From Clostridia bacterium (lineage in GTDB: Bacteria > Bacillota > Clostridia > UBA1381): a stretch of 64,000 bases of DNA. The stretch is taken from the NCBI GenBank assembly GCA_045649825.1, contig JAZRQO010000021.1, positions 6,388 to 70,387 on the forward strand, in the 5' to 3' direction. The notes beneath the pieces are model-generated. The model worked only from the letters and a program-made list of their open reading frames with translations. It was not told the origin of the DNA and made no database searches. The translations under genes and the position numbers were made by a program. The first letter of the stretch is position 1. Each line of letters opens with the position of its first letter. Of the stretch, positions 1-64,000 are shown in pieces.

Positions 1-1163
1 TCGATAAACTTACGAGGCTCAATAATTCCCGGGTTTACAACAACAGGCAAACCTTCTGTGTAGCCTATTACTTCAACCATTTTTTTGAGTACGGGGTTTT
101 TCATTTCTTCTGAAATAAGCTCGTATCCCAAAAGGCATCCGAACACTGCAAGAGCAGTATGAAGAGGATTAAGGCAGGTGCAAACCTTCATTTTTTCTAC
201 CTTATCAACAGTTTCTTTATCAGTAAAAATCACACCGCCTTTTTCAAGAGGAGGACGTCCGTTGGGAAAGCTGTCTTCTATTACAAGGTATTCACATTCC
301 TCGGCATTTACAAAAGGTGCAATATATGTGTTCTTCTCTGTTATAAAAGGAGTCTGGTCCTCAACTCCGTCAGCCTCCAGAATTTCAAGCACTGCATTAT
401 CCGGACGAGGTGTTATTTTATCGATCATAGTCCATGGGAATGAAACCTTTGATTTGTCACTTATATAGTCAACAAATCCCTTATCCGCCTTACCTCCCGC
501 CGCCCATGCCTCAGCAAAAGCAGAAACGGCAGTATAGAGCTTATCACCGTTATGAGAACAGTTGTCCATACTAACCATTGCCACGGGATATTTTCCTGCA
601 AGGTAACGCTGATATAACAGAGCGGTAACTTTGCCTATATAACTCTGTGGCTTTTCGGGACCGTTTTCCACATCGGATGAAACTGCGGGGTAAAGCTCAC
701 CGGCAGGATTTGAAATACTATATCCTTTTTCTGTTATTGTAAAGGATGCAAGCTGAAGCGATGGGGATGTGAAAATTTCTTTAAGGCGGTTAAAATGAGG
801 TACATTGTCTGTATCAAGTACAAGTGCCTCCATAACACTTCCGATTACCTTTTTTTCTACATTGCCGTCTGCTTTAAGAGTTACAAGTATATTATAATTA
901 TCATACGCTTCGCACACCTTATCGACTATTTCACAGTCGTAGCCTTCAACTGCGGTTATACCTCTGTCCATAACACCTTCGTTAAGAAGAATATCTGCAA
1001 CATTGCACTGAAATGCACGGAAAATATTTCCTATACCAAAATGAACCCACACAGGATTTTCCTTTGTTGCGGAAATTGCCTTAGTCCTGTCAAAAGTGGG
1101 CAGTGCATATCCTGCACTTATCCACTGATCTTTATTTTTAAGTCCTGCTTCGGATAACTTCAT
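1..1163 (-). CDS. uxuB: Mannitol-dehydrogenase-family oxidoreductase, probably fructuronate reductase. The 3' end is cut by the window edge.
   Basis: This ORF is not in the ORF track. My own translation of the minus strand from the ATG at 1163-1161 gives MKLSEAGLKNKDQWISAGYALPTFDRTKAISATKENPVWVHFGIGNIFRAF..., which carries the Rossmann motif typical of long-chain mannitol-DH family enzymes. The frame stays open to position 1. An AAAGGA RBS lies upstream, and the start is 17 nt downstream of the uxuA stop. Confidence 0.7.
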   Translation of the reverse strand, partial: MKLSEAGLKNKDQWISAGYALPTFDRTKAISATKENPVWVHFGIGNIFRAFQCNVADILLNEGVMDRGITAVEGYDCEIVDKVCEAYDNYNILVTLKADGNVEKKVIGSVMEALVLDTDNVPHFNRLKEIFTSPSLQLASFTITEKGYSISNPAGELYPAVSSDVENGPEKPQSYIGKVTALLYQRYLAGKYPVAMVSMDNCSHNGDKLYTAVSAFAEAWAAGGKADKGFVDYISDKSKVSFPWTMIDKITPRPDNAVLEILEADGVEDQTPFITEKNTYIAPFVNAEECEYLVIEDSFPNGRPPLEKGGVIFTDKETVDKVEKMKVCTCLNPLHTALAVFGCLLGYELISEEMKNPVLKKMVEVIGYTEGLPVVVNPGIIEPRKFI

Positions 1164-1179
1164 TATATATGTTCCTTTC

Positions 1180-2241
1180 TCACTTTGAGCTTTTTTCTAT
1201 CGCTTCCCACAATCCATTGAGGTATGTGGCACCGAGAGCTCTGTCGTAAAGTCCGTATCCAGGCATTGCAACTTCGTCCCATATCATTCTGCCGTGGTCG
1301 GGACGGATGGGGCCTTCAAAGCCTATATCGTAAAGTGCTTTCATTATTTCGTACATATCAAATGTGCCGTCTGATGAAAGGTGTGCCGCCTCTTCAAAAT
1401 CGGTGGGAGAATTGAATTTAAGATTACGAACATGAGCGAAATGAATTCTTCCCTTAAGCGAGCAAATCATTTCAGGTAAATCATTTTCAAGATTTGTTCC
1501 GTATGAACCTGAACAGAATGTTACGCCGTTATGGGGATCATCCACCATTTTTATCATACGGTGGATGTTTTCTTTATTTATAATAATCCTGGGAAGTCCG
1601 AAAACACTCCACGCCGGGTCGTCGGGATGGATTGCCATTTTTATGTCGTACTTATTGCACACAGGCATAATTCTTTCGAGGAAATATTTAAGGTTTTCAA
1701 AAAGCTTTTCATCATCTATATCCTTGTACATTTCAAAAAGCTCTTTTACCTTTTCCATACGCTCAGGCTCCCAGCCCGGCATTACGGTACCGTTCATGTC
1801 TGATTCAATTGACGCAAACATTTTTTCCGGGTCCATTGCATCAACTGTTGCCTGATTATATGCAAGAACAGTGGAGCCATCCTCGCGTTTTCTTGCAAGC
1901 TCAGTTCTTGTCCAGTCAAAAACAGGCATAAAGTTATAGCAAACGAGATGAATATCCTCTTTGCCCAGGTTTTCCAGGGACTCAATATAGTTATCTATAT
2001 ACATATCGCGGTCAGGCATACCCACCTTGATTGCATCGTGAACATTCACGCTTTCTATACCGCTTATGTGAAGTCCTGCATCCGCAACCTCTTTTTTGAG
2101 TGCGGCAATTGCCTCACGCGTCCATACTTCGCCGGGAGTTGTATCGTAAAGAGTTGTGATTACTCCTTTAACTCCGGGAATTTGTCTTATCTGCTCTAAT
2201 GTTACGGTATCGAATTTTGAACCGTACCAACGTAATGTCAT
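1180..2241 (-). CDS. uxuA: Mannonate dehydratase
   Basis: The MTLRWYG... N-terminus and overall length are typical of UxuA. I chose the internal ATG at 2241 (MTLRWYG) over the GTG at 2256. Confidence 0.85.
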   Translation of the reverse strand: MTLRWYGSKFDTVTLEQIRQIPGVKGVITTLYDTTPGEVWTREAIAALKKEVADAGLHISGIESVNVHDAIKVGMPDRDMYIDNYIESLENLGKEDIHLVCYNFMPVFDWTRTELARKREDGSTVLAYNQATVDAMDPEKMFASIESDMNGTVMPGWEPERMEKVKELFEMYKDIDDEKLFENLKYFLERIMPVCNKYDIKMAIHPDDPAWSVFGLPRIIINKENIHRMIKMVDDPHNGVTFCSGSYGTNLENDLPEMICSLKGRIHFAHVRNLKFNSPTDFEEAAHLSSDGTFDMYEIMKALYDIGFEGPIRPDHGRMIWDEVAMPGYGLYDRALGATYLNGLWEAIEKSSK

Positions 2242-2438
2242 TTCCAAAATTATCACCCTTTATCAGTATTTTAAACATATTATATGCTATTTTGAAAAAA
2301 ATATCTATTATGAATGTTGTCTATTAACTTTTGAAAAATTGATTATTTGAAAAAATGTTCTGATTTTTGTATTTATTAGGTTAAGTATGTATAAACTAAG
2401 GTCAAAACAATACAATAACAGGCAGATTGGAGAATAAT

Positions 2439-4262
2439 ATGAAAAAATCAATGTTATATCCCGAAATAACCGCTACAAGACGTTTTTACGATATGTGCGG
2501 CATGTGGAACTTTAAATTCGACCCCAATGGCAAAGGTGAAGAAATGGGTTGGCACAAGAGCCTTGGAAAATGCGATAAAATGGTGGTCCCCTCAAGCTTT
2601 AATGATTATTTCACAGACAAGGCTGAAAGAGAATATACAGGTGATTTCTGGTATGAAACAAAAATAGTAATCCCCTCAGAGCTTAAGGATAAGGATGTGT
2701 TCCTCAGATTTGACGGGGTAACTCACAGAGCAATTGTATTTGTAAACGGCACAAGAGTAGGCGAACACGAGGGCGGATTTATGCCCTTCACCGTGGAAAT
2801 AAATGATGTTGCACGATGGAACGAAGAAAATACTGTGACGGTAAAGGTTAACAATGAGCTTAGTCGACAGTCATTGCCTGCAGGTGAAACAAGAACACTA
2901 TCAAACGGGAAGAAAATCTGCAAGCCCTACTTTGACTTTTTCAATTACTCGGGAATTATACGACCGGTACGCCTTGTTGCCGTTCCAAGGGAAGCAATAA
3001 CAGATTTTTCTGTTGTTCACACTATTTCAGGGAGCGATTCCGTAACATCATATATTGTTGATACTACAGGTGACAGTGATGTGGAAATAAATGTGTACAA
3101 CGAAGAACGGGAGCTTGTGGCACACACAACAGGGAAAGCGGGAGAAATTCGAATTAAGGATGTTCGACTATGGAATGTCCGTGACGCTTATCTTTACACC
3201 TTTGAAATTAAAATCAAAAATGGTGACACCGTAATTGACGAATACTATGAACAGATAGGAATCAGGACTGTTAAGATTGAAGGCAGCCAAATACTGATAA
3301 ACAACAAACCCGTTTACCTTAAAGGCTTCGGAAAGCACGAGGACTCATCCCTTTACGGAAGAGGATATAATCCTGCGGCAATCAAGAGAGATTTTGAACT
3401 TATGAAATGGTGCGGTGCAAATTCCTTCAGAACTGCACACTATCCATACAGCGAAGAAATAATGAAATTAGCAGACCGTGAGGGATTTCTGGTAATTGAT
3501 GAGGTTGCGGCAGTTGGTTTTTTTGAAAGCCTTATGAACTTTATGGACGCTTCAACCAAGGCCTCTACCGGATTTTTTACTCACGAGGATGTGCATACAA
3601 AAACCATGCAGGTACACAAGGATGCAATAAAAGAGCTTATTCAAAGAGATAAAAACCGTGCCTCGGTTATTGCCTGGAGCCTTATGAACGAGCCTGAAAC
3701 CACAAACGATGCTGCAGTTCCGTACTTTAAAGAAATATTTGATTATGCAGGAACACTGGACCCTCAAAAACGTCCTAAAACCTTTGCTCTTATTGCCCTG
3801 TCACTTCCCGACACCTGCACTTGCTACAATGTCGCTGATTTTCTTTGCCTTAACCGTTATTACGGATGGTATATGCAAGGGGGCTTTGAGATTGAAGATG
3901 CAAGAAAAGCATTTGTTTCTGAAATGGATAAATGGCAGGCTAAGAAGCTTGACAAGCCTTTCATTTTTTCAGAGTTCGGCGCAGACACACTAAGCGGTAT
4001 GCATAAGCTTCCAAGCGTTATGTGGAGTGAAGAATATCAACAGGAATATCTTAAAATGCAGTTCGAGGTTTTTGACAGCTACGACTTTGTTAAAGGCGAA
4101 CAAATCTGGAACTTTGCAGACTTTCAGACAACTGAGGGCATTATGCGTGCCGACGGTAACAAAAAAGGAATTTTTACACGTGACCGTCAGCCAAAGCTTG
4201 CCGCCTATTATATAAAAGATCGATGGCTGGAGCTTCCCCTGAACTTTAAAGAAAGGAAATGA
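2439..4262 (+). CDS. uidA: GH2 beta-glucuronidase
   Basis: The sequence is collinear with E. coli GUS as I remember it: LMNEPET, FSEFGADT and GNKKGIFTRDRQPK (the N-x-K glucuronide-recognition motif). GGAG lies 6 nt before the ATG at 2439, so the TTG at 2427 is less likely. Confidence 0.9.
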   Translation: MKKSMLYPEITATRRFYDMCGMWNFKFDPNGKGEEMGWHKSLGKCDKMVVPSSFNDYFTDKAEREYTGDFWYETKIVIPSELKDKDVFLRFDGVTHRAIVFVNGTRVGEHEGGFMPFTVEINDVARWNEENTVTVKVNNELSRQSLPAGETRTLSNGKKICKPYFDFFNYSGIIRPVRLVAVPREAITDFSVVHTISGSDSVTSYIVDTTGDSDVEINVYNEERELVAHTTGKAGEIRIKDVRLWNVRDAYLYTFEIKIKNGDTVIDEYYEQIGIRTVKIEGSQILINNKPVYLKGFGKHEDSSLYGRGYNPAAIKRDFELMKWCGANSFRTAHYPYSEEIMKLADREGFLVIDEVAAVGFFESLMNFMDASTKASTGFFTHEDVHTKTMQVHKDAIKELIQRDKNRASVIAWSLMNEPETTNDAAVPYFKEIFDYAGTLDPQKRPKTFALIALSLPDTCTCYNVADFLCLNRYYGWYMQGGFEIEDARKAFVSEMDKWQAKKLDKPFIFSEFGADTLSGMHKLPSVMWSEEYQQEYLKMQFEVFDSYDFVKGEQIWNFADFQTTEGIMRADGNKKGIFTRDRQPKLAAYYIKDRWLELPLNFKERK

Positions 4263-4266
4263 AGAA

Positions 4267-5664
4267 ATGGAAAATAATTTCGGACTCCGCGACAAACTGG
4301 GTTATATGCTGGGAGACCTTGCAAATGATTTTTTCTTCATCTTTGCAAGCTCTTTTCTAATGGTTTTTTATACCAACGTTTTGGGCATTGCACCGGGGGT
4401 TGTGGGAACTCTGTTTGTTACGGCTAGAGTTATTGATGCTTTTACAGACATTGCTATGGGACGAATTGTGGATATCACACCCGCCCGTAAAAACGGAAAA
4501 TTCAAACCATGGATAAAGGTAATGTCAATCCCCGTGTGTATTGCAGGATTTCTTCTGTTTGTACCGCAAGTTGCCTCCCTACCTATGCCATACAGGATTG
4601 CATATATATTTATAACTTATATTCTATGGGGCAGTATATTCTACACTTCAATCAACATCCCCTACGGGTCAATGGCATCTGCAATAACAGGCGACCCCGG
4701 TGAGCGAGGTCAGCTCTCCACATTCAGAAGTGTTGGTGCGGCTTTGGCAGGAGCCACAATAAGTGTTACCGTACCCCTTATAGTTTACAAATATGATGCT
4801 GCAGGAAATCAAATTATACTTCCCTATAGATTTCAGTTTATTGCTATATCCTTTGCAATCCTTGCATTTATCTGTTACAGACTATGCTACAGTCTGTGCC
4901 ATGAACGTATTGTTATTGAAAACAAGCAACGGGAAAAAACCAGTATACGAAGCACATTAGGAAGCGTTTTTTCGTCAAGGAGCCTTTTGTGCATTATAGC
5001 AGCAGCTGTGATACTTCTACTATCTATGCTCCTCGCCCAGTCCCTTAACATATATTTGTTTATGGACTATTTCAAAAACAACACCGCTATGTCTGTGGCA
5101 GGTTTTCTGAACACTGCCGCAACACTTATACTTGCCCCGTTTACGAAAACAATTATAAAAAATGTAGGCAAAAAGGAAGCTTCTTCAATCGCTCTTCTTT
5201 TTGCTTCGGCAGTTTACTTCTTTGTTCATTTTTCGAGAATAACAAGCCCCTGGATTTTCTGCATATTTGTAGCTCTCGGCAATCTGGGAACAGGAACATT
5301 CAACCTTATGATCTGGGCGTTTATAACTGATATAATTGACAACCGCGAAGTACAAACCGGAACACGTGATGACGGAACAATATATGCATTTTATTCTTTC
5401 GCCCGTAAAATCGGACAGGCTTTAGCAGGTGGACTTGGCGCTTGGGCGCTTGAAATTGTGGGCTATAAAACAGCAGTAGCCGGAGAAACAGTAGTGCAGG
5501 CAACAGAGGTGGTTGAAAAAATATACTCCGTTGCAACCTTAACGCCTGCAATATGCTACCTTGCAGTGGGACTTATACTCACTTTCGGATATCCGCTAAC
5601 AAAGAAAAAAGTGCAAGAGAACTCAAAGATACTTGCAAGTAAGAGAAACAAAAAAATCCTCTGA
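4267..5664 (+). CDS. Glycoside-pentoside-hexuronide (GPH) family transporter, probable glucuronide permease
   Basis: Polytopic membrane protein of 465 aa with a GPH/MFS-like N-terminus (LGYMLGDLANDFFF...). It starts immediately downstream of uidA. Confidence 0.75.
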   Translation: MENNFGLRDKLGYMLGDLANDFFFIFASSFLMVFYTNVLGIAPGVVGTLFVTARVIDAFTDIAMGRIVDITPARKNGKFKPWIKVMSIPVCIAGFLLFVPQVASLPMPYRIAYIFITYILWGSIFYTSINIPYGSMASAITGDPGERGQLSTFRSVGAALAGATISVTVPLIVYKYDAAGNQIILPYRFQFIAISFAILAFICYRLCYSLCHERIVIENKQREKTSIRSTLGSVFSSRSLLCIIAAAVILLLSMLLAQSLNIYLFMDYFKNNTAMSVAGFLNTAATLILAPFTKTIIKNVGKKEASSIALLFASAVYFFVHFSRITSPWIFCIFVALGNLGTGTFNLMIWAFITDIIDNREVQTGTRDDGTIYAFYSFARKIGQALAGGLGAWALEIVGYKTAVAGETVVQATEVVEKIYSVATLTPAICYLAVGLILTFGYPLTKKKVQENSKILASKRNKKIL

Positions 5665-5678
5665 CGAGGATTTTTTTG
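5650..5678. terminator. Bidirectional intrinsic terminator between convergent genes
   Basis: A-run, then stem ATCCTC (5656-5661), loop TGAC, stem GAGGAT (5666-5671), then T-run. Confidence 0.7.
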
Positions 5679-5682
5679 TTTC

Positions 5683-7695
5683 TTATTCAGGGAAGCCTTC
5701 CGGCACTAGCTGCGTCCATATATTGGGGGCGCCAAGGTTTGGTGTTTTGTCCCAACCTATATATTTTCCGTAAAACTCATTACTTCTGTTTTCTTCATCA
5801 AACAAATCGTTATACTGAAGATTCTCGTATCGGTTTATCCACTCTGCTTCTATACCTGTTGCTTCGCTGTATTTTGCAAATCCGTTTTTTGAAATTGAAT
5901 AATAACCCATAGCATTCATAGCAGGAATAACTCTTTCAAGTGATGATAAAAAGCTATGGTATGACGGCATTTCAATGCCTGCAACTTCAAGCAATCTGCT
6001 TGATAGGAAGTTTAGACTTGTACACTCCACCGTATCCTCAGGTATGTCATAATTTGCCCATATGAAGAATGGAACCTTATATTTCAACATCTGTTGGTCG
6101 AGTGTTTCAAAGGGGCCGCCGTGAAGCTCGTCATAAAACTCAGTTTCTATTTTCGGGAAATGGTCGCCAAAGAACAAAACGATAGTATCTTCGGGATAGT
6201 TCTCAAGCTCCGTAAGGAGATACTCCACTGCCGAGTCCGTTTCCTTTATAACAGAAAAATACTGTTCGGCTTTTGGGTATTCACGGCTGTAACCTTCAAG
6301 CTCTACGGTTTGAATATAGTTTTCACCTTCATAGGTGTATCCGCCGTGGTTTTGCATTGTTACGCCAAAGAGAAACATGGGTTTGTCCTTTTCTTTGGTT
6401 TGGAACTTATTCATTACATACTCAAACATTTCGCGGTCGCTTACATATTTACGAAGCATGTTAAAGCCGGGATAGCTATCTATAAAAGTACTTTCGGAAA
6501 ATCCCATTTTAGGATACAGTGTATCCCTTGACCATCCGTCTGCATAGTAAGGGTGAGTTGCTATGCTTTTATATCCGTAATAATTAAGAAGCCATGCGAG
6601 AGTATATATTTCCCCGCCTATATGCTGCTGATAGGGCACTGAGTTTTCGGGGAGAAACGCCATGGAATGACCTGTCAGCACTTCAAATTCAGAGTTGGCA
6701 GTATTAGCTCCGTATACTGAGGCCAGAGCATAGCCTCTTATTGTGTTCTCACGAAGTGAATCCATAAAGGGGGTTATGGGAATATTTGAGGTTATTTCTT
6801 TATTTCCGATTACACGGAAATCTGCAAAGGATTCATCCATAATAATTATAATATTGGGAAGGTCCTCAGATTTTATATTCACAGGCTCGTATTCGTTTTC
6901 ATAAACCTGTATGGTATGGGGTCCGTAATTGTCAGGCTCATTGATAAACGAATCTCTCACGCCCATAAAAAAGTTAAGGAAGTAGCCGTTCTTTTCAGTA
7001 CCCTGAGTTTCCCACATTTTTATAGGTACATTTATTGTTCCTACCCAGATTATCATAAAATATACGATAGCCAAAGTAAGTGATGTAAGACGCGCTCTCT
7101 TATTCGGGAGCTTTGGAAGCTTTGGAATAAACGTATGCGCAAAAGCCGCAATGCCCCACAAAAGCCATGAAAATACCATTCCCGATGTTAAATTAAGTTC
7201 ATACTGGCCTGCAACATTAAAAGCCGTGCCGATGGATGCAAAATCCATTGGTCCGAGTTCTTTACCACGGAACTGATATATAAATCCGTTTGCCATACAC
7301 AAGAATGCAAGAGCAAAGGTTGTTACCACATTTGAAAGCTTCCATCTTGCAGTAAAGGCAAAAACAACATTTACAAGCATATACACGCAAAGAAGATTGA
7401 GAAAGGTTTTATACGGACCTACCTGATGGAGATTTCCCGAACAAAGCATACTAACAGTAATGCAAAATGTTATGGACACCAAAGCTATGCTCCACACATA
7501 GTTAAGCATAAAGCGTGCAATTCTCGGGAGTTTTTTTAGCTTAAAACAACCAACTCCCACAAACAGAATAGCAAATATAATTCCTGTATACCAGTTAATC
7601 CGCCACCAGCCTGCAACTAATGCAACTGCCGCAAGTATAATACCGATTATTCTGTTTTTCTCATCAAATGTAAGCAAAGATTTCAGTTTGTTCAT
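5683..7695 (-). CDS. LTA synthase (LtaS) / sulfatase-family membrane protein
   Basis: The N-terminal part has multiple predicted TM segments. The C-terminal part is an extracellular sulfatase-type domain (IIIIMDESFADF, FFGDHFP). Confidence 0.75.
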   Translation of the reverse strand: MNKLKSLLTFDEKNRIIGIILAAVALVAGWWRINWYTGIIFAILFVGVGCFKLKKLPRIARFMLNYVWSIALVSITFCITVSMLCSGNLHQVGPYKTFLNLLCVYMLVNVVFAFTARWKLSNVVTTFALAFLCMANGFIYQFRGKELGPMDFASIGTAFNVAGQYELNLTSGMVFSWLLWGIAAFAHTFIPKLPKLPNKRARLTSLTLAIVYFMIIWVGTINVPIKMWETQGTEKNGYFLNFFMGVRDSFINEPDNYGPHTIQVYENEYEPVNIKSEDLPNIIIIMDESFADFRVIGNKEITSNIPITPFMDSLRENTIRGYALASVYGANTANSEFEVLTGHSMAFLPENSVPYQQHIGGEIYTLAWLLNYYGYKSIATHPYYADGWSRDTLYPKMGFSESTFIDSYPGFNMLRKYVSDREMFEYVMNKFQTKEKDKPMFLFGVTMQNHGGYTYEGENYIQTVELEGYSREYPKAEQYFSVIKETDSAVEYLLTELENYPEDTIVLFFGDHFPKIETEFYDELHGGPFETLDQQMLKYKVPFFIWANYDIPEDTVECTSLNFLSSRLLEVAGIEMPSYHSFLSSLERVIPAMNAMGYYSISKNGFAKYSEATGIEAEWINRYENLQYNDLFDEENRSNEFYGKYIGWDKTPNLGAPNIWTQLVPEGFPE

Positions 7696-7770
7696 CTATA
7701 TTAATCCTTTCGGTGGTATTTCAAAAGTATGTTATGTAAAAAAGCAAAATTTCATCCAAATAAGACGGCT

Positions 7771-8838
7771 TCAGAATTCACCGCTTACAATTTTGTCTAC
7801 AAATTCCTCTATTCGCTTTTCACGGGGCGGAATGCGTGCATCTATCCAATGCTGACGTGATAAATAATATAAAAATGCCGGTCTCAGTTCTTCGCCGTCC
7901 ATACGGAGAGGATGGTATCGTATTCCTCGATAAAGCTCCTTAAATGCCAAATCCACCTCGTTTAAAACGTGCTCCGACTGCATACTGTTATGACTTATTA
8001 TTACTATGAAATGACTGCACCTTTCAATGGCCTTTACTATGGAAGTGGCGTAGTCATTTTCATTCACATTTCTGGGAGCATACCAGACCCTTTTACCCGA
8101 TGCTTCAAGCTTTGCACAGATACTGTCAGCAATGCTTTTATCTGTTGTTGTATAGCTTATAAAAACCAAATCGGCAGAATCATTAGGATGCCCACTATAC
8201 GATAGTTTCTCTTTATGTAACGTATATGAATTTTCAAGTGCCATTGCTATTTTAAATGCATTGCTCTGATTATAGTCAACAAAATTAAACCTTTTTATAT
8301 TTTCATTGGTTTTTAAAAATTCGATACATTCATTGATTATGGGTATAATCGTAATCTCAGGTGAAATTCCCTGACATCCCGCACCTATAAGAGGCATTAC
8401 TACCGACTCGACCTTTATTCCGCTTAAAGAAATCAAACCAAGAAATTTAAAGTAAGCCTTTATCAATGCCAGAATTTCTTTTTCACGATTGCAAGGTTCT
8501 GTATCACACTCATGGCTCATTTCAACACAGGCAATATGCCCCACAGGCAGTGGAGAACTCTTTATTTCTTGCGAAAGCCATAGGTTGCACGTATCTCTCA
8601 AATCAATTTTCGGAACATCTGCCAGAGCTTCTACGTCTATCCCCACAAGGTCAAGTGCTTCGAACATAGTACCGGGAGTGGGTGCATATCCGCCCACAAA
8701 GGCTGAAACAGTAAGAATATCCGTCTGTTCGGGGAAATCCAAAATATTGCAGGAATAAACAGATATTGTTTTCTCACCGTATTTTGTTTGTATATTTACC
8801 GAATGCATAGGATTCACTCTATCACCGCCTCTCCTCAT
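7771..8838 (-). CDS. Macro-like domain / TIR domain fusion protein
   Basis: The C-terminus (approx nt 7834-8172) reads DLVFISYTTTDKSIADSICAKLEASGKRVWYAPRNV...FIVIISHNSMQSEHVLNEVDLAF...HWIDA, a typical bacterial TIR_2 pattern with a candidate catalytic Glu (NE). The N-terminus (approx nt 8224-8772) has macro-like motifs: NILDF..TDILTVSAFVGGY.PTPGTMFEAL and VVMPLIGAGCQGISPE. The start is ambiguous among 8889, 8838 and 8808. I chose 8838, which lies 20 nt after the upstream gene's stop. Confidence 0.75.
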   Translation of the reverse strand: MRRGGDRVNPMHSVNIQTKYGEKTISVYSCNILDFPEQTDILTVSAFVGGYAPTPGTMFEALDLVGIDVEALADVPKIDLRDTCNLWLSQEIKSSPLPVGHIACVEMSHECDTEPCNREKEILALIKAYFKFLGLISLSGIKVESVVMPLIGAGCQGISPEITIIPIINECIEFLKTNENIKRFNFVDYNQSNAFKIAMALENSYTLHKEKLSYSGHPNDSADLVFISYTTTDKSIADSICAKLEASGKRVWYAPRNVNENDYATSIVKAIERCSHFIVIISHNSMQSEHVLNEVDLAFKELYRGIRYHPLRMDGEELRPAFLYYLSRQHWIDARIPPREKRIEEFVDKIVSGEF

Positions 8839-8857
8839 AAGCGTATCTATTGCCCTT

Positions 8858-9235
8858 CTATTCGCCGAGCACAGCTTTAACAAAATCAATTACAATATTT
8901 GCACTGTATACAACTCCCCTTGCTTTACACTCTTCTATTCGGGATGAATGTACCAGTGAGTTTCTTAAACTTCGTATTATATTTATTTCATGACTTATGT
9001 CTGAAGGCAAAGGGGAGTCAGGACCTGCACAAAAGCTCATCACCTTTTGAGGCATCTGACCTGATTTGTAAACTGTACCTCTTATGACTTTATATCCTTT
9101 GTTTATAAGAAACAGTTCCAAAGCTTTTTCGCAAATCATATATACATCTAAAAATGCATTCAGACCCGATTCATCAATACACTGAAGCTTTGACGATAAT
9201 CCCTTTATTGCATCTGCAGCTTCCATATCCTTCAC
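8858..9235 (-). CDS. Small HEPN-superfamily protein (Rx4H motif)
   Basis: The 125-aa protein looks all-helical by composition. It contains IIRSLRNSLVHSS (R91-x4-H96, nt 8948-8965) near the C-terminal helix, as in HEPN/DUF4145-type domains. An AGGAG RBS precedes the ATG. Confidence 0.6.
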   Translation of the reverse strand: MKDMEAADAIKGLSSKLQCIDESGLNAFLDVYMICEKALELFLINKGYKVIRGTVYKSGQMPQKVMSFCAGPDSPLPSDISHEINIIRSLRNSLVHSSRIEECKARGVVYSANIVIDFVKAVLGE

Positions 9236-9271
9236 TCCTATTACAAAGTAAGTAATTTTACAGATATCAAA

Positions 9272-9300
9272 ATTATATCACATTTATATGCTAGTGTCAA
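9272..9300 (-). promoter_or_regulatory. Sigma-A type promoter for the HEPN-TIR cassette
   Basis: The minus strand reads TTGACA (9300-9295), a 17-nt spacer, then TGA-TATAAT (9277-9272), i.e. an extended -10. Confidence 0.65.
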
Positions 9301-9345
9301 ATTTTGTTTTTTTATGTAAATGAAGCTATCATTTTACTAATAGCA

Positions 9346-10707
9346 TTAATTATCATATTGAAGCAGTGCGACTGCTTCGACGTGCACTGTATTCGGGAAC
9401 ATATCAACCGCAGTTACTTTGTCAAGCTTATATCCGCCTTGATTTAGGATTTTTATATCTCTTGCTAAAGTGGCGGGGTTGCAGGATACGTAGACTATTC
9501 TTTTGGGATTTGCAGAGATTATTGTATTGAGAGTGATTTCGTCGCTTCCCTTTCTTGGCGGGTCGATTATAACTATATCGGGTTTTTCGCCGCCTTGAAT
9601 CAACTGAGGTACGATTTTTTCTGCACTTCCTGCATAGAATTCTGCATTTGTAATACCATTGGCTTTGGCATTTTTCTTTGCATCCGCAATTGCCCGGTCT
9701 ACTATTTCAACACCGATTACTTTTTTTGCTTTTTTCGCGGCAGTAAGAGAGATTGTTCCAATTCCGCAGTAAATATCCATTACTGTGTCGGTGTCGCTTA
9801 TATCTGCATATTCTATGGCTTTATTATACAAATTCTCCGTTTGCTCGGGATTTACCTGAAAAAAGCTGTTTGGAGATATTTCGTATTCGCATCCGCAAAG
9901 CGTGTCGGAAATAAATAATTTCCCGAAAACTGTTCGGTTATTGGGACCGAGAACAAGGTTTGTTCTGTCGGGGTTTATGTTAAGAATTATGCTTACAACA
10001 GAACCATCGGCTTGTATAATCTTATCTGCCAATGCTTTTTCATTGGGGAGTGATGAGGTTTTTGAAGATACAACAACCATTGTTTCCCCTGAAAATCTGC
10101 CACGGCGTATGAATATACGGCGCACCGCTCCCTTATGAGCTTCTTCATCATAAGGTTTTACCCTGTTTTCGTTCATATATTCAAGGACTGCATTTATTAT
10201 TTTACCGTCATCACCCATACCGAGCATACATCCGTTTAAAGGAATAATACTGTGGCTTCTCGGTGCATAGAACCCGCAAACCACAGTGCCTGACTTGTCC
10301 GCACCAACAGGATATACCATTTTATTGCGGTATCCCATATCACAGAGAGCAGGAATTAATGATACTTCTGTATCAGGGCTTTGATTTCCAAGTCTGACAA
10401 GGGCGTCGTATACGAATTTTCTCTTGATTTCGCACTGAGCATCATAATTAATATGCATAAGCTGACAGCCACCGCACTTTTTGTACGCAGAACACTCAGG
10501 CACTCTACGGCTCTCGGATGAACTGATGATATTAAGACATTTACCATATGCATATGCAGATTTCACCTTGACTATCAAGGCCTCAATAACATCTCCCTTA
10601 GCCGTAAATGGCACAAAAACAGTCAGACCGTCGTGACGTCCGACGCCCATACCTTCATTTGTTACATCTACGATTTCAAGAGTTACCTTATCATTTTTCT
10701 TAATCAT
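9346..10707 (-). CDS. rlmD: 23S rRNA (uracil-C5)-methyltransferase, RlmD/RumA family
   Basis: TRAM-like N-terminus, a Cys cluster (CxxxxxxCGGC) and a SAM-MTase core (DIYCGIGTISL, IIDPPRKG). Confidence 0.85.
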   Translation of the reverse strand: MIKKNDKVTLEIVDVTNEGMGVGRHDGLTVFVPFTAKGDVIEALIVKVKSAYAYGKCLNIISSSESRRVPECSAYKKCGGCQLMHINYDAQCEIKRKFVYDALVRLGNQSPDTEVSLIPALCDMGYRNKMVYPVGADKSGTVVCGFYAPRSHSIIPLNGCMLGMGDDGKIINAVLEYMNENRVKPYDEEAHKGAVRRIFIRRGRFSGETMVVVSSKTSSLPNEKALADKIIQADGSVVSIILNINPDRTNLVLGPNNRTVFGKLFISDTLCGCEYEISPNSFFQVNPEQTENLYNKAIEYADISDTDTVMDIYCGIGTISLTAAKKAKKVIGVEIVDRAIADAKKNAKANGITNAEFYAGSAEKIVPQLIQGGEKPDIVIIDPPRKGSDEITLNTIISANPKRIVYVSCNPATLARDIKILNQGGYKLDKVTAVDMFPNTVHVEAVALLQYDN

Positions 10708-10772
10708 AATACTTCCTTTAAATAGCATTTTTTAGTGCAAAAGGCGAATGCCTAAGCATCCGCCATTTAATA

Positions 10773-11573
10773 TTAGTCGTTTTCGTGCTCTGCGAGGTAT
10801 TCCTCAAAGCTGCTTACTTTAGCCTTTTCAACACGTCCTCCGCCGGGATATGTTGTGGGTAAATCCTCATCAACAGGATAGTTATACTCTTTCTTGGGAG
10901 CAGGCTTCTTGCTGTAGGAAGGTCTGCGTCTTTCATTCTTGGGAGCAATAACTACCTTACGGTAAGGTTCTTCGCCAACCGAGAATGTTGTCACATCTTC
11001 ATTTGACTGAAGATTTGCATGAATAATTCTTCTTTCATAGGGGTTCATAGGCTCAAGTGTATACTTTTTACCTGTGCGTGCAACCTTATTTGCAAGTCTT
11101 TCAGAAAGAGCCTTGAGAGATTCCTCTCTCTTCTGTCTGTAACCTTCAGTATCGATAGTTACTCTTGTGTAATCATCTCTTGATTTACCTTTGTTTGCAA
11201 CAAGTGATGTAAGATACTGCAAGCTGTCGAGAGTATCGCCTCTTTTACCTATTACAATTCCCATATCCGAGCCTTCGAGCTGGATGTTGAGGTTGCCTTC
11301 ATCCTCAGTTGATGTAATTTCAACCTGCATACCCATTGCCTCAAAAACGTCTGCAAGGAACTTCTCTGCAACATTTCCGTTGTCTGCTGCACCAAGGAGT
11401 TCTACCTCGATTACTGCGTCTTTTGAACCAAGGCCGAGAAAGCCCTTTGATGCTTCTTCCAATACTGTATATTTTACTTCATTTTCAGAAACGCCAAGCT
11501 CTTCAAGAGCGAGGGTAAGTGCTTCTTCAATGCTTTTTGCGCTTTTTGTTATTTTTTTCGGGGAGTTTGACAT
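10773..11573 (-). CDS. jag: RNA-binding protein Jag/KhpB (Jag_N-KH-R3H)
   Basis: KSIEEALTLALEELGVSENEV at the N-terminus and an R3H-type C-terminus (ERRIIHANL). It overlaps the 3' end of yidC. Confidence 0.85.
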   Translation of the reverse strand: MSNSPKKITKSAKSIEEALTLALEELGVSENEVKYTVLEEASKGFLGLGSKDAVIEVELLGAADNGNVAEKFLADVFEAMGMQVEITSTEDEGNLNIQLEGSDMGIVIGKRGDTLDSLQYLTSLVANKGKSRDDYTRVTIDTEGYRQKREESLKALSERLANKVARTGKKYTLEPMNPYERRIIHANLQSNEDVTTFSVGEEPYRKVVIAPKNERRRPSYSKKPAPKKEYNYPVDEDLPTTYPGGGRVEKAKVSSFEEYLAEHEND

Positions 11574-12477
11574 CAAAATCGTCACCTTTCTTATCAAAGT
11601 AATAATTGAGTGCTACCTGCTGAACAAACTGCATAACACTGCTGATTATCCAGTAAAGTCCCATACCTGAGGGAAGAATGAATGTAAAATAACCTGTCAT
11701 AATAGGCATAATAATATTCATCGAGCTGGTCATCTGCTGTGCTTGTTCGTTTGCCGCACTATTGGCTGATTTGTTCTGGCCCTGCATATACTTTGAACTG
11801 AGCCATGTTGTGAGAACTGCCAATACAGGGATAAGTATAAGTAACACTATGCTGAGATTGCTGAAATCACCGTTCATAATAGGTGATATTGCAGCTGAGG
11901 GCTTCTGAGAAAGGTCAAGACCAAGAAAATCGAAGTTAAGCACCCAGTCAAGCTGTTCGCCAAGCGCTGAACACCATTTTGAAAGAGTTATCTGCCCCAT
12001 CTTGATAATATTTGAAGGCTCTGCTCCTGCATATTCACCAAGGAGTGCGGGGAATGTTTCCGCAATCTTATCTCTCAAAGTAGCCACAATCTGAAGCTTG
12101 TCCTCGCTCCAGTCGGTTACACCGGCAATGTATGTGATAGGTCGCTGAATTACGTGATAAAGACCGATGAGTATAGGCATCTGTATAAGCATAGGAAGGC
12201 ATCCGCCTGCCATACTCACATTGTTTTCTTTATATACCTTCATCATCTCTCGCTGAAGCTTTTCTTTATCGTTTGCATACTTTGCCTGAAGCTGTGCAAT
12301 GATAGGCTGAATTTTCTGCTGCTTTCTCATTGCTTTCTGTGATTTAATATTGAGGGGTAATAATATAAGCTTAACCACTATGGTAAAAAGTATAATTGCA
12401 AGGCCGTAGTTCTGCACAAGCTCATAAATAAACCCAATAATAAATCCAAGAGGTCTTTTAATCAAAAATTCGTACAT
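11527..12477 (-). CDS. yidC: Membrane protein insertase YidC/SpoIIIJ
   Basis: YidC/Oxa1 core motifs (GCLPMLIQMPI, GMGLYW) and a lysine-rich C-terminal tail. Confidence 0.9.
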   Translation of the reverse strand: MYEFLIKRPLGFIIGFIYELVQNYGLAIILFTIVVKLILLPLNIKSQKAMRKQQKIQPIIAQLQAKYANDKEKLQREMMKVYKENNVSMAGGCLPMLIQMPILIGLYHVIQRPITYIAGVTDWSEDKLQIVATLRDKIAETFPALLGEYAGAEPSNIIKMGQITLSKWCSALGEQLDWVLNFDFLGLDLSQKPSAAISPIMNGDFSNLSIVLLILIPVLAVLTTWLSSKYMQGQNKSANSAANEQAQQMTSSMNIIMPIMTGYFTFILPSGMGLYWIISSVMQFVQQVALNYYFDKKGDDFDVKLPEKNNKKRKKH

Positions 12478-12491
12478 AATATAAATCCTCT

Positions 12492-12719
12492 CTATTCGCT
12501 GTCATTCTCCGGAACGGGATCATACCCTCCCTTACACAAGGGATTGCATCTGAGAAGCCGCCAAAGTGCCATTGCTCCTCCCTTTAAAGCTCCGTATCGC
12601 TCCACGGCGATATAGGCATATTCCGAGCATGTTGGAATAAACCGACAGCATGATGTGCCTTTCATAGGCGAAATACGGTGTCTGTAAATTAAAATCAATT
12701 TAAGTAATAATTTTTTCAT
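12492..12719 (-). CDS. yidD: Membrane protein insertion efficiency factor YidD
   Basis: [24 protein letters not shown] and the [14 protein letters not shown] signature. Confidence 0.9.
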
Positions 12720-12751
12720 ATCGGAATTATATGCGGATAAAAAGTCAATAA

Positions 12752-13090
12752 TCACTCACTATAAAGTCCAAGCGTATCAAATGCACGCTTAAGGTCGTGA
12801 GTAACCTGCAAACTGTTTTTTCCGTCAATTCTGTTCCTGGCAACTATTATAAGGTCATAGCCGCCCTTCACATTAACACAAGCCAAATCGAAAGCAACCC
12901 GCAAAAGACGCTTGGCGCGGTTTCGCTTCACCGCATTACCAATGCCTTTTCCTACGGTAAGTCCTGCACGAACGGTTTCACGCTTTGTTTTTGCAGCATA
13001 AACCGCTATACATCCGCAGGCAACGTTCTTACCTTTGGCATAGAGCCTCCGAAAGTCCCTGTTAAGCTTTAGTCTGTTTTCTTTTTTCAT
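12752..13090 (-). CDS. rnpA: Ribonuclease P protein component
   Basis: [17 protein letters not shown]...[13 protein letters not shown]. The start at MKKEN was chosen within a longer ORF. Confidence 0.85.
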
Positions 13091-13160
13091 AAATCTCTGA
13101 ATACACAAAAAGGCAAAAAGCACGACGACTTCTTGCCCAAACATCAACACCTAGCAGACA

Positions 13161-13295
13161 TTATGCTGAAAGCTTCTTTCTTCCCTTCTGTCTTCTGCTA
13201 GCTAAAATCTTTCTACCGGAAGAAGTACTCATTCTTTTTCTGAATCCGTGTTCTTTTGATCTTTGACGTTTTTTCGGCTGAAATGTTCTTTTCAC
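13161..13295 (-). CDS. rpmH: 50S ribosomal protein L34
   Basis: This ORF is not in the ORF track. My own translation from a GTG start gives (M)[49 protein letters not shown] lies 8 nt upstream. Confidence 0.95.
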
Positions 13296-13376
13296 GTCCC
13301 TGCACCTCCTATTTTATATGCTTCTACTATACCTCTGACTAAACTAAAGTCCTGTTTACAATCAGACACCTAAACA

Positions 13377-13405
13377 ATTATACTAACTTTAAGAGATTTT
13401 GTCAA
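13377..13405 (-). promoter_or_regulatory. Consensus sigma-A promoter of the rpmH operon
   Basis: The minus strand reads TTGACA (13405-13400), 17 nt, then TATAAT (13382-13377). Confidence 0.7.
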
Positions 13406-13506
13406 TACTTTTTTATTTTTTTTACTACATTTATGAAAAATGAATAATACTGTAACCTGTGAATGAAATTTTTTATCACTTATATATGTAACTTATATTA
13501 TGTTAG

Positions 13507-14868
13507 TTATCTTGTGAGTACGTGAATCCAGCTATCATTCCTGTATCTGAACAGGCAGATTATAACCTTGATTATCTCATCGCTTTTCATAAGAGCAAAC
13601 ACAACCGGTACCTGCCAACAAAGCTTCGATGCGACAAATGCCGCAGGCAATGCAATACACCATATACAAACAGTTTCTGAAACAAGGCAGAAAGTTGTAT
13701 CTCCCCCGCCACGCAAAACTCCCATAATATTAATTGCAGCAAATGATACAAAAATCGTTATAACCGCCATAACATCTATAAGCTCACCCGCAAGCTCCAA
13801 TGTTTCATAGGGGAAATCATAAAATGAAAGCATAGGTTTTTTCAGGATTAATATAAGCCCTGCCGCAGCCACACCTAACACAATAGCAAAAACATTAAAG
13901 GTAAATGCCTGTTTTTTCACAAAATCAACATTTCCCTCACCAATAGATTTTCCGACCATTACACCTGCGGCATTTGCCACACCGAATAAGAAGATTGTAG
14001 AGAGCTGCTGCACTATACTCATTATTGAATTTGCAGCAACAGGGTCACCTGCGGAATATGTAATATGCCCCAGGATACCCGCCTGCACGGACATTCCCAA
14101 AGACCACAAAACTTCAATTACAAGCACAGGTGTACCGTGGCGAAGCAAATCTGACACAAGGTATCCGCACTTTGAAAAGATGTGTGAAATTCTGAACTTA
14201 AGCCTTTTTTCTATAAAGAAAAGATACACAACAGTTATTATAAACTCACTTATACGAGCAATGAGTGTTGCAATTGCCGCACCCTCAATGCCAAGTGCCG
14301 GTGCACCGAAATTTCCGAATATAAGTACCCAGTTCAAGAACACATTAAGGCAGAATGAAACAGAATTCACCACAACGGATATTTTTACCGATTCAATGCT
14401 TCTGAAGGAGCATAGGACTGTACTCCCGGGAGCGAAAATAAAATATGCAAATCCAATAATGCGAAGATATTTCGCACCTGTAGTTATAAGTTCGGCATCA
14501 TTGGTATAAAGCCCCATAATATTTTCAGGAAATAAAAGCACAACGGAGCCTGCAATTATGCCAACAATGATTGCAACGCGAAGCACCAGAGAAAATATTT
14601 TTCTGATTGCCCCAAAATCACCTTTACCATAGTACTGAGCAGTTAGCACACTCGCCGCGCCTGCAAGCCCGAAACACATAATAGTAAGTATAAAAAACGG
14701 CTGATTTGCAAGAGCTGATGCGGACAAAAACACTCCCGTACTGTCAGCCTTACCAAGCATTAAAGTGTCCATCATACTTGTAGAAAATGTTATAAGGTTC
14801 TGAAGCGCTATGGGAAGTGCGATTTTTAATATAGACATATAAAAAGCTTTATTTGTTATAAATTTCAT
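13507..14868 (-). CDS. MATE family efflux transporter
   Basis: 12-TM-like protein with ILKIALPIALQNL near the N-terminus. The start at MKFITNK was chosen inside a longer ORF. Confidence 0.8.
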   Translation of the reverse strand: MKFITNKAFYMSILKIALPIALQNLITFSTSMMDTLMLGKADSTGVFLSASALANQPFFILTIMCFGLAGAASVLTAQYYGKGDFGAIRKIFSLVLRVAIIVGIIAGSVVLLFPENIMGLYTNDAELITTGAKYLRIIGFAYFIFAPGSTVLCSFRSIESVKISVVVNSVSFCLNVFLNWVLIFGNFGAPALGIEGAAIATLIARISEFIITVVYLFFIEKRLKFRISHIFSKCGYLVSDLLRHGTPVLVIEVLWSLGMSVQAGILGHITYSAGDPVAANSIMSIVQQLSTIFLFGVANAAGVMVGKSIGEGNVDFVKKQAFTFNVFAIVLGVAAAGLILILKKPMLSFYDFPYETLELAGELIDVMAVITIFVSFAAINIMGVLRGGGDTTFCLVSETVCIWCIALPAAFVASKLCWQVPVVFALMKSDEIIKVIICLFRYRNDSWIHVLTR

Positions 14869-14965
14869 TATAATAACTCCTGATAATCTGATGGAATGTA
14901 TTTTAGCATCAATTGCAATTTTTGTCAACAAAAAAGGAGAATATGTGTGCACATTCTCCTTTATA

Positions 14966-15838
14966 TTATGCTCTTGGATGGGCTTTTTCGTATACTTCCC
15001 TTATATGGGAATCTATAAGCCCTGTATAAATCTGTGTTGATGAAATATCTGCATGTCCCATCATGGTTTGCACTGCTCTCATATCGGCACCGTTTTCAAG
15101 AAGGTGTGCCGCAAATGAATGACGAAGTGTATGAGGCGTTATTTCAGCATCTATGCCCGCTTTTTCTCCGTAAAGCTTTATAATCTTCCAAAAGCCCTGA
15201 CGTGAAATGCTTCCGCCTGAACAGTTAACAAACAGCCTTTCGGTTTCATTACCCTTCAAAAGCTTTGGTCTTGCAATATTTACATAATCGGAAATCGCCT
15301 GAACAGCTCTTTCGCCAATTGGTATAATTCTTGATTTACACTTAATGTATCGCATACGAAGCTCCACGTCTGAAAGAGTTAACTCTATCAGTTCTGAAAC
15401 ACGTATACCTGTAGCATATAAAAGCTCTATCATAGCTTTATCTCTGCGTCCCTTGGCTTCTCCTGAATCAGGTGCTGCAAGAAGGAGGCTGATTTGTTCT
15501 GATGTAAGAATTTTAGGCAGCTTTTTTTCTACATGGGGAGCTTCAAGGCTCACCGTAGGATCTGCTATTGCATCGTTATTTATTCTCAGATATGCATAGA
15601 ACGAACGAAGTGACGTAAGCATGCGTGATATGCTTGCAGGCGCTCTTCCGCTTTTCTTAAGCTCAGCAAGATATGTAATAACATCATGCTTGGTTGCTCT
15701 TTGTGCGTCTGTAACTTTCACCTTTGAAAGATATGTAATGTATTGTGTAACGTCACGTCTGTACGATTCGACGGTATTTTTTGACTTATGTTTTTCGTCC
15801 TGCATATATGTGATGTATTCTTCAACACAACAGGTCAT
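14966..15838 (-). CDS. xerD: Site-specific tyrosine recombinase XerD/XerC family
   Basis: ARGLxxxT-type core-binding N-terminus and a catalytic region HTLRHSFAAHLLENGADMRAVQTMMGHADISSTQIYT. Confidence 0.85.
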   Translation of the reverse strand: MTCCVEEYITYMQDEKHKSKNTVESYRRDVTQYITYLSKVKVTDAQRATKHDVITYLAELKKSGRAPASISRMLTSLRSFYAYLRINNDAIADPTVSLEAPHVEKKLPKILTSEQISLLLAAPDSGEAKGRRDKAMIELLYATGIRVSELIELTLSDVELRMRYIKCKSRIIPIGERAVQAISDYVNIARPKLLKGNETERLFVNCSGGSISRQGFWKIIKLYGEKAGIDAEITPHTLRHSFAAHLLENGADMRAVQTMMGHADISSTQIYTGLIDSHIREVYEKAHPRA

Positions 15839-15982
15839 ATATGGTTCTCCTTTTTGTACAATGATAACGTGGGCGCACCCCACTCAAGTATATTATACCA
15901 CATATCAGTTTTTTGTGAAGAGTTTACACGGTTTTTTGTAACAGATAATTTTCTGTTTTGCTACACAACCGTTACATATACA

Positions 15983-16558
15983 TTACATCGTTTTAGAAAT
16001 CCATTGCATAAATGTTGTGGTTAAGAAACTTTGAAAAACAGAAACAGCACAAAATACAGACAGAAAAAAAAGAGCCGCCAAAACATATTTGCCTAAAAAT
16101 TTTTTTTTATTCTCATGACTCAAAAATGACATTTTTAGTGAAATTGACGAAAAAAACGTCAATAAAGGTATATAAAGCAGCATTTCGGGAATCAGCGCCG
16201 CACAGGCTTTTATCCCTGACAAGCCATAAACACGTAAAAATCCTGCCGATGTATAACCTATTACAAAACCCCGTTCACAAACTGTTGCAACATTCATCAA
16301 AAATCCGGGAAGTACCCAGCCTGAAACGGCAATGAAAAACCAGACAGCAATCTGCTTTTTAAGTCCGCTGTAAACAATCCCCTTATCAACCCCAGGTACA
16401 TTTTCAAAAAAATTAACAAGATACCCCGACAAGTTACCACACTGCTCCTCTGAAATTCTTCCTGCAGATATACTTCCGCATACGGCAGCAACAAGCAAAA
16501 TTATAGCAGGCACTAAAGTTGTCTTTGTTATAAAACGGAATTTTAATTTATCGGACAC
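15983..16558 (-). CDS. spoIIM: Stage II sporulation protein M
   Basis: Polytopic 191-aa protein of SpoIIM length and topology. The xerD-neighbourhood synteny resembles B. subtilis. Confidence 0.65.
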   Translation of the reverse strand: MSDKLKFRFITKTTLVPAIILLVAAVCGSISAGRISEEQCGNLSGYLVNFFENVPGVDKGIVYSGLKKQIAVWFFIAVSGWVLPGFLMNVATVCERGFVIGYTSAGFLRVYGLSGIKACAALIPEMLLYIPLLTFFSSISLKMSFLSHENKKKFLGKYVLAALFFLSVFCAVSVFQSFLTTTFMQWISKTM

Positions 16559-16628
16559 AATCCCACCTCCCCATAATCATCATATTTGGATATCCACGTA
16601 CATATACCAAAAAATTCAGCAAAAAGCC

Positions 16629-16657
16629 TTGACAAAAGAATTTTCATATGGTAGAAT
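16629..16657 (+). promoter_or_regulatory. Sigma-A promoter of tRNA-Ser
   Basis: TTGACA (16629-16634), 17 nt, then TGG-TAGAAT (16652-16657). Confidence 0.7.
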
Positions 16658-16670
16658 ACTATTCGTGTTC

Positions 16671-16758
16671 GGAGAGGTGGCCGAGTGGTTGAAGGCGCAG
16701 CATTGGAAATGCTGTGATGTGAAAGCATCCGTGGGTTCGAATCCCATCCTTTCCTCCA
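16671..16758 (+). tRNA. tRNA-Ser (anticodon GGA)
   Basis: I folded the cloverleaf by hand. The acceptor stem is GGAGAGG/CCTTTCC. The anticodon stem is CAGCA/TGCTG with loop TTGGAAA. There is a long variable arm, a T-arm GTGGG-TTCGAAT-CCCAT, and an encoded CCA. Confidence 0.9.
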
Positions 16759-16766
16759 TGAAAAAA

Positions 16767-16796
16767 AGCGTACTGAAATTTCAGTGCGCTTTTTTA
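16767..16796 (+). terminator. Intrinsic terminator after tRNA-Ser
   Basis: Stem AGCGTACTGA / TCAGTGCGCT with a short loop, followed by TTTTT. Confidence 0.75.
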
Positions 16797-16862
16797 GTTG
16801 AAATAAATCCTTTCACGATTTGTGAAATACCCTTAGAGAGGGCCAACTGTTTTTGGCTTTTT

Positions 16863-17417
16863 TTACTTTACTATTCTCTCAATAAAAGCTTTGAGCATAT
16901 CTTCCTGAATCATTCCAACCTTTTTGTATACAATTTCTCCATCTCTGTTTACAAAAACGGTTACGGGAATTGAATAAGTGCCGTATGCCATAGCTCCGCT
17001 ATACTCCGTATCGAAGTAGACAGGAAATGTATATCCCGTATCTTCAATGAATGTGTTTACGACCTCTTGGGTTTCTTCCTGACCGTCGGTGAGGTTAACC
17101 ATCATAAATTCCACAGTATCGCCGTATTCTTTATACATTTGTTCAAAGTAAGGCAGCTCCGCTTTACAAGGCGGACACCAGGTGGCCCAGAAGTTTATAA
17201 CAACAGGCTTTCCTTTATAATCCGAAAGCTTTATGCTTTCACCTTTTGTCGAGATTACAGTGAAATCAGGAGCAGCCTCAAGAGGTTTTGTTTGCGATGT
17301 TTCACTTTCGGCAACCTCGGGCACAAATTTTGGGAACAGCTTATTGTATCCGAAAACTGCAGCTCCAATAATAATCACCAACAATATAAGAATTACTATA
17401 AGTCCTTTATGCTTCAT
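16863..17417 (-). CDS. TlpA/ResA-family thiol-disulfide oxidoreductase (membrane-anchored thioredoxin fold)
   Basis: N-terminal TM anchor and the FWATWCPPCKAELP active site. Confidence 0.85.
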   Translation of the reverse strand: MKHKGLIVILILLVIIIGAAVFGYNKLFPKFVPEVAESETSQTKPLEAAPDFTVISTKGESIKLSDYKGKPVVINFWATWCPPCKAELPYFEQMYKEYGDTVEFMMVNLTDGQEETQEVVNTFIEDTGYTFPVYFDTEYSGAMAYGTYSIPVTVFVNRDGEIVYKKVGMIQEDMLKAFIERIVK

Positions 17418-17421
17418 AAAA

Positions 17422-18084
17422 TCACGCTCCCCCCTCTATAAATGCGAGAATATCGGTCATAAGCCCTGACATAATCAAAAAACCTACTAATATAAGGAAA
17501 GAGCCGCAAACCGTTTTGATTACAACGTAATGCTTTTTCACTGCGTTAAACAATGATGTAAGCTTGTCTATAATAACCGCTGAAATAAGGAACGGTATGC
17601 CCATACCAAGAGAATAGGTAAGCAGAAGCAACACGCCTTTTAAAACTGTTCCCGAAGCGGACGCCATCATAAGTGCAGAGCCGAGAAATGCTCCCACACA
17701 GGGAGTGTGGCTTACAGAAAATACCACTCCGAATACAAATGCTGAGAAAAATCCGTTTACTTCATAGCTTCCGCTAAATCCTCTTATAAAGGGTATACGT
17801 ATAATATCAAGATAGCCAAGCCCGAATAGTATAATAATTCCGCCGCATATTATATTAACCCACATTTTATAACGTGTAAGCAATGCACCTGCCGTGCCTG
17901 CAAAAACGCCAAGCAAACAAAATACTGCCGTAAACCCCGCAACAAATGCCAGGGCTTTCAAAACCGTTCTGTGCATCCTCGCGGCATCCCCTGCAAAATA
18001 GGAAATGTATACAGGCAGAAGCGGAAGCATACAGGGTGATATAAAAGAAATAATCCCTTCAAGAAAAGTTATAACATATTCCAT
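17422..18084 (-). CDS. ccdA: Cytochrome c biogenesis protein CcdA (DsbD-like transmembrane electron transfer)
   Basis: 6-TM protein with an ISPCMLPLLPVY motif, paired with the TlpA-like gene. Confidence 0.8.
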   Translation of the reverse strand: MEYVITFLEGIISFISPCMLPLLPVYISYFAGDAARMHRTVLKALAFVAGFTAVFCLLGVFAGTAGALLTRYKMWVNIICGGIIILFGLGYLDIIRIPFIRGFSGSYEVNGFFSAFVFGVVFSVSHTPCVGAFLGSALMMASASGTVLKGVLLLLTYSLGMGIPFLISAVIIDKLTSLFNAVKKHYVVIKTVCGSFLILVGFLIMSGLMTDILAFIEGGA

Positions 18085-18213
18085 GAAATACGCTCCTTAA
18101 AAATATACTATATAAATTTTACCATAAAACTTGTCCTTTGAAAACACTTTTTTCTGATTTTTGTTTATATTTAAGGAGACTGCCGCCCCGAACACGCAAG
18201 CCTCCCTTTTATT

Positions 18214-18684
18214 CTACAAAATATGCAAAAATCTGACATCTGCATAGTCATAATCCGACAAAGGTCTGTTTAAGGAATCATTTGTATGTGCTGCAAGAAG
18301 CACGGTATCGGGAGTATACTCCCCTACATCTATAATCACAGGTGTATGGTCAAACCGCCCGTCGCCGTTAAAATCAAGCTGAACAAGGTCGCCAGGCTCT
18401 AACCCGTCAATGCCTACCTCTGCCGCACGAGGTCCTCGACCACGGTTTGAAGTAAGAAAATTATAAAGCTCATTTACCCCTGTCCATGACGGGCTTTTTC
18501 TGTTACCGTCAATATAATACCATCCGTAAACAGGTTTATAATTCATTTCACCGTAACCGGCATAAAGCACCTGAGATGCAAAATTAGTACAATCTCCCCC
18601 GATTTGTGTATAGTCGTAGAACACGGGATTTCTCCCAAGTGCCCATTTTTTTGCATATTCCACCGCCTTATCTCTGTTATACAT
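18214..18684 (-). CDS. Putative amidase-domain protein (Amidase_6-like)
   Basis: YNRDKAVEYAKKWALGRNPVFYDY...GGDCTNFASQVLYAGY, a pattern typical of the putative amidase domain family. Confidence 0.6.
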   Translation of the reverse strand: MYNRDKAVEYAKKWALGRNPVFYDYTQIGGDCTNFASQVLYAGYGEMNYKPVYGWYYIDGNRKSPSWTGVNELYNFLTSNRGRGPRAAEVGIDGLEPGDLVQLDFNGDGRFDHTPVIIDVGEYTPDTVLLAAHTNDSLNRPLSDYDYADVRFLHIL

Positions 18685-18761
18685 AAGTTACCTCCTTTCT
18701 TTATATATAATATGCCTTTTTTGAGCAATTTGCGAAAAATATTTTTTTTAAAAGAAAAGGG

Positions 18762-18790
18762 TTGAAAAATGTCGGTTAGTCGTATATAAT
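18762..18790 (+). promoter_or_regulatory. Sigma-A type promoter
   Basis: TTGAAA (18762-18767), 17 nt, then TATAAT (18785-18790). Confidence 0.55.
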
Positions 18791-18837
18791 CATAGTATAA
18801 GATACAAAGGTTCCATATATGAGAAATGGAGTTTAAT

Positions 18838-20241
18838 ATGATAAAGAAATACTATATACATATAATAGCGATAATTACTATAATTACAATACTCTTGATT
18901 CCTCTCACATCACTGGGCGATAATAAAATAAGTATGACGCTTTATGCTGACAGGCCTGAAGCTACCATCGACGAGGTTAACCACCCCATAAGCGGAGTAC
19001 CTGTGATTATTGACGGAAAAACATATATTCCTGCAGATGATGTACTAACCCTTTGCGGTTTTACTCTGGGCTGGGACGATAGCAGTCACTCTGCCGTAGC
19101 GGTACGGGGAAAGCATACGAACTACATTGTTTTCGGAACAGAGGAAGGCATACTCTGGGCGGATGACAAGCGAATTTCCCTTTCTACCCCCCCTGTTATA
19201 TACAGAGGCCTTACATATATAAGCCTTGAAATGTTTGCTAATATGTCTGAAGATTCTATATACATCATAGGTACACCGAGGAATGTAAGGGATTTGCTTA
19301 TCGACACCGTTATAACCGACGAATACCGCCTCACAGGAAAGGGTACAACCTACAAGGGCGTAACCGTGGTAGGAAATACAGGAATGGAGCTTCTTACAAT
19401 CTCGGACAGTTCAGCAAAGGCTTATGCCGATATGGTAAACTCTGTTGCAGCAGCACTTCCTGATGTTAATGTATACAATATTGCAGTTCCCACGGCCAGC
19501 GAATTTTATGCTCCTAAGAACCTTTATACAAATCAGACTGCAGGCATTAAGAAGATTTACGAAAATTTAAGCCCCGAGGTTACACCGGTAAATGTAGTAA
19601 AACCCCTTATGGAGCATGCGGCTGAATTTATTTACTTCCGCACAGACCACCACTGGACACAGAAGGGTGCTTATTATGCCTACAAAGAATTTGCTGATAT
19701 AAAAGGGGAAACAATCGACCCTCTTGAAAGCTTCGAAGTTCATAATTCATACAGTCATGTTGGTTCCTTTGCAAGCTTTATGAGTGGAACATACGGTGCG
19801 AGCGTAATGCGAAGCAATCCCGATATGCTTCAGGTATTTATGCCTAAATACACTGCCGAGGGAGCCGCATATAACGATATGTATATGCGTAGTAAGAAAT
19901 GGAACCTTCAGGTTGTTTATCCCACCTTTAACAGTTACTCAGCATTTATAGGCGGCGACAACCCTCTTGCAGTTTTCCATACTTCAAATGCAAACGGGAA
20001 AAAGCTTGTTATTATTAAAGAGTCTTTTGGTACGGCTTTTGCTACCTGGGCAGTTAACAACTATGAATACATATTTGTTATAGACCCAAGGCAGTTCAAC
20101 GGTTTTGGCGGTCATACTGCAGGCTTTAACCTGAAAACATTTTATGAGCTTAACAAGTTTGACGACCTTGTTATTATAAACTATCCCGGTTCAATAGGTT
20201 CTGCAAGCTACAGAAGCTCGGTCCTGGGAATGATACGATAA
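18838..20241 (+). CDS. DHHW-family protein with an N-terminal copper-amine-oxidase-N-like (stalk) domain
   Basis: Signal anchor, then a VIIDGKTYIPADDVL...GWDD stalk-like repeat, then the YFRTDHHWTQKGAYYAY motif. GGAG lies 6 nt before the ATG at 18838. Confidence 0.75.
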   Translation: MIKKYYIHIIAIITIITILLIPLTSLGDNKISMTLYADRPEATIDEVNHPISGVPVIIDGKTYIPADDVLTLCGFTLGWDDSSHSAVAVRGKHTNYIVFGTEEGILWADDKRISLSTPPVIYRGLTYISLEMFANMSEDSIYIIGTPRNVRDLLIDTVITDEYRLTGKGTTYKGVTVVGNTGMELLTISDSSAKAYADMVNSVAAALPDVNVYNIAVPTASEFYAPKNLYTNQTAGIKKIYENLSPEVTPVNVVKPLMEHAAEFIYFRTDHHWTQKGAYYAYKEFADIKGETIDPLESFEVHNSYSHVGSFASFMSGTYGASVMRSNPDMLQVFMPKYTAEGAAYNDMYMRSKKWNLQVVYPTFNSYSAFIGGDNPLAVFHTSNANGKKLVIIKESFGTAFATWAVNNYEYIFVIDPRQFNGFGGHTAGFNLKTFYELNKFDDLVIINYPGSIGSASYRSSVLGMIR

Positions 20242-20244
20242 TGA

Positions 20245-20284
20245 AAAAAGTCAGAAACAGTTAATTCGTTTCTGACTTTTTTGA
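20245..20284. terminator. Bidirectional intrinsic terminator
   Basis: A-run, then stem GTCAGAAAC (20251-20259) / GTTTCTGAC (20269-20277), then T-run, between convergent genes. Confidence 0.8.
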
Positions 20285-20286
20285 TT

Positions 20287-20976
20287 CTAAGTTAAAAGTA
20301 TTCCTCTCATGAGTTCTATAGCCTTTTTTTCAATTCTTGAAACCTGAACCTGGGAAACTCCTATAAGCTTTGCAATTTCCGCCTGGGTTTTGCTTTTCAT
20401 AAACCTCAGAACAATAACCTGACGCTCTCTCGGTGGCAGACTTCCGAGAGCCTGACTTACCATTAACCTGTCTACCGTTTCCTCTTCATATGAAATCCCG
20501 TACTGCTTTTTTAGCCCCTCCTCCGGCTCTGCATCCATCGACACACATCCGCTGCAAGCTTCAAATGCATATAAAAGCTCTTCACAGGGAACTCCGCATT
20601 CCTTGGAAATCTCAGATACCGTGGGCTCTTTTCCTGTTCTTTTTTTTATGCTCTCTGCTGTACGCTTCCCTTTAGCTGCATTTTCCTTTACGGTTCTGCT
20701 GATTTTTATAATTCCGTCATCACGCAAAAATCTCCTGATTTCCCCCGAAATCATTGGTACCGCATAGGTGGAAAAACATACGCCATAATCTTTATCAAAC
20801 CTTTTTACAGCTTTTATAAGCCCGATTGCACCTATTTGTATTAAATCTTCGAGCTCGCAGTCACGCCCTGCAAACATCCTCGCCACAGAGTATACAAGCC
20901 CCATATTATTTTCAACTGTACTGTCAAACGCCATTTTGTCATCTGTTGAAACCGACGGCGTCTGACTATTGTTCAT
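20287..20976 (-). CDS. sigF: RNA polymerase sporulation sigma factor SigF
   Basis: Sigma-70 regions 2-4 (DLIQIGAIGLIKAVKRFD, YAVPMISGEIRRFLRD, SQVQVSRIEKKA). It is the third gene of the spoIIA operon. Confidence 0.9.
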   Translation of the reverse strand: MNNSQTPSVSTDDKMAFDSTVENNMGLVYSVARMFAGRDCELEDLIQIGAIGLIKAVKRFDKDYGVCFSTYAVPMISGEIRRFLRDDGIIKISRTVKENAAKGKRTAESIKKRTGKEPTVSEISKECGVPCEELLYAFEACSGCVSMDAEPEEGLKKQYGISYEEETVDRLMVSQALGSLPPRERQVIVLRFMKSKTQAEIAKLIGVSQVQVSRIEKKAIELMRGILLT

Positions 20977-21406
20977 TACTTTTATCACCGCCTGAGAGTG
21001 TTTTGGTCATAACCACTTTTGTGCCTTTATCCTTAGCACTTTCTACAAGTACGCTATCCATAAAAGCCTCCATAACCGTAAAGCCCATGCCGCTTCGCTC
21101 CGAACCCTCGGCACCTGTATAAAGGGGAGTTCTTGCAAGCTCCACATCCTCAATTCCTTTGCCTTTATCTGAAATTGTAAATGTTACGGTTAAATTATCC
21201 CTCTTGCCTTCAAGAATAACAGCGCCACCTTTTTCACCGTATCCATGGATTATGGCATTGGTTACCGCTTCCGAAACCGCCGTTTTTATATCAGATAACT
21301 CCTCACAGGTTGGGTCTATATCCATTACAAATCCCGCCGCAACCATACGTGCAAAGCTTTCATTACATGCAAGCCCCGGGAACTCTGCTTTAAATTCATT
21401 AAACAT
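20966..21406 (-). CDS. spoIIAB: Anti-sigma F factor (serine kinase)
   Basis: HATPase-like motifs (AVSEAVTNAIIHGY, GMGFTVM) and its position in the operon. Confidence 0.9.
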   Translation of the reverse strand: MFNEFKAEFPGLACNESFARMVAAGFVMDIDPTCEELSDIKTAVSEAVTNAIIHGYGEKGGAVILEGKRDNLTVTFTISDKGKGIEDVELARTPLYTGAEGSERSGMGFTVMEAFMDSVLVESAKDKGTKVVMTKTLSGGDKSNEQ

Positions 21407-21423
21407 ATGTAAATCACCGCCTT

Positions 21424-21729
21424 CTAGTATATTTCCGCTATTTTATCTATTCCCGACATTCGCATAATTCGTTCAATACCGGGACGCATACCGAATAACA
21501 CTATTCTGCCTCCCAATGCCTTTACTGTTTTATATCTTCCGAGAATCAGGCCTATTCCCGAACTATCCATAAATGAAATTCCTGAAAAATCAAAGGCTAT
21601 ATTTACAGCTCCTGTTTTTAAAAGCTCGTCCTCAACTGCTTTTTTTATCATCTTTACCCGAAAGTGATCAATCTCTCCCGTAAGACGTACCGTAAGAAGC
21701 TTTTGTTCACCTGAAAGCTCAATTGTCAT
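21424..21729 (-). CDS. spoIIAA: Anti-sigma F factor antagonist (STAS)
   Basis: 101-aa STAS protein with DFSGISFMDSSGIGLILGRY, which contains the phosphorylatable Ser. Confidence 0.9.
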   Translation of the reverse strand: MTIELSGEQKLLTVRLTGEIDHFRVKMIKKAVEDELLKTGAVNIAFDFSGISFMDSSGIGLILGRYKTVKALGGRIVLFGMRPGIERIMRMSGIDKIAEIY

Positions 21730-21810
21730 ATAACCACCCTTTCATATCATTGACAAAACGAAATTTTTGTAGTAAACTATACTGGACTTTAAATTATTGG
21801 AGATGTTTAT

Positions 21811-22668
21811 TTGAAAAAAGGTTATCTTTACGTACTTGCTGCTGCAATTCTTTGGGGCACTCTCCCCCTTGCCTGCAGATTTGTTTATTCTTTCGGATGT
21901 GACTCCTTAACCGCTGCTGCAGCCCGGGCTTATTTTGCTGCTTTGATTTTTGCCGTACTTTTCCTTGTTAAAGGCACTTTTCGGCAAATAAAGATAAAAG
22001 ATATCCCATTCTATATTATTTACGGGATAACAGGCGTTGGCGGAACATTTTTATTCTATATGCTTGCAGTGGAAAGGTTGTCCACTGCTATGGCTTCCAT
22101 ACTTTTGTATACTGCGCCTGCATTCGTTATACTGTTTTCACGTATATTCTATAAAGAAAAAATCACCCGAACAAAGCTCCTTGCTCTCTTAGGCACCACC
22201 CTCGGCTCGGCACTTGTGTTACGGGTATACGATCCGTCGTTTTTTACGGGAAATATTCTGAATATATTTATCGGTCTGCTTTCGGGAATCAGCTACTCAC
22301 TTGTAACCGTTCTGGGTAAGCTTGCAAAAAAGAAAGCTTCGCCCGAAATAAATTCAGGACTTATGATTATTTTCGGGTCACTTATTTTTCTTTTTATAAA
22401 ACCACCCACCTCAATCATAGTCCCTCACATTCCAACCCTTGCAGGCTACATATATCTGGCAGTTTTCGGAAGTGTGCTGCCATACATTCTTTATTTAAAA
22501 GGCCTTAGTTTCGGAATAGACGGCGGCTACGCTTCTGTCACCGCTTCGGTCGAACCTGTTGTGGCAACCTTGCTTTGTGCCGCCGTTTTCCGTGAAGGAA
22601 TTGAAGCCTTACAGCTTATAGGTATTATAGCAGTTTTCGTTTCAATAGTATTTGCAGTAAAAAGATAA
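21811..22668 (+). CDS. EamA/DMT family transporter
   Basis: 10-TM protein with duplicated EamA-like halves and a TTG start. Confidence 0.7.
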   Translation: MKKGYLYVLAAAILWGTLPLACRFVYSFGCDSLTAAAARAYFAALIFAVLFLVKGTFRQIKIKDIPFYIIYGITGVGGTFLFYMLAVERLSTAMASILLYTAPAFVILFSRIFYKEKITRTKLLALLGTTLGSALVLRVYDPSFFTGNILNIFIGLLSGISYSLVTVLGKLAKKKASPEINSGLMIIFGSLIFLFIKPPTSIIVPHIPTLAGYIYLAVFGSVLPYILYLKGLSFGIDGGYASVTASVEPVVATLLCAAVFREGIEALQLIGIIAVFVSIVFAVKR

Positions 22669-22692
22669 TGTCAGCCAAGCAGGCTGACATTT
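22668..22692. terminator. Hairpin between convergent genes (probable terminator)
   Basis: 9-bp stem ATGTCAGCC (22668-22676) / GGCTGACAT (22682-22690). The U-tracts are weak. Confidence 0.45.
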
Positions 22693-23485
22693 AATCTGCT
22701 GCTTTTTTTAAATCAATTACAAATCTTGAACCCCAGTCGTGGGTTTCGGATGTCATCTCCGCATCTACTCCGGTTTCCTTTATATAATCAACAGCCCGGC
22801 TTACGGTGTTTGAAAACACTCTCACATCACCGTTTCCTACATCACTCTGCTTTTCAGGGTGTTTTGTAAGGATATCCTCTATCAGCTTTTCAGTATCCGA
22901 GGCAGATAAATTGTCTTTATGTATATGCTTTACAACGCTCATCTGCAAATCTTCATCGCTAAGTGCCAGAAGAGCTCTTGCATGACGTTCGCTAAGCAAA
23001 AAGTCCCTTACAAGCCTTTGAACCCTTGAAGGAAGCCTTAAAAGGCGCATTTTATTGGCAACCGCCGCACGGCTTATGCCTATTTTTTTTGCAAACTCAT
23101 CTTGAGTAAGTCCCTGATTTCTAATAAGATTTTTATATCCTTCTGCAATTTCAAAAAAACATAAATCTTCCCTTTGCAGATTTTCAAGCAATGTCATAAC
23201 AGCAGAAGTATCGTCATCTGCATCAACTATTATTCCCGGCACCATATCAAGCCCTGCTCCGATTGCGGCACGTACACGGCGTTCCCCCGAAATAAGCTCA
23301 TACATATCACCTTTTTGCCTTACGGTAACCGGCTGAATTATTCCATATTCTTTTACTGTCCGAATAAGCTCATTCATTTTCAAAGAATCAAAACGTGAAC
23401 GCGGTGTGTTTGGATTAGGTAGAATAAGCTCTATTGGAATATCATAAATTTCTGAATAGTATATTTCGTTTTTTGTGTGTTTCAT
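22691..23485 (-). CDS. noc: ParB/Spo0J-family protein, probably nucleoid occlusion protein Noc
   Basis: ParB N-domain (PNPNTPRSRFD, ISGERRVRAA) and an HTH (TQDEFAKKIGISRAAVANKMRLLRL). It is directly downstream of rsmG. Confidence 0.75.
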   Translation of the reverse strand: MKHTKNEIYYSEIYDIPIELILPNPNTPRSRFDSLKMNELIRTVKEYGIIQPVTVRQKGDMYELISGERRVRAAIGAGLDMVPGIIVDADDDTSAVMTLLENLQREDLCFFEIAEGYKNLIRNQGLTQDEFAKKIGISRAAVANKMRLLRLPSRVQRLVRDFLLSERHARALLALSDEDLQMSVVKHIHKDNLSASDTEKLIEDILTKHPEKQSDVGNGDVRVFSNTVSRAVDYIKETGVDAEMTSETHDWGSRFVIDLKKAAD

Positions 23486-23607
23486 AATTAACTCCTCTTT
23501 TCTGCCTTGTGGGGTTTCACCGCCGCAGGACATATTCCTGCGGCGGTAACCCTCGGTGGTGGAAGGTGTAAGACTTGTTTGGGGGTATCATTTGTCCTAC
23601 AAGCTAT

Positions 23608-23635
23608 ATTTTAACATAAATACCATAAATTTCAA
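23608..23635 (-). promoter_or_regulatory. Candidate sigma-A promoter for noc
   Basis: The minus strand reads TTGAAA (23635-23630), 16 nt, then TGT-TAAAAT (23613-23608). Confidence 0.45.
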
Positions 23636-23649
23636 GAAAAATCGTGCGA

Positions 23650-23680
23650 CAAAAAAACCGCAAATTTTACTTTGCGGTTT
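23650..23680 (-). terminator. Intrinsic terminator of rsmG
   Basis: Stem ACCGCAAA (23657-23664) / TTTGCGGT (23671-23678) overlaps the stop codon. A U-run follows on the minus strand. Confidence 0.7.
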
Positions 23681-24407
23681 TTTTCGGTATATTATAACAT
23701 GTTTCTATGGGGGATTTTGTAATTAATCCGGGTTTCCTGGGGAATTTTACGGGAGTATGTCGCACTTTTTTTATAACAACTATTTTGTGTTCAAGCTCCG
23801 TTCCGGGAATTGACGCATTATAAACCCCGGGAGTATCTCCTCCGAGAATAGTTATTGCTCTCTTTGCTGCGGCTATTTCCTCATCCGCCGCAGGACCTTT
23901 AAGAGCAAGAAATGTTCCTCCCTGCTTAACATAGGGAATACATAATTCCGACAATAGCGGAAGCTGTGCCACTGCGCGGGATACTACCGTATCGAATCCT
24001 TCACGAAGCTCCTTTTTGTGGCCCCCGTCCTCAGCACGGGAATGTATAAACTCCACACCATCAATTCCAAGCTTCTCTGTTACCTCGCGCAGAAAATTCA
24101 AACGCTTATTCAAAGAATCGAGAAGAGTAAGCTTTATTTCAGGCTTCATAATTTTAAGAACAAGTCCCGGAAAGCCTGCACCCGTTCCCACATCAATCAC
24201 CCGTCCCTGAACCATTCCTGTACAAATTGCTGTGGCACTATCCAAAAAATGCTTGGTTGCAATTTCATTCAGCTCGATAATGGCAGTAAGGTTTATTTTC
24301 TCATTCCATTCTGTAAGAAGCTTTGCATATTCCTCAAGCTGTAAAATCTGCTTTTCATTAAATGGAATTTCCAAGCTGTCAAATCCGTTTTTCAGAATTT
24401 CTTTCAT
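23667..24407 (-). CDS. rsmG: 16S rRNA (guanine527-N7)-methyltransferase
   Basis: GidB-family motifs (NLTAI, VIDVGTGAGFPGL). Confidence 0.9.
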   Translation of the reverse strand: MKEILKNGFDSLEIPFNEKQILQLEEYAKLLTEWNEKINLTAIIELNEIATKHFLDSATAICTGMVQGRVIDVGTGAGFPGLVLKIMKPEIKLTLLDSLNKRLNFLREVTEKLGIDGVEFIHSRAEDGGHKKELREGFDTVVSRAVAQLPLLSELCIPYVKQGGTFLALKGPAADEEIAAAKRAITILGGDTPGVYNASIPGTELEHKIVVIKKVRHTPVKFPRKPGLITKSPIETCYNIPKKTAK

Positions 24408-24419
24408 ATCGGTTAACCC

Positions 24420-25772
24420 TCAACCCAGAAGCTTTTCTATAAGGTCTGCAAGCTCACGGGCTTTTTTTGTTATGTAGTCCTTATCGCTGCCCTCAATCAT
24501 AACACGTACTAAAGGCTCTGTACCTGACGGACGAATAAGAACTCTGCCCTTTCCGTCAAATTCTGCCTCAAGCTCATTGCAGGCTTTGGCAATTTCGGGA
24601 ATTTCCATATATCTCTCTTTATTCTCAAGCTTAACCTTCGCATTAATAAGCACCTGGGGAAGAACATCTATAACCTTTGCAGCAACGGATGTTTTAAGAC
24701 CTGTTTTCTTAAGCATAGCAAGGAATTGAAGCGCACTCACAAGTCCGTCACCGGTTGTATTATGCTCAAGGAAAATAATGTGTCCTGACTGTTCACCGCC
24801 AAGATTGAAGCCGCCTTCCAGCATACGCTCAAGAACGTATCTGTCGCCAACCTTTGTTTGCTCCACATTTATTCCCTTATCCTTACCAAAGAGGGTAAGT
24901 CCGAGATTACTCATAACGGTTGCAACAAGAGTGTCGCCCTTAAGTGTTCCCATTTCTTTCATATGATGGGCACACATTGCCATAACCTGGTCGCCGTCTA
25001 TGATATTACCCTTTTCATCCACTGCAAGCATTCTGTCAGCATCACCGTCAAATGCAATACCCACATCTGCACCGATTGATGTTACATATGCCTGAAGGCT
25101 CTCCATATGTGTTGAGCCGCAATCGGCATTAATATTTACTCCGTCGGGAGTGTTATGAATTGCCTCAACTGCAGCACCAAGCTTATTCAGTGCTTTGAAT
25201 GCAGTCTGATAGCTTGCACCGTTTGCACAATCAATGGCAACCTTCAAACCGTCAAGCCTGCAATCAATTGTAGAAATAGCAAAATTAACATAATCTTCCA
25301 CTGCATTATGGTTTGCACTTACATACCCTACTTCGCCGTGGGTAGGCAAATTCTCAATTGTTTTTCTGCCAAGGATATAGTCCTCAATTTCGTTTTCAAT
25401 TTCATCGCTTAGCTTATAACCTTCTGAATTGAAGAACTTAATTCCGTTATATTCACAGGGGTTATGCGATGCAGAAATAACAACACCTGCATCCGCCTTA
25501 TAAAGGCGTGTGAGATATGCTACTGCAGGTGTGGGAACAACACCAAGCGGAATAACCTTTGCACCTACTGAGCAAAGCCCCGCAGTAAGTGCTGCCTCCA
25601 GCATATCACCTGATTGTCTTGTATCTTTACCGATTAATATTCTTGGTCTTTTATTATTAGTTGACTTTGTTAATACATATGCACCGCTTCTGCCTGTTTT
25701 AAATGCAAGCTCTGCAGTGAGTTCTTTATTTGCAACACCTCTGATACCGTCTGTACCGAACAATGCACCCAT
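24420..25772 (-). CDS. glmM: Phosphoglucosamine mutase
   Basis: FGTDGIRGVAN, active-site ISASHNP, FDGDADR, GGEQSGH. Confidence 0.95.
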   Translation of the reverse strand: MGALFGTDGIRGVANKELTAELAFKTGRSGAYVLTKSTNNKRPRILIGKDTRQSGDMLEAALTAGLCSVGAKVIPLGVVPTPAVAYLTRLYKADAGVVISASHNPCEYNGIKFFNSEGYKLSDEIENEIEDYILGRKTIENLPTHGEVGYVSANHNAVEDYVNFAISTIDCRLDGLKVAIDCANGASYQTAFKALNKLGAAVEAIHNTPDGVNINADCGSTHMESLQAYVTSIGADVGIAFDGDADRMLAVDEKGNIIDGDQVMAMCAHHMKEMGTLKGDTLVATVMSNLGLTLFGKDKGINVEQTKVGDRYVLERMLEGGFNLGGEQSGHIIFLEHNTTGDGLVSALQFLAMLKKTGLKTSVAAKVIDVLPQVLINAKVKLENKERYMEIPEIAKACNELEAEFDGKGRVLIRPSGTEPLVRVMIEGSDKDYITKKARELADLIEKLLG

Positions 25773-25809
25773 ATTTTAACTTCCTTTCCGATTATTAATT
25801 AACATTACA

Positions 25810-25838
25810 ATTATATACTATACGGCTTTTTTTGTCAA
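25810..25838 (-). promoter_or_regulatory. Consensus sigma-A promoter of glmM-rsmG
   Basis: The minus strand reads TTGACA (25838-25833), 17 nt, then TATAAT (25815-25810). Confidence 0.65.
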
Positions 25839-25939
25839 TGGAATTTATGAAAAAGTGTTTACCTGATTTCATACATTTGTGCAATCAAGTATTATTATTT
25901 ATAAAAACAGATATTTTTAACATTTATTATCTTCATTTA

Positions 25940-25968
25940 TTGACATATTTTTTAAGATGTGATATACT
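25940..25968 (+). promoter_or_regulatory. Sigma-A promoter for the DHHW/stalk-domain gene pair
   Basis: TTGACA (25940-25945), 17 nt, then TGA-TATACT (25963-25968). Confidence 0.6.
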
Positions 25969-26003
25969 GAGGCTTGTGATTTGTTAAGAGAAGGGGGCAT
26001 TAT

Positions 26004-27368
26004 ATGAAAAAACTTTGGTTGTGCGTTACATTATTAATCTTATTCCATAGCGTATTAACGGTTAAAGCGGAAAACGACATTACCATTTGGGTTAACGGAG
26101 AATGCACACAGTTTTCAGACCAACAGCCCGTTATATTAAACGACAGAACCCTGCTCCCCATAAATCCTGTAGCAACCAAGATGGGCAAGAAAGTTGAATG
26201 GAACGAAAAAACATCTGTTGTAACGGTTTTTGATAATAACACCGTGCTTAAGCTTGTCCCGGGAAATGATGAAATGATTAAAAACGGCGAGAGGGTTATA
26301 CTGGACACTCCACCCGTTATTATAAATGACAGAACCTGCCTTCCCCTCCGTGCAATTGCCGAGGCTTTTGGCGCACAAGTTTTCTGGGAAGACGCTTCAA
26401 AAGAAGCACATATTGTAACTGCGGATATTTTTGAAAAAGTTGAAGAAAAGGTTATAGGAGATGAATTCCGAACAGAGGAAACTGATATCGCAGACTGCGG
26501 TAACTGTTATTCCCTGAACGGAAAGTATTTTTTCAGTCCCGTTACCATTAATACATATAATGCATTGAGGTACGCCAAAATTGTAAACAAATTTGCAGAA
26601 GAACTCCCGGAAGTCAATATATACAGTATGCTTGTCCCCGACTCCTGCGAGATTTATGCACCAAAAAGATTTTATACAGGGCAATGGCAGGCTTTTGAGT
26701 GTGTATACTCCAACCTTTCCGAAAAGGTTACGCCTATTCGTGTCACTGAAAAGCTGATTGAGCGTAGTGACGAGAGAATTTACTTCGATACAGACCATCA
26801 CTGGACGCATAGGGGTTCATATTATGCCTGGGAAAGCTTCTGCGAAGTAAAAGGCTTCACACTTCCTGAGCTTTCAAATTATGAGGCAGATACAATCGCG
26901 TTTTCAGGCTCTTATGTAAGCAGAATGCCTGAGGACAAAAAGACCGATGACCTTATTACTTCCGAAAACATGGTCCGTTATCTTCCCATATATGAAACGG
27001 ACGTCACTGTATATTCCGACAGTGAAATGACTAAAAAACTGGGAAAAACTCCTCTTATTAACACAAAAAACAATGCTTACGCCTGCTTTATTTCAGGCGA
27101 CCATCCCCTTACCGTTATTAAAAGCAGCGTAGGTAACGGAAAAAAGCTTGCACTTATAAAAGAGTCATTCGGAAACGCTCTTGCTACGTGGGCAGTTAAC
27201 AATTATGAGTATGTTTATGTAATTGACATAAGGGGATTTAAAGGCGGTATGCTTAAAATTTCCGAATTTTACGATAGAACAAAATTTGATGACCTGATTA
27301 TAGAGAGCTATCCCACAACGGTTGAAAGCTCGGACCTGAGAGGTTATCTGGCAGAAATGGTAAATTAA
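26004..27368 (+). CDS. DHHW-family protein with an N-terminal copper-amine-oxidase-N-like domain
   Basis: Signal peptide, then stalk-like repeats (VILNDRTLLPINPVA, VIINDRTCLPLRAIAEAFG), then YFDTDHHWTHRGSYYAW. Confidence 0.75.
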   Translation: MKKLWLCVTLLILFHSVLTVKAENDITIWVNGECTQFSDQQPVILNDRTLLPINPVATKMGKKVEWNEKTSVVTVFDNNTVLKLVPGNDEMIKNGERVILDTPPVIINDRTCLPLRAIAEAFGAQVFWEDASKEAHIVTADIFEKVEEKVIGDEFRTEETDIADCGNCYSLNGKYFFSPVTINTYNALRYAKIVNKFAEELPEVNIYSMLVPDSCEIYAPKRFYTGQWQAFECVYSNLSEKVTPIRVTEKLIERSDERIYFDTDHHWTHRGSYYAWESFCEVKGFTLPELSNYEADTIAFSGSYVSRMPEDKKTDDLITSENMVRYLPIYETDVTVYSDSEMTKKLGKTPLINTKNNAYACFISGDHPLTVIKSSVGNGKKLALIKESFGNALATWAVNNYEYVYVIDIRGFKGGMLKISEFYDRTKFDDLIIESYPTTVESSDLRGYLAEMVN

Positions 27369-27383
27369 AGGAGAAAGAAAATC

Positions 27384-27848
27384 ATGAAGAAAATTATAAG
27401 CCTCATACTTTGCACAATGGCAATTTTATCAAGCTTCACTGCAAATGCAGAAAGTGAAGTGAGTGTAGTTGTAGACGGAAACAAAATTCAGTTTCCCGAC
27501 CAGGGTCCTGTTATTATTGACGGACGTACAATGGTCCCAATACGAAGCGTAATGGAAGCACTTGGTATGAAAGTGGGATGGGACGGAGAAAATAATATGG
27601 TTACCGTTAGCAACGGTGAAAGCACCGTTAAACTTGGTATTAACAGAAATACCATGATTAATGAGGCTACCGATATGATGACGGGTGAAACAATGACGTT
27701 TGAAAGCGAGCTTGAGGTTGCACCCCTGCTTATTAACGATAGAACCTGCCTTCCAATCCGTGCCGTTGTGGAAGCCTTCGGAATTGCAGTTTCCTGGGAC
27801 GAAGAAACTCGCTCGGTTATGATAATGTCGGATATATTACTCTGTTAG
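27384..27848 (+). CDS. Secreted copper-amine-oxidase-N-like (stalk) domain protein
   Basis: Signal peptide and two repeats (VIIDGRTMVPIRSVMEALG, LLINDRTCLPIRAVVEAFG). Confidence 0.7.
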   Translation: MKKIISLILCTMAILSSFTANAESEVSVVVDGNKIQFPDQGPVIIDGRTMVPIRSVMEALGMKVGWDGENNMVTVSNGESTVKLGINRNTMINEATDMMTGETMTFESELEVAPLLINDRTCLPIRAVVEAFGIAVSWDEETRSVMIMSDILLC

Positions 27849-27851
27849 AGC

Positions 27852-27887
27852 AAAAAAAGCGTATCACGCAATGTGATACGTTTTTTT
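27852..27887. terminator. Bidirectional intrinsic terminator
   Basis: A-run, then stem GCGTATCAC (27859-27867) / GTGATACG (27873-27880), then T-run. Confidence 0.8.
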
Positions 27888-29226
27888 ATTCAGGCAATGC
27901 CCTCTTCCATTTTCCTGATATATAAAACACAAGGGATATAGCCATACCGATTATCCAGCCAACGGGCCATGCAAGCCAGATTCCCGTACTGCTTTTTAAA
28001 AGGTATGAGAAAACATATGCAAGAGATGCCCTGAAAATCAGGTCTATCGTGGTTGCAATAACAAAAAGCTTCATTGCTCCCGCACCTCTTGTTATTCCGT
28101 CGGCTACTATCTTTGTGCAGACGATTACGTAAAAGATAGGAACAATTGAAAGGAAGGTCTTTCCGATTTCCATTGCTTCTCCCGGCTCGTTTATAAATAT
28201 TCCGATTAAGCTTTCACGGAAGAAATAATACGCCGCAGTGAATACCACCGTTACAGAAATCCCAAGCACAAGTCCGCTTTTAAAGCCTTGCTTAACACGT
28301 TCAGTCTTTCCTGCACCCATATTCTGAGCCGCATAGTTTGACATTGCATTTCCCAGTGTTGAAAGGGTAGTTATATAAAAATTATTAACCTTTATAGCTG
28401 CAGAATACCCTGCCATAGCGGCAATTCCGAAACTGTTTACTGCTCCCTGTATACAGATATTACCGAATGATACAAATATCTGCTGCATCATACTGGGAAC
28501 CCCTACTCCCGCTATTCTTATAAACATAGGAAAAGAAAACAGCGGGGCTTTTTGGGTTTGAGGAAGCTTTTTGAGCTTCAGCAGTACCGTTACAAATGCA
28601 AGCACGCAGCTTATTCCCTGACAAATAAAGGTTGCCCACGCAACCCCCGCAATTCCAAAGTCAAGCCCTGCCACAAACCATATGTCCATCATAATGTTTG
28701 CACAGGAGGATGCGGCAAGGAATATAAACGGAGTTTTCGAGTCGCCAAGTGCCGAGAATATTCCGTTTGAAATATTATAAAAAAATAAAAACGGAAGCCC
28801 CGCCGTGTATATGTTAAGATACAAAAGCGTATCCCCCATTATTGCTTCGGGGGTTTTTATAAGCCTCAGTATAAACGGCGAAAGCAAAAATCCAAGTAAT
28901 GCAAGAATTACACATACTATGCCGCTTGCTATAAAGTTGGTGCTTACTGCAGTTTTTATATCTTTTATTTTTTTTGCGCCAAAGAGCTGTGACACAACTA
29001 TGGAGCTTCCCATATTACAACCGAATGCTACTGCAAGATACACAAGCGTTATCTCATAAGCATTACCCACCGCAGCCAAAGCACTGTCACCTATGAACTT
29101 GCCTGCTACAAAGCTGTCGGCTATGTTATAAAGCTGCTGAAAAACCACACTTCCCATCAACGGGATAGAAAAGCTTATAAGAGCTTTCCCGGGATTTCCA
29201 ACCGTCAAATCCTTAGCTACTGCCAT
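27886..29226 (-). CDS. MATE family efflux transporter
   Basis: 12-TM protein. The start at MAVAKDLTVGNPGKALISFSIP is typical of MATE N-termini. Confidence 0.8.
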   Translation of the reverse strand: MAVAKDLTVGNPGKALISFSIPLMGSVVFQQLYNIADSFVAGKFIGDSALAAVGNAYEITLVYLAVAFGCNMGSSIVVSQLFGAKKIKDIKTAVSTNFIASGIVCVILALLGFLLSPFILRLIKTPEAIMGDTLLYLNIYTAGLPFLFFYNISNGIFSALGDSKTPFIFLAASSCANIMMDIWFVAGLDFGIAGVAWATFICQGISCVLAFVTVLLKLKKLPQTQKAPLFSFPMFIRIAGVGVPSMMQQIFVSFGNICIQGAVNSFGIAAMAGYSAAIKVNNFYITTLSTLGNAMSNYAAQNMGAGKTERVKQGFKSGLVLGISVTVVFTAAYYFFRESLIGIFINEPGEAMEIGKTFLSIVPIFYVIVCTKIVADGITRGAGAMKLFVIATTIDLIFRASLAYVFSYLLKSSTGIWLAWPVGWIIGMAISLVFYISGKWKRALPE

Positions 29227-29272
29227 ACCCATTCCTCCAAAGAGGCTGTTGCATTGCAACAGCCTCTGTAAA

Positions 29273-30061
29273 TTATCTTAACTTAATAACCTTTTTAGGA
29301 CACTTTTCTGCACATTTTCCGCAGACTGTACATTTTGAATAATCAATCCTTGCACAGTTATTCTCAACGTGTATTGCATCTGATTCGCAGACCTTTTCAC
29401 ACATTTTACAGCCTATACAGCTAGCCTTGCAATGTCTGTTTGCAGACTGTGCTTTTTCCTCGTTTGTACAAGCGACAATTATTTTTGTTTCTGCCGGAAT
29501 AAGCTCTATGGTATGATGAGGACAGATTGCCGCGCATGCACCGCAACCACTGCACTTTTCAGGGTCTACCACGGCTACTCCGTTTTGGATTGATATAGCG
29601 TCAAAGTTACAAACATTCACACAGCTTCCGAATCCGATACAAGCATTACGGCAGTGCTTATGCCCGCCGGCGAGCTTTGACATTGCGATACAGTCATGTA
29701 TGCCCACGTATTCGTATTTAGTAACAGTGTTGTCACAGGTTCCGTTACATTTAACATATGCAACCTTAAACTCCACATCACCTGCATTAACTCCCATAAT
29801 TTCCGCTATCTTCTCAGCTACAGGAGCTTTACCAACGGGGCAACAGTTCACGGGTGCACCGTCTTTCACAATTGAAGATGCATATGCAGAGCAACCTGCA
29901 AATCCGCAGGCACCGCAGTTAGCACCGGGAAGCACTTCGGTTATTTTATCTATTCTTTCATCCTGCTTAACATGGAAAACCATTGAAGCAAATGCAAGAA
30001 GCACTCCAAAAAACAATCCTAATCCACCTACAACGAGGACAGGTATAATAAGTTCATTCAT
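29273..30061 (-). CDS. rnfB: Rnf electron transport complex subunit B
   Basis: N-terminal TM segment and multiple CxxCxxCxxxCP ferredoxin motifs. It is the last gene of the rnf operon. Confidence 0.9.
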   Translation of the reverse strand: MNELIIPVLVVGGLGLFFGVLLAFASMVFHVKQDERIDKITEVLPGANCGACGFAGCSAYASSIVKDGAPVNCCPVGKAPVAEKIAEIMGVNAGDVEFKVAYVKCNGTCDNTVTKYEYVGIHDCIAMSKLAGGHKHCRNACIGFGSCVNVCNFDAISIQNGVAVVDPEKCSGCGACAAICPHHTIELIPAETKIIVACTNEEKAQSANRHCKASCIGCKMCEKVCESDAIHVENNCARIDYSKCTVCGKCAEKCPKKVIKLR

Positions 30062-30074
30062 CTACTTGCCCTCC

Positions 30075-30656
30075 TTATATCGAAAATCCTGAAAATCCCA
30101 TAAAGGCAATAGCCATAAGCCCTGCAGTAATGAGAGCTATGGGGAAACCTCTGAAGGACTTAACAACTGCACTTTCATCCAGATACTCCCGTATACCTGC
30201 CATAAGAATAATTGCAAGAGTAAATCCGAGAGCCGCAAACGTACCGTTCAAAAACGAAAGCAAAAATCCGTACTCATTCTGAACATTAAGAAGAGTGACA
30301 CCAAGCACTGCGCAGTTGGTTGTTATCAAAGGAAGATAAATACCGAGCGCGTTATACAGTGCTGGAAGTGACTTTTTAACAAACAATTCCACGAACTGTA
30401 CAAGACCTGCAATAATGAGAATAAATGCTATAGTCTGTAAATATTCAAGATTAAATCTTTCAAGGAGAAAATGGTTAACTGCCCAGGTAAACACCGATGC
30501 AATTGCCATAACAAATGTTACCGCCATTCCCATTCCCATTGCTGTTTCAACCTTTTTTGAAACGCCAAGGAAGGGGCATATTCCGTAGAACTTTACCATT
30601 ACAAAATTTTCTGTAAGGAGTGCGGCTATGAGTATTGAAATTATTTCTTTAATCAT
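30075..30656 (-). CDS. rnfA: Rnf complex subunit A
   Basis: [21 protein letters not shown] is typical of RnfA/NqrE. Confidence 0.9.
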
Positions 30657-31254
30657 TCTTGCCACCTGCCTTTGCTGTTATTGCATTGATTGCACCAACA
30701 ATAATACCGAGGACTATAAATCCGCCCGGTGCAAGGGTTATTATTGATGCCGGCTGAATAATGTCACCGTAGAGTTGTATACCCCAGATTGTACCTGCAC
30801 CAAGGATTTCACGAACTGCCGAGATAATACAAAGTGCAATTGTAAATCCAAGACCCATGGAAAGACCGTCAAGAGCCGATTTGCCAACACTGTTCTTTGA
30901 AGCAAATGACTCCGCACGGGCAAGAATAATACAGTTTACCACTATAAGTGGAATAAAAATACCAAGAGATTCTGCAAGGTCGGGTACGTATGCATTAAGA
31001 AGCATTTCGATTAAAGTAACCGCCGTTGCAATTACAACTATGTATGCCGCAATTCGTATCTTATCGGGAATAAGCTTCCGGAGAAGTGATATAATCACGT
31101 TTGATGCAATAAGCACCGCCGTAGCTGAAAGTCCCATACCAAGTCCGTTTTTTAGGGATGTTGTTACCGCCAGGGTAGGACACATTCCGAGAAGCTGAAC
31201 GAAGGTTGGGTTTTCTTTAAGAAGTCCGTTTTTTATAATATCTGTTGCTTTCAA
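30649..31254 (-). CDS. rnfE: Rnf complex subunit E
   Basis: [23 protein letters not shown]. The start is ambiguous: either the TTG at 31254, preceded by GGGAGGAG, or the GTG at 31272. Confidence 0.85.
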
Positions 31255-31268
31255 AATATCTCCTCCCT

Positions 31269-31820
31269 TCACTGTTCTTTTATAAGAAGCTCTGCAGCTT
31301 CAAGAGCCTTATTCACTGCTTCTGTTACTGCCTTTGAAGTAATGGTTGCGCCTGACATGGCATTAATTTCGTTTCCTGTTGCCTTACCTCTTGAAACACC
31401 TATATCTTTTGTTTTACCTTCAAACTGTGATGTAAATTCAGGCTTTTCAGCATTAGCACCAAGACCTGGGGTTTCACTATGGCTTAGTATATCTATGCCT
31501 GTAACCTCGCCGTTTGCATCTATACCTGTTATAAGCTTGATTTCTCCGCCGTAGCCAAACGCAGAGGATACAACACAAACGCCTGCAAGCTTATCGCCTG
31601 AGTTGCCGATATAAACCTCGTCTACACCCTCAATCCCTGCTTTTATAAAGATTTCAGCTTCCGGCAAAACAGTACGCATTGCGGCTTCTGTTTTAAGCCT
31701 GTTATTTTCTTCAATAATAGGTGCCGTAATTTTGTTTGCAAACGCAAGAAGCAATGCAGACACTGCAGTTATGGCAAAAAGTATGAGTCCGACTCTTATA
31801 ATTTCTTTGGTTTTTATCAT
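31269..31820 (-). CDS. rnfG: Rnf complex subunit G (FMN-binding)
   Basis: N-terminal TM segment and the SGATITS flavinylation motif. Confidence 0.9.
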   Translation of the reverse strand: MIKTKEIIRVGLILFAITAVSALLLAFANKITAPIIEENNRLKTEAAMRTVLPEAEIFIKAGIEGVDEVYIGNSGDKLAGVCVVSSAFGYGGEIKLITGIDANGEVTGIDILSHSETPGLGANAEKPEFTSQFEGKTKDIGVSRGKATGNEINAMSGATITSKAVTEAVNKALEAAELLIKEQ

Positions 31821-32782
31821 TTTATTTTGCCTCCTTCCGTACCAAAAGCTCTTGGCTTTGTTGCATTCTCAATAAGGGGAGATGCAACATTCATAAGAAG
31901 AATTGCAAAAGACACGCCTTCGGGGTATCCTCCGAATTTACGGATTACAAAAGTAAGCACTCCGCATCCCACACCGAATATAATCTGCCCGAGAGGCGTG
32001 GTTGGAGTTGTTACATAATCGGTAGCCATAAACAATGCTCCGAAAACAAGACCGCCTGTAAGCACCTGCATAATAGTATAATACCACTGTGACATTTCGC
32101 CTGAGTTCCCGAAAACATATGTAAGTACAACAAATGAAAGAATGAATGAAACAGGTATTCTGCAGGTTACAACTCTTCGGATAAGAAGATATATAAATCC
32201 GATTATAAGGCAAAGTGCAGATGTTTCACCGATACAGCCACTTTTTGCACCGAGTATTGCCTGAGTAAGCGTTGGCATGGCTCCCTCAGCTCCTGATTTC
32301 ATTATTGCAAGAGGAGTTGCAGATGTTACTGCATCAACTCCGGTAAATGCTGCCGGTGTAAATGTTGTCATAGCTCCAGCCCAAGCAATTACCATAAAGC
32401 ATCTTCCTGCCAGTGCGGGATTTAAAAAGTTCTTACCAAGACCGCCATAGAGCTGCTTTACTATAACTATGGCAAATGCACTTCCGGCAACTACCATCCA
32501 AAGAGGTATTCCAACCGGCATATTCATACCGAGTATTACACCGGTAACCGCCGCACTGAGGTCGGTAAGTGTAGTTTGTTTATGTGTTAATTTTTCGAAA
32601 ATCCACTCAGAAGCCATACATGCCGCAACTGCCGTCAGAATTACAACTGCACTGCGGAATCCAAAAAACAGGACACCTGCAACACAAGCCGGCATAAGAG
32701 CAATGATAACATCCAGCATTATGGCAGAAACTGTTTCATTTGTATGAACGTGAGGGGATGAAGAAACAATAAGCTTTTCCAT
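31817..32782 (-). CDS. rnfD: Rnf complex subunit D
   Basis: Polytopic NqrB/RnfD-like protein with SPH near the N-terminus and a TSATPL motif. Confidence 0.9.
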   Translation of the reverse strand: MEKLIVSSSPHVHTNETVSAIMLDVIIALMPACVAGVLFFGFRSAVVILTAVAACMASEWIFEKLTHKQTTLTDLSAAVTGVILGMNMPVGIPLWMVVAGSAFAIVIVKQLYGGLGKNFLNPALAGRCFMVIAWAGAMTTFTPAAFTGVDAVTSATPLAIMKSGAEGAMPTLTQAILGAKSGCIGETSALCLIIGFIYLLIRRVVTCRIPVSFILSFVVLTYVFGNSGEMSQWYYTIMQVLTGGLVFGALFMATDYVTTPTTPLGQIIFGVGCGVLTFVIRKFGGYPEGVSFAILLMNVASPLIENATKPRAFGTEGGKIK

Positions 32783-32806
32783 AAAAGTTTTCCAATCCTT
32801 TCGTTA

Positions 32807-34129
32807 TTACTTCTGCTGTTTTGAGCGTTTTATTGCAATGATTGCCTGCTTACCCACACGTATGTTATGAAGCAAATTCTGCTTTGACGGGCAAATATAT
32901 GAGCAAAGACCGCACTCAATACAGTCGAGAATGTTATACTTCTCTGCCATTTCATAATTCTTTGAAAGAGCAAAACGGTTGATGTTAAGGGGCATAAGCT
33001 GCATCGGGCAGTGGCCTACACATTTTCCGCATCTTATACAGGGAGTTTCGCTGGAATATATATCGTCAATATTTTTAAATGCCAATATTGACGACGTGGT
33101 TTTAACTGTGGGTGGTTTCAGATTATACTGAGCTATACCCATCATAGGTCCGCCGCAGATAACCTTTTTAGGCTCTGCCGAAAATCCGCCTGCCTTCTCA
33201 AATAAGAACTCTATGGGCACTCCCGTTGGAGCATCGAAGTTTACGGGATTGTTCACACAGTCACCGCTTACCGTTACAACGCGGCGAACAACAGGCATAC
33301 CATTTACAAACGCATTCCACATATCATATGCAGTAGCTACATTCATTACAACCACACCTACATCTGCAGGAAGCTTTCCTGACGGGACCTTACGCTTTGT
33401 TATGGCACTTATGAGCTGCTTTTCTGCACCTTGGGGATATTTTGTCTTAAGCATTTTGATTTCTATGCCGTTATCGTCTTTAATATACCCGGAAAGAGCT
33501 TCTGCACAGTCGGGTTTATTAACCTCAATACCTATATATGCTTTGTCAAGACCGAGAACCTGCATTGAGATTTTTATGCCTTCAATAATTTCTTTGGGAT
33601 TTTCAAGCATACGACGGTGGTCAGCGGTGATATAAGGCTCACACTCTGCACCATTTAAAATCAGATAATCAATCTTCTGCTTTGGATTGAGCTTAATAAA
33701 GGTAGGAAAACCTGCACCGCCCATTCCCACAAGACCTTTTTCACGGATTACTGCAAGCAGCTCATCCTTTGACATCTTATCAAAGGCTTCAACAGGCTTA
33801 ACGCTTTCATGAACTGCGTATTCCATATCATTTTCTACATATATGGCATCAATTTTGTCGCCACCGGGATGAAGTCTATGCTTTATAGTTGTTACCTTTC
33901 CCGAAACTGAGCTATGAACGGGAACTGACATAAATGCATCACTGTCGGCAATCTTCTGCCCTACTTTTACAGTATCTCCCGCCGAAACCAAAGGCTTCAG
34001 AACAGCGCCTATATGCTGCTGAAGTGGGAATATATGCTCGGGGTAGTCAGGTAATTTTACGGTATGTACTGAGTTTGTAAGGTTTTTATGGTCTGCCACA
34101 TGGAAACCACCCTTAAATGTATAAGCCAT
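32807..34129 (-). CDS. rnfC: Rnf complex subunit C
   Basis: GMGGAGFPT NADH/FMN-binding motif and two 4Fe-4S motifs (CIRCGKCVGHCP, CIECGLCSYICP). Confidence 0.9.
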   Translation of the reverse strand: MAYTFKGGFHVADHKNLTNSVHTVKLPDYPEHIFPLQQHIGAVLKPLVSAGDTVKVGQKIADSDAFMSVPVHSSVSGKVTTIKHRLHPGGDKIDAIYVENDMEYAVHESVKPVEAFDKMSKDELLAVIREKGLVGMGGAGFPTFIKLNPKQKIDYLILNGAECEPYITADHRRMLENPKEIIEGIKISMQVLGLDKAYIGIEVNKPDCAEALSGYIKDDNGIEIKMLKTKYPQGAEKQLISAITKRKVPSGKLPADVGVVVMNVATAYDMWNAFVNGMPVVRRVVTVSGDCVNNPVNFDAPTGVPIEFLFEKAGGFSAEPKKVICGGPMMGIAQYNLKPPTVKTTSSILAFKNIDDIYSSETPCIRCGKCVGHCPMQLMPLNINRFALSKNYEMAEKYNILDCIECGLCSYICPSKQNLLHNIRVGKQAIIAIKRSKQQK

Positions 34130-34190
34130 TTTTACCTCCTGTTTATTAATTGTGATAAAATTAACAAAATCTACAATCTATTTTTAGTCA

Positions 34191-34219
34191 ATTATACCAT
34201 ACTTTATTATTATTTGCAA
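34191..34219 (-). promoter_or_regulatory. Sigma-A promoter of rnfCDGEAB
   Basis: The minus strand reads TTGCAA (34219-34214), 17 nt, then TGG-TATAAT (34196-34191). Confidence 0.6.
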
Positions 34220-34228
34220 TACTTTATG

Positions 34229-34258
34229 CAAAAAAAGGACGTAAAACGTCCTTTTTTG
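34229..34258 (-). terminator. Intrinsic terminator after glgD
   Basis: Stem GGACG (34237-34241) / CGTCC (34247-34251), extended by flanking A/T pairs, with A- and T-runs on both sides. Confidence 0.75.
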
Positions 34259-34261
34259 CAA

Positions 34262-35377
34262 TTAGATTTGTCCACCTTTTTCTATTGCCAGAGGATAGCT
34301 GTCCTGTCCGAGAAGTCTTCTTCCGGCAGTTACGTGTACCTCTTTATCAAACACAACATAATCAAGGGAAACATTTTCATTAATAACTGAATCCTGCATT
34401 ATAATTGAATTCTTTACAACTGCACCCTTTGCCACCTTTACTCCTCTTGAAAGAACTGAATTTATTACCGTTCCTTCAATAATGCATCCGTCACCTATAA
34501 GAGAGTTTTCAACCAAAGCCTCCTCGCCATACTTAGTGGGTGCTCTGTCCTTGCTCTTTGTGTAGATTGGATGTTCGGAATTTAGCAGCTCATCCTTAAT
34601 ATCGTGGTCAAGGAATGCCATATTATTTCTGAAATATGCCTTTAGAGAATCTATTTTATCTGTATAGCCCGTATATTCGTAACCAAACACACGAAGAGCT
34701 GAAAGCTTCTTGATAACCGCATCCTTCATAAGGTCGTGCTCGCCTCTTGCTATACACTCATCGAGTATACTGCAAAGAAGTGCTCTTTCCATAACATACA
34801 CATCAAGGCCTGTATTTGATGTTTTGGGATAATAGGGTTCGATTTCTATATCGGTAACTCTTCCCTCTTCATCCATATCAATAAGCGTAAATCTTGAAAG
34901 CTCGCTATCGCTGAGTTCCGGCATTTTTTTATAAACAACGGTTATATCCGCCTGCTTTTCGATATGCTCCTCAAGTACTTCCTCAAAATTGATATTGTAA
35001 AGGCTTGTTCCAAGTGACAGGATAACATATGTTTCCTTAGCCTTTGCAATGTAGTCATACACACCCTCAAGCATATCAATATCGCCTCTGAGTGTACTGT
35101 ATCTTGCCTTATGCATATTGGGCGGCAGAATTGTAAGTCCCCCTGATTTACGGTCAAGGTCCCAGGGCTTTCCTGATTTTATGTGGTCCATCAGGGACGT
35201 ATAGTTTGAAGCCGTTACAACACCAACATTCCTGATACCTGCATTAGCCATATTTGAAAGAACAAAATCTATAAGTCTGTAGCTTCCGGCAACGGGGAGT
35301 GCGGCAACTGAACGGATGTCGGTTACCGGTGAGATTTTTTTGTCACCGGAAAGAATAATTCCTCTTGCATCAATCAT
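34262..35377 (-). CDS. glgD: Glucose-1-phosphate adenylyltransferase subunit GlgD
   Basis: Nucleotidyltransferase plus left-handed beta-helix architecture, lacking the GlgC catalytic GGxGxRL. It is directly downstream of glgC. Confidence 0.85.
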   Translation of the reverse strand: MIDARGIILSGDKKISPVTDIRSVAALPVAGSYRLIDFVLSNMANAGIRNVGVVTASNYTSLMDHIKSGKPWDLDRKSGGLTILPPNMHKARYSTLRGDIDMLEGVYDYIAKAKETYVILSLGTSLYNINFEEVLEEHIEKQADITVVYKKMPELSDSELSRFTLIDMDEEGRVTDIEIEPYYPKTSNTGLDVYVMERALLCSILDECIARGEHDLMKDAVIKKLSALRVFGYEYTGYTDKIDSLKAYFRNNMAFLDHDIKDELLNSEHPIYTKSKDRAPTKYGEEALVENSLIGDGCIIEGTVINSVLSRGVKVAKGAVVKNSIIMQDSVINENVSLDYVVFDKEVHVTAGRRLLGQDSYPLAIEKGGQI

Positions 35378-35398
35378 TTTTTACACCAACCTTCCCTT

Positions 35399-36607
35399 TT
35401 ACGCCTCTATCATAGAGCCGCAAGCTATAACTTTATTTTCTTCAATAACCACGCCGTCTTCAATAAGCACTATATCGTGGGTGCACATAGGCGAAAGACT
35501 GCTCTTATCCGCGTCAGGGGCTTTACTTCCCACAACTGCACCGTCTTTGATAACTGTACCGGGGCCGATTACACACTTTGAAATATTAACATTCTCACCA
35601 ATAACAACACCGTGCATGATAACGGAATCGGTGATATTAGAATTCTTACCTACTGTTACATTTTCAAAAATAACACTGTGGTCTACGTTTCCGCTTATAT
35701 TACAGCCGTTACCGACGGAACTGTTTTTAATCTTTGTTCCGGGTGCTATATAGTGCGGCGCTCTGGTCTGATTTCTTGAATAGATGTTCCACTCATGTCC
35801 GTAAACATCAAACTTTGGCGGTGTATCAATCAAGTCCATATTAGCTTCCCACAAGCTCTGAACTGTTCCAACATCCTTCCAGTAGCCGTCGAAACGGAAG
35901 CTTACCATTTTTTCGCCTGCTTCCAGCATTGCAGGGATAATATTCTTTCCAAAATCGTTTGCAGATTCGGGGTTTGCCTCGTCTTCTGTAAGGTATTTTT
36001 TGAGCTTTTGATAATCGAAAATATAAATACCCATAGAAGCAAGATTGCTCTTAGGCTCCTTTGGCTTTTCTTCGAATTCGGTTATATAACCGTTTTCGTC
36101 AACATTCATTATACCAAATCTGCTCGCTTCCTCCCATGGAACGGGCATCACTGCAATTGTAACTGCTGCTTCTGTTTTCTTATGAGCCTTGAGCATTTTT
36201 GCATAGTCCATTTTATAGATATGGTCCCCCGACAAAATAAGCACATTTTTAGGATTGAAGTTCTCAAGGAATACTAAATTCTGATAAATAGCATTAGCAG
36301 TTCCTTTATACCACTCGCCTGCAGTAGCGCTCTGATACGGGGGCAGCACGTAAACACCGCCGTCGTTACGATTAAGATCCCAGGGGATACCGTTACCTAT
36401 ATAAGTATTTAGCTCAAGTGGCTGATACTGAGTAAGAACGCCCACCGTATCAATTCCCGAATGAACACAGTTTGAAAGAGGAAAATCAATAATTCTGTAC
36501 TTTCCTCCAAATGGCACTGCCGGCTTTGCAACCTTCTTTGTCAGAGCACCCAGACGGCTTCCCTGACCTCCGGCAAGTATCATTGCCACGCATTTTTTCG
36601 ATTTCAT
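35399..36607 (-). CDS. glgC: Glucose-1-phosphate adenylyltransferase
   Basis: [34 protein letters not shown]. Confidence 0.95.
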
Positions 36608-38529
36608 TTAATATCCTTCCTTTCTGTACGGGACTTACATTTTTTCAAAAAGACGGTAGTGTTCCCGCTTATGCTGATTGTTATTGTATGGGACATATCG
36701 GAATACGGTTCTGCGGCTGCTTTATATTTCTGACGCCTTAAAAGATTTCCGCCAAAACGCTTGCTGTCGCTGGAGAAAACGACCTCGTATGTTCCCTCTG
36801 AGGGAACTCCTATTTTATAGACCGGTCTGTCGACGGGGGTGAAATTTGAAACCACGGTTACGTTGTCGTCAGGGTTTTTACCCATTCTCATATAGGATAT
36901 AACCGAGTTCTCATTATCGGAATAATTTATCCATTTAAATCCATCCCAGCTGTCGTCGCACTCCCATAGAGCTTTATTTTCTACATAAAACCTATTAAGC
37001 TCTTTAACGTATGCTTTAAGGCGTTTATTACTATCCAGCTCAAGAATATTCCATTCAAGCTCTTCGCTGTATCTCCATTCGAGCATCTGACCGAGTTCCC
37101 CGCCCATAAACATAAGCTTTTTACCCGGGATAGTCATATAGTAGGCGAGAAATGCCCTGTATGCCGGATACTTGTCCTCCATATTTCCGAAAAATTTATC
37201 AAGCATCGACTTTTTGCCGTGAACCACCTCATCATGGGAAAGAGGCAAAATATATTTTTCGGAATATGCATACATCATAAGGAATGTTAAGAGTGAATGA
37301 TTATCCTTTCTGAAATAGGGGTCCATAGAAATATATCTGAGACTGTCATTCATCCAGCCCATATTCCATTTAAAGGTGAAACCAAGACCGTCCTCTTCGG
37401 TAGGATGAGTAACCTTGGGCCATGCGGTGGACTCCTCTGCAATCATAAGAAATCCCGGAAACTCGGATTTCATATAAGAATTTAGCTTTTTGAAAAATTC
37501 TATTGCCTCCAGATTTTCCGTACCGCCGTATTTATTAGCAATCCATTCACCGTCCCTGCGGGAATAGTTCCTGTAGAGCATACTCGATACTGCATCAACA
37601 CGAAGTCCGTCGAAGTGGAATTCGGATGCCCAGTAATACGCAGAGGACATCAGAAATGATACAACTCCATCCCTGCCGTAATCAAACACCATTGTTCCCC
37701 AATCCTTATGCTCTCCCATTCGCGGGTCGGGATACTCATAAAGGGGCATACCGTCAAATATACGAAGTCCGTGGGCATCCCGTGGAAAATGTGCAGGTAC
37801 CCAATCCATAATTACATATATTCCATTTTCGTGACATTTATTCACAAAATACTTTAAATCGTCATTTGTTCCGTAACGTGAAGTCGGGGCAAAATAACCC
37901 GTCACCTGATACCCCCAAGAGCCGTCGTAGGGATACTCCATAACAGGCATAAGCTCTATATGAGTATAGCTCATTTCCTTAACATAAGGTATAAGCTCAT
38001 CAGCAAGCTCTTTATAGGAATAGAAGCTTCCGTCGGGATGAGTTTTCCAGCTTCCCGCATGAACCTCATAAATATTCATAGGCTCTCTGTAGGGTACACT
38101 GTTTTGCCGACTTTTTATAAAGCTTGAATCCGTCCATTTATAATCAGAACTTTCACAAACGCAGGATGCAGTCCCTGGACGAAGCTCACATCTTACTGCA
38201 TACGGGTCTGATCTGTCGTATACATTCCCGTCCTGTGCAGTTATACGGTACTTATAAAGCTGAAGCTCCCGTACATCATCAAAAATGCCGCTCCATATGC
38301 CTGTTTCGTGAATTTTTGTAAGCTTATATTTATCACCGTTCCAATTATTAAATTCACCAATAACACTGACTTCAACCGCATTGGGAGCCCACACTGAAAA
38401 ACACCAGGATTTTTTTGTTCCGCATTTAATTTTGTGAGTTCCGAACATTTTATATGCCTGATAGTTTGCACCTGTATTGAATAAATATATCTGATAATCA
38501 GAAATATATTTATTACCGTTGTCCGACAT
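36604..38529 (-). CDS. glgB: 1,4-alpha-glucan branching enzyme
   Basis: GH13 motifs (DWVPAHF, GLRVDAV, MIAEEST) and a 641-aa length. Confidence 0.95.
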
Positions 38530-38867
38530 TCTGAAACCCCCTGTTAATTTTAATAATTGTATCCGTCAGACGAAAAAAGCGAACTGACGGATTACGAAAA
38601 AATTTATATATAAAAATACAAATATATATTATATACCTTAATATGAGAATATTATACCACAATATTTATAGTTAGTAAATACTATTGTTAGATAAAAAAC
38701 AGGTATTTTTTTGTGTATTTTTAACAATATATTCCATATTTCTTTTAAATGTGGCAAGAACATTGTATTTTTATGCACATTTAAGCAAATATATGCAATA
38801 TGATTTTTGAAAGCAAAAAAGAATTTCAGGAGCATCATTTCAAACACTCCGAAATTCTTTATCTTTA

Positions 38868-39920
38868 TCACAGACAATCTATTTCTTTCATAAGCTCGTT
38901 TACAAGTTCTGATTCTGGAACTTTGCGTATTATTTCTCCTTTTCTAAAGATAAGACCTTCTCCCTTACCTCCCGCGATGCCGACATCCGCATCTCTCGCT
39001 TCACCGGGGCCGTTTACAACGCACCCCATAACTGCCACCTTTATATTTTTGTCAAGCTTGGCAATTCGATTTTCAACCTCAGAGGCAATAGTTATCAAGT
39101 CAATCTGTGTTCTTCCGCAGGTAGGGCAGGAAACAAGCTCTGCACCGCCGCGAAGTCCCAGCACACGAAGCAAGTCCTTAGCTGCATATATTTCACTTAC
39201 AGGGTCGGCAGTGAGGGATACTCTGATAGTATCGCCTATGCCGTGGGCAAGCAAACCGCCTATTCCTATTGCAGATTTTATTACACCCATTTTAGCAGTT
39301 CCCGCCTCTGTTACACCCACGTGGAGAGGCAAATCGGACTTACTGTGGAAAAGCTCATACGCCTTCATCATTTCAGGAACGTCGGAAACCTTTATTGACA
39401 CAACAGTGTTGTCAAAACTAAGACTTTCAAGAATTTCAACGTGCCTGAAAGCACTTTCAACCAAAGCGTCAGCAACAGGGTGCTTATATTTTTCTACCAG
39501 GTCCTTTTCAAGAGAGCCTCCGTTAACACCAATACGAATAGGAACTCCGTAATATGAGGCGCACTCTACAACTTCTTTTACTCTGTCACGGCTGCCGATA
39601 TTACCGGGATTTATTCTTATTTTGTTAACCCCAAGTTCCATGCACCGAAGAGCAAGCTTATAATCAAAATGTATGTCTGCAACAAGGGGGATATTAATTC
39701 TTTTACGGATTTCACCCATCGCCTCTGCTGCTGCATTATCAGGCACTGCACAACGGATAATTTCACATCCTGCGTCCTCAAGACGTTTTATCTGAGCAAC
39801 TGTTTTTTCAACATCACGTGTATCCGTATTAGTCATTGACTGGATTGCAATCGGTTCATTCCCGCCGATTTTTACTCCACCGATATTTACCACTTTTTTG
39901 ATTTTTTCACGTTTAATCAA
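38868..39920 (-). CDS. ispG: 4-hydroxy-3-methylbut-2-enyl diphosphate synthase
   Basis: IspG/GcpE pattern ([30 protein letters not shown]). Confidence 0.95.
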
Positions 39921-40822
39921 AATTCATCACCACTTGTAAATCCAAAATTTTTCATATGAAAATTACTGTTACGCCAATCATTCTTAACTCTTACCCAAAG
40001 CTCCAGATAAACCTTTTTGTCGAGCATTTTTTCTATGTCGCCTCTTGCCATAGATCCTACCTTTTTGAGCATATCACCGTTTTTACCGATTACTATGCCC
40101 TTATGGGATGCTTTTTCGCAATATATTACAGCATTAATGGCAGTAATGTTTTTCTTCTCCTGCATTCTTTCGATTTCTATCGCTATACCGTGGGGGACCT
40201 CTTTATCAAGGCACCACAGGAGCTTTTCTCTTATGATTTCTGCCGCAATCTGCTTTTCGGGCTGGTCTGTTATCATATCGTCATAGTAGAACTTAGGTCC
40301 TTCCGTAAGATAATCACGGATATCCTCTAAAAGCAAATCAACACCGTCGTTATTCTTTGCGCTTATGGGAACTACCGCGTCAAAATCTGCAAGACTGCTG
40401 TAATCCGCAATAAGAGGCAAAAGATTTTCTTTTGGCATAAGGTCTATTTTGTTTATAACAAGAATACAGGGAATTCCCGACTTTTCCACATCTGATGCAA
40501 TCTTACGTTCCATTTCCTGAATTCTTCGTGTTGCATCAACCATAAACACCACTATATCGGTATCGTTGATTGACTGCTTTGCTTCACTTACCATAAACTC
40601 GCCAAGCTTATTATGAGGTGTATGAATTCCCGGTGTGTCGGTAAAAATTATCTGTTCCTCATCAGTTGTATGAATGGCAAGTATTTTATTTCTTGTTGTT
40701 TGGGGCTTGTCTGATATTATTGCAATTTTTTGCCCCACTATGCTGTTGAGCAAAGAGGATTTGCCCACATTCGGCATTCCCACTATTGCAACAAAGCCCG
40801 ATTTAAAGCTTTTATTTTTCAT
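39917..40822 (-). CDS. era: GTPase Era
   Basis: G1 motif [17 protein letters not shown], and a C-terminal KH domain. Confidence 0.95.
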
Positions 40823-40834
40823 AAATTCCTCCGT

Positions 40835-41293
40835 TTATTTCTTTAATAACAGCACTCTCACGTCTATGATAATAAGTACAATTAATATTACAACACCGCG
40901 AACGGAAGTAAAAATACCTGTAAGGGCACTGATTATTTTAGTTATGTTGCCAAAAAGCGTAATTCCCACCGCTATACTGAAAATTGCAGAAACAAGAGTT
41001 GCCGCCGCACCGTAATCTTTGGCATGCCCCGCCTCATCACGGATTTCCGTGGTGGCAGTATCCACCGCCATTTCAACCGCACTGTTGAAAAGCTCGGCAG
41101 ATATAACAAATCCTACAGTTAAAAGCAAAACAGCCCACTCCACTGAGCTTATTCCGTAAAATGCAGCAAAAAAGCATATAAGATTTCCTACACAAAAATG
41201 AAATCTCAGATTTCTCTCATAATGGAGAGCATCCCAAAAGCCCTTAACAGCATAATGTAAGCTTTTTACAAAGCTATGATTCTTTTTATCCAT
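40835..41293 (-). CDS. dgkA: Diacylglycerol/undecaprenol kinase (DgkA family)
   Basis: Small 3-TM protein with an ELFNSAVE-type motif, in the conserved ybeY-dgkA-era position. Confidence 0.8.
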   Translation of the reverse strand: MDKKNHSFVKSLHYAVKGFWDALHYERNLRFHFCVGNLICFFAAFYGISSVEWAVLLLTVGFVISAELFNSAVEMAVDTATTEIRDEAGHAKDYGAAATLVSAIFSIAVGITLFGNITKIISALTGIFTSVRGVVILIVLIIIDVRVLLLKK

Positions 41294-41779
41294 TCAGATT
41301 ACCTCTCTTGTTATGCCAAGACTTTCAAGGATTTTTTCCTGTTTTTCAAACATTTCCTTTTCTTCGTCAGGTTCCATATGGTCATAGCCCAGAAGATGAA
41401 GCATTGAATGAGCCGTAAGGAAAGCTACCTCTCTTTTAAGACTGTGCCCATAGCTCTGAGCCTGCTCCGAAGCACGTTCAAGACTGATTACAATATCGCC
41501 AAGCACAATTTCTCCGCCGTCAAATTCAAAATCTGCCACGGCTTCGCCGTTTTCGTCAAATTCAAGCATAGGAAAAGACAAAACATCAGTTACTTTATCA
41601 ATATCTCTGTGCTCGCAATTTATTCTTTTTATTTCTTCATTGTCAACAAACGTAACACTTATCTGTGCCTCTTCCTCAAAACCTTCGCTTTCAAGTGAAC
41701 GGGCACAGACATTTTCTACTGTTTGTTTAAGCTCATCTGTCAGTTCAAGACTGCTTTGAGCGTTCTCTATAAGCAGCAT
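41294..41779 (-). CDS. ybeY: rRNA maturation RNase YbeY
   Basis: HSMLHLLGYDH zinc-binding motif. The start at MLLIEN overlaps the phoH 3' end. Confidence 0.9.
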   Translation of the reverse strand: MLLIENAQSSLELTDELKQTVENVCARSLESEGFEEEAQISVTFVDNEEIKRINCEHRDIDKVTDVLSFPMLEFDENGEAVADFEFDGGEIVLGDIVISLERASEQAQSYGHSLKREVAFLTAHSMLHLLGYDHMEPDEEKEMFEKQEKILESLGITREVI

Positions 41780-42755
41780 ATTTTCTTTCCCTTTCTTCTT
41801 CGTATCGTGCATATGCTTTGATTATCCGCTGAACAAGGGGATGGCGTACAACATCCTTTTCTGTCAGATAACAAAAAGCAAGGTCCTCTATATTTTTAAG
41901 AACGCGTTCTGCCTCCTTAAGTCCTGATTTCTTACCCGATGGAAGGTCCACCTGAGTGATATCTCCCGTAATTATGGCGTGGGAGCCGAAACCTATTCTT
42001 GTGAGAAACATTTTCATCTGCTCGGGAGTTGTGTTCTGCGCTTCGTCAAGAATTATAAAGGCATTATCAAGCGTTCTTCCTCGCATATATGCAAGGGGAG
42101 CAACCTCTATCATACCTCTTTCCTGGTATCTTGCAAACCCTTCCGCACCAAGCATTTCATACATTCCGTCATAAAGCGGTCTAAGATAGGGATCTACCTT
42201 ATTCTGAAGGTCGCCGGGCAAAAAACCGAGCTTTTCGCCTGCTTCAACTGCAGGCCTTGTTAGAATAATTCTGTTTACCTCACGGGCACGAAGAGCCATT
42301 ACCGCCTTTGCAACTGCAAGATAGGTCTTACCCGTTCCTGCAGGGCCTATGCCGAAAACAATTGTATTTTCATCTATGGCATTTATATAGTTTTTCTGCC
42401 CAAGAGTTTTTGTTTTAATAGGTACGCCTTTAGAGTTTACCGCAACAACGTCACTTCCCAGCTTTTTAAGGTCTACTCCTCCGTTTTCACGAATAACTGA
42501 AATAGCATATAAAATTTTCTGGTCGTCAAGAGCTTCTCCGCGAAGCACATCCTGAACAAGCACCTCAATTACCGCTTCCGCGTCCTCTACATTTTCCTCA
42601 ACGCCCGAAACGGAAAGCCCACCGTCGTGGGATGAGATTTTTACTGAAAGAGATTTTTCAACAAGCTTAATGTTAGAGTCAAAGCTTCCGAAAAGTGCCG
42701 CAGTATCAAACCCCTGAGGTAACTCAATTTGTCTTTGCATCATAATTATTATCAT
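41745..42755 (-). CDS. phoH: PhoH-family ATPase
   Basis: Walker A GPAGTGKT and ILDEAQN. The ORF-track N-terminal extension (to 42866) runs through a structured intergenic element and was trimmed to MIIIMMQRQ. Confidence 0.85.
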   Translation of the reverse strand: MIIIMMQRQIELPQGFDTAALFGSFDSNIKLVEKSLSVKISSHDGGLSVSGVEENVEDAEAVIEVLVQDVLRGEALDDQKILYAISVIRENGGVDLKKLGSDVVAVNSKGVPIKTKTLGQKNYINAIDENTIVFGIGPAGTGKTYLAVAKAVMALRAREVNRIILTRPAVEAGEKLGFLPGDLQNKVDPYLRPLYDGMYEMLGAEGFARYQERGMIEVAPLAYMRGRTLDNAFIILDEAQNTTPEQMKMFLTRIGFGSHAIITGDITQVDLPSGKKSGLKEAERVLKNIEDLAFCYLTEKDVVRHPLVQRIIKAYARYEEERERKYAAYRERSKQS

Positions 42756-42785
42756 TAACTCCTTTACTGAACTTAAGTCTCGAAG

Positions 42786-42870
42786 AAAATTGTTCCTATT
42801 GCCGATTTGCAGCGAGTGGTGCGGTACGAGTGTACCGCACCGAGCAAAAATTGGTGATAGGGGCAATTTT
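42786..42870 (+). other. Long imperfect hairpin / inverted repeat between yqfD and phoH. It is more stable as a plus-strand RNA.
   Basis: I paired the arms by hand. Arm 42786-42810 pairs with arm 42844-42870 for about 25 bp, of which 5 are G-U only in the plus-strand sense. This encloses a perfect 10-bp GC-rich hairpin (42818-42827 / 42832-42841). Confidence 0.5.
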
Positions 42871-42884
42871 ATTCAGACTTATTT

Positions 42885-44054
42885 TTATCTTGGGACGGTT
42901 ACACCGATATCCTCTTTAAAACTGTATATTCCTGTTACATTAACGCAATCTTTCCCGTCTGAAACAATATAATCTTCTTCTATAAGCCTTGCAGAAGCAC
43001 CCAGCTTTTCAGCAACACGGGCGGACAGGTCGCGTTTTGCAAATTCAACAACCCAATCTCGGGGAAGCTGAACTTTTATAACATCCGCCTCCATATGCTT
43101 ATATTGCTTAACAGAAAATTTCTTAGTGGATATAATATCTTTCTCAACCGTTACACCATTATCATATCCCGGGTTTTTAAAAAGACTCAGATTTCTTGAA
43201 AAAAACTTTATATCATATGTTTTCTTTTCCCTGCCTGTAAACTCATTCCTGTTTTCAAAAAGCATATATTTGCCGGATTCTTCATATCGGGTAAGCGCCA
43301 TCACTTCTCCGTCTGCATGAACCTCATAGCTACCTACAACTTCATTCTTGCCGATTTCAACTGTTCCTGATATAAGCAATTCTCCCGCACTGACTGCATT
43401 GCCGGGAAGCACAACTTCTTTCCCTTCCTTAACAGACATCTCCGTTATAAATCCGTCCTTTGCCGCAATTATATCGCAAGGCTCGTCAACATCCACAACA
43501 ACAGGCGGTATTATACCTTCGTGAATACGAACAGTGGCACGCATACCCTTTATATAAACCCATCCCCAGGGTACATTGGGAAATGACTCTGTAAGGTGAT
43601 TTTTCATTGCTCTCCCGTCGGGCAGGTCTTTAAGAAGCGCTCCAGGCTTTACTCCGATTTCTTCAAGCTTTGCAAGGACTTCCTTTTCGGTGAGATTTCC
43701 ATCGGTTTCTACACGTATATCCCACAAAAACAGTGACGACACAGCGAAAAACAGGAAAAAAATCGACACACCCACAGGAAAACATATTCTTTTTTTATAC
43801 CGGCGAAGCATACTGTAGAACCCTGATTCTTTTTCGATTTTAAGTTTTACATCAAGGTCGTCTGCAAGTTTGTATAAATCATAAAAACATTCCGTAACAA
43901 TAGCAAACCTTACTTCTTCGCCTGAGGTTATATTATAAAGCTTTATGCCACGTTCCGCACACGACGACACAAGCTTCCACACCGATTTACCGTATGCCTT
44001 TATTATAACATATCCTTTTAAAAAATAAAAGAACTTAATCAAAATCATTTTCAA
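42885..44054 (-). CDS. yqfD: Sporulation protein YqfD
   Basis: 389-aa protein with a central TM segment, in the yqfC-yqfD-phoH synteny. Confidence 0.8.
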   Translation of the reverse strand: MKMILIKFFYFLKGYVIIKAYGKSVWKLVSSCAERGIKLYNITSGEEVRFAIVTECFYDLYKLADDLDVKLKIEKESGFYSMLRRYKKRICFPVGVSIFFLFFAVSSLFLWDIRVETDGNLTEKEVLAKLEEIGVKPGALLKDLPDGRAMKNHLTESFPNVPWGWVYIKGMRATVRIHEGIIPPVVVDVDEPCDIIAAKDGFITEMSVKEGKEVVLPGNAVSAGELLISGTVEIGKNEVVGSYEVHADGEVMALTRYEESGKYMLFENRNEFTGREKKTYDIKFFSRNLSLFKNPGYDNGVTVEKDIISTKKFSVKQYKHMEADVIKVQLPRDWVVEFAKRDLSARVAEKLGASARLIEEDYIVSDGKDCVNVTGIYSFKEDIGVTVPR

Positions 44055-44115
44055 TTTCTCCTATTTTTTCATATTTTGCAGGTGGCATATGTACAATGTG
44101 CTACAAAATTTGTAA

Positions 44116-44388
44116 TCAATGCTCAAAGACTATACTGTGAAATATCCCTTCGATTAAAACATCATACTTATTTATGTAAGAAACACAAAAATCAGCACCT
44201 GTTATCCTGATTACTGAATACTTTGTTTTTATTCGTATAAGTTCTTTTGTATACTCTAAAATTCCTTTATGATTTTCTATATAAAGCTCTCTGTTTTCTG
44301 CAAAAGACAGCTTTGCAAGCTCCATAACCGTTTCCTTGGGCACACCGTTATATTCTGATATTTTGTCCCCCACCGTTCGCTTGTTCAT
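44116..44388 (-). CDS. yqfC: Sporulation protein YqfC (YabP family)
   Basis: Small YabP-like protein immediately upstream of yqfD. Confidence 0.75.
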   Translation of the reverse strand: MNKRTVGDKISEYNGVPKETVMELAKLSFAENRELYIENHKGILEYTKELIRIKTKYSVIRITGADFCVSYINKYDVLIEGIFHSIVFEH

Positions 44389-44520
44389 ATAATCACCCCA
44401 GCAATACAAATCTTCAGTTAATATTTATGACAAAAGCTCCGTAATAATGTTCAAAGGAGTTTTAAAAATTTAAATATTTGCATAAAAATAAACAAATACA
44501 ACTCCGAAAGGGCTGGTTTT

Positions 44521-45579
44521 ATGAAAAACAAGTTATTTGTTGCTTTCACTCTTATAGTTGTGGGCTTACTGATAATAAAGGGCGAAAATGCAATTATGTA
44601 TTCAAGGGATGCTCTGTTTTTATGCACCGATATGATTATTCCCTCGCTTTTTCCTTTCTTCGTATGCTCCGGTATTCTTGTTTATTCAGGCTTTTGCCAG
44701 AGAATATCAAAGCTATTCTCACCTGTTATGAAACCGCTTTTTAATATAAACCCCAATGGCAGCAGTGCATTTGTGCTTGGCATAATAAGCGGCTATCCTT
44801 TAGGTGCCGTTACTGCCTGTCAGCTTTATGAAGCGGGATATATTTCTAAAAGCGAAACCGAGCGCCTGCTTGCTTTTTGCAACAATTCAGGACCCCTGTT
44901 TATTTTAGGCTCTGTAGGTGTGGGGCTATATATGGGGCTTGACGTCGGGATATTACTTTATGCATCACATATATTAGGAGCAATACTGGTTGGCATTTGT
45001 ATGCGAAATCACTCGAAGGAGAAACATTCAGCTCCACCATATGAACTATCCACCAAAGAAGTTTCCTTTGCAGAAATATTTAAAACCTCCACAGTTAATG
45101 CCACAAACAGCATGCTTCTTGTTTGCGGCACCATTCTGTTCTTCTCTGTAGCTTCACGCTTGTTTCTTGACATTATACCTTTTGAAATTCCGCCCCTCGT
45201 TTACGGATTATTTGAATTTGCAAGCGGAAATGTTCTTATTTCCACTTCAGGAACACCTCTGCCTTTGAAGCTTATCTGGGCATCTGTTGTGACGGGGTTT
45301 GCAGGGCTTAGCGTTCATATGCAGGTTATGGCAGTTACATCAAATCACGGATTGTCGGTTAAGCCGTATATTTTAGGCAAAATCCTTCACGGTCTTTTCA
45401 GCGGTGCAATTACCTTTATTCTTATACGCCTGACGGGAACTGTTACGGCATCGCTTCCATCCTTACAATCGGCATACGCCACATTTACCCTGGCATCTGC
45501 TTATACGATTATGTGCGTGGCCGCAATTATACTAATACTCATATTTATGAATTTACAAAAAAAGAAGCGGAAAGCTTAA
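44521..45579 (+). CDS. ylbJ: Sporulation integral membrane protein YlbJ (nucleoside-recognition-domain family)
   Basis: Polytopic protein with LFLCTDMIIPSLFPFFVCSGIL near the N-terminus, as is characteristic of YlbJ. Confidence 0.7.
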   Translation: MKNKLFVAFTLIVVGLLIIKGENAIMYSRDALFLCTDMIIPSLFPFFVCSGILVYSGFCQRISKLFSPVMKPLFNINPNGSSAFVLGIISGYPLGAVTACQLYEAGYISKSETERLLAFCNNSGPLFILGSVGVGLYMGLDVGILLYASHILGAILVGICMRNHSKEKHSAPPYELSTKEVSFAEIFKTSTVNATNSMLLVCGTILFFSVASRLFLDIIPFEIPPLVYGLFEFASGNVLISTSGTPLPLKLIWASVVTGFAGLSVHMQVMAVTSNHGLSVKPYILGKILHGLFSGAITFILIRLTGTVTASLPSLQSAYATFTLASAYTIMCVAAIILILIFMNLQKKKRKA

Positions 45580-45591
45580 TCTCCGCTTCTT
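45556..45591 (-). terminator. Intrinsic terminator of kdgK-eda
   Basis: Stem AGAAGCGGA (45563-45571) / TCCGCTTCT (45582-45590), followed by a U-run on the minus strand. Confidence 0.6.
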
Positions 45592-45604
45592 AAAAATATT
45601 CAAC

Positions 45605-46636
45605 TTATCTCTGCACACGGCCCGAGCCATCGCCCCCTGCAAGGTTATCGACATCCGCTCTTGAAACAAGATTGAAATCGCCTGGAATTGTGTGCTTAAG
45701 TGCTGATGCAGCAACACCGAATTCAAGCGCTTCTTTAAAATTCTTTCCGTCAAGGAAACCGCATATTGTTCCGCCTGCAAAGCTGTCGCCACCCCCAACT
45801 CGGTCTACGATAGGTGAAATTCTGTATTCTCTTGAATGATAGAATTCCTTTGTATCTCTTGAATATATACAAGCAGACCACCCGTTGTCTGACGCTGAGT
45901 GTGAAACTCTGAGTGATGATATTACATACTCAAAATTAAACTTCTCTACCATCTGCTCAAATATGCTCTTGTAGCCTGCAAGTTCAAGTTCACCACTTGT
46001 AACATCAGTATTGCCGGGTTTGAAGCCTAGTACCTTTTCTGCATCTTCCTCGTTACCAATACAAACATCAACATACTGCATAAGGTTTGACATTACTACT
46101 CTAGCCTTTTCGCTTGACCAGAGTTTTTTTCTGAAGTTAAGGTCGCAGCTTACCTTTACGCTATGCTTTTTTGCAGCCTTTAAAGCTTCTTCTGTAAGCT
46201 CCGCTGCCATATCGGAAACTGCAGGGGTAATTCCTGTGAAATGGAACCAATCACAGCCTTCAAAAATTTTATCAAAATCAAAATCTTCCGCTTTTGCAGT
46301 TGAGATGGAAGAATGTGCTCTGTCGTATACTACATTTGAAGCACGCATTGCAGCCCCTGTTTCAAGGAAGTATATGCCAAGTCTTTCGCCGCCTCTTGCA
46401 ATATTATCGGTTTTTACATTCATTTTACGAAGAGCCGCAACCGCACAATCACCGATTGGGTTTTCAGGAACCTTTGTTACAAACTCAGCATCGTGACCGT
46501 AGTTTGCAAGGGATATTGCTACATTTGCTTCACCACCACCGTAGCAAACATCAAATTCATCTGCCTGAATAAATTTCTCGTTGCCGGGAGTAGAAAGTCT
46601 CAGCATTATTTCTCCCATTGTTACTATTTTAGCCAT
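45605..46636 (-). CDS. kdgK: 2-dehydro-3-deoxygluconokinase (PfkB family)
   Basis: PfkB motifs (GGGEANVA, DRVGGGDSFAGG). It is paired with eda. Confidence 0.85.
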   Translation of the reverse strand: MAKIVTMGEIMLRLSTPGNEKFIQADEFDVCYGGGEANVAISLANYGHDAEFVTKVPENPIGDCAVAALRKMNVKTDNIARGGERLGIYFLETGAAMRASNVVYDRAHSSISTAKAEDFDFDKIFEGCDWFHFTGITPAVSDMAAELTEEALKAAKKHSVKVSCDLNFRKKLWSSEKARVVMSNLMQYVDVCIGNEEDAEKVLGFKPGNTDVTSGELELAGYKSIFEQMVEKFNFEYVISSLRVSHSASDNGWSACIYSRDTKEFYHSREYRISPIVDRVGGGDSFAGGTICGFLDGKNFKEALEFGVAASALKHTIPGDFNLVSRADVDNLAGGDGSGRVQR

Positions 46637-47277
46637 TAACCTCTAGCCTCCTTAATCTTTGCAATAAATTCCTTGGCAGTAGCTGTTATTTTTGCATAGT
46701 CACCTGATTTTGCGCCTGCTGTAAGTGAGCTTCCTGCACCTACCGCAACTGCTCCTGCTTTAATCCATTCATGCACATTGGAAATCTCAACACCGCCTGT
46801 GGGCATCATTTTCGCATGAGGCAAGGGGCCCTTTATATCTTTTATAATCTTAGGACCGAAAAGGTCGGCAGGGAATATTTTAATAATATCCGCTCCCGCT
46901 TCCATTGCAGTTAAAACCTCAGTAATTGTAATACATCCGGGCATATAGGGAATTCTGTAACGGTTGCAAAGCTTTGCCGCCTCAAGATTAAATCCGGGGC
47001 TTACAACATAGTTTGCACCTGAAAGTATTGCAATTCTTGCAGTTTCGCTATCCAGCACTGTCCCTGCTCCTAAAAGCATTTCGCCGTTTGAATATCTCTT
47101 GGCAAGCTCTTCTATTACCTTATGAGCACCCGGAACTGTGAATGTAAGCTCAATTGAAGGACATCCGCCTTCTAAGCATGCATCTGATATTCTGATTGCT
47201 TCATCTGCACTGTTCGCTCTTACAACTGCAACAAGTCCTGCATCTGTAAGCTTTGTTAAAACCCTTTCCTTGTCCAT
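46636..47277 (-). CDS. eda: KDPG / KHG aldolase
   Basis: Eda family pattern (IELTF, GAGTVL, PG, KIFPA). Confidence 0.9.
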   Translation of the reverse strand: MDKERVLTKLTDAGLVAVVRANSADEAIRISDACLEGGCPSIELTFTVPGAHKVIEELAKRYSNGEMLLGAGTVLDSETARIAILSGANYVVSPGFNLEAAKLCNRYRIPYMPGCITITEVLTAMEAGADIIKIFPADLFGPKIIKDIKGPLPHAKMMPTGGVEISNVHEWIKAGAVAVGAGSSLTAGAKSGDYAKITATAKEFIAKIKEARG

Positions 47278-47377
47278 TGTTATTCCTCCTGTAATCATTT
47301 TATGTTTATATTTAACTACATAAATTCAACGAACATCACATCAAGTTTTTGTACAGTAATTTTAATGTTTTTACACG

Positions 47378-47410
47378 CAAAAAACAGAGGACCATTTAAG
47401 TCCTCTGTTA
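47378..47410 (-). terminator. Intrinsic terminator after the SLH protein gene
   Basis: Stem ACAGAGGAC (47384-47392) / GTCCTCTGT (47400-47408), followed by a U-run on the minus strand. Confidence 0.75.
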
Positions 47411-47431
47411 TGTTATGCATTTTTATAATTC

Positions 47432-50431
47432 TTATTCGTATATAAAAATCATCTTAGGCTGCTTTGTATTACCAAGCGTTCCTGTATATCTGTAAATAGC
47501 AATTTTACTTGCACTTGTTCTTTCATACTTAGCTTCTCTTAACTCATCAGGTGTAATTCTTTCAGTATCCGAACCTTCTAAGAAAGGTGTAACTTTCGAA
47601 CCTTCGTCAGAAATTCTGTAAATAACAGCAGAATCTACAGAAATAAGCTTCTCGTTATCCTCAGGTAATGCATCATCAACAAATCCATCTGATGTTACAC
47701 GAAGCGAGTATTTACCATTATCATTCAGAACTTCAATTACATTTACAACTATAATGTCACTATAAGAATTGTTTGATGTTGTATTTGAATACCATGTTAA
47801 ACCATTAAAATTACAACCTGAAGCTATAGCCGATTTAACATCATCATATTTGAGTGCATGTTCTGCATTAACAAGGCCTGTTGTTGAATCAGTACCTGCT
47901 CTGAAGAAGTCACCCATCTTAATATCCGAAATGTCTACAGGGGTATAGTCTTCAACTGAGCCAACGAGATTTTCACTAACTGATGCTGACTTCTCTTTCA
48001 TCTCATCAGAATTAGCATAATAGCTTACCTGGTAAACCTGTTCATCATTCTCTACCACAGTACTGTGATCCTGGGCCAACAGATATATCTGTGTGTCATT
48101 CTTTACATTAGTGGTCTGAGTTTCTTTACCATACAAAACAACCAATTCAGCAATTTTTGAATCATTTACATTATATGGTTGCACCCAATACTGATTACCT
48201 GTTTTGAACGATGAAATAGAACGCTTTGCGTATTCATTATTCTTTGTTCTGTCCTGAGGAACATAAATAAATGTTGTTGAAGAATTTACATAGAAGTCGC
48301 CGCTATCAATAGGTTCTTCAACATCCCTAAAGCTGTTTGAGCTATATTTACGCTTTGCAAGTGCTGCATACGGTACTATCGCCATTGTATCCTCTGTTGT
48401 AGCATTAGTATAACTGGGATATACGCTTGGTTCAGCTACCATAATTTCTTCAACTTCAGTTCCGTTTATAGTAATTCTCGCAACCTGACAAGCATTTGAG
48501 AGATTTGGTAATGAACTTCCATACACTTTGTTTGTAACGTAATCAGGAACAGCTACATTAGGAAGTGATGAAAGCGGTGTAACATTGTCTGCCTCATAAA
48601 TATTGTTTTTAAGCTCATCTATTGCTTCCGAATAAGATTTAGTCATTCCATTATACTTTACTTTATTCTTTAAGGTATAGGTCTTAACAGCTGATGCTGA
48701 GGGAACATATGCTGTGATGGTACCGGTCTCTGCATCAGCATCGTTAACCGCTCTTATAATATATACATATGGGCTTGTGCTTTGTGTTGTAGCGGTTTGC
48801 ACGCCATACACAATCTCTCCGTAGCTGTCAATGTAGAATGTACCTTGTGAGCCTGTTTCTGTTTTAATATTTGCATTTTCAGGCTTAAAATATTCTTTAG
48901 CGTAATCACTGATTATATAATCTTTGCTATTAATAGTTATGGAACCATTTGCAGAAGATGTAGCTGTAATCTTACCTGTTACAGGTGATGAGCATACCTT
49001 TACTGTACGAACAGAAGCATCGTCGCTCTGAGCAACAAGAAGAACATCATTTGCCTTGAGTGATGTAGGTGAAACCTGAGCACCTGAAGAGTTTGTAATG
49101 CTTACTGTATATGTCACGCTATCAGGGTCAAGATATACTTCCCGGAGATGATGGACGGGAGGTGTTGTAAACTTCACCTTATTTGATACAAGGTAATCTG
49201 TTGTTGAAGGAGTTTTTGAAACTACAAGATAATCATAATCCATAATTTCAACTATATCAACAGAATTGTCACTGCCGCTGTCTGTGAGCTTTACTTCACC
49301 ATACATAAATGTTGAAGTCTGAGCAGGATCAAGAACAGAGGCGAGCTTTGATGCAACATTTGCAGGGTCAACAAGCTTTCCATTGTAATAAACAGAAACG
49401 CCTGATCCATTGATTGTTACATTTTTCAATCTATCGTTCTGGTCATAGTATGTAAGTGAAGCACCGCTAAAACCATCAATATCCTTTGAATTAACCACTG
49501 TTACAGTGTTTTTCGCAGACGCAAAATCTATTTCGTAAAGGGTATTCATATTTCCTGATTTGCCCTGACGATAATATACCACTGCTTCCTGACCAAGTCT
49601 TTCTTCAAACACAGACTTGTCCTCTGTATATGTGGTATAATCCATCTTAACTATTGTACCGTCACGAAGCATTATTGCCAGCTCGTCTATATAAAGCTGA
49701 CCACTGAAAGTAGAAAGAACCTTGTCCTCTATACCCACAATTGTTGCCTTTTCCTTTATAATTCCAAGATATGTTTCCATAAAAGTATCAAGATTATCTT
49801 TTATGTTACCATTTATATCGTACTGAGGAATTTCTACCTCGAGCACATTAAACATAAGCTGTGCTATAATACCTCTTGCAGCGGGCATAGATGTGTTAAC
49901 TGTAACTGCATCCTTTGTTATGCCGAGATTTCCTCCCTGCAAAATATAGCCGTTAGGCCATCCACCCATAGCAATAGCAGCATTCTCATAGCCTGCAGCA
50001 CAAACAATCATCTTAACTGCCTGCTCATATGTAACCTTTGAATCAGGCTCAAAAGTTCCGTCGCCCATACCGTTAACTATTCCTCTGTCGGCAGCAGCGA
50101 TAATGAAGCCCTTTGCCCAGTGACTGTCAATATCAGTGAATTTATCTGAGCTACCTACACTTGCATCTGCACCGAGAGCTGTTATTATGATTTTTGAAAA
50201 TTCAGCTCTTGTAATTTCTCCTTCGGGCTTGAAAGAGTATGTAGCACCGTTATCTTCTGTATAACCGTTAATAATACCCAGCTTGGTCAAGGTCATAATT
50301 CCTTCGTAATACTGAGTTTTGTTTGTTACGTCTGTAAATGATGACGGAGTGTCAGCGTGAGCAACGCCGCCAAAAGTGAGGCTGCTGAACAAACAAGCTG
50401 CAGCCACTAAAAGCGAAAACTTACGTTTCAT
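47432..50431 (-). CDS. Large secreted SLH-domain cell-surface protein (S-layer-like)
   Basis: Signal peptide MKRKFSLLVAAACLFSSLTFGGVAHA, then three SLH repeats (FTDV..., FKPEGEITRAEFSKII, FTDIDSHWAKGFI...GDGTFEPDSKVTYEQAVKMI), then about 800 aa of T/S/N/V/Y-rich beta-type sequence. An AGGAGG RBS precedes the ATG at 50431. Confidence 0.8.
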   Translation of the reverse strand: MKRKFSLLVAAACLFSSLTFGGVAHADTPSSFTDVTNKTQYYEGIMTLTKLGIINGYTEDNGATYSFKPEGEITRAEFSKIIITALGADASVGSSDKFTDIDSHWAKGFIIAAADRGIVNGMGDGTFEPDSKVTYEQAVKMIVCAAGYENAAIAMGGWPNGYILQGGNLGITKDAVTVNTSMPAARGIIAQLMFNVLEVEIPQYDINGNIKDNLDTFMETYLGIIKEKATIVGIEDKVLSTFSGQLYIDELAIMLRDGTIVKMDYTTYTEDKSVFEERLGQEAVVYYRQGKSGNMNTLYEIDFASAKNTVTVVNSKDIDGFSGASLTYYDQNDRLKNVTINGSGVSVYYNGKLVDPANVASKLASVLDPAQTSTFMYGEVKLTDSGSDNSVDIVEIMDYDYLVVSKTPSTTDYLVSNKVKFTTPPVHHLREVYLDPDSVTYTVSITNSSGAQVSPTSLKANDVLLVAQSDDASVRTVKVCSSPVTGKITATSSANGSITINSKDYIISDYAKEYFKPENANIKTETGSQGTFYIDSYGEIVYGVQTATTQSTSPYVYIIRAVNDADAETGTITAYVPSASAVKTYTLKNKVKYNGMTKSYSEAIDELKNNIYEADNVTPLSSLPNVAVPDYVTNKVYGSSLPNLSNACQVARITINGTEVEEIMVAEPSVYPSYTNATTEDTMAIVPYAALAKRKYSSNSFRDVEEPIDSGDFYVNSSTTFIYVPQDRTKNNEYAKRSISSFKTGNQYWVQPYNVNDSKIAELVVLYGKETQTTNVKNDTQIYLLAQDHSTVVENDEQVYQVSYYANSDEMKEKSASVSENLVGSVEDYTPVDISDIKMGDFFRAGTDSTTGLVNAEHALKYDDVKSAIASGCNFNGLTWYSNTTSNNSYSDIIVVNVIEVLNDNGKYSLRVTSDGFVDDALPEDNEKLISVDSAVIYRISDEGSKVTPFLEGSDTERITPDELREAKYERTSASKIAIYRYTGTLGNTKQPKMIFIYE

Positions 50432-50593
50432 ATTTAATTCCTCCTGAATTAGATTAATTATAGGCAACACAGGCGTTTCAAAAAATCGCCTATAGTGCCA
50501 TGCTGGCATTATAACATAAAATTCCTAATAACAAATATATAAGATATTTATATTACAATGAACGCTACCTATCGTATTTTATAGGATGCGTTA

Positions 50594-50622
50594 ATTATAA
50601 CACGTGACATATAATTAGTCAA
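50594..50622 (-). promoter_or_regulatory. Sigma-A promoter of the SLH protein gene
   Basis: The minus strand reads TTGACT (50622-50617), 17 nt, then TGT-TATAAT (50599-50594). This implies a leader of roughly 155 nt. Confidence 0.6.
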
Positions 50623-50712
50623 TCTTTTTTTGCTAAGAAAAATATGTAAACTTTCTTTTTTGTAAATTACTGTCAAATACTGGGTAAATAACTATAAAAA
50701 ATGCCCAAACAA

Positions 50713-51135
50713 TCAAACTCCGCCTGTCTCCTCTATTGTCGGCAATATAACCACACCGCCATCACCTTCCCGTTCCGCCTCCTCGCACTGTTCATAACCA
50801 AAGCTTTCTTTAAGCAGATATTTTGCACCGCCGGACGCTGCTTTATCAAAGAGCATTCTTTCGATATATGCCTCTGTTCTGAGCAGTGCCCTCTTCACGG
50901 TTTCTTTGTATTCTTCGCTTTCTTCAAGGCGGGTAAGCTCCTCCTTTGATGATAACCCAACTGCATATGCCATTGATGCGAGGGTTGCAGGTTTTCTATC
51001 CGTCATAACGGGTGAACCTGTTTTGTCAAAAATCATATTGCCCTCACCGTCACGGACAAATTCAGGCTCAAGAGACTCAAAATAAGCATCAATCAGTTTT
51101 TGAAACTGCTTTACATTTTTAAAATTTTTTTTCAC
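50713..51135 (-). CDS. Phage terminase small subunit / DNA-packaging (GP3_package-like) protein, orphan
   Basis: FQKLIDAYFE...KPATLASMAYAVGLSSKEELTRLEE..YKETVKRALLRTEAYIERMLF...GGAKYLLKESFGY matches the pattern of TerS-like packaging proteins of Firmicute phages. GTG start with an AAAGGAGG RBS. Confidence 0.6.
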   Translation of the reverse strand: MKKNFKNVKQFQKLIDAYFESLEPEFVRDGEGNMIFDKTGSPVMTDRKPATLASMAYAVGLSSKEELTRLEESEEYKETVKRALLRTEAYIERMLFDKAASGGAKYLLKESFGYEQCEEAEREGDGGVVILPTIEETGGV

Positions 51136-51302
51136 GTTAATTCCTCCTTTAGCTATATTGTATCATAAATTCTGCGGAAAAAACGTCAAATTAAAAAAGA
51201 TTTAAAAACCTTCAACCCCCTGCCCCCCAATCTTGGGGGCATAAAGGTAATCTTTTTTTGAATAAGCTAATTTGCGCACGTTGCGCGCAAATTCCTATAT
51301 TA

Positions 51303-51331
51303 TAAAAAAAGCACATCAAAGTGCTTTTTTT
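51303..51331 (-). terminator. Weak intrinsic terminator of the LMW-PTP operon
   Basis: 5-bp stem AGCAC/GTGCT flanked by A- and T-runs. It overlaps the stop codon. Confidence 0.45.
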
Positions 51332-51768
51332 ATGTGTTCAATTAATCCCGTACACCCTTTAAGAACATCAGCATAAGTTACATCAAAGTTACCTGTGTAC
51401 CAAGGGTCGCTTATACTGTCAAAGCTTTCTGCAAACTCTAACAGCTTATATATTTTCTCGTCGTTTCCAAGTATTTTTTTCATATTCCTGATATTTGCGT
51501 CATCCATACCTATAAAATAGTCGTATTTATCATAATCTGATTTTTCAAGATGAACTGCTTGCCTTTTCGTGTATGGTATTTTGTGTTTATCCAGCACCGC
51601 CTTTGTTCCGTAGTGAGTATCGTTTCCGATTTCTTCATAGCTTGTGGCGGCAGATGCTATATATACTTTATCTTTAAGACCAGCCTTCTCTGAAAGATAT
51701 TTCATCACAAATTCACTCATTGTACTTCGGCATATATTTCCGTGGCACACAAACATTATCCGTATCAT
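51316..51768 (-). CDS. Low-molecular-weight protein-tyrosine phosphatase
   Basis: Active-site P-loop IMFVCHGNICRS and a downstream DP motif. Confidence 0.9.
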   Translation of the reverse strand: MIRIMFVCHGNICRSTMSEFVMKYLSEKAGLKDKVYIASAATSYEEIGNDTHYGTKAVLDKHKIPYTKRQAVHLEKSDYDKYDYFIGMDDANIRNMKKILGNDEKIYKLLEFAESFDSISDPWYTGNFDVTYADVLKGCTGLIEHIKKAL

Positions 51769-52650
51769 TCAATTTTTCCTTTCAAAATTAATATCTCCCA
51801 TGGCATGTATTTCATTTTCGTCATCAATAATTATTACACCAAATGGAACATTTTTATATAAATAATTCTCTCTTTCGCAAAGCTCCTTTGTTTTATGAGT
51901 TCCAAGAACATAAAAAGCCGTAGAGAGTGCGTCTGCAGCAGTTCCGTCTTGCGAAATCACTGTAACAGATTTTATATCCGTGTCTGCAGGGTATCCCGTT
52001 TGCGGGTTAATAATATGAGAATATTTTTTTCCGTCCGCCTCAAAATATCTGTGGTATCCCCCTGATGTAACCACTGCTAAGTCCGAAACATCTGTATACC
52101 CAATATAACCATCACCATCAGGATTTTGTATTCCTACTCGCCAAGGCTTTCCGTCGGGTTTTGTACCCACAGTCTGAACATTTCCGCCAAGTGACACTAT
52201 GGCAGATGTAACACCACGGCTTAAAAGAAGCTCACGCACTTTTTTTCCTGCATAGCCCTTACCAATACCCCCAAAATCAACCGAAGTGTTTTCCAAAGAA
52301 AGAGCTTCTAGTATTTCAAAATCATAAGGAACTCTAAATTTTTTATCTCTGAAGCCCCAAAGTTCAAGAATTGGTGAAACACTTATATCAAAAGCACCGC
52401 CCGTAAATGCTTTAAGCTCTTCGGCTTCAATTATCAGCTCCGACACTTCGCTTTGAGATACATCAATATTGTCCCACCTAAGCAAACAATCCAGCCTGTA
52501 TATTTCTGATTTAACGGCATCTGAATCCTCTTTGGTTCCGTATACAACGGAAGTCATATATGTATCCATAGCAAAAAAATCGTCTTCTACCTCATTGGAA
52601 CATCCCGCGAGAAGCAGTGCAAAAAATGATAACATTAAAATTCTTAACAT
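51769..52650 (-). CDS. apbE: FAD:protein FMN transferase (ApbE), lipoprotein
   Basis: Lipobox LLAGCS. ApbE motifs DFGGIGKGY, VSLGGN, VVTSGGY and HIINPQTG. Confidence 0.85.
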   Translation of the reverse strand: MLRILMLSFFALLLAGCSNEVEDDFFAMDTYMTSVVYGTKEDSDAVKSEIYRLDCLLRWDNIDVSQSEVSELIIEAEELKAFTGGAFDISVSPILELWGFRDKKFRVPYDFEILEALSLENTSVDFGGIGKGYAGKKVRELLLSRGVTSAIVSLGGNVQTVGTKPDGKPWRVGIQNPDGDGYIGYTDVSDLAVVTSGGYHRYFEADGKKYSHIINPQTGYPADTDIKSVTVISQDGTAADALSTAFYVLGTHKTKELCERENYLYKNVPFGVIIIDDENEIHAMGDINFERKN

Positions 52651-52654
52651 CAGC

Positions 52655-53164
52655 TTACCCCTTTTTAAAAAGACTGTGTACCGCTTTATTTTTTATGCAA
52701 AAACCACCTGCCCTTCCCGTAAACAAGCCTGCCGCAATACCAAGAGCACATAAAACAGGCAAATACACAAAAACAGCCGTACTTTTTAAAACAATTGCCG
52801 CAACCCCTAGCTGTGCGAAATTATGGGCAACCGCACCAAGCATACTGACGGCAGGAATAAGCTTTCCAAGCGGCAATAAGCTTGCAATTCCCATAACTGC
52901 AAAGCATACAATTCCCCCTGCCGCAGAATATAAAACGGCTATACCGCTGCCGCAAACAATGGCACCGATTATTATCCTGAGCATCAGAACTGCAAAAGCA
53001 TATCTTTTTTTCCACAAATAAATCGTTACCAGGGTGATTATATTTGAAAGTCCTATTTTAAATCCCGGAATAGGAACAGGAACGGGAATTCTGCTTTCGA
53101 TAACAAAAACTGTAAGCGCTATTGCAAGAAGCATTGCACCAAGAGTTATATCCCGTATTTTCAA
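52655..53164 (-). CDS. Gx transporter family membrane protein (HepS-I-like, PF07456-like)
   Basis: ESRIPVPVPIPGFKIGLSNIITL motif. TTG start at 53164, preceded by AGGGGGTG. Confidence 0.6.
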   Translation of the reverse strand: MKIRDITLGAMLLAIALTVFVIESRIPVPVPIPGFKIGLSNIITLVTIYLWKKRYAFAVLMLRIIIGAIVCGSGIAVLYSAAGGIVCFAVMGIASLLPLGKLIPAVSMLGAVAHNFAQLGVAAIVLKSTAVFVYLPVLCALGIAAGLFTGRAGGFCIKNKAVHSLFKKG

Positions 53165-53261
53165 GCTATACACCCCCTTGAAAAATCTTTTGTTAATTAT
53201 ACACCAACCAAAAGCTTTTGTCAAGGAAAACAGGCTGCCCTGTATGCAGCCTGTTATAAGT

Positions 53262-54893
53262 TTACGACAAATTTATACTTCTTATTTTCTCTCTCAATTT
53301 AAGCACATACGACGGAGAAACGGAAAGCTCATCTATACCCATTTTCACAAACACTTCTGTAAGCGAAAGGTCACCTGCAAGCTCTCCGCATATTCCAACC
53401 CATGCACCGCTATTATGAGCATTTTGTGCAGACATTTCTATAAGCTGTAATACCGCTTCGTGGTGAGGATTGCAAAACTCATCAAGCTCTGGATTTTGCC
53501 TGTCGCAAGCCAGTGTATACTGAATAAGGTCGTTTGTACCTATACTAAAAAAGTCTACAAGAGGTGCAAGCTTGCTGCTGATTAATGCAGCGGCTGGTGT
53601 TTCTATCATTATTCCGTGTTCAACAGTTTCTGAAAACTGTATCTGCTCCGCCTTAAGTTGAGCTTTTACCAAATCGCACAAACTCAGTATCTCCTCTACC
53701 TCACCGACGGATGTTATCATAGGGAACATTATCCCCAAATCCCCGAACACAGAGGCTCTGTACAAAGCTCTGAGCTGAACTTTGAAAACCTCAGGGCGTT
53801 TAAGGCAAAGTCTGATTGCCCTCATCCCCAAAGCAGGGTTTTCTTCAGGCTTTAAATTAAAATAATCAACCCGTTTATCTGCTCCTATATCGAGAGTTCT
53901 GATTATAACCTTCTTTCCTGCCATGCTTTCAAGCACGCGCTTGTATACCTGAAACTGCTTTTCTTCGTCAGGGTAATCCTCACTCTCAAGATAAATAAAT
54001 TCACTTCTGAAAAGACCTATTCCCGCCGCATCATTTATAAGAACTGAGGCAATATTATCTGCACTGCCTATATTGGCATAAATATTAATCCTCTTTCCGT
54101 CAAGGGTTATATCTTCTTTCCCTTTAAGTTCACGCAGAAGCTTACTTTTTTCGATTTCATCATTTTGTTTACTACGTGCTTTGCTGAGTGTTATCTCATC
54201 AGGATTTGAAACAAACTCACCTGTGAACCCGTCTGCAATCGCCATGTCGCCTTCGTTAATATCTGAAAGAAACTCATCTCCCAAGCCTATAATCGCAGGT
54301 ATATTCATTGTTCTTGCAAGAATAGCTGTGTGGGAATTTGAAGACCCGTGAGCTGTTACGAATGCAAGGACATTTTCTTTGTCAAGTGAAACCGTTTCAC
54401 TGGGCGCAAGGTCGTCGGCACAGATTATAACCTTTTCATCAGACTTTACATCGCCGCTTCGCTCCTTTGACAGGCAGGCTATTATCCTGTTTGATACATC
54501 CCTTATATCTGCCTCTCTCGCCTGCATATAGCTATCGTCCATTGCCGAAAACATCTCTCTGAAATTATCCGAGGTTACTGCAACTGCATATTCCGCATTA
54601 ACCTTTTGATTTTCTATAATGCTTAATATTGCATCGTTATAGTCTTCATCCTCCACCATCATCATATGGATTTCAAAAATCTGTGCATTGGTTTCGCCCA
54701 CTTCTACAAGGGCTTTGCCGTAAATCTCCTGAAGCTGTGCAAGGGCCTTTTCCTTTGCACCTTTAAACCTTATTATTTCCTTATCTGTATTCTCAACACT
54801 TTCACGTCTGACTTCAGGTTCGTTACGGTTAAAAACCGATACTTTGCCGATAGCTATCCCCGCATTAACGCTTTTACCCGTACTTTTTTTCAT
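53262..54893 (-). CDS. ptsI: Phosphoenolpyruvate-protein phosphotransferase (PTS enzyme I)
   Basis: Active-site region GSSNSHTAILARTMNIPAI and a PEP-utilising C-terminal domain (IGTNDL). Confidence 0.95.
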   Translation of the reverse strand: MKKSTGKSVNAGIAIGKVSVFNRNEPEVRRESVENTDKEIIRFKGAKEKALAQLQEIYGKALVEVGETNAQIFEIHMMMVEDEDYNDAILSIIENQKVNAEYAVAVTSDNFREMFSAMDDSYMQAREADIRDVSNRIIACLSKERSGDVKSDEKVIICADDLAPSETVSLDKENVLAFVTAHGSSNSHTAILARTMNIPAIIGLGDEFLSDINEGDMAIADGFTGEFVSNPDEITLSKARSKQNDEIEKSKLLRELKGKEDITLDGKRINIYANIGSADNIASVLINDAAGIGLFRSEFIYLESEDYPDEEKQFQVYKRVLESMAGKKVIIRTLDIGADKRVDYFNLKPEENPALGMRAIRLCLKRPEVFKVQLRALYRASVFGDLGIMFPMITSVGEVEEILSLCDLVKAQLKAEQIQFSETVEHGIMIETPAAALISSKLAPLVDFFSIGTNDLIQYTLACDRQNPELDEFCNPHHEAVLQLIEMSAQNAHNSGAWVGICGELAGDLSLTEVFVKMGIDELSVSPSYVLKLREKIRSINLS

Positions 54894-54910
54894 CGCGTAT
54901 CCCTTTCAGA

Positions 54911-55174
54911 TTACAGATTTTGTTCCATAAAGCTCTTAAGCTTTTCTATCGCTTCAATTTCATCTGTGCCTTCTGCACTGATACTTACAGTGTCGCCGCA
55001 CTTTATCCCCATACCCATGAGCGCAATAAGCTTTGTTGCATCTACAGAATTATTACCCTTTGTAAGAATAATTCTACTCTCAAAGGATTTTGCAAGCTTT
55101 GAAAGAACTCCCGCAGGTCTTGCATGAATTCCTATTTCATCCTTTATTGTATAACTGAACTCCTGCATAAACAC
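54911..55174 (-). CDS. ptsH: Phosphocarrier protein HPr
   Basis: GIHARPAG (His15). Position 46 aligns to Lys rather than Ser; see findings. Confidence 0.9.
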   Translation of the reverse strand: MFMQEFSYTIKDEIGIHARPAGVLSKLAKSFESRIILTKGNNSVDATKLIALMGMGIKCGDTVSISAEGTDEIEAIEKLKSFMEQNL

Positions 55175-55185
55175 ACCTCCCTTTT

Positions 55186-57267
55186 TTATTTTTTAATATC
55201 AAGAACTTTTTTGCCATGGACCATTTTACCTTTGGAAACAGGAGTGATGGCACTATAATCTTCAGTATTACACACAATCATTGCAGAGGTCAGCTTAAAG
55301 CCCTCTTTTCTTATGTTATCCATATCAAAGCTTATAAGAAGGTCGCCTTTTTTAATACTGTCGCCCTGTGATACGTGAGCCTCAAAGTATTTACCCTTTA
55401 GCTTAACTGTATCAATACCGATATGAAGGAGAACTTCGCAGCCGTCTTTTGAAAGGATATTTATTGCGTGATTTGTTCCGAAAACAGAAGCTACCTCTCC
55501 GTCGCAAGGAGCATATAGTTTGCCTGACATAGGCTTTAATCCTATGCCGTTACCAAGAACTCCTGTTGAAAATACATCATCTTCTACTGCCTCAATAGGG
55601 ATTATTTCTCCGTCCATCGGTGAATATAGCTCAGTATCAGAAACTTCCCTTTCGGCATTTTCAAAAGGAGCAGGGGTATGAGAAGCTCCGCTTTCCATAT
55701 AATCCTCAAGATTTGACTTTATAACCGAAACCCTGGGGCCGTATATAATCTGAACCCCGTTTCCTTTTTTAATAACACCCGAAGCTCCGCTTTTTTTAAG
55801 AGCAGGCTCTGAAACCTTTTCGCCATTTTTAACAGTAACACGAAGCCGTGTAGCACAGCAGTCAAGGTCCTGAATATTGTCCTTTCCGCCAAGTCCCTGG
55901 AGTATAAGCCCACTTGTTTCGTCATGGTTGGATTTTGCATTATTTTTTTCGTTCATATCCTTACGTGTATACAGTTTTGTTTCCTCACCTTCGGCTTCCC
56001 TGCCCGGTGTTTTGTAATTGAAACGGGTTATCATATAATAAAATACAAAATAATAAATAAATGCATACGCAATACCCACAATGATTATCCATATCCAGTT
56101 TGTTTTTGCATTACCCTGGAGAATGCCGAAAAGTACAAGGTCAATTATACCGCCGGAAAAAGTCATACCCACGCCAACTCCGAAAATATGCATCAGCATA
56201 AAAGAAAGTCCTGCAAGCACACAGTGAACTATATACATAAGGGGCGCTACAAACAAAAACGTAAACTCAAGAGGCTCTGTTATACCTGTAAGCATTGCAG
56301 TAAGCGCTGCAGAAAGAAGAAGTCCACCTGCAAGCTTTTTCCTGTCAAGACGTGCCGCCCTGTACATAGCATATGCCGCACCGGGAAGACCAAAAATCAT
56401 AAAGGGGAACTTACCTGACATAAACCTCGTTGCCGCAACAGAAAATTCGGTGGTAGACCTTGAGGCAAGCTGAGCAAAATATATGTTCTGCGCACCCTGA
56501 ACAAGCACTCCGTCAATCACCATAGATCCGCCAAGCTCCGTTTGCCAGAAAGGCATATAGAAAACGTGATGCAATCCAAATGGTATCAGTGCTCTTTCAA
56601 TTATTCCGTAAATCCACGTTCCCGCATATCCAGAACTCAGCACCAAAGCTCCAAGTCCTGAAATAAGCCTCTGCACAACCGGCCAGACAAAGAACATCAG
56701 CACACCAACGAGCAGGTATACTATACTGCATATTATCGGCACAAATCTTGTTCCTCCAAAAAATGAAAGAACCTGGGGAAGTTCTATTTTATAGAACCTG
56801 TTATGAAGTGCCGCCACTCCAAGACCAACTATAATACCACCGAAAACTCCCATTTGAAGAGATGTTATACCAAGTACCGTGGCAGTGGAGTTTGGAGCCA
56901 TCGCTTCCACTCCCCCGTTTGCCGCAATGAGCGTGCTTATTGCACTGTGCATTATAAGATATGAAACTGCCCCCGCAAGAGCCGCAACTTCCTTTTCACG
57001 CTTTGCCATACCTATAGCAACACCTATTGCAAAAAGCAAGGGGAGATTATCAAAAACCACACTTCCCGTCTTACTCATTATGTCGAGAACAGTATATAAA
57101 AAGCCGCCCTCGTATATTACATTGGTAAGTCGGTATGTTTCAAGGGTTGTGGGGTTTGTAAACGAGCTTCCTATTCCCAGAAGCAAGCCTGCAACGGGAA
57201 GCAGTGCAATCGGAAGCATAAAGGAGCGTCCCACACGCTGCAAAACCCCGAAAACTTTGTCCTTCAT
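55186..57267 (-). CDS. PTS glucose/N-acetylglucosamine-family EIICBA component
   Basis: EIIC membrane domain, EIIB motif DCCATRLRV, and EIIA motif LLHIGIDTVKLKG. Confidence 0.9.
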   Translation of the reverse strand: MKDKVFGVLQRVGRSFMLPIALLPVAGLLLGIGSSFTNPTTLETYRLTNVIYEGGFLYTVLDIMSKTGSVVFDNLPLLFAIGVAIGMAKREKEVAALAGAVSYLIMHSAISTLIAANGGVEAMAPNSTATVLGITSLQMGVFGGIIVGLGVAALHNRFYKIELPQVLSFFGGTRFVPIICSIVYLLVGVLMFFVWPVVQRLISGLGALVLSSGYAGTWIYGIIERALIPFGLHHVFYMPFWQTELGGSMVIDGVLVQGAQNIYFAQLASRSTTEFSVAATRFMSGKFPFMIFGLPGAAYAMYRAARLDRKKLAGGLLLSAALTAMLTGITEPLEFTFLFVAPLMYIVHCVLAGLSFMLMHIFGVGVGMTFSGGIIDLVLFGILQGNAKTNWIWIIIVGIAYAFIYYFVFYYMITRFNYKTPGREAEGEETKLYTRKDMNEKNNAKSNHDETSGLILQGLGGKDNIQDLDCCATRLRVTVKNGEKVSEPALKKSGASGVIKKGNGVQIIYGPRVSVIKSNLEDYMESGASHTPAPFENAEREVSDTELYSPMDGEIIPIEAVEDDVFSTGVLGNGIGLKPMSGKLYAPCDGEVASVFGTNHAINILSKDGCEVLLHIGIDTVKLKGKYFEAHVSQGDSIKKGDLLISFDMDNIRKEGFKLTSAMIVCNTEDYSAITPVSKGKMVHGKKVLDIKK

Positions 57268-57370
57268 ATAAAAAATCCTCCTGTATGTTTTTTAATACCA
57301 ACATTAAAGGCTGGTTAGACTATCTTTATATATCTTTCCTTTTTTGTGGAAAGATATTCTTTAAAAGAAC

Positions 57371-57410
57371 AAAAAAATAAGCAACCGTTTGATTTTTACG
57401 GTTGCTTATT
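57371..57410 (-). terminator. Intrinsic terminator of the MBOAT-DHHW operon
   Basis: 11-bp stem ATAAGCAACCG (57377-57387) / CGGTTGCTTAT (57399-57409), followed by a U-run on the minus strand. Confidence 0.8.
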
Positions 57411-57413
57411 CTA

Positions 57414-58610
57414 TTACTGATCGGGATTGTAAAGAGTGATTACGAAATGAGGCTCATATTCTGAAATATAGCTCGCAATGTCACCATGCCAGTTTCTCAG
57501 GTCTATAACTCTTGTTTCCTTTGCAGTAAGTGACATAAACGGTGAGAAAGGAAATCCGAATGAGTCCTGGAATATAAGGATTTTTTTATCGTTTTGGGAA
57601 TTGTGATTAACCATTTGCATTTCTGCCACAAATCCGTCCATATACACTGAATACAAATCGGTGTATATTCCATTATCGCCAAAGCCTGCTGCAAGCTCTT
57701 CCTCAGAGGGACCGAACTTATCTTTTTCTACACGTTTTGGGCTCATTACCATATCGTAGAAGCTGCCGCGGTTTTCGTATACCGCGTCACCTGCAACTCT
57801 TTTTATTGAGTAATCGGTATCAAATGCAGGTGTTATATATGTGAAATCCTCAACTCCTGCATAAAGGACGCCTGTACGTCTGCCCCAGGAACCGAGATAG
57901 CAATTATCCATAGTTGCGAAATCAAAATTACTTTTATCTGTTAAAAGCTCAATTTCTTTATCGGAGCAATAGTTAAAATTTTCTGAAAGGTATTTTGCAA
58001 ATTCTCCTGCCGCATAAAACGCAGTGGGGACTGTCCAGTGGTGGTCTGTTTTATAAAATAATTCGTTCAAAGGGATTTCAGTGTTATTTTCAAGAACAGC
58101 TCTCAAATCATACACATCCACATTCATATTCTTCATTTGAGATATAAACATATCTGCATTTGAATTAGCCTTTGTTGTGAAGCCTGCAGGCAATTGCTCT
58201 TTTGCATATGAGGGAAGAATCTTAAATGGCGCCTGAACATAAATCTGTGTAATACCCTCCGCCTTGCAGGCGTCGGTGATTTTACTCAAGTTTTCGGCAT
58301 ATCCCGAAAAGTCCTTATCCCCGGGAAGTGATGTTAGCTGCCCCCATTTATTTCTGATTATCTTACCTGTTTCGGGGTCCTCAACGGCATTGTTACCAAT
58401 CCATTTCTGGGTAAGTCCCTGGCCTTCAATTATCTCCTGCCTTAAAAAGAGATTTGTCTTAAAATCGTTTTCAAAACCGGTGATTGTAAATTCCGGTGTG
58501 CCGGATGATTTATATTTATTTGTAAGATTTAATACTGACATTATTGCCATAGCAAATATTATTGCGAGAAATAAGCAAACGGTTATTATCTGTTTTATTC
58601 TTTCTTTCAA
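57414..58610 (-). CDS. DHHW-family protein (partner of the MBOAT acyltransferase)
   Basis: Signal anchor and FYKTDHHWTVPTAFYAAGEF. The TTG at 58610 is preceded by GAGAGGTG. An alternative TTG at 58628 abuts the MBOAT stop. Confidence 0.8.
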   Translation of the reverse strand: MKERIKQIITVCLFLAIIFAMAIMSVLNLTNKYKSSGTPEFTITGFENDFKTNLFLRQEIIEGQGLTQKWIGNNAVEDPETGKIIRNKWGQLTSLPGDKDFSGYAENLSKITDACKAEGITQIYVQAPFKILPSYAKEQLPAGFTTKANSNADMFISQMKNMNVDVYDLRAVLENNTEIPLNELFYKTDHHWTVPTAFYAAGEFAKYLSENFNYCSDKEIELLTDKSNFDFATMDNCYLGSWGRRTGVLYAGVEDFTYITPAFDTDYSIKRVAGDAVYENRGSFYDMVMSPKRVEKDKFGPSEEELAAGFGDNGIYTDLYSVYMDGFVAEMQMVNHNSQNDKKILIFQDSFGFPFSPFMSLTAKETRVIDLRNWHGDIASYISEYEPHFVITLYNPDQ

Positions 58611-58628
58611 AGCCTGTTCACCTCTCAA

Positions 58629-60017
58629 TCAGAAATTGAAATAAATAAATACATTATATCCGCCCTTTACAATGTAAAGAACAGAAAGTGCAAAAATTGC
58701 AAAGTATGCAAGGGTTGAAACTATCCAGGGTATCCTTACTTTTTTGTTAAGCCAGACACCAAGAGGCGTCATACAAACAAGGCCCGAAAGAATGCCAAGC
58801 CCATGCTCACGGATATTCATAAGAGCAAGTCCGTCTCCTGTGAAATTAGGAGTAAACATACGAATCATATACTCCCATGCACCTGAAATTGACGTACTTC
58901 TGAAAAGTACCCATCCAAGCATAACAAAAAGCATTGTATAAATATAGCGTACCCAAGCCGGAATTTTATTAAAGGGCTTAAAATACTTCTCAAAGAACTG
59001 AAGTACGAAATAGAACAATCCCCATGCGATAAAGGTCCAGTTTGCACCGTGCCATATACCCGTTGCAAGCCATACAACAAAGAGATTGAACACACGGCGT
59101 GCAACTGTTTTAGAACGGCTGCCACCCAAGGGGAAATACAGGTAATCACGAAACCACGTCTGCATAGATATATGCCATCTGCGCCAGAACTCGGTAATTG
59201 ATTTTGAAATATACGGGTAGTTGAAGTTTTCTTCAAAGGTAAATCCGAACATTTTTCCAAGACCTATTGCCATATCGGAATAGCCCGAAAAGTCGAAGTA
59301 TATCATAAGCGTGTAGGCAATAATTCCAAGCCACGCCATAGGAGTTGACAAAAGCTCGGGATCCATATCAAATGCCATATCGGATACAAGAGCAAGGGTG
59401 TTTGCAAGCATAACCTTTTTGCCAAGACCAACAATAAAGCGTCTGATACCGTAAGAGAACATTTCAAGAGTTTCAGTCCTCACCCTTATCTGTGCCGCAA
59501 CCGTTTCATAGCGAACGATAGGACCTGCAATAAGCTGGGGGAAGAAAGAGACATAAAGAGCAAGATCGAAAGGATTTTTCTGGACCTGTTCTTTGCCTCG
59601 GTAAACATCAATAACATAGGACATTGCCTGGAAAGTAAAGAACGAAATACCGATTGGCAACGCTATATTCTTAAGTGGTATCATAGTTCCAAACAGTGCA
59701 TTTACATTGGCTATTGAAAAATCAAGATATTTATACACAAACAAAAGTGAAAGGTTAACTAAAACCGCAGCCGAAAGAAACACTTTTTTCAGAAACATAT
59801 TTTCCATTCTGTGCATAAGAAGTCCGAAAATGTAGTTAAGCACAATGGACGCAAGCATTACAAAAACAAATCTCGGCTCGCCCCAACCGTAGAATAATAT
59901 ACTCGCAATAAGAAGAACAGTATTTCTGACTCTTATTCCGAAAGGTTTCATAATATAATAAAGCAGAATAACTGCAGGTAAAAACAAAAACAGGAAAATT
60001 TCACTACAAAAAAGCAC
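58629..60017 (-). CDS. MBOAT-family O-acyltransferase (AlgI/DltB-like)
   Basis: The N-terminus (M)LFCSEIFLFLFLP and the FWRRWHISM...W.RDY.Y.PLGG histidine motif are typical of MBOAT proteins. Confidence 0.9.
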   Translation of the reverse strand: MLFCSEIFLFLFLPAVILLYYIMKPFGIRVRNTVLLIASILFYGWGEPRFVFVMLASIVLNYIFGLLMHRMENMFLKKVFLSAAVLVNLSLLFVYKYLDFSIANVNALFGTMIPLKNIALPIGISFFTFQAMSYVIDVYRGKEQVQKNPFDLALYVSFFPQLIAGPIVRYETVAAQIRVRTETLEMFSYGIRRFIVGLGKKVMLANTLALVSDMAFDMDPELLSTPMAWLGIIAYTLMIYFDFSGYSDMAIGLGKMFGFTFEENFNYPYISKSITEFWRRWHISMQTWFRDYLYFPLGGSRSKTVARRVFNLFVVWLATGIWHGANWTFIAWGLFYFVLQFFEKYFKPFNKIPAWVRYIYTMLFVMLGWVLFRSTSISGAWEYMIRMFTPNFTGDGLALMNIREHGLGILSGLVCMTPLGVWLNKKVRIPWIVSTLAYFAIFALSVLYIVKGGYNVFIYFNF

Positions 60018-60048
60018 CTTACATTACCTCCGTAACTAAATCTATATC

Positions 60049-60077
60049 ATTATATCAAAACACCCACGCTATGTCAA
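60049..60077 (-). promoter_or_regulatory. Consensus sigma-A promoter of the MBOAT-DHHW operon
   Basis: The minus strand reads TTGACA (60077-60072), 17 nt, then TGA-TATAAT (60054-60049). Confidence 0.65.
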
Positions 60078-60124
60078 CAAATTTCGACTATTAATAATTT
60101 TTCATATATTTTTGCATAATTGTA

Positions 60125-60153
60125 TTGACTTTTGGGAGATAAAGTGGTAATAT
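60125..60153 (+). promoter_or_regulatory. Sigma-A promoter driving the THF riboswitch
   Basis: TTGACT (60125-60130), 17 nt, then TGG-TAATAT (60148-60153). Confidence 0.65.
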
Positions 60154-60170
60154 ATTACTTGAAAATTAAA

Positions 60171-60268
60171 ACCAGAGCAGGTATTATGCGTTAAGTGTCA
60201 GAAAATGGGAGTAGAGTTTCTGAACGAAAAGTCTTCGGGCTTGCGGTATAATATTCCATCCGCTGTTT
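60171..60268 (+). ncRNA. THF (tetrahydrofolate) riboswitch aptamer
   Basis: The sequence CCAGAGCAGGUAUUAUGCGUUAAGUGUCAGAAAAUGGGAGUAGAGUUUCUGAACGAAAAGUCUUCGGGCUUGCGGUAUAAUAUUCCAUCCGCUG shares the conserved blocks GCGUUAAGUG, AAUGGGA, ACGAA, GCGGU and CAUCCGCU with the crystallised THF-I aptamer as I remember it. Helices P2 and P3 show compensatory changes. An ECF S-component gene follows. Confidence 0.85.
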
Positions 60269-60321
60269 TAAAAATAGGTATATTTTTTATTACAGCCCCT
60301 GCTTTGTAAGGGGATTTTTTT

Positions 60322-61068
60322 ATGAAGAAAATTGATATTCACAAGCTGACACTTTCGTCAGTTTTAATAGCTATAGCTCTCGTCCTGTCCACCATGAGCC
60401 ATATGATTTATTTTTCAGGCGGTGCGGGGATGAGAATTGGCTTTTCATCTTACATATCCGTCCTTCCGGCATTTTTGTTCGGTCCCTTATGGGGCGGGCT
60501 TACAATGGGTATTATGGATGTTCTTGCATTCGTAATCAAACCGGAGGGCGGATATCTTCTCCCTCTCACCCTGACTGCAATCGCAGGCGGTGTTATGAGG
60601 GGTGCACTATGGAAGGTACTGAAAGGAAGAAAGCTTCCTATTATCCCTTGCATATGTGCATTTACAATGATTTTTGTTTGGGGAGTTATAAATAGCTTTG
60701 CCATTGGTTATGAGAGCTCTTACGGAGAGTTTCTAAGAAGCTTTAATGCAAAATCAGCTCTTTTTATTCATCTCCCCATAATCTTTTCAGGGCTTGTGAT
60801 AGTTTTTACAATAATTAATCACGGGCTTAAGAAAACAAAATTTCATTCCGATGGGTTTGTTACCGTGCTGATTACACTGATGATTGCAAACATTGCAGTG
60901 ACTACGGCAAACACCTTTCTCCTCATGGCATTTATACCAAGCCTTTCAAAGCTTGGATTTACTGTTTTCTATTTGCCAAGACTTGCAGAGGAAATAGCCA
61001 ACACATCGATGCAAGCAGTAGTGGTGAGCTATCTTCTTAAAATATCGAAAAGGATAATCAGGAATTAA
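60322..61068 (+). CDS. ECF transporter S component, probably folate family (FolT-like)
   Basis: Polytopic 248-aa protein directly downstream of the THF riboswitch. Confidence 0.6.
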   Translation: MKKIDIHKLTLSSVLIAIALVLSTMSHMIYFSGGAGMRIGFSSYISVLPAFLFGPLWGGLTMGIMDVLAFVIKPEGGYLLPLTLTAIAGGVMRGALWKVLKGRKLPIIPCICAFTMIFVWGVINSFAIGYESSYGEFLRSFNAKSALFIHLPIIFSGLVIVFTIINHGLKKTKFHSDGFVTVLITLMIANIAVTTANTFLLMAFIPSLSKLGFTVFYLPRLAEEIANTSMQAVVVSYLLKISKRIIRN

Positions 61069-61115
61069 AAAAATAACTGTGTTGCAATTCACAATTCGCA
61101 ACACAGTTATTTTTT
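61066..61115. terminator. Bidirectional intrinsic terminator
   Basis: A-run, then long stem ATAACTGTGTTGC...GCAACACAGTTAT, then T-run, between convergent genes. Confidence 0.8.
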
Positions 61116-63124
61116 CATCTTGTTAAATAATTATAAATTATAATTGCCGCTTCGGCATAGGTTATGTTCCTGTCAGGATTGAAATTACCTGTTCCGTCAC
61201 CTTTGAAAACACCCATACCGTAAAGAATACTTACATATCCCACGCCCTCGGTTACGTCATTGAAGGGATTGTTATAAATTCCGTCAAGAAGTGCAAAATC
61301 CTCGCCGCCAATGGCACGGACTGTCATTTTTGCCGCTTCAAGCCTTGAAACAGGCGCGTCTTTTTCGTAGTTCTCCTTTTTTATAATTCCGTTATCTACA
61401 AGCAAAGTCGCAGCTTCGCTGCTCTCAGATTTCAGAAGAATACTGTCAAATCGCCTTACAATGCATGAAAGAAGCTTTGCAAAATCACTTTGAGTTATTT
61501 CATTGTCAGGAGTAAATTCACTGCCCTCTGTACGGATCCCGTAAAGGGCAAGAGTATTTATTATATCCTCTGCATAATGTCCCGAAATATCGGTATAGCC
61601 CTCAAAAGGCTTATCTTCTCCGCTTATTCCTGTTATTTCTCCCGAAAAGGCATCCATTCTCATAAAACTGTTTTCGAAATCGTATATGAGCTTGAAAACT
61701 GTTTTGTTATCTTCAACGTGTCTTTCGTGCACTACGGTGTAGGGCATTTGTGAAAAAAGCATTTTCCCTGCAGCATAAGGAGAAATCACATTATCGGGAG
61801 ATTTAAATTCGCAAGTCGAATAATTGATAGAGTATGCATTTATAATTCCAAGTTCACTGCTTACTCTCACATTTATTGTGTCCTGCCTGAAAGGAATTTC
61901 ATTTACATATCTTGTATAGAATTTTGAAGCCCCATCATATCTATATTCCTTGAATTTCTCGCCTGCAAGATAAGCCGCACCTTCAGCTTTCAGGGCTTCT
62001 GCTTTTTCTTCTGTTATAGCTTTATTTTCATCCTCGCCGTATCTGTAAATATAGAACGATTGAACCTCTCCTGTTTTCATATCGAGGGAAACCTGGGAAT
62101 GTTCTTCACCAAAATAAAATCTGCCGATATAACGGTTCTCTCCCTCTTTATCCAGGTTATAGCTCATAAGCGGAGTATCACTGTCAATTGCAATGTAAGG
62201 GTTATCAAATATGAGCTTCACTCCCTCTTCTTTAGTAAGCAGTCCCGATATTTTATCAAGTTCTCCAAGCTCTGTTTTTGAAAGAGTTGCACCCATAGCT
62301 GAATTCATAACCATTTCACTCTTGTCAGCCGCCATACCCTCTGCTTCGCCTCTGTATAATACCCCGTTATATGATTTAACAGGAACAAAAGCACTTCCGT
62401 CAATTGCACTTATTTTAGTCTGTGTGTCCTTAAACACATAAACAGGAACAGCTATATTTTCATCCTCCGAATATTCTTTATAATATTCAAGTATAAGACC
62501 TGATTTCTCAAGAAAAGCTTTCTGAGCTTCAGACGGATGTATAACAAGCCCGTCCTCAAATTCAGCATTCTGATAATAGTTCATATAAAAATATGTAATT
62601 TCTTCGCCCTTTTCATCAACCGTAACACTTCCGCTGCACTCGGGAACGGTTATGCCGTTGACAACTCTTTGAACTTCAAAAGAATATCCTAAATCCCATA
62701 ACGAACGAAACCTTGAATTATCGTTCAGAACAAGCTCACCCAAAAGGCTTGGATTTAGTTCATTAACAAGAAGCTGTGCTTTATTCATTATATCTGCTCT
62801 GTCAATGTTTCGGATTTTTGCACCTGTTTCCCCGCTGTATTCCTCAGATTTGGAATAGGATGTTATAATTCCCTCCGACGTTACATTAACATATGCACTC
62901 TTATATCCCTCCGAATTATCCGACCAGCGGAGAGAGTATGAAACTGAGCCGTCTGCTCCCTGCCTTTCATTTGCAGAGAACTCTTCGTATTCCTCCATAT
63001 TACCAATTCTATCCTTTACGGAAAAAATAATTGTCTCAAGCTCTGCAGTATCGGTTTCCGCCATAACAGGAATTGTACCTGCGATAAAACAAAATGTTAA
63101 TAACAAAGAAATGATTTTTTTCAT
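61115..63124 (-). CDS. Secreted protein with C-terminal SLH domains
   Basis: Signal peptide MKKIISLLLTFCFIAGTIPVMA. The C-terminal SLH repeats are YTDISGHYAEDIINTLALYGI, FTPDNEITQSDFAKLL, and FNDVTEGVGYVSILYGMGVFKGDGTGNFNPDRNITYAEAAIII. Confidence 0.75.
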   Translation of the reverse strand: MKKIISLLLTFCFIAGTIPVMAETDTAELETIIFSVKDRIGNMEEYEEFSANERQGADGSVSYSLRWSDNSEGYKSAYVNVTSEGIITSYSKSEEYSGETGAKIRNIDRADIMNKAQLLVNELNPSLLGELVLNDNSRFRSLWDLGYSFEVQRVVNGITVPECSGSVTVDEKGEEITYFYMNYYQNAEFEDGLVIHPSEAQKAFLEKSGLILEYYKEYSEDENIAVPVYVFKDTQTKISAIDGSAFVPVKSYNGVLYRGEAEGMAADKSEMVMNSAMGATLSKTELGELDKISGLLTKEEGVKLIFDNPYIAIDSDTPLMSYNLDKEGENRYIGRFYFGEEHSQVSLDMKTGEVQSFYIYRYGEDENKAITEEKAEALKAEGAAYLAGEKFKEYRYDGASKFYTRYVNEIPFRQDTINVRVSSELGIINAYSINYSTCEFKSPDNVISPYAAGKMLFSQMPYTVVHERHVEDNKTVFKLIYDFENSFMRMDAFSGEITGISGEDKPFEGYTDISGHYAEDIINTLALYGIRTEGSEFTPDNEITQSDFAKLLSCIVRRFDSILLKSESSEAATLLVDNGIIKKENYEKDAPVSRLEAAKMTVRAIGGEDFALLDGIYNNPFNDVTEGVGYVSILYGMGVFKGDGTGNFNPDRNITYAEAAIIIYNYLTR

Positions 63125-63254
63125 CTTAACCCCTCCTGTTTATTACACTGTGGTATTCAGCCTCTTTTATATAATACCATAGAATAAATGCTTGCGTTGC
63201 ACCAAAATAAATAATTGTGATTTTTGCACTGAAATTATAGTTTTATTTTGGCAA

Positions 63255-63292
63255 AAGTAAACAGTATGGGCGTAAATACGCCCATACTGTTA
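63255..63292 (-). terminator. Hairpin terminator after the flippase gene
   Basis: 12-bp stem ACAGTATGGGCG (63261-63272) / CGCCCATACTGT (63279-63290) overlaps the stop codon. Confidence 0.6.
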
Positions 63293-64000
63293 AATAAGCT
63301 TCATCTTAATTAACAATCCATACAGCTTAGCTCCTGCAGGAAGCATTTTAATTTCTTCCTCCGACAGTATATTAAGCTTGAATACAAGCACAAAATAACA
63401 AACTGCCGCAACACCAATTGATGCGGGAAGTGCAACAAAGTTTGAAGGTACAATACTGTTTACTGCAATATATCCGAAATATGCCACTGCAGCCATTACT
63501 CCGCCTGCAATAAGAGGTTTAACAACATATTTCACAAGATTCATCTTAAGAGGAATATTTCGGGAAAGCACTCCGAAGCATACGGAAAACGAAACTATCT
63601 GGCACGCAACGGAACTGATTGCCGCACCGTAAATGTTAATCTCAGGTATTCTTATAAGAATAATGTTCAGAATTATCTTCACGATACAACCAAGCAAAAG
63701 ACCTGTTGCAGGGGTATACACCTTCCCCATTCCCTGAAGCGAGCCTGACATTGTTTGGTTAAGCGCCGTGAAAATAAGAGCTATTGAGCTTATCTGAAGC
63801 AAATCATATCCAAGCTGTGCATTAGGATATATAAGCTTATAAATAGGCTGTGCCAAAGATATGTAGCCGAAAGCACAGGGCAGAATAAGCAAAATAGAAA
63901 TAAGGAATGAGTAGTTGATTTTATTTGCTGCTTCTTTTTTATCGCCCACCGCAAGAGCGCTTGAGATTGAAGGAACAAGCACCGTCGCAAAAGCAATATT
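63290..64000 (-). CDS. MOP-superfamily flippase (SpoVB/MurJ-like polysaccharide biosynthesis protein). The 5' part lies outside the window.
   Basis: The C-terminal TM bundle includes LVPSISSALAVGDKKEA..., which is typical of SpoVB/Wzx-like proteins. The frame stays open to the window edge. Confidence 0.65.
   Translation of the reverse strand, partial: NIAFATVLVPSISSALAVGDKKEAANKINYSFLISILLILPCAFGYISLAQPIYKLIYPNAQLGYDLLQISSIALIFTALNQTMSGSLQGMGKVYTPATGLLLGCIVKIILNIILIRIPEINIYGAAISSVACQIVSFSVCFGVLSRNIPLKMNLVKYVVKPLIAGGVMAAVAYFGYIAVNSIVPSNFVALPASIGVAAVCYFVLVFKLNILSEEEIKMLPAGAKLYGLLIKMKLI

Follow-up and report, generated by a model that had tools for sequence, protein, structure and literature searches.

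A Macro–TIR fusion protein with a lineage-specific HEPN-like neighbour in a Clostridia bacterium: a candidate ligand-regulated NADase effector

Layout of the locus

The window (the whole stretch of DNA analysed, 64 kb) contains two co-directional genes on the minus strand, gene 1 and gene 2, which are flanked by an rlmD-family gene and an LtaS-like gene (Table 1). The flanking genes were identified (TRAM/tRNA_U5-meth_tr and Sulfatase/LtaS-like, respectively) using precomputed Pfam matches of three loci, L001-L003, that are 98-99% identical to the window. This agrees with an earlier reading of the DNA from its sequence alone (the sequence-only reading), which had described the pair as an accessory insert among housekeeping genes. 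The consensus promoter that this reading had assigned to both genes (TTGACA-17-TGnTATAAT) was confirmed, and it lies about 45 nt from the ATG of gene 1. The extended promoter pattern occurred twice in the 64 kb and was found in none of 100 shuffles.

A scan of the window detected no terminator-like site from the promoter through the end of gene 2, nor in the interval between gene 2 and the LtaS-like gene, which starts 75 nt downstream of gene 2 in the same direction. The first strong hairpin is located 3' of the LtaS-like gene, and this gene is possibly co-transcribed with gene 2. Among the other loci surveyed (about 50), the LtaS-like gene adjoined the gene 2 homologue in none.

The reading frames of both genes were as previously described, whereas their start codons were revised. 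Gene 2 had been placed at 7771-8838 (355 aa). Because the N-termini of its family align at a GTG at 8817 and the equivalent codon of the orthologue in locus L141 is ATG, we assigned the start to this GTG, which yields a protein of 348 aa, the length also given by database gene calls. Gene 1 had been placed at 8858-9235 (125 aa, from a GTG). Here we preferred the ATG at 9226, since AGGAG is located 8 nt before it and databases give the resulting length, 122 aa, for a 98%-identical protein as well. With these starts, the gap between the two genes, previously given as at most 20 nt or an overlap, is 40 nt.

Table 1. Positions of the genes, domains and signals in the window
Feature	Position	Strand	Basis or description
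rlmD-family gene (TRAM + U5 RNA methyltransferase)	9346..10728	-	Pfam on L001-L003
Sigma-70-type promoter, TTGACA-17 nt-TATAAT with TG extended -10	9272..9300	-	12/12 hexamer match
Gene 1, 122-aa helical protein, HEPN-like	8858..9226	-	ORF, AGGAG-8 nt-ATG
Rx4H codons of gene 1, R88-N89-S-L-V-H93	8948..8965	-	read from sequence
Gene 2, 348-aa Macro–TIR fusion, GTG start	7771..8817	-	stop codon included
N-terminal divergent Macro-fold domain, aa 1-205	8203..8817	-	AF2 + Foldseek
C-terminal TIR domain, aa about 215-348	7774..8175	-	Pfam TIR_2
Glu287 codon, HVLNE motif, catalytic-position Glu of TIR NADases	7957..7959	-	invariant in 57/57 sequences
LtaS-like sulfatase-family membrane protein gene	5683..7695	-	PF00884 on L001-L003
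Perfect 18-bp inverted repeat, bidirectional terminator-like hairpin	5644..5683	.	100% complementary, 4-nt loop

The TIR and Macro domains of gene 2

The C-terminal part of the gene 2 protein matched Pfam TIR_2 (PF13676; aa 225-337 of the 355-aa form) with E=6.2e-20 and a score of 72.4 bits against a curated cut-off of 28, which confirmed the bacterial TIR domain recognised earlier. The glutamate of the NE motif, previously singled out as a target for mutation, is E287. This residue falls in the conserved Glu column of the TIR S-x-W-C-x-x-E-L helix in an alignment with TLR1. Further, PDB sequence matches of the TIR part included TLR1, TIR-STING, Cat1 and SpbK (E=0.01). The top PADLOC models were effector-type SAVED_TIR (1e-8) and pAgo-associated TIR (4e-7), and the ThsB models scored 2.8e-4 or weaker. 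The SAVED_TIR model aligned solely to the TIR part (aa 220-299). PDC-S66 was rejected as the identity of gene 2 because its match was likewise confined to the TIR part. From its sequence, the TIR domain is predicted to be an NADase. No transmembrane segment was found in the gene 2 protein.

The N-terminal part had been called macro-like on the basis of motifs. Its fold agrees with this call, whereas two of the usual motifs do not. The AF2 model built from 57 sequences had a mean pLDDT of 90.7, and Foldseek matched it to macroH2A1.1, Oceanobacillus MacroD (OiMacroD), YmdB, MacroD2 and PARP14 (target TM 0.62-0.76, probability 1.00, E down to 7e-10). The matched structures include ADPR-complexed macroH2A1.1 (3iif) and PARP14 macro 2 (3q71). 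Further, a profile of this domain matched loop 2 of the PARP14 macro domain with E=1.5e-4, and the diphosphate loop P142-x-x-G145-x-G147 is invariant and aligns to 'AIPAISSG'/'AFPAIGTG' of PARP14. In contrast, in the Macro–TIR family the NAAN motif is replaced by T-x-S-A-F and the GGG motif by R/G-S/G-Y-x-P-T-P. The match to Pfam Macro (PF01661) was sub-threshold (E=0.079; 13.4-14.5 bits versus a cut-off of 22), as was that to ThsA_Macro (PF20016; E=0.081, in one of 20 family members). Because the NAAN and GGG motifs are absent, it is only the fold and this one loop that point to ADP-ribose binding, and on this modelling the Macro domain may bind such a ligand.

The Macro domain also contains many invariant polar residues (K16, D33, S38, Y44, D72, R74, W80, S82, C97, E99, Q149 and E163), which would fit a catalytic site just as well. 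These residues favour an alternative in which the protein is a two-step enzyme: the TIR domain would take nicotinamide off NAD+ or NAD-capped RNA, or transfer ADP-ribose, and the Macro domain would process or reverse the product in cis. Such an enzyme may serve the metabolism of RNA or of ADP-ribosyl groups, or a self-limiting form of toxin control, and may be linked to rlmD and the HEPN-like RNase. TIR proteins strip nicotinamide from NAD-capped RNA to give (cyclic) ADPR-RNA, a product that needs a second enzyme (PMC10937652), and this is consistent with the two-step scheme. The same Macro module is present in a Ralstonia ADP-ribosyltransferase (ART) fusion (hhalign 97.3%, E 2e-11), where it could be a built-in eraser. 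However, MacroD-type hydrolases use the NAAN Asn and the GGG loop, and the domain has neither.

Distribution, genomic neighbours and the pairing with gene 1

We found at least 357 full-length homologues of gene 2 at 44-60% identity, and the Macro–TIR fusion is a member of an unstudied family. The terms 'Macro-TIR', 'TIR-Macro' or the like did not occur in the literature searched, a scope outside which the survey of Burroughs et al. (2015, NAR) lies, and such a fusion was undescribed in the papers examined. The hosts belong to several Clostridia families, Erysipelotrichales and Coriobacteriia from the gut and rumen, and those named include Solobacterium, Coriobacteriaceae/Atopobiaceae and one actinobacterium. 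This taxonomic spread fits the horizontal spread of an accessory gene. A search of IMG/VR with Macro–TIR yielded no match, a phage database yielded one (TIR-only, 30% identity), and the plasmid search matched only the Ralstonia Macro module, which recurs in the gene adjoining the ART fusion. PADLOC, NCBIfam and Pfam returned domain-level TIR matches for gene 2 and none for gene 1, in line with the earlier statement that the locus corresponds to no named defence system.

When the neighbours of about 50 Macro–TIR loci were clustered, no conserved partner was found. At many loci, the genes on both sides are on the opposite strand and Macro–TIR looks monocistronic. Further TIR proteins formed the most frequent neighbour family, with 5 of the 141 neighbours. 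GNAT genes, found at 4-5 loci, were rejected as a conserved partner because this is about the chance level for so common a family. Scattered neighbours matched IetA, DolB, AriA, AbiO, Nhi, AbiEi, mad and PDC. One locus (L008) has Sel1, MazG-like, SLFN-type helicase, Nudix and Apyc1-like metallo-beta-lactamase proteins as neighbours, and another (L010) has a TIR-WD40 protein close by. Because the neighbours are mostly housekeeping genes, the defence-island signal is modest. No signal-producing enzyme was detected in the window, and neither the window nor the surveyed Macro–TIR neighbourhoods contained cyclase or Cas10-type genes. We infer a defence role for Macro–TIR.

The genes upstream of rlmD were conserved in blocks among 80 RlmD loci and those downstream differed, the downstream flank being hypervariable. 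Elsewhere, the 3' flank of rlmD carries a C5 DNA methylase, GmrSD or an SNF2 helicase, and the cassette is cargo in a variable region after rlmD in many gut Clostridia. An rlmD-family gene is located one or two genes upstream of Macro–TIR in six lineages, with different contexts farther upstream; in L144 there is a 23-nt overlap between it and Macro–TIR. In other lineages, unrelated genes occupy the slot between the two: L004 has a 131-aa ORF without a Pfam match, L005 a class-I methyltransferase, and L012 a membrane ORF together with a GNAT gene. Shared ancestry was rejected as the explanation of the linkage, because a rough neighbour-joining tree did not place the rlmD-linked TIRs in a single clade and all of the farther-upstream contexts differ. 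The linkage is probably due mainly to the cargo hot spot. The cassette was present in all three close relatives (L001-L003), and the next RlmD in a metagenome scan was only 46% identical; an empty site was therefore not observed. Neither flanking direct repeats nor an Rfam element marked the cassette as mobile. The GC content shows only a slight dip at the cassette.

The two-step scheme described above finds support in the recurrence of the rlmD-family gene near Macro–TIR, including the overlap in L144, and in neighbours that are chiefly housekeeping genes. However, the role of the rlmD 3' flank as a site for cargo in general accounts for the adjacency with no need of a functional link, and Macro–TIR was present in none of the 80 RlmD loci, which came from other gut bacteria. 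Further, the patchy cross-phylum distribution is unlike that of a gene with a housekeeping role. We consider the two-step enzyme distinctly unlikely.

The sequence-only reading had identified gene 1 as a HEPN protein. The Rx4H motif on which this rested is present, and R88, N89 and H93 are unchanged in an alignment with a 34%-identical homologue, P0130 (LRTLRNIFAH). Gene 1 also resembles the HEPN superfamily in its length of about 120 aa, its helical character and its R-N-x3-H arrangement, and, like many HEPN families, it has a polar residue after the Arg. The HEPN fold, in contrast, was not demonstrated. The gene 1 protein had zero matches in Pfam (E<=10), PADLOC and NCBIfam. P0130 matched Pfam HEPN_RiboL-PSP (PF18735) over 95 residues with E=0.0015 and 18.9 bits, below the gathering cut-off of 28.4. 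Thus, neither protein had a HEPN profile match above threshold in Pfam, and NCBIfam and PADLOC were blank. A single-sequence AF2 model of gene 1 was helical, with the Rx4H motif at a helix junction, and its pLDDT was 55; Foldseek returned nothing significant for it. Because the basis is a motif and one sub-threshold match via P0130, a minimal HEPN is plausible but unproven.

Only two relatives of gene 1 were found, P0121 (98% identical) and P0130 (E 8.7e-8), the latter being the sole distant homologue in an exhaustive phmmer search of 1.84 billion representatives. Word-indexed, IMG/VR and PDB profile searches added no family members, and an HMM of gene 1 and P0130 detected nothing beyond P0130 among all ORFs of 60 loci. 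A further candidate, P0131 (1437 aa), was discounted because of its repetitive sequence.

The proposal that the HEPN and Macro–TIR genes form a two-gene system did not hold, because about 50 other Macro–TIR loci had no gene 1 homologue or conserved neighbour. In L141, P0130 is encoded between rlmD and the Macro–TIR start, in the order rlmD / gene 1 / Macro–TIR, and the RlmD of this locus is 46% identical to that of the window, indicating a deeply diverged lineage. With one distant homologue, but the same order in L141, the pairing appears real only in a small subclade. Gene 1 is a local, lineage-specific add-on that is seen in two lineages.

These results bear on a Thoeris-type form of the two-gene system proposed in the sequence-only reading, in which the TIR protein would sense infection and make an ADPR-derived signal and the HEPN RNase would execute abortive infection. 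The single promoter, the short gap without a terminator between the genes, the same order in the second lineage, and the conserved Rx4H motif together with the weak HEPN_RiboL-PSP match of P0130 all agree with it. Recent work has described many new types of Thoeris whose varied effectors include predicted RNases (bioRxiv 10.64898/2025.12.03.692087), which also fits. However, gene 1 is missing at the other loci and has two relatives in all, and the TIR domain scores better with effector-type than with ThsB models. Moreover, the expected division of labour is not seen: it is the TIR protein that carries the only sensor-type domain, Macro, and its partner, at 122 aa, is too short to hold a signal-binding domain. 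A Thoeris-type pair is therefore very improbable.

Alternatively, gene 1 could be functionally unrelated to gene 2, either as separate hot-spot cargo or as an inconsequential, fast-evolving ORF, with Macro–TIR acting alone. That Macro–TIR stands alone at almost every locus, that other genes fill the slot after rlmD in L004, L005 and L012, and that no protein family model matched gene 1 are consistent with this. However, its length (122 versus 125 aa), hydrophobic pattern and LRxLRNxxxH motif survive at 34% identity, and the L141 homologue occupies the same slot, immediately ahead of Macro–TIR. Further, the consensus promoter serves gene 1 first. We consider a chance neighbour unlikely.

Proposed mechanism and comparison with known systems

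TIR enzymes have a central role in the immune systems of bacteria, plants and animals, and for each new type the chief open question is how it is activated. With moderate confidence, we propose that Macro–TIR is a self-contained defence effector, a TIR NADase regulated by a ligand, and that gene 1 is a lineage-specific HEPN-like accessory. The TIR domain would be an NAD+ glycohydrolase with Glu287 as its catalytic residue. The Macro domain would be a built-in regulator with a ligand that contains ADP-ribose or derives from NAD, and it would control the TIR self-association needed for activity. Upon infection or another trigger, cellular NAD+ would be consumed and the infection aborted. Gene 1, expressed from the same strong promoter and probably encoding a minimal HEPN, may supply a second (RNase) effector or a modulator of Macro–TIR. 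One point against the proposal is that a perfect promoter before a potentially toxic NADase would require tight post-translational autoinhibition. The logic would be that of TIR-SAVED, TIR-STING and CARF-TIR (Cat1), with Macro as the sensor and without an adjacent signal synthase; this domain logic is as specialists would expect.

If this proposal is correct, several hundred stand-alone Macro–TIR proteins of gut and rumen anaerobes would represent a new sensor class of ligand-gated TIR effectors. It raises the question of which ADP-ribose-type molecule triggers an effector without a dedicated signal synthase. Macro–TIR falls in the stand-alone class of TIRs that a 2025 survey of TIR signalling states it discarded (bioRxiv 10.64898/2025.12.03.692087). 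Further, the 3' flank of rlmD could guide the discovery of more defence genes in Clostridia.

The closest parallels are TIR-SAVED and TIR-STING of CBASS and Cat1 (CARF-TIR) of type III CRISPR, each of which combines an N-terminal small-molecule sensor and a catalytic-Glu TIR domain in one polypeptide. In Macro–TIR, a divergent Macro fold replaces SAVED, STING or CARF, and there is no nearby cyclase or CRISPR locus. We therefore did not assign gene 2 to the TIR effectors of CBASS, Pycsar or type III CRISPR, given its N-terminal Macro fold and the lack of a cyclase or Cas10 next to it. As a precedent, a TIR-SAVED effector that stands alone needs no cyclase of its own and responds to a host signal (bioRxiv 10.1101/2025.06.19.660554).

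Type II Thoeris shares with gene 2 a TIR domain, a Macro domain and NAD+/ADPR chemistry, and its Macro domain is the receptor of the His-ADPR signal. It consists of two proteins, the Macro protein carrying a transmembrane killing part, whereas in gene 2 the two domains are fused and a transmembrane segment is lacking. PADLOC did not return any ThsA model for gene 2. Membership in Thoeris of any type was rejected on the grounds that no neighbour is conserved in about 50 loci, that the partner is without a sensor, and that the ThsB matches had E-values of 2.8e-4 or above.

SpbK-like stand-alone TIR defence proteins are also encoded by a single gene; they join a TIR NADase to an N-terminal domain of another kind and follow the logic of abortive infection. 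The SpbK match in the PDB sequence search was confined to the TIR region. The N-terminal part of SpbK reportedly recognises the phage protein YonE, whereas that of gene 2 is a nucleotide-binding fold. Gene 1 was compared with HEPN–MNT toxin-antitoxin pairs, in which the MNT gene is adjacent; it is adjoined instead by rlmD and Macro–TIR, and this class was rejected because no minimal nucleotidyltransferase is among its neighbours. Among animal proteins, SARM1 is a TIR NADase whose restraining domain senses NAD-related metabolites (PMC11204291). It differs in having an ARM regulatory domain and SAM-domain octamerisation, and its homology to gene 2 is limited to the TIR domain.

The Macro module itself has a counterpart in the uncharacterised protein BCL95478.1, encoded on a Ralstonia solanacearum megaplasmid, which has the motifs DxLxVS, GxYxP(T/S)PG, W(L/I)S and MPL(I/V)xxG as in gene 2. 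Its C-terminal enzyme is an ART (PF03496), which also consumes NAD+, whereas that of gene 2 is a TIR. The gene is kept in 133 Ralstonia megaplasmids, and its operon includes a paralogous Macro module, DUF6508, a metallophosphoesterase and a very large protein, truncated by the edge of the locus and about 2,650 aa long according to the record coordinates. A broader idea, to which we give little credence, is that the Macro module serves NAD+-consuming enzymes generally, as a reader or eraser built into them. Macro–TIR would then be either a self-reading protein, which reads its own product and so forms a one-protein feed-forward switch, or a two-step enzyme acting on NAD-capped or ADP-ribosylated RNA, with the HEPN-like RNase and the recurrent rlmD in an RNA-directed pathway. 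The presence of the module on an ADP-ribosyltransferase as well speaks for the ligand-regulated effector that we propose, and it points to a regulatory part that different NAD+-consuming enzymes may reuse.

Organization of the cassette and the near-orphan gene 1

The two genes of the cassette are located between an rlmD-family gene and an LtaS-like gene. A perfect extended promoter precedes gene 1 and no terminator-like site was detected between this promoter and the end of gene 2, in agreement with the sequence-only reading, which had assigned both genes to one shared consensus promoter. The exact extended pattern occurred twice in the 64-kb window and in none of 100 shuffles. The second perfect site, TTGACA-N14-TGnTATAAT, is promoter-like and lies at 60049-60077 on the minus strand; there is no third in the window. 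The first strong hairpin, at 5644-5683, is formed by the 18-bp arms of an inverted repeat that pair perfectly across a 4-nt loop; it lies past the LtaS-like gene and separates it from a convergent MFS-transporter gene. This repeat is probably a bidirectional terminator and, if so, a single transcript from the promoter at 9300 could span both cassette genes and the LtaS-like gene. The cassette showed only a slight dip in GC content, no bracketing direct repeats and no match to Rfam families.

Features of the cassette locus and of the Ralstonia operon that encodes a related Macro module
Feature	Position	Strand	Remark
yidC	11527-12477	-	first of the six genes listed here
jag	10773-11597	-	between yidC and the rlmD-family gene
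rlmD-family methyltransferase gene	9346-10728	-	upstream of gene 1
rlmD 3' flank	9236-9345	-	directly downstream of the rlmD-family gene
TTGACA-17-TATAAT promoter with TG extension	9300-9272	-	perfect match
Gene 1 (putative HEPN)	8858-9226	-	from most likely start
Gene 2 (Macro–TIR)	7771-8817	-	from most likely start
LtaS-like sulfatase-family gene	5683-7695	-	downstream of gene 2
Ralstonia operon	L143:4010-7980 (AP024100.1 2057974-2061944)		R. solanacearum megaplasmid

The open reading frame of gene 1 stood as first described, with its end at 8858. Its GTG start at 9235 (125 aa) was less favored than the ATG at 9226, the most likely start, which has AGGAG 8 nt before it and yields 122 aa, as in the database gene calls. 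The most likely predicted start of gene 2 is GTG 8817 (348 aa), because all family members have an equivalent start, which is ATG in the nearest orthologue. The gap between the two genes is thus 40 nt, rather than the overlap or spacing of at most 20 nt that had been claimed.

Gene 1, a near-orphan, carries a conserved Rx4H motif. It matched no Pfam, PADLOC or NCBIfam family, and a word-indexed search of 5.8 billion proteins found one 98%-identical copy and nothing else. An exhaustive phmmer search of 1.84 billion representatives revealed one real further relative, P0130 (125 aa, 34% identical, E=8.7e-8), which resembles gene 1 in the length of its ORF and in its pattern of hydrophobic residues and has the L-R-x-L-R88-N89-x-x-x-H93 block in common with it. 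P0130 showed a sub-threshold match to Pfam HEPN_RiboL-PSP over residues 23-117 (E=0.0015; 18.9 bits versus a cut-off of 28.4). The single-sequence structure model of gene 1 was poor (pLDDT 55), and neither Foldseek with this model nor a two-sequence profile of gene 1 and P0130 against the PDB gave matches. The HEPN label is therefore reasonable but putative: of the earlier HEPN assignment, the motif is kept in P0130, and the fold was not recovered by these searches.

A divergent Macro domain fused to a TIR domain

The C-terminal part of gene 2 matched Pfam TIR_2 (E=6.2e-20), confirming the bacterial TIR domain noted earlier. Across an alignment of 57 homologues, both an FxS...WY...R block and the motif H-V-L-N-E287 were invariant, and E287 aligned with the conserved Glu of the TLR1 TIR helix in a HMMER alignment. 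In NADase TIRs, the helix bearing this Glu carries the catalytic residue. The best PADLOC matches were effector-type (SAVED_TIR, 1e-8; pAgo-associated TIR, 4e-7), versus 2.8e-4 or weaker for ThsB. At source, family members carry no annotation beyond "toll/interleukin-1 receptor domain-containing protein" or "hypothetical".

Pfam detected no domain in the N-terminal 205 residues, where Macro reached just E=0.035-0.079 and ThsA_Macro E=0.081 in 1 of 20 family members. When a confident AlphaFold2 model built on the 57-sequence alignment (mean pLDDT 90.7) was compared using Foldseek, the N-terminal half matched solved macro domains, among them macroH2A1.1, Oceanobacillus MacroD, E. coli YmdB, MacroD2 and PARP14, with target TM-scores of 0.62-0.76. 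Among Macro sequence motifs, the second phosphate-binding loop alone was recognizable, in that the invariant P142-x-x-G145-x-G147 aligned to "AIPAISSG"/"AFPAIGTG" of PARP14. The usual N-A-A-N is replaced by T-x-S38-A-F and the usual G-G-G by a Y44-x-P46-T-P stretch. The fold match, the recognizable loop and these replacements together indicate that the predicted domain is a highly divergent Macro subfamily. The macro-domain-like N-terminus proposed earlier is borne out by the fold and by loop 2, with the other two motifs replaced and the Pfam match below threshold. The modeled domain may well bind an ADP-ribose-type ligand, and it lacks the residues of MacroD-type hydrolases. Gene 2 might instead be a two-step enzyme on NAD-capped or ADP-ribosylated substrates, given that TIR proteins have been reported to remove nicotinamide from NAD-RNA (PMC10937652); we regard this as quite unlikely.

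The family member P0129 (214 aa; 2740-nt contig) consists of the Macro module alone, 46% identical to the N-terminal half of gene 2, and ends at the would-be linker to TIR; either gene truncation or a free-standing Macro form may explain this.

When plasmids were searched by tblastn, residues 16-150 of the Macro part matched Ralstonia solanacearum megaplasmids. The Ralstonia protein BCL95478.1 (396 aa) carries an N-terminal copy of the same module (pairwise E=6e-13; hhalign probability 97.3%, E=2e-11), sharing the motifs DxLxVS, GxYxP(T/S)PG, W(L/I)S and MPL(I/V)xxG, and an ADP-ribosyltransferase (ART) domain at its C-terminus (PF03496, E=5.5e-6). The gene upstream encodes a 299-aa protein with a paralogous Macro-like module at its C-terminus. 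Two more proteins are encoded in the operon, one with DUF6508 and the other a metallophosphoesterase bearing an ASMase_C domain. The operon is kept in 133 Ralstonia megaplasmids, most records annotating its proteins as hypothetical. A very large hypothetical protein (~2,650 aa by record coordinates) adjoins the operon and runs off the locus edge. The Macro module thus appears on two unrelated, predicted NAD+-consuming enzymes, TIR and ART, which argues that it senses or acts on their common chemistry, ADP-ribose, rather than a phage protein.

Genomic contexts of Macro–TIR, including the rlmD 3' flank

We compared ~50 independent loci with full-length family members (42-60% identity) from one-genome-per-species contigs and contig look-ups. 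The hosts were rumen and gut Clostridia (Oscillospiraceae, Ruminococcus, Lachnospiraceae, Acutalibacteraceae and others), Solobacterium, Coriobacteriaceae, Atopobiaceae and one actinobacterium; the family therefore crosses phyla. Clustering of neighboring ORFs found almost no cluster common to non-duplicate loci. The immediate upstream gene varied (GNAT acetyltransferases, RecX-like, RpiR-like and PHP-domain proteins), both flanking genes were on the opposite strand in many loci, and neither tblastn nor a maximum-sensitivity HMM search detected a gene 1 homologue in these ~50 loci. Thus, Macro–TIR normally stands on its own, and its pairing with gene 1 does not amount to a two-gene system of general occurrence. 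The Thoeris-like two-gene model of the sequence-only reading, whose two-gene basis these comparative data do not support, is accordingly very unlikely.

The sole exception was a 2-kb contig (L141), where the P0130 gene directly follows a TRAM/RlmD gene and, 36 nt past it, an ORF begins MKPMHSVAIPTQFGEKTISVYSC, matching the window Macro–TIR at 18 of its first 23 residues. Because RlmD is just 46% identical between the two organisms, the pair has apparently been kept through a long divergence or else been transferred together. The expected genomic linkage is therefore seen here but not in the wider sample, and the pairing looks functional within a small subclade. For P0002, the closest full-length relative (60% identical), the stop of the upstream ORF and the Macro–TIR start share 4 nt (L142:1-144); the 47 visible C-terminal residues of this ORF are unlike gene 1.

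In six lineages (window, L141, L004, L144, L005/L014 and L012), the first or second gene upstream of Macro–TIR belongs to the rlmD family, and in L021 such a gene is 4.6 kb away. In L144:3620-6062, from a MAG, Macro–TIR lies downstream of uvrA-recG-prsA and shares 23 nt with the 3' end of the TRAM/RlmD gene, suggesting co-transcription with rlmD. The genes farther upstream differed in each case (rnpA-yidC-jag; yabP-yqfD-phoH-ybeY-dgkA; uvrA-recG-prsA; a two-component system; rnf), and the rlmD-linked TIR proteins did not form one clade in a rough neighbor-joining tree. None of 80 metagenomic loci encoding RlmD homologues (40-46% identical) contained Macro–TIR. In these loci the upstream genes were kept in large blocks, and the near-downstream genes varied even with the same upstream block. 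Sampled cargo included a C5 DNA methylase, a GmrSD type IV restriction enzyme with DUF4268 and a SNF2/ResIII helicase, as well as DUF4304, a DcuA/B transporter, a YadA-type adhesin and several ORFs without a Pfam match. The simplest reading is that the rlmD 3' region is a hypervariable cargo site in gut Clostridia and the cassette one of its cargoes, consistent with the accessory insert described earlier; a functional tie to rlmD is possible. Gene 1 might then be an unrelated co-resident of this hot spot, which, beside the pair in L141, we consider unlikely. The flank may serve as a hot spot for defence-gene discovery.

In the 141 proteins encoded at most two genes away from one of 44 family members, the commonest Pfam family was another TIR_2 protein (5 cases), and PADLOC matches were scattered (IetA, DolB, AriA, AbiO, Nhi, AbiEi, mad3/mad8, PDC-S09). 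One locus, L008:1469-9266, is defence-island-like, with a Sel1-repeat protein, Macro–TIR, MazG-like, Nudix and alpha/beta hydrolase proteins, a metallo-beta-lactamase protein weakly matching Anti-Pycsar Apyc1, and an SLFN-group-3-type helicase faintly matching nSTAND3. In L010:718-5349, a 740-aa TIR-WD40 protein follows an 801-aa protein without a Pfam match. Unrelated TIR proteins lie within a few kb of Macro–TIR in this locus, L036:4919-6704, L047:2259-4619, L049:2449-5961 and L033, the nearby TIR-domain ORFs including ones 787 and 1171 aa long, so TIR genes tend to occur in clusters. The defence-island signal is modest, since most neighbors are ordinary metabolic or housekeeping genes. No other recognizable defence system was found in the 64-kb window. 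The family was absent from IMG/VR viral contigs and, except for one TIR-only match at 30% identity, from phage genomes.

Proposed action and relation to known systems

We favor, at about an even chance, gene 2 being a self-contained, ligand-regulated NADase. The Macro module would bind an ADP-ribose-type or NAD-derived molecule, such as a phage-made ADP-ribosyl product, ADPR from another NADase or the signal of a TIR encoded elsewhere. The bound module would release or promote TIR self-association, and the TIR would deplete NAD+ or make a further harmful product, aborting infection. Gene 1 would be an optional accessory of one subclade, a small HEPN-type RNase or modulator. A direct precedent for an effector lacking a synthase of its own is a stand-alone TIR-SAVED, which reads a host second messenger (10.1101/2025.06.19.660554).

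The pair lacked a defining feature tested for each of Thoeris, CBASS, Pycsar, type III CRISPR accessory and HEPN–MNT systems and is therefore outside them, as the absence of a named system in the earlier reading implied. No paper in the literature searched names a Macro–TIR fusion, and a 2025 systematic TIR survey states that stand-alone TIR proteins were discarded. As far as we checked, the architecture is unreported, although its logic was foreseeable. Type II Thoeris has the same Macro and TIR domain vocabulary but on separate proteins, whereas gene 2 fuses both. TIR-SAVED, TIR-STING and Cat1 follow the same logic as that proposed for Macro–TIR, and such ligand-gated TIR effectors are its nearest functional likeness.

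Follow-up and report, generated by a model that had tools for sequence, protein, structure and literature searches.

What does a macro-like domain do when it is joined to a TIR domain in one chain? From bacteria to humans, NAD/ADP-ribose immune signalling has TIR enzymes and macro domains as its two central components. To our knowledge, the two have so far been known to cooperate only as separate proteins, for example in type II Thoeris. The question is raised by a gene in a 64,000-nucleotide stretch of DNA from a Clostridia bacterium. Here 'the window' refers to this whole stretch, in which a first-pass annotation had proposed an unusual fusion of a macro-like domain to a TIR domain.

Macro-like and TIR domains on one polypeptide

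The fusion is enclosed in one ORF of the ORF list (7771-8889, minus strand, 372 aa), where all peptide strings quoted in the first-pass annotation are found. Gene callers place the start at a GTG at 8817, which is preceded by GAGGAGAGG as read from the sequence. This choice is backed by the family N-termini, which align with M-N-P-M-H-S. Both domains do lie, as had been proposed, on a single polypeptide encoded by one 348-aa ORF. A protein of 348 aa that is 99% identical to the window protein (P0001) is called on three metagenome contigs. The gene and its parts are as follows.

7771..8817, minus strand: complete macro-like-TIR gene, 348 aa and stop, GTG start at 8817
8209..8817, minus strand: divergent macro domain, aa 1-203, from AF2, Foldseek and profile matches
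8170..8208, minus strand: linker between the macro-like domain and the TIR, about aa 204-216, poorly conserved
7828..8166, minus strand: TIR domain (Pfam TIR_2), aa 218-330
7957..7959, minus strand: codon of E287, predicted to act as catalytic glutamate in the TIR NADase and lying in the motif S-E-H-V-L-N-E-V-D-L

The regions singled out by the earlier annotation, 8224-8772 and 7834-8170, correspond to aa 16-198 in the macro-like domain and aa 216-328 in the TIR, respectively. Mean pairwise identity is 11% in the linker, 46% in the macro-like domain and 66% in the TIR, and pLDDT drops to 50-67 in the linker. Because the pTM of the full-length model is only 0.68, the arrangement of the two domains is not fixed by this model.

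Pfam TIR_2 matches the C-terminal part with an E-value of 6e-20 (72 bits, cutoff 28), and Pfam TIR matches it with 9e-5 (22.8 bits, cutoff 21.3). Sequence matches in the PDB are TLR1, TIR-STING, Cat1, SARM1/TIR-1 and SpbK, and the TIR of MapSPARTA is a Foldseek match. The W-C-x-x-E-L motif carries the catalytic Glu of plant TIRs and E642 of SARM1. E287 (E284 in 345-aa numbering) is invariant across 40 homologues and aligns with the E of 'SEWCHYELYFA' in TLR1. The annotated C-terminal TIR with a catalytic Glu is thus confirmed by the TIR_2 match, the invariance of E287 and the sequence alignment to TLR1.

A divergent macro fold

Taken from the single sequence alone, the macro resemblance is only a hint. 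No Pfam model covers the N-terminal ~200 aa, and Pfam Macro (PF01661) reaches an E-value of 0.084 over profile positions 70-113 only. A check against Pfam divides the earlier proposal, with TIR_2 well above its cutoff and Macro below its threshold (13.3 bits vs the gathering cutoff of 22 bits).

With family information, the domain belongs to the macro superfamily by fold and profile similarity, beyond chance. Its AF2 model (pLDDT 91.6, pTM 0.89) shows the three alpha/beta/alpha layers and mixed sheet of a macro domain, with the element order b1-b2 hairpin, b3, a1, a2, b4, b5, b6, a3, b7, a4, b8, a5. A structural search recovered the macro fold, as macro domains made up 50 of the 50 top Foldseek matches in the PDB (E-values down to 4e-9, TMq 0.60-0.72, TMt up to 0.78). 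The BFVD matches are viral macro domains. When the family profile A5, built from 40 sequences of the macro-like domain, is compared with PDB sequences, 30 of the 32 matches at E<=10 are macro-domain chains, the best being PARP14 (7e-7), TTHA0132 (1.2e-5) and macroH2A1.1 (4e-4). An hhalign comparison of the family with YmdB and a canonical macro domain gives a probability of 77%. Fold and family profile together bear out the macro-like N-terminus. In addition, IMG annotates one sister-clade member as 'O-acetyl-ADP-ribose deacetylase'.

Two canonical macro motifs have counterparts in the domain. The profile-profile alignment to YmdB spans the C-terminal half only, and the N-terminal half is mapped onto canonical motifs by a weak local HMM alignment and motif reasoning.

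8698..8745, minus strand: counterpart of the macro 'GDIT...D-x-I-V-N-A-A-N' block, N25-I-L-D-F-P-E-Q-T-D33-I-L-T-V-S38-A-F40
8371..8394, minus strand: counterpart of the macro diphosphate-binding loop 2 (P-A-I-S-T-G-V-Y-G), P142-L-I-G145-A-G147-C-Q149

At the first motif, the family profile HMM aligns to YmdB residues 4-21 and to TTHA0132. The consensus of the broader macro-like family reads GDIT, and D33 and S38 are invariant in the domain. F40 of the window protein occupies the position of the YmdB catalytic N25, as anchored on the GDIT..D HMM alignment. By motif inference, the position of YmdB D35 is F52 in the window protein and I or F in the family, and the loop 1 GGG of canonical macro domains is replaced by Y-x-P-x2-G-T. 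The loop 2 counterpart aligns with the loops of PARP14, TTHA0132, macroH2A1.1, PARP9 and YmdB; its P, G, G and Q are near-invariant across the TIR and HEPN clades, and a Ralstonia member reads PLVSTGSAG.

The motif pairs put forward in the first-pass annotation are those that the profiles align, namely SVVMPLIGAGCQG with SVAFPAISTGVYG, FNFVDY with VYFVCY, and the GDIT/D block with GDIT..VDVIV of YmdB. The mapping also agrees with its remark on substituted macro catalytic positions (YmdB N25 to F40, YmdB D35 to F52). The MacroD-type catalytic pair appears to be lost, and the phosphate-binding loop P-x2-G-x-G is retained.

D33, S38, Y44, D72, W80, S82, C97, E99, P142, G145, G147 and Q149 are conserved irrespective of the attached effector. 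Because the polar residues among them are kept with any effector, an argument can be made for a biochemical role of the macro cleft that does not depend on the effector. The adenine-stacking aromatic residue after the last strand is not conserved, and the Y of the window protein is R in many members. With neither this residue nor the loop 1 GGG conserved, the domain may bind something other than ADPR or may have no small-molecule ligand at all.

One N-terminal domain before several effectors

The fusion had been taken as unusual, but it is no one-off. The protein has 357 close full-length homologues of ~350 aa in animal-gut Clostridia, Solobacterium and Coriobacteriia, and the macro-like N-domain is carried by 906 clusters at 50% identity. 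Members span Clostridia, Acidobacteriota and Ralstonia, with a patchy distribution across phyla.

The domain is partnered with TIR and, in sister groups, with a DUF4145 HEPN RNase or an ADP-ribosyltransferase. The C-termini of 122 long family members carry TIR_2 in 62 cases and DUF4145 in 48, and the HEPN motif R-x2-G-N-x3-H is present in 57 of the 148 representatives listed. The Ralstonia member joins the macro-like domain (hhalign probability 99%, E 3e-18) to ADPrib_exo_Tox. Further architectures include a protein with a canonical Macro domain added in front of the divergent one (P0218) and some relatives with long N-terminal extensions, among them P0219 with a weak WXG100 match (E 8e-4, below cutoff). 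DUF1810 is found only once as a fusion partner and twice as a neighbour.

Searches of IMG/VR found no family member, and the sole match among GenBank phages covers the TIR alone. Plasmid matches are those of the ART relative on a Ralstonia megaplasmid. This ART-fused member adjoins a giant protein there.

PADLOC v2 has no model for the macro-like domain; its matches to the window protein all fall on the TIR part (aa ~227-354 in the 372-aa ORF), and HEPN-clade members have no PADLOC matches. We found no description of the macro-like-TIR/HEPN family in the literature, and a prior mention in Burroughs et al. 2015 (NAR) is possible.

Genomic neighbourhood

Neighbours were surveyed by calling ORFs and clustering flanking proteins in 41 loci, and 147 flanking proteins from 44 loci were scanned with Pfam and PADLOC. 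No conserved partner gene is present in the 44 loci, where 150 Pfam families were each seen at most twice, and the largest groups from similarity clustering of flanking proteins cover 3 loci. HEPN-clade members likewise stand alone. Defence genes lie beside some loci (TIR-WD40; MazG-like with an SLFN-type helicase; SIR2_2 with nSTAND1), as do further defence matches (mad, PDC-S09, AriA, AbiO and Nhi). Most neighbourhoods are housekeeping rather than defence islands.

On this survey we reject membership in Thoeris, with which the first-pass annotation had compared the protein. The 44 loci contain no thsA-like or other conserved partner, and PADLOC matches only generic TIR and no ThsA.

In the window, the gene is neighboured by an orphan ORF, a gene for a TrmA/RumA-family (tRNA_U5-meth_tr) RNA uracil methyltransferase and a sulfatase-family gene.

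8858..9226, minus strand: orphan ORF, 122 aa, directly upstream of the macro-TIR gene
9272..9300, minus strand: sigma-70 promoter by consensus match only (TTGACA, 17 nt, TG-TATAAT; 12/12), ahead of both the orphan ORF and the macro-TIR gene, from a promoter scan

The orphan ORF is separated from the macro-TIR gene by a 41-nt gap on the same strand with no terminator-like site between them, and the two are probably co-transcribed. It is doubtful that this ORF is part of the macro-TIR system. Its only homologue found is the copy in its own species, and it has no Pfam, PADLOC or NCBIfam match. Its I-R-S-L-R-N-S-L-V-H resembles the DUF4145 motif R-x2-G-N-x3-H, but with an hhalign probability of 5.8% a role as a HEPN partner finds no support. 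A similarly sized ORF in another locus (L008) is unrelated to it.

A proposed sensor-effector and its alternatives

Our tentative reading, to which we give somewhat less than an even chance, is that the macro-TIR protein is a cytoplasmic, stand-alone abortive-infection sensor-effector, for which we infer ligand binding, activity and a defence role. Its N-terminal domain, highly divergent and presumably disabled in catalysis, would serve as a regulatory or sensing module, and the macro cleft would bind an ADP-ribose-like nucleotide ligand. This cleft is predicted to be made of the end of the GDIT-like strand, D33, S38, Y44-x-P46, the P142-x2-G145-x-G147-x-Q149 loop, D72/R74, W80/S82 and C97/E99, the last three pairs being family-specific. 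Upon ligand binding, the protein would self-associate, and the TIR domains thus brought together would form a composite active site around E287 and cleave NAD+. The depletion of NAD+ would then halt growth and phage replication. In the sister clades, the same switch would activate the DUF4145 HEPN RNase or the ADP-ribosyltransferase.

At least the TIR and HEPN effector types are active only as dimers or oligomers. SAVED, STING, CARF and SLOG follow the same scheme, in which the sensor is kept and the effector changes. Ligand-controlled regulation of the effector is the favoured reading of the domain swaps. His-ADPR induces oligomerisation of the macro-containing ThsA (PMC12847820). STING-TIR and SAVED-TIR oligomerise on ligand binding only, and the ARM domain holds SARM1 off (PMC11204291). 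A HEPN active site is composed by two protomers of a dimer, and the single-protein defence RAZR uses DUF4145 as its RNase (PMC13017515).

The ligand might come from phage ADP-ribosylation or NAD metabolism, from products of other NADase defences, or from the TIR itself, whose ADPR would give positive feedback. A wider claim is possible, if on the unlikely side: that the family is a new sensor class, in which a hydrolase-dead macro domain detects an ADP-ribose-type 'danger' molecule without a dedicated partner gene and fires the attached TIR, HEPN or ART toxin. Candidates for such a molecule are products of phage ADP-ribosyltransferases, products of phage NAD salvage, and ADPR from other NADase defences. 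In the TIR version, the ADPR that the enzyme itself makes could act back on the sensor, so that the NAD+ collapse becomes all-or-none.

The macro fold might instead have been co-opted for protein recognition, so that it binds a phage structural or replication protein directly and thereby releases or assembles the TIR with no nucleotide ligand. Precedents are SpbK-YonE, a TIR abortive-infection case triggered by a phage protein (PMC12847820), and RAZR, a DUF4145 protein triggered by phage ring and portal proteins (PMC13017515). The greater variability of the N-domain relative to the TIR (46% vs 66% mean identity) and the non-canonical loop 1 and adenine-stacking position would also agree with it. 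However, conservation across clades and phyla is concentrated in the nucleotide-cleft motifs (the GDIT/D block, the P-x2-G-x-G loop and Q149), and surfaces adapting to rapidly evolving phage proteins would hardly keep a dozen polar positions unchanged from Clostridia to Acidobacteriota and Ralstonia; we consider direct protein recognition unlikely. It is quite unlikely that the TIR is a ThsB-like signal generator, making a cADPR or ADPR-conjugate messenger for an effector encoded elsewhere, with the macro-like domain as an infection sensor or product-binding regulator. Bacterial TIRs often make signals, the ThsB models of PADLOC match the TIR part weakly and match relatives more strongly, and such a scheme would accommodate the idea, raised in the first-pass annotation, of autoregulation by the enzyme's own product. 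Against it, a thsA-like or other conserved neighbour is absent in the 44 loci. Sister clades place outright toxins (HEPN RNase and ART) at the TIR position, which argues that the C-terminal domain is an effector and not a signal maker.

Could the macro-like domain be a second enzyme in tandem, hydrolysing or editing the TIR product or reversing ADP-ribosylation, as a cis antidote like DarG to DarT or the macro domain to SirTM? Pairings of a macro domain with an NAD-using enzyme are common, the Ralstonia member couples the macro-like domain with an ADP-ribosyltransferase, and the invariant C97/E99, D72 and Q149 could build a new active site. Yet the positions of the catalytic N25 and D35 of MacroD/YmdB hold F40 and F/I52, and a TARG1/DarG-type motif was not seen. 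The canonical Macro domain in front of the divergent one in P0218 would fit a tandem enzyme, but it also suggests that the divergent domain does not supply hydrolase activity. Moreover, breaking down ADPR derivatives can neither bring back NAD+ nor repair cleaved RNA, and therefore a tandem enzyme leaves the TIR and HEPN fusions unexplained. We regard it as very unlikely. Product hydrolysis or reversal of ADP-ribosylation is thereby the least likely of the three functions that the first-pass annotation had suggested, given the absence of the MacroD catalytic pair and the occurrence of this domain in fusions with a HEPN RNase. Most improbable is that the protein is exported as the NADase toxin of a polymorphic-toxin or secretion system and is kept inactive by the macro-like domain before delivery. 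The long N-terminal extensions of some relatives, including P0219 with its weak WXG100 match, and the giant protein next to the ART-fused member on the Ralstonia megaplasmid are in line with it, whereas the window protein, like almost all of its close homologues, is ~350 aa long with no secretion or delivery extension before the macro-like domain, and a conserved downstream immunity gene is absent.

Implications

The macro-like-effector family seems to be a novel type of single-protein immune sensor in bacteria. It has TIR and macro in one chain, and the module is reused before HEPN RNase and ADP-ribosyltransferase. If the module is a ligand-gated switch, it would be a new sensor fold beside STING, SAVED, CARF, SLOG and ARM, would point to an infection signal made without a dedicated synthase, and would offer a compact two-domain system for studying how a TIR NADase is switched. 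The family is abundant in animal-gut Firmicutes and has no domain model or defence-database entry. Hundreds of its genes are now labelled merely 'TIR domain-containing protein' or 'DUF4145 domain-containing protein'.

Comparison with known systems

Canonical macro domains (MacroD/YmdB/Af1521, macroH2A1.1 and PARP9/14/15) have the same fold and element order as the macro-like domain, with TM-scores of 0.7-0.78, and share the GDIT/D block and the P-x-[IL]-[SG]-x-G loop with its family. They differ from it in that identity is 12-18%, that the macro-like domain scores below the Pfam gathering threshold, and that the family has invariant residues of its own (Y44, D72, W80, S82, C97, E99 and Q149).

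In DarT-DarG, SirTM-macro and PARP14, a macro domain is likewise physically coupled to an NAD+-consuming enzyme, as it is to an ART in the Ralstonia relative. There the macro domain has hydrolase activity and removes the modification, whereas the window family appears to lack the hydrolase residues and most often pairs its domain with TIR and HEPN.

ThsA of type II Thoeris also uses a macro domain as a regulatory or sensing module in an NAD/TIR immune pathway, and a ligand on the ThsA macro domain leads to oligomerisation (PMC12847820, PMC11204291). In that system, the macro domain sits on a membrane (TM) effector, and the TIR protein ThsB, which makes the ligand, is a separate adjacent gene; in the window protein, the macro-like domain sits on the TIR itself. 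In addition, the window protein has no PADLOC ThsA match, and its domain is too divergent for Pfam Macro.

TIR-STING, TIR-SAVED (CBASS/type III CRISPR) and SARM1 (ARM-SAM-TIR) resemble the window protein in having a regulatory domain and a TIR NADase in one chain, and control by ligand and oligomerisation is predicted for the window protein as well. Their sensors are STING, SAVED and ARM, whereas the sensor fold of the window protein would be macro, without a cognate cyclase gene.

SpbK (TIR) and RAZR/PD-T7-4 (Zn-finger with DUF4145 HEPN) are likewise stand-alone proteins with N-terminal recognition and a C-terminal TIR or DUF4145 toxin, and the DUF4145 HEPN of RAZR, with its R...H motif spacing, is the same as in the sister clade of the macro-like family. 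The N-terminal domains of SpbK and RAZR are non-macro and are triggered by phage proteins, whereas that of the window protein retains nucleotide-cleft motifs.

The macro-TIR gene and its protein

The gene lies on the minus strand, preceded by a small ORF and a promoter-like sequence.
7771-8889, minus strand: macro-TIR ORF as it stands in the ORF list
8858-9226, minus strand: orphan ORF of 122 aa, directly upstream of the macro-TIR gene with a 41-nt gap
9272-9300, minus strand: match to the perfect extended sigma-70 consensus (TTGACA, 17 nt, TG-n-TATAAT; 12/12), upstream of the orphan ORF

On three near-identical metagenome contigs (metagenome copy P0001, 99% identity), gene callers place the start codon at GTG 8817, for a protein of 348 aa; this start agrees with the N-termini of 39 homologues. 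Directly 5′ of the GTG, the sequence reads GAGGAGAGG. Residue numbering refers to the 348-aa protein unless stated. The first-pass annotation had proposed a macro-like domain and a TIR domain fused in one polypeptide. All the peptide strings it quoted were found in the 7771-8889 ORF, and the single-chain fusion is real, as TIR_2 scores above its cutoff and the N-terminal domain (N-domain) is macro by fold and profile.

No terminator-like site was found between the orphan ORF and the macro-TIR gene, or anywhere in 7500-9600. The two are probably co-transcribed, and the consensus promoter with no terminator-like site behind it suggests that both are transcribed strongly and constitutively. The orphan ORF matched no family, and no homologue of it was found in another species. 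Its motif I-R-S-L-R-N-S-L-V-H resembles the DUF4145/HEPN motif R-x2-G-N-x3-H of a sister clade described below; hhalign to a DUF4145 alignment gave 5.8% probability.

The N-terminal domain has a predicted macro fold

On the single sequence, Pfam Macro gives a hint (E 0.084, 13.3 bits, under the 22-bit cutoff), and with family information the sequence evidence becomes strong. A narrow profile of close homologues reached PARP14 (3e-4). With a broad 40-sequence profile (alignment A5), macro-domain chains were 30 of the 32 PDB sequence matches at E ≤ 10, led by PARP14 (7e-7), TTHA0132 (1.2e-5), and macroH2A1.1 (4e-4). When the N-domain family was compared with YmdB and one canonical macro domain, hhalign probability was 77%. 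One sister-clade member is independently annotated in IMG as ‘O-acetyl-ADP-ribose deacetylase’.

AF2 models had pLDDT of 87.6 for the full-length protein and 91.6 for the isolated N-domain (pTM 0.89). In a fold search of the latter against PDB, all 50 top matches were macro domains, some inside fusion constructs (E down to 4e-9; TMq 0.60-0.72; TMt up to 0.78), including macroH2A1.1/1.2, an Oceanobacillus macrodomain with ADPR, PARP9/14/15, YmdB, MacroD2, TTHA0132, and Af1521. A viral structure library added macro domains of alphaviruses, rubella, coronaviruses, and giant viruses. Predicted fold and profile statistics thus agree in placing the N-domain in the macro superfamily. Membership in Pfam Macro or among MacroD hydrolases was rejected because the score is under threshold and catalytic residues are missing.

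The diphosphate loop is kept, P142-L-I-G145-A-G147-C-Q149-G aligning to YmdB P-A-I-S-T-G-V-Y-G, as is the final strand (F-N-F-V-D-Y to V-Y-F-V-C-Y). The family profile block s-i-e-v-y-n-g-D-I-t...D-i-l-v aligns to YmdB R-I-H-V-V-Q-G-D-I-T-K-L-A-V-D-V-I-V, G-D-I-T being a literal reading of the broad family consensus. Counted on from this anchor, catalytic N25 of YmdB becomes F40; by motif inference (G-T-L-I-G-A-L versus G-G-V-D-G-A-I), D35 becomes hydrophobic F52; and the canonical G-G-G loop is replaced by Y44-x-P46-x2-G-T. Judged from these replacements, the MacroD-type hydrolase machinery is absent, with the nucleotide-cleft framework kept in part. Near-invariant polar residues particular to the family (Y44, D72, W80, S82, C97, E99, and Q149) are conserved whichever effector is attached. 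The suggestion in the first-pass annotation of a binding rather than hydrolytic role is favored: catalytic macro positions are indeed substituted (F40 and F52), and binding itself is what we infer.

The TIR domain retains the catalytic glutamate

Pfam TIR_2 matches aa 218-330 with 72 bits (E 6e-20; cutoff 28) and Pfam TIR likewise exceeds its cutoff, so that by profile score the protein is a TIR_2 family member. PDB sequence searches matched TLR1, a TIR-STING fusion, Cat1, SARM1/TIR-1, and SpbK. S-E-H-V-L-N-E287-V-D-L aligns to TLR1 S-E-W-C-H-Y-E-L-Y-F, and E287 occupies the W-C-x-x-E-L position that holds the catalytic Glu in plant TIRs and SARM1 (E642). The first-pass annotation had made its reading depend on this Glu, which is present and invariant in 40 homologues.

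The family TIR (7828-8166, minus strand) is unusually conserved, with mean pairwise identity of 66%. Invariant motifs particular to the family lie outside the catalytic site (W-Y-A-P-R-[DN], Y-Y-L-S-R-Q-H-W, and P-P-x-E-x-R-L); they may act as oligomer interfaces or influence substrate or product.

Effectors are exchanged behind a constant N-domain

The most informative result is effector exchange behind the constant N-domain. Among 122 long family members, TIR_2 was identified in 62 and DUF4145 in 48, and the HEPN motif R-x2-G-N-x3-H occurs in 57 of 148 representatives among the matches listed. DUF4145 is a HEPN RNase family (PMC3710099) and the catalytic domain of RAZR, a single-protein defense (PMC13017515). 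A Ralstonia solanacearum megaplasmid protein joins the N-domain (hhalign probability 99%, E 3e-18) to an ADP-ribosyltransferase (ART) domain (PF03496, E 5.5e-6), and its loop, P-L-V-S-T-G-S-A-G, is nearer the canonical macro loop.

On R. solanacearum megaplasmid AP024100.1 (L065:4947-6134), the macro-like and ADP-ribosyltransferase exoenzyme domains are in BCL95478.1, a 396-aa ‘hypothetical protein’ adjacent to a giant protein lacking annotation, a DUF6508 protein, and a calcineurin-like phosphoesterase. N-domain matches are present in 126 Ralstonia plasmid records. Its clade is otherwise small (8 matches), the other members having 244-337 aa and C-termini without Pfam match.

Some TIR-clade variants bear extra N-terminal parts ahead of a contiguous macro-like-TIR core: a canonical Macro (PF01661, 2.4e-30) in P0218, DUF1810 in P0146, and zinc ribbons or unannotated extensions in others. 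DUF1810 proteins are also direct neighbors in 2 of 44 loci; to our knowledge, no function has been assigned to the domain and hardly any literature covers it, so the link may point to a role related to NAD/ADPR. The TIR-clade relatives P0186, P0215, P0217, P0253, and P0219 have extensions of 120-250 aa without Pfam match, similar among P0186, P0253, and P0215, and with a weak, sub-threshold WXG100 match in P0219. Such extensions could serve in delivery or as further sensors.

The family is widespread and lacks a partner gene

The fusion is not the oddity it had been taken for, as 357 full-length homologues were found at E ≤ 1e-3. The best 120 of the 357 are nearly all 335-395 aa with 95-100% query coverage and, the window's own species copy excepted, 45-60% identity; where named, they are called ‘TIR domain-containing protein’ only. 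An N-domain-only profile run against 1.84 billion representatives matched 906 clusters (50% identity) with E ≤ 1e-3, 620 of them with E ≤ 1e-10. Close members are present in ~45 MAGs (species-representative genomes) from ruminant and other animal guts, in Clostridia (Oscillospiraceae, Ruminococcus, Lachnospiraceae, and Acutalibacteraceae), Solobacterium, and Coriobacteriales/Atopobiaceae. This distribution across phylum boundaries is compatible with horizontal transfer.

Across 44 loci, no conserved neighbor gene was found. Clusters of flanking proteins span at most 3 loci, and of the 150 Pfam families matched by 147 flanking proteins, not one recurs beyond two occurrences. HEPN-clade members stand alone likewise. 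A minority of neighbors is defense-type: TIR-WD40, MazG-like with SLFN-type helicase, and matches to mad, PDC-S09, AriA, AbiO, and Nhi. TIR_2 occurs twice among the 147 flanking genes; large TIR proteins, a TIR-WD40 protein (740 aa) and a TIR_2 protein (779 aa), lie within a few kb of family members at L008:3127-5349 and L004:15548-17062. At L066:3197-5910, HEPN-clade P0216 (IMG ‘O-acetyl-ADP-ribose deacetylase’) is directly downstream of a defense-type SIR2_2 and nSTAND1 pair. No family member was found in IMG/VR, and in GenBank phages a TIR-only match alone, with no full macro-TIR member. PADLOC models matched the TIR part alone, and none matched HEPN-clade members.

Further out in the window are, on one side, a TrmA/RumA-family (tRNA_U5-meth_tr) RNA uracil methyltransferase gene, jag, yidC, and rnpA (9346-12477, minus strand, and beyond; rnpA from matching contig L001), the usual origin-proximal cluster, and on the other a sulfatase-family membrane protein. 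Cumulative GC skew drops almost monotonically over the entire 64 kb. The macro-TIR gene is downstream of a tRNA_U5-meth_tr family gene in unrelated L004 too, probably by coincidence, because only 3 loci share this adjacency.

Proposed mechanism and alternatives

A constant N-domain, exchangeable toxic C-termini, no partner gene, patchy cross-phylum spread, and occasional defense-island siting together are characteristic of a sensor-effector of abortive-infection type that acts as a single protein. Composite active sites of TIR NADases (PMC11204291) and HEPN RNases (PMC13017515) need dimers or oligomers, and in type II Thoeris the macro domain of ThsA binds an ADPR-derived signal, with the result that the effector oligomerizes (PMC12847820). 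On these grounds we chose ligand-driven self-association. The analysis itself established the domain identities, the catalytic residues, the effector swaps, and the absence of partner genes. The hydrolase-dead macro-like domain would bind an ADPR-like ligand, its identity and source being part of what we infer; binding would drive self-association, which would turn on the TIR NADase via E287 and deplete NAD+ in a putative defense role. We prefer this course tentatively, as a serious possibility.

The same constant N-domain could instead sense protein, its macro fold recognizing a phage protein in the way that SpbK and RAZR do, which we consider unlikely. That the protein is a ThsB-like signal producer with an unlinked effector is harder to accept, since both toxin swaps and the absence of partner genes speak against it. 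We give little credence to a macro-like domain that hydrolyzes or edits in cis, as the catalytic pair is missing and a HEPN fusion would be out of place. Least credible is an exported toxin module: in the window protein and nearly all close homologues, no extension ahead of the macro-like domain could serve delivery, and no conserved immunity gene lies downstream.

Comparison with known systems

Thoeris membership was rejected because the partner gene is absent, and the organization is not Thoeris-like, none of 44 loci having a conserved partner. The interpretation in the first-pass annotation holds in part. A description of the macro-TIR architecture was not found in the searchable literature, although earlier mention outside that coverage is possible. 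Closest to ligand-driven self-association in working mode are TIR-STING, TIR-SAVED, and SARM1, which hold sensor and TIR in one chain as here, and ThsA-Macro, in which a macro domain is likewise the sensor. The macro-TIR protein is a putative sensor-effector immune protein whose macro-type sensor had no earlier model.
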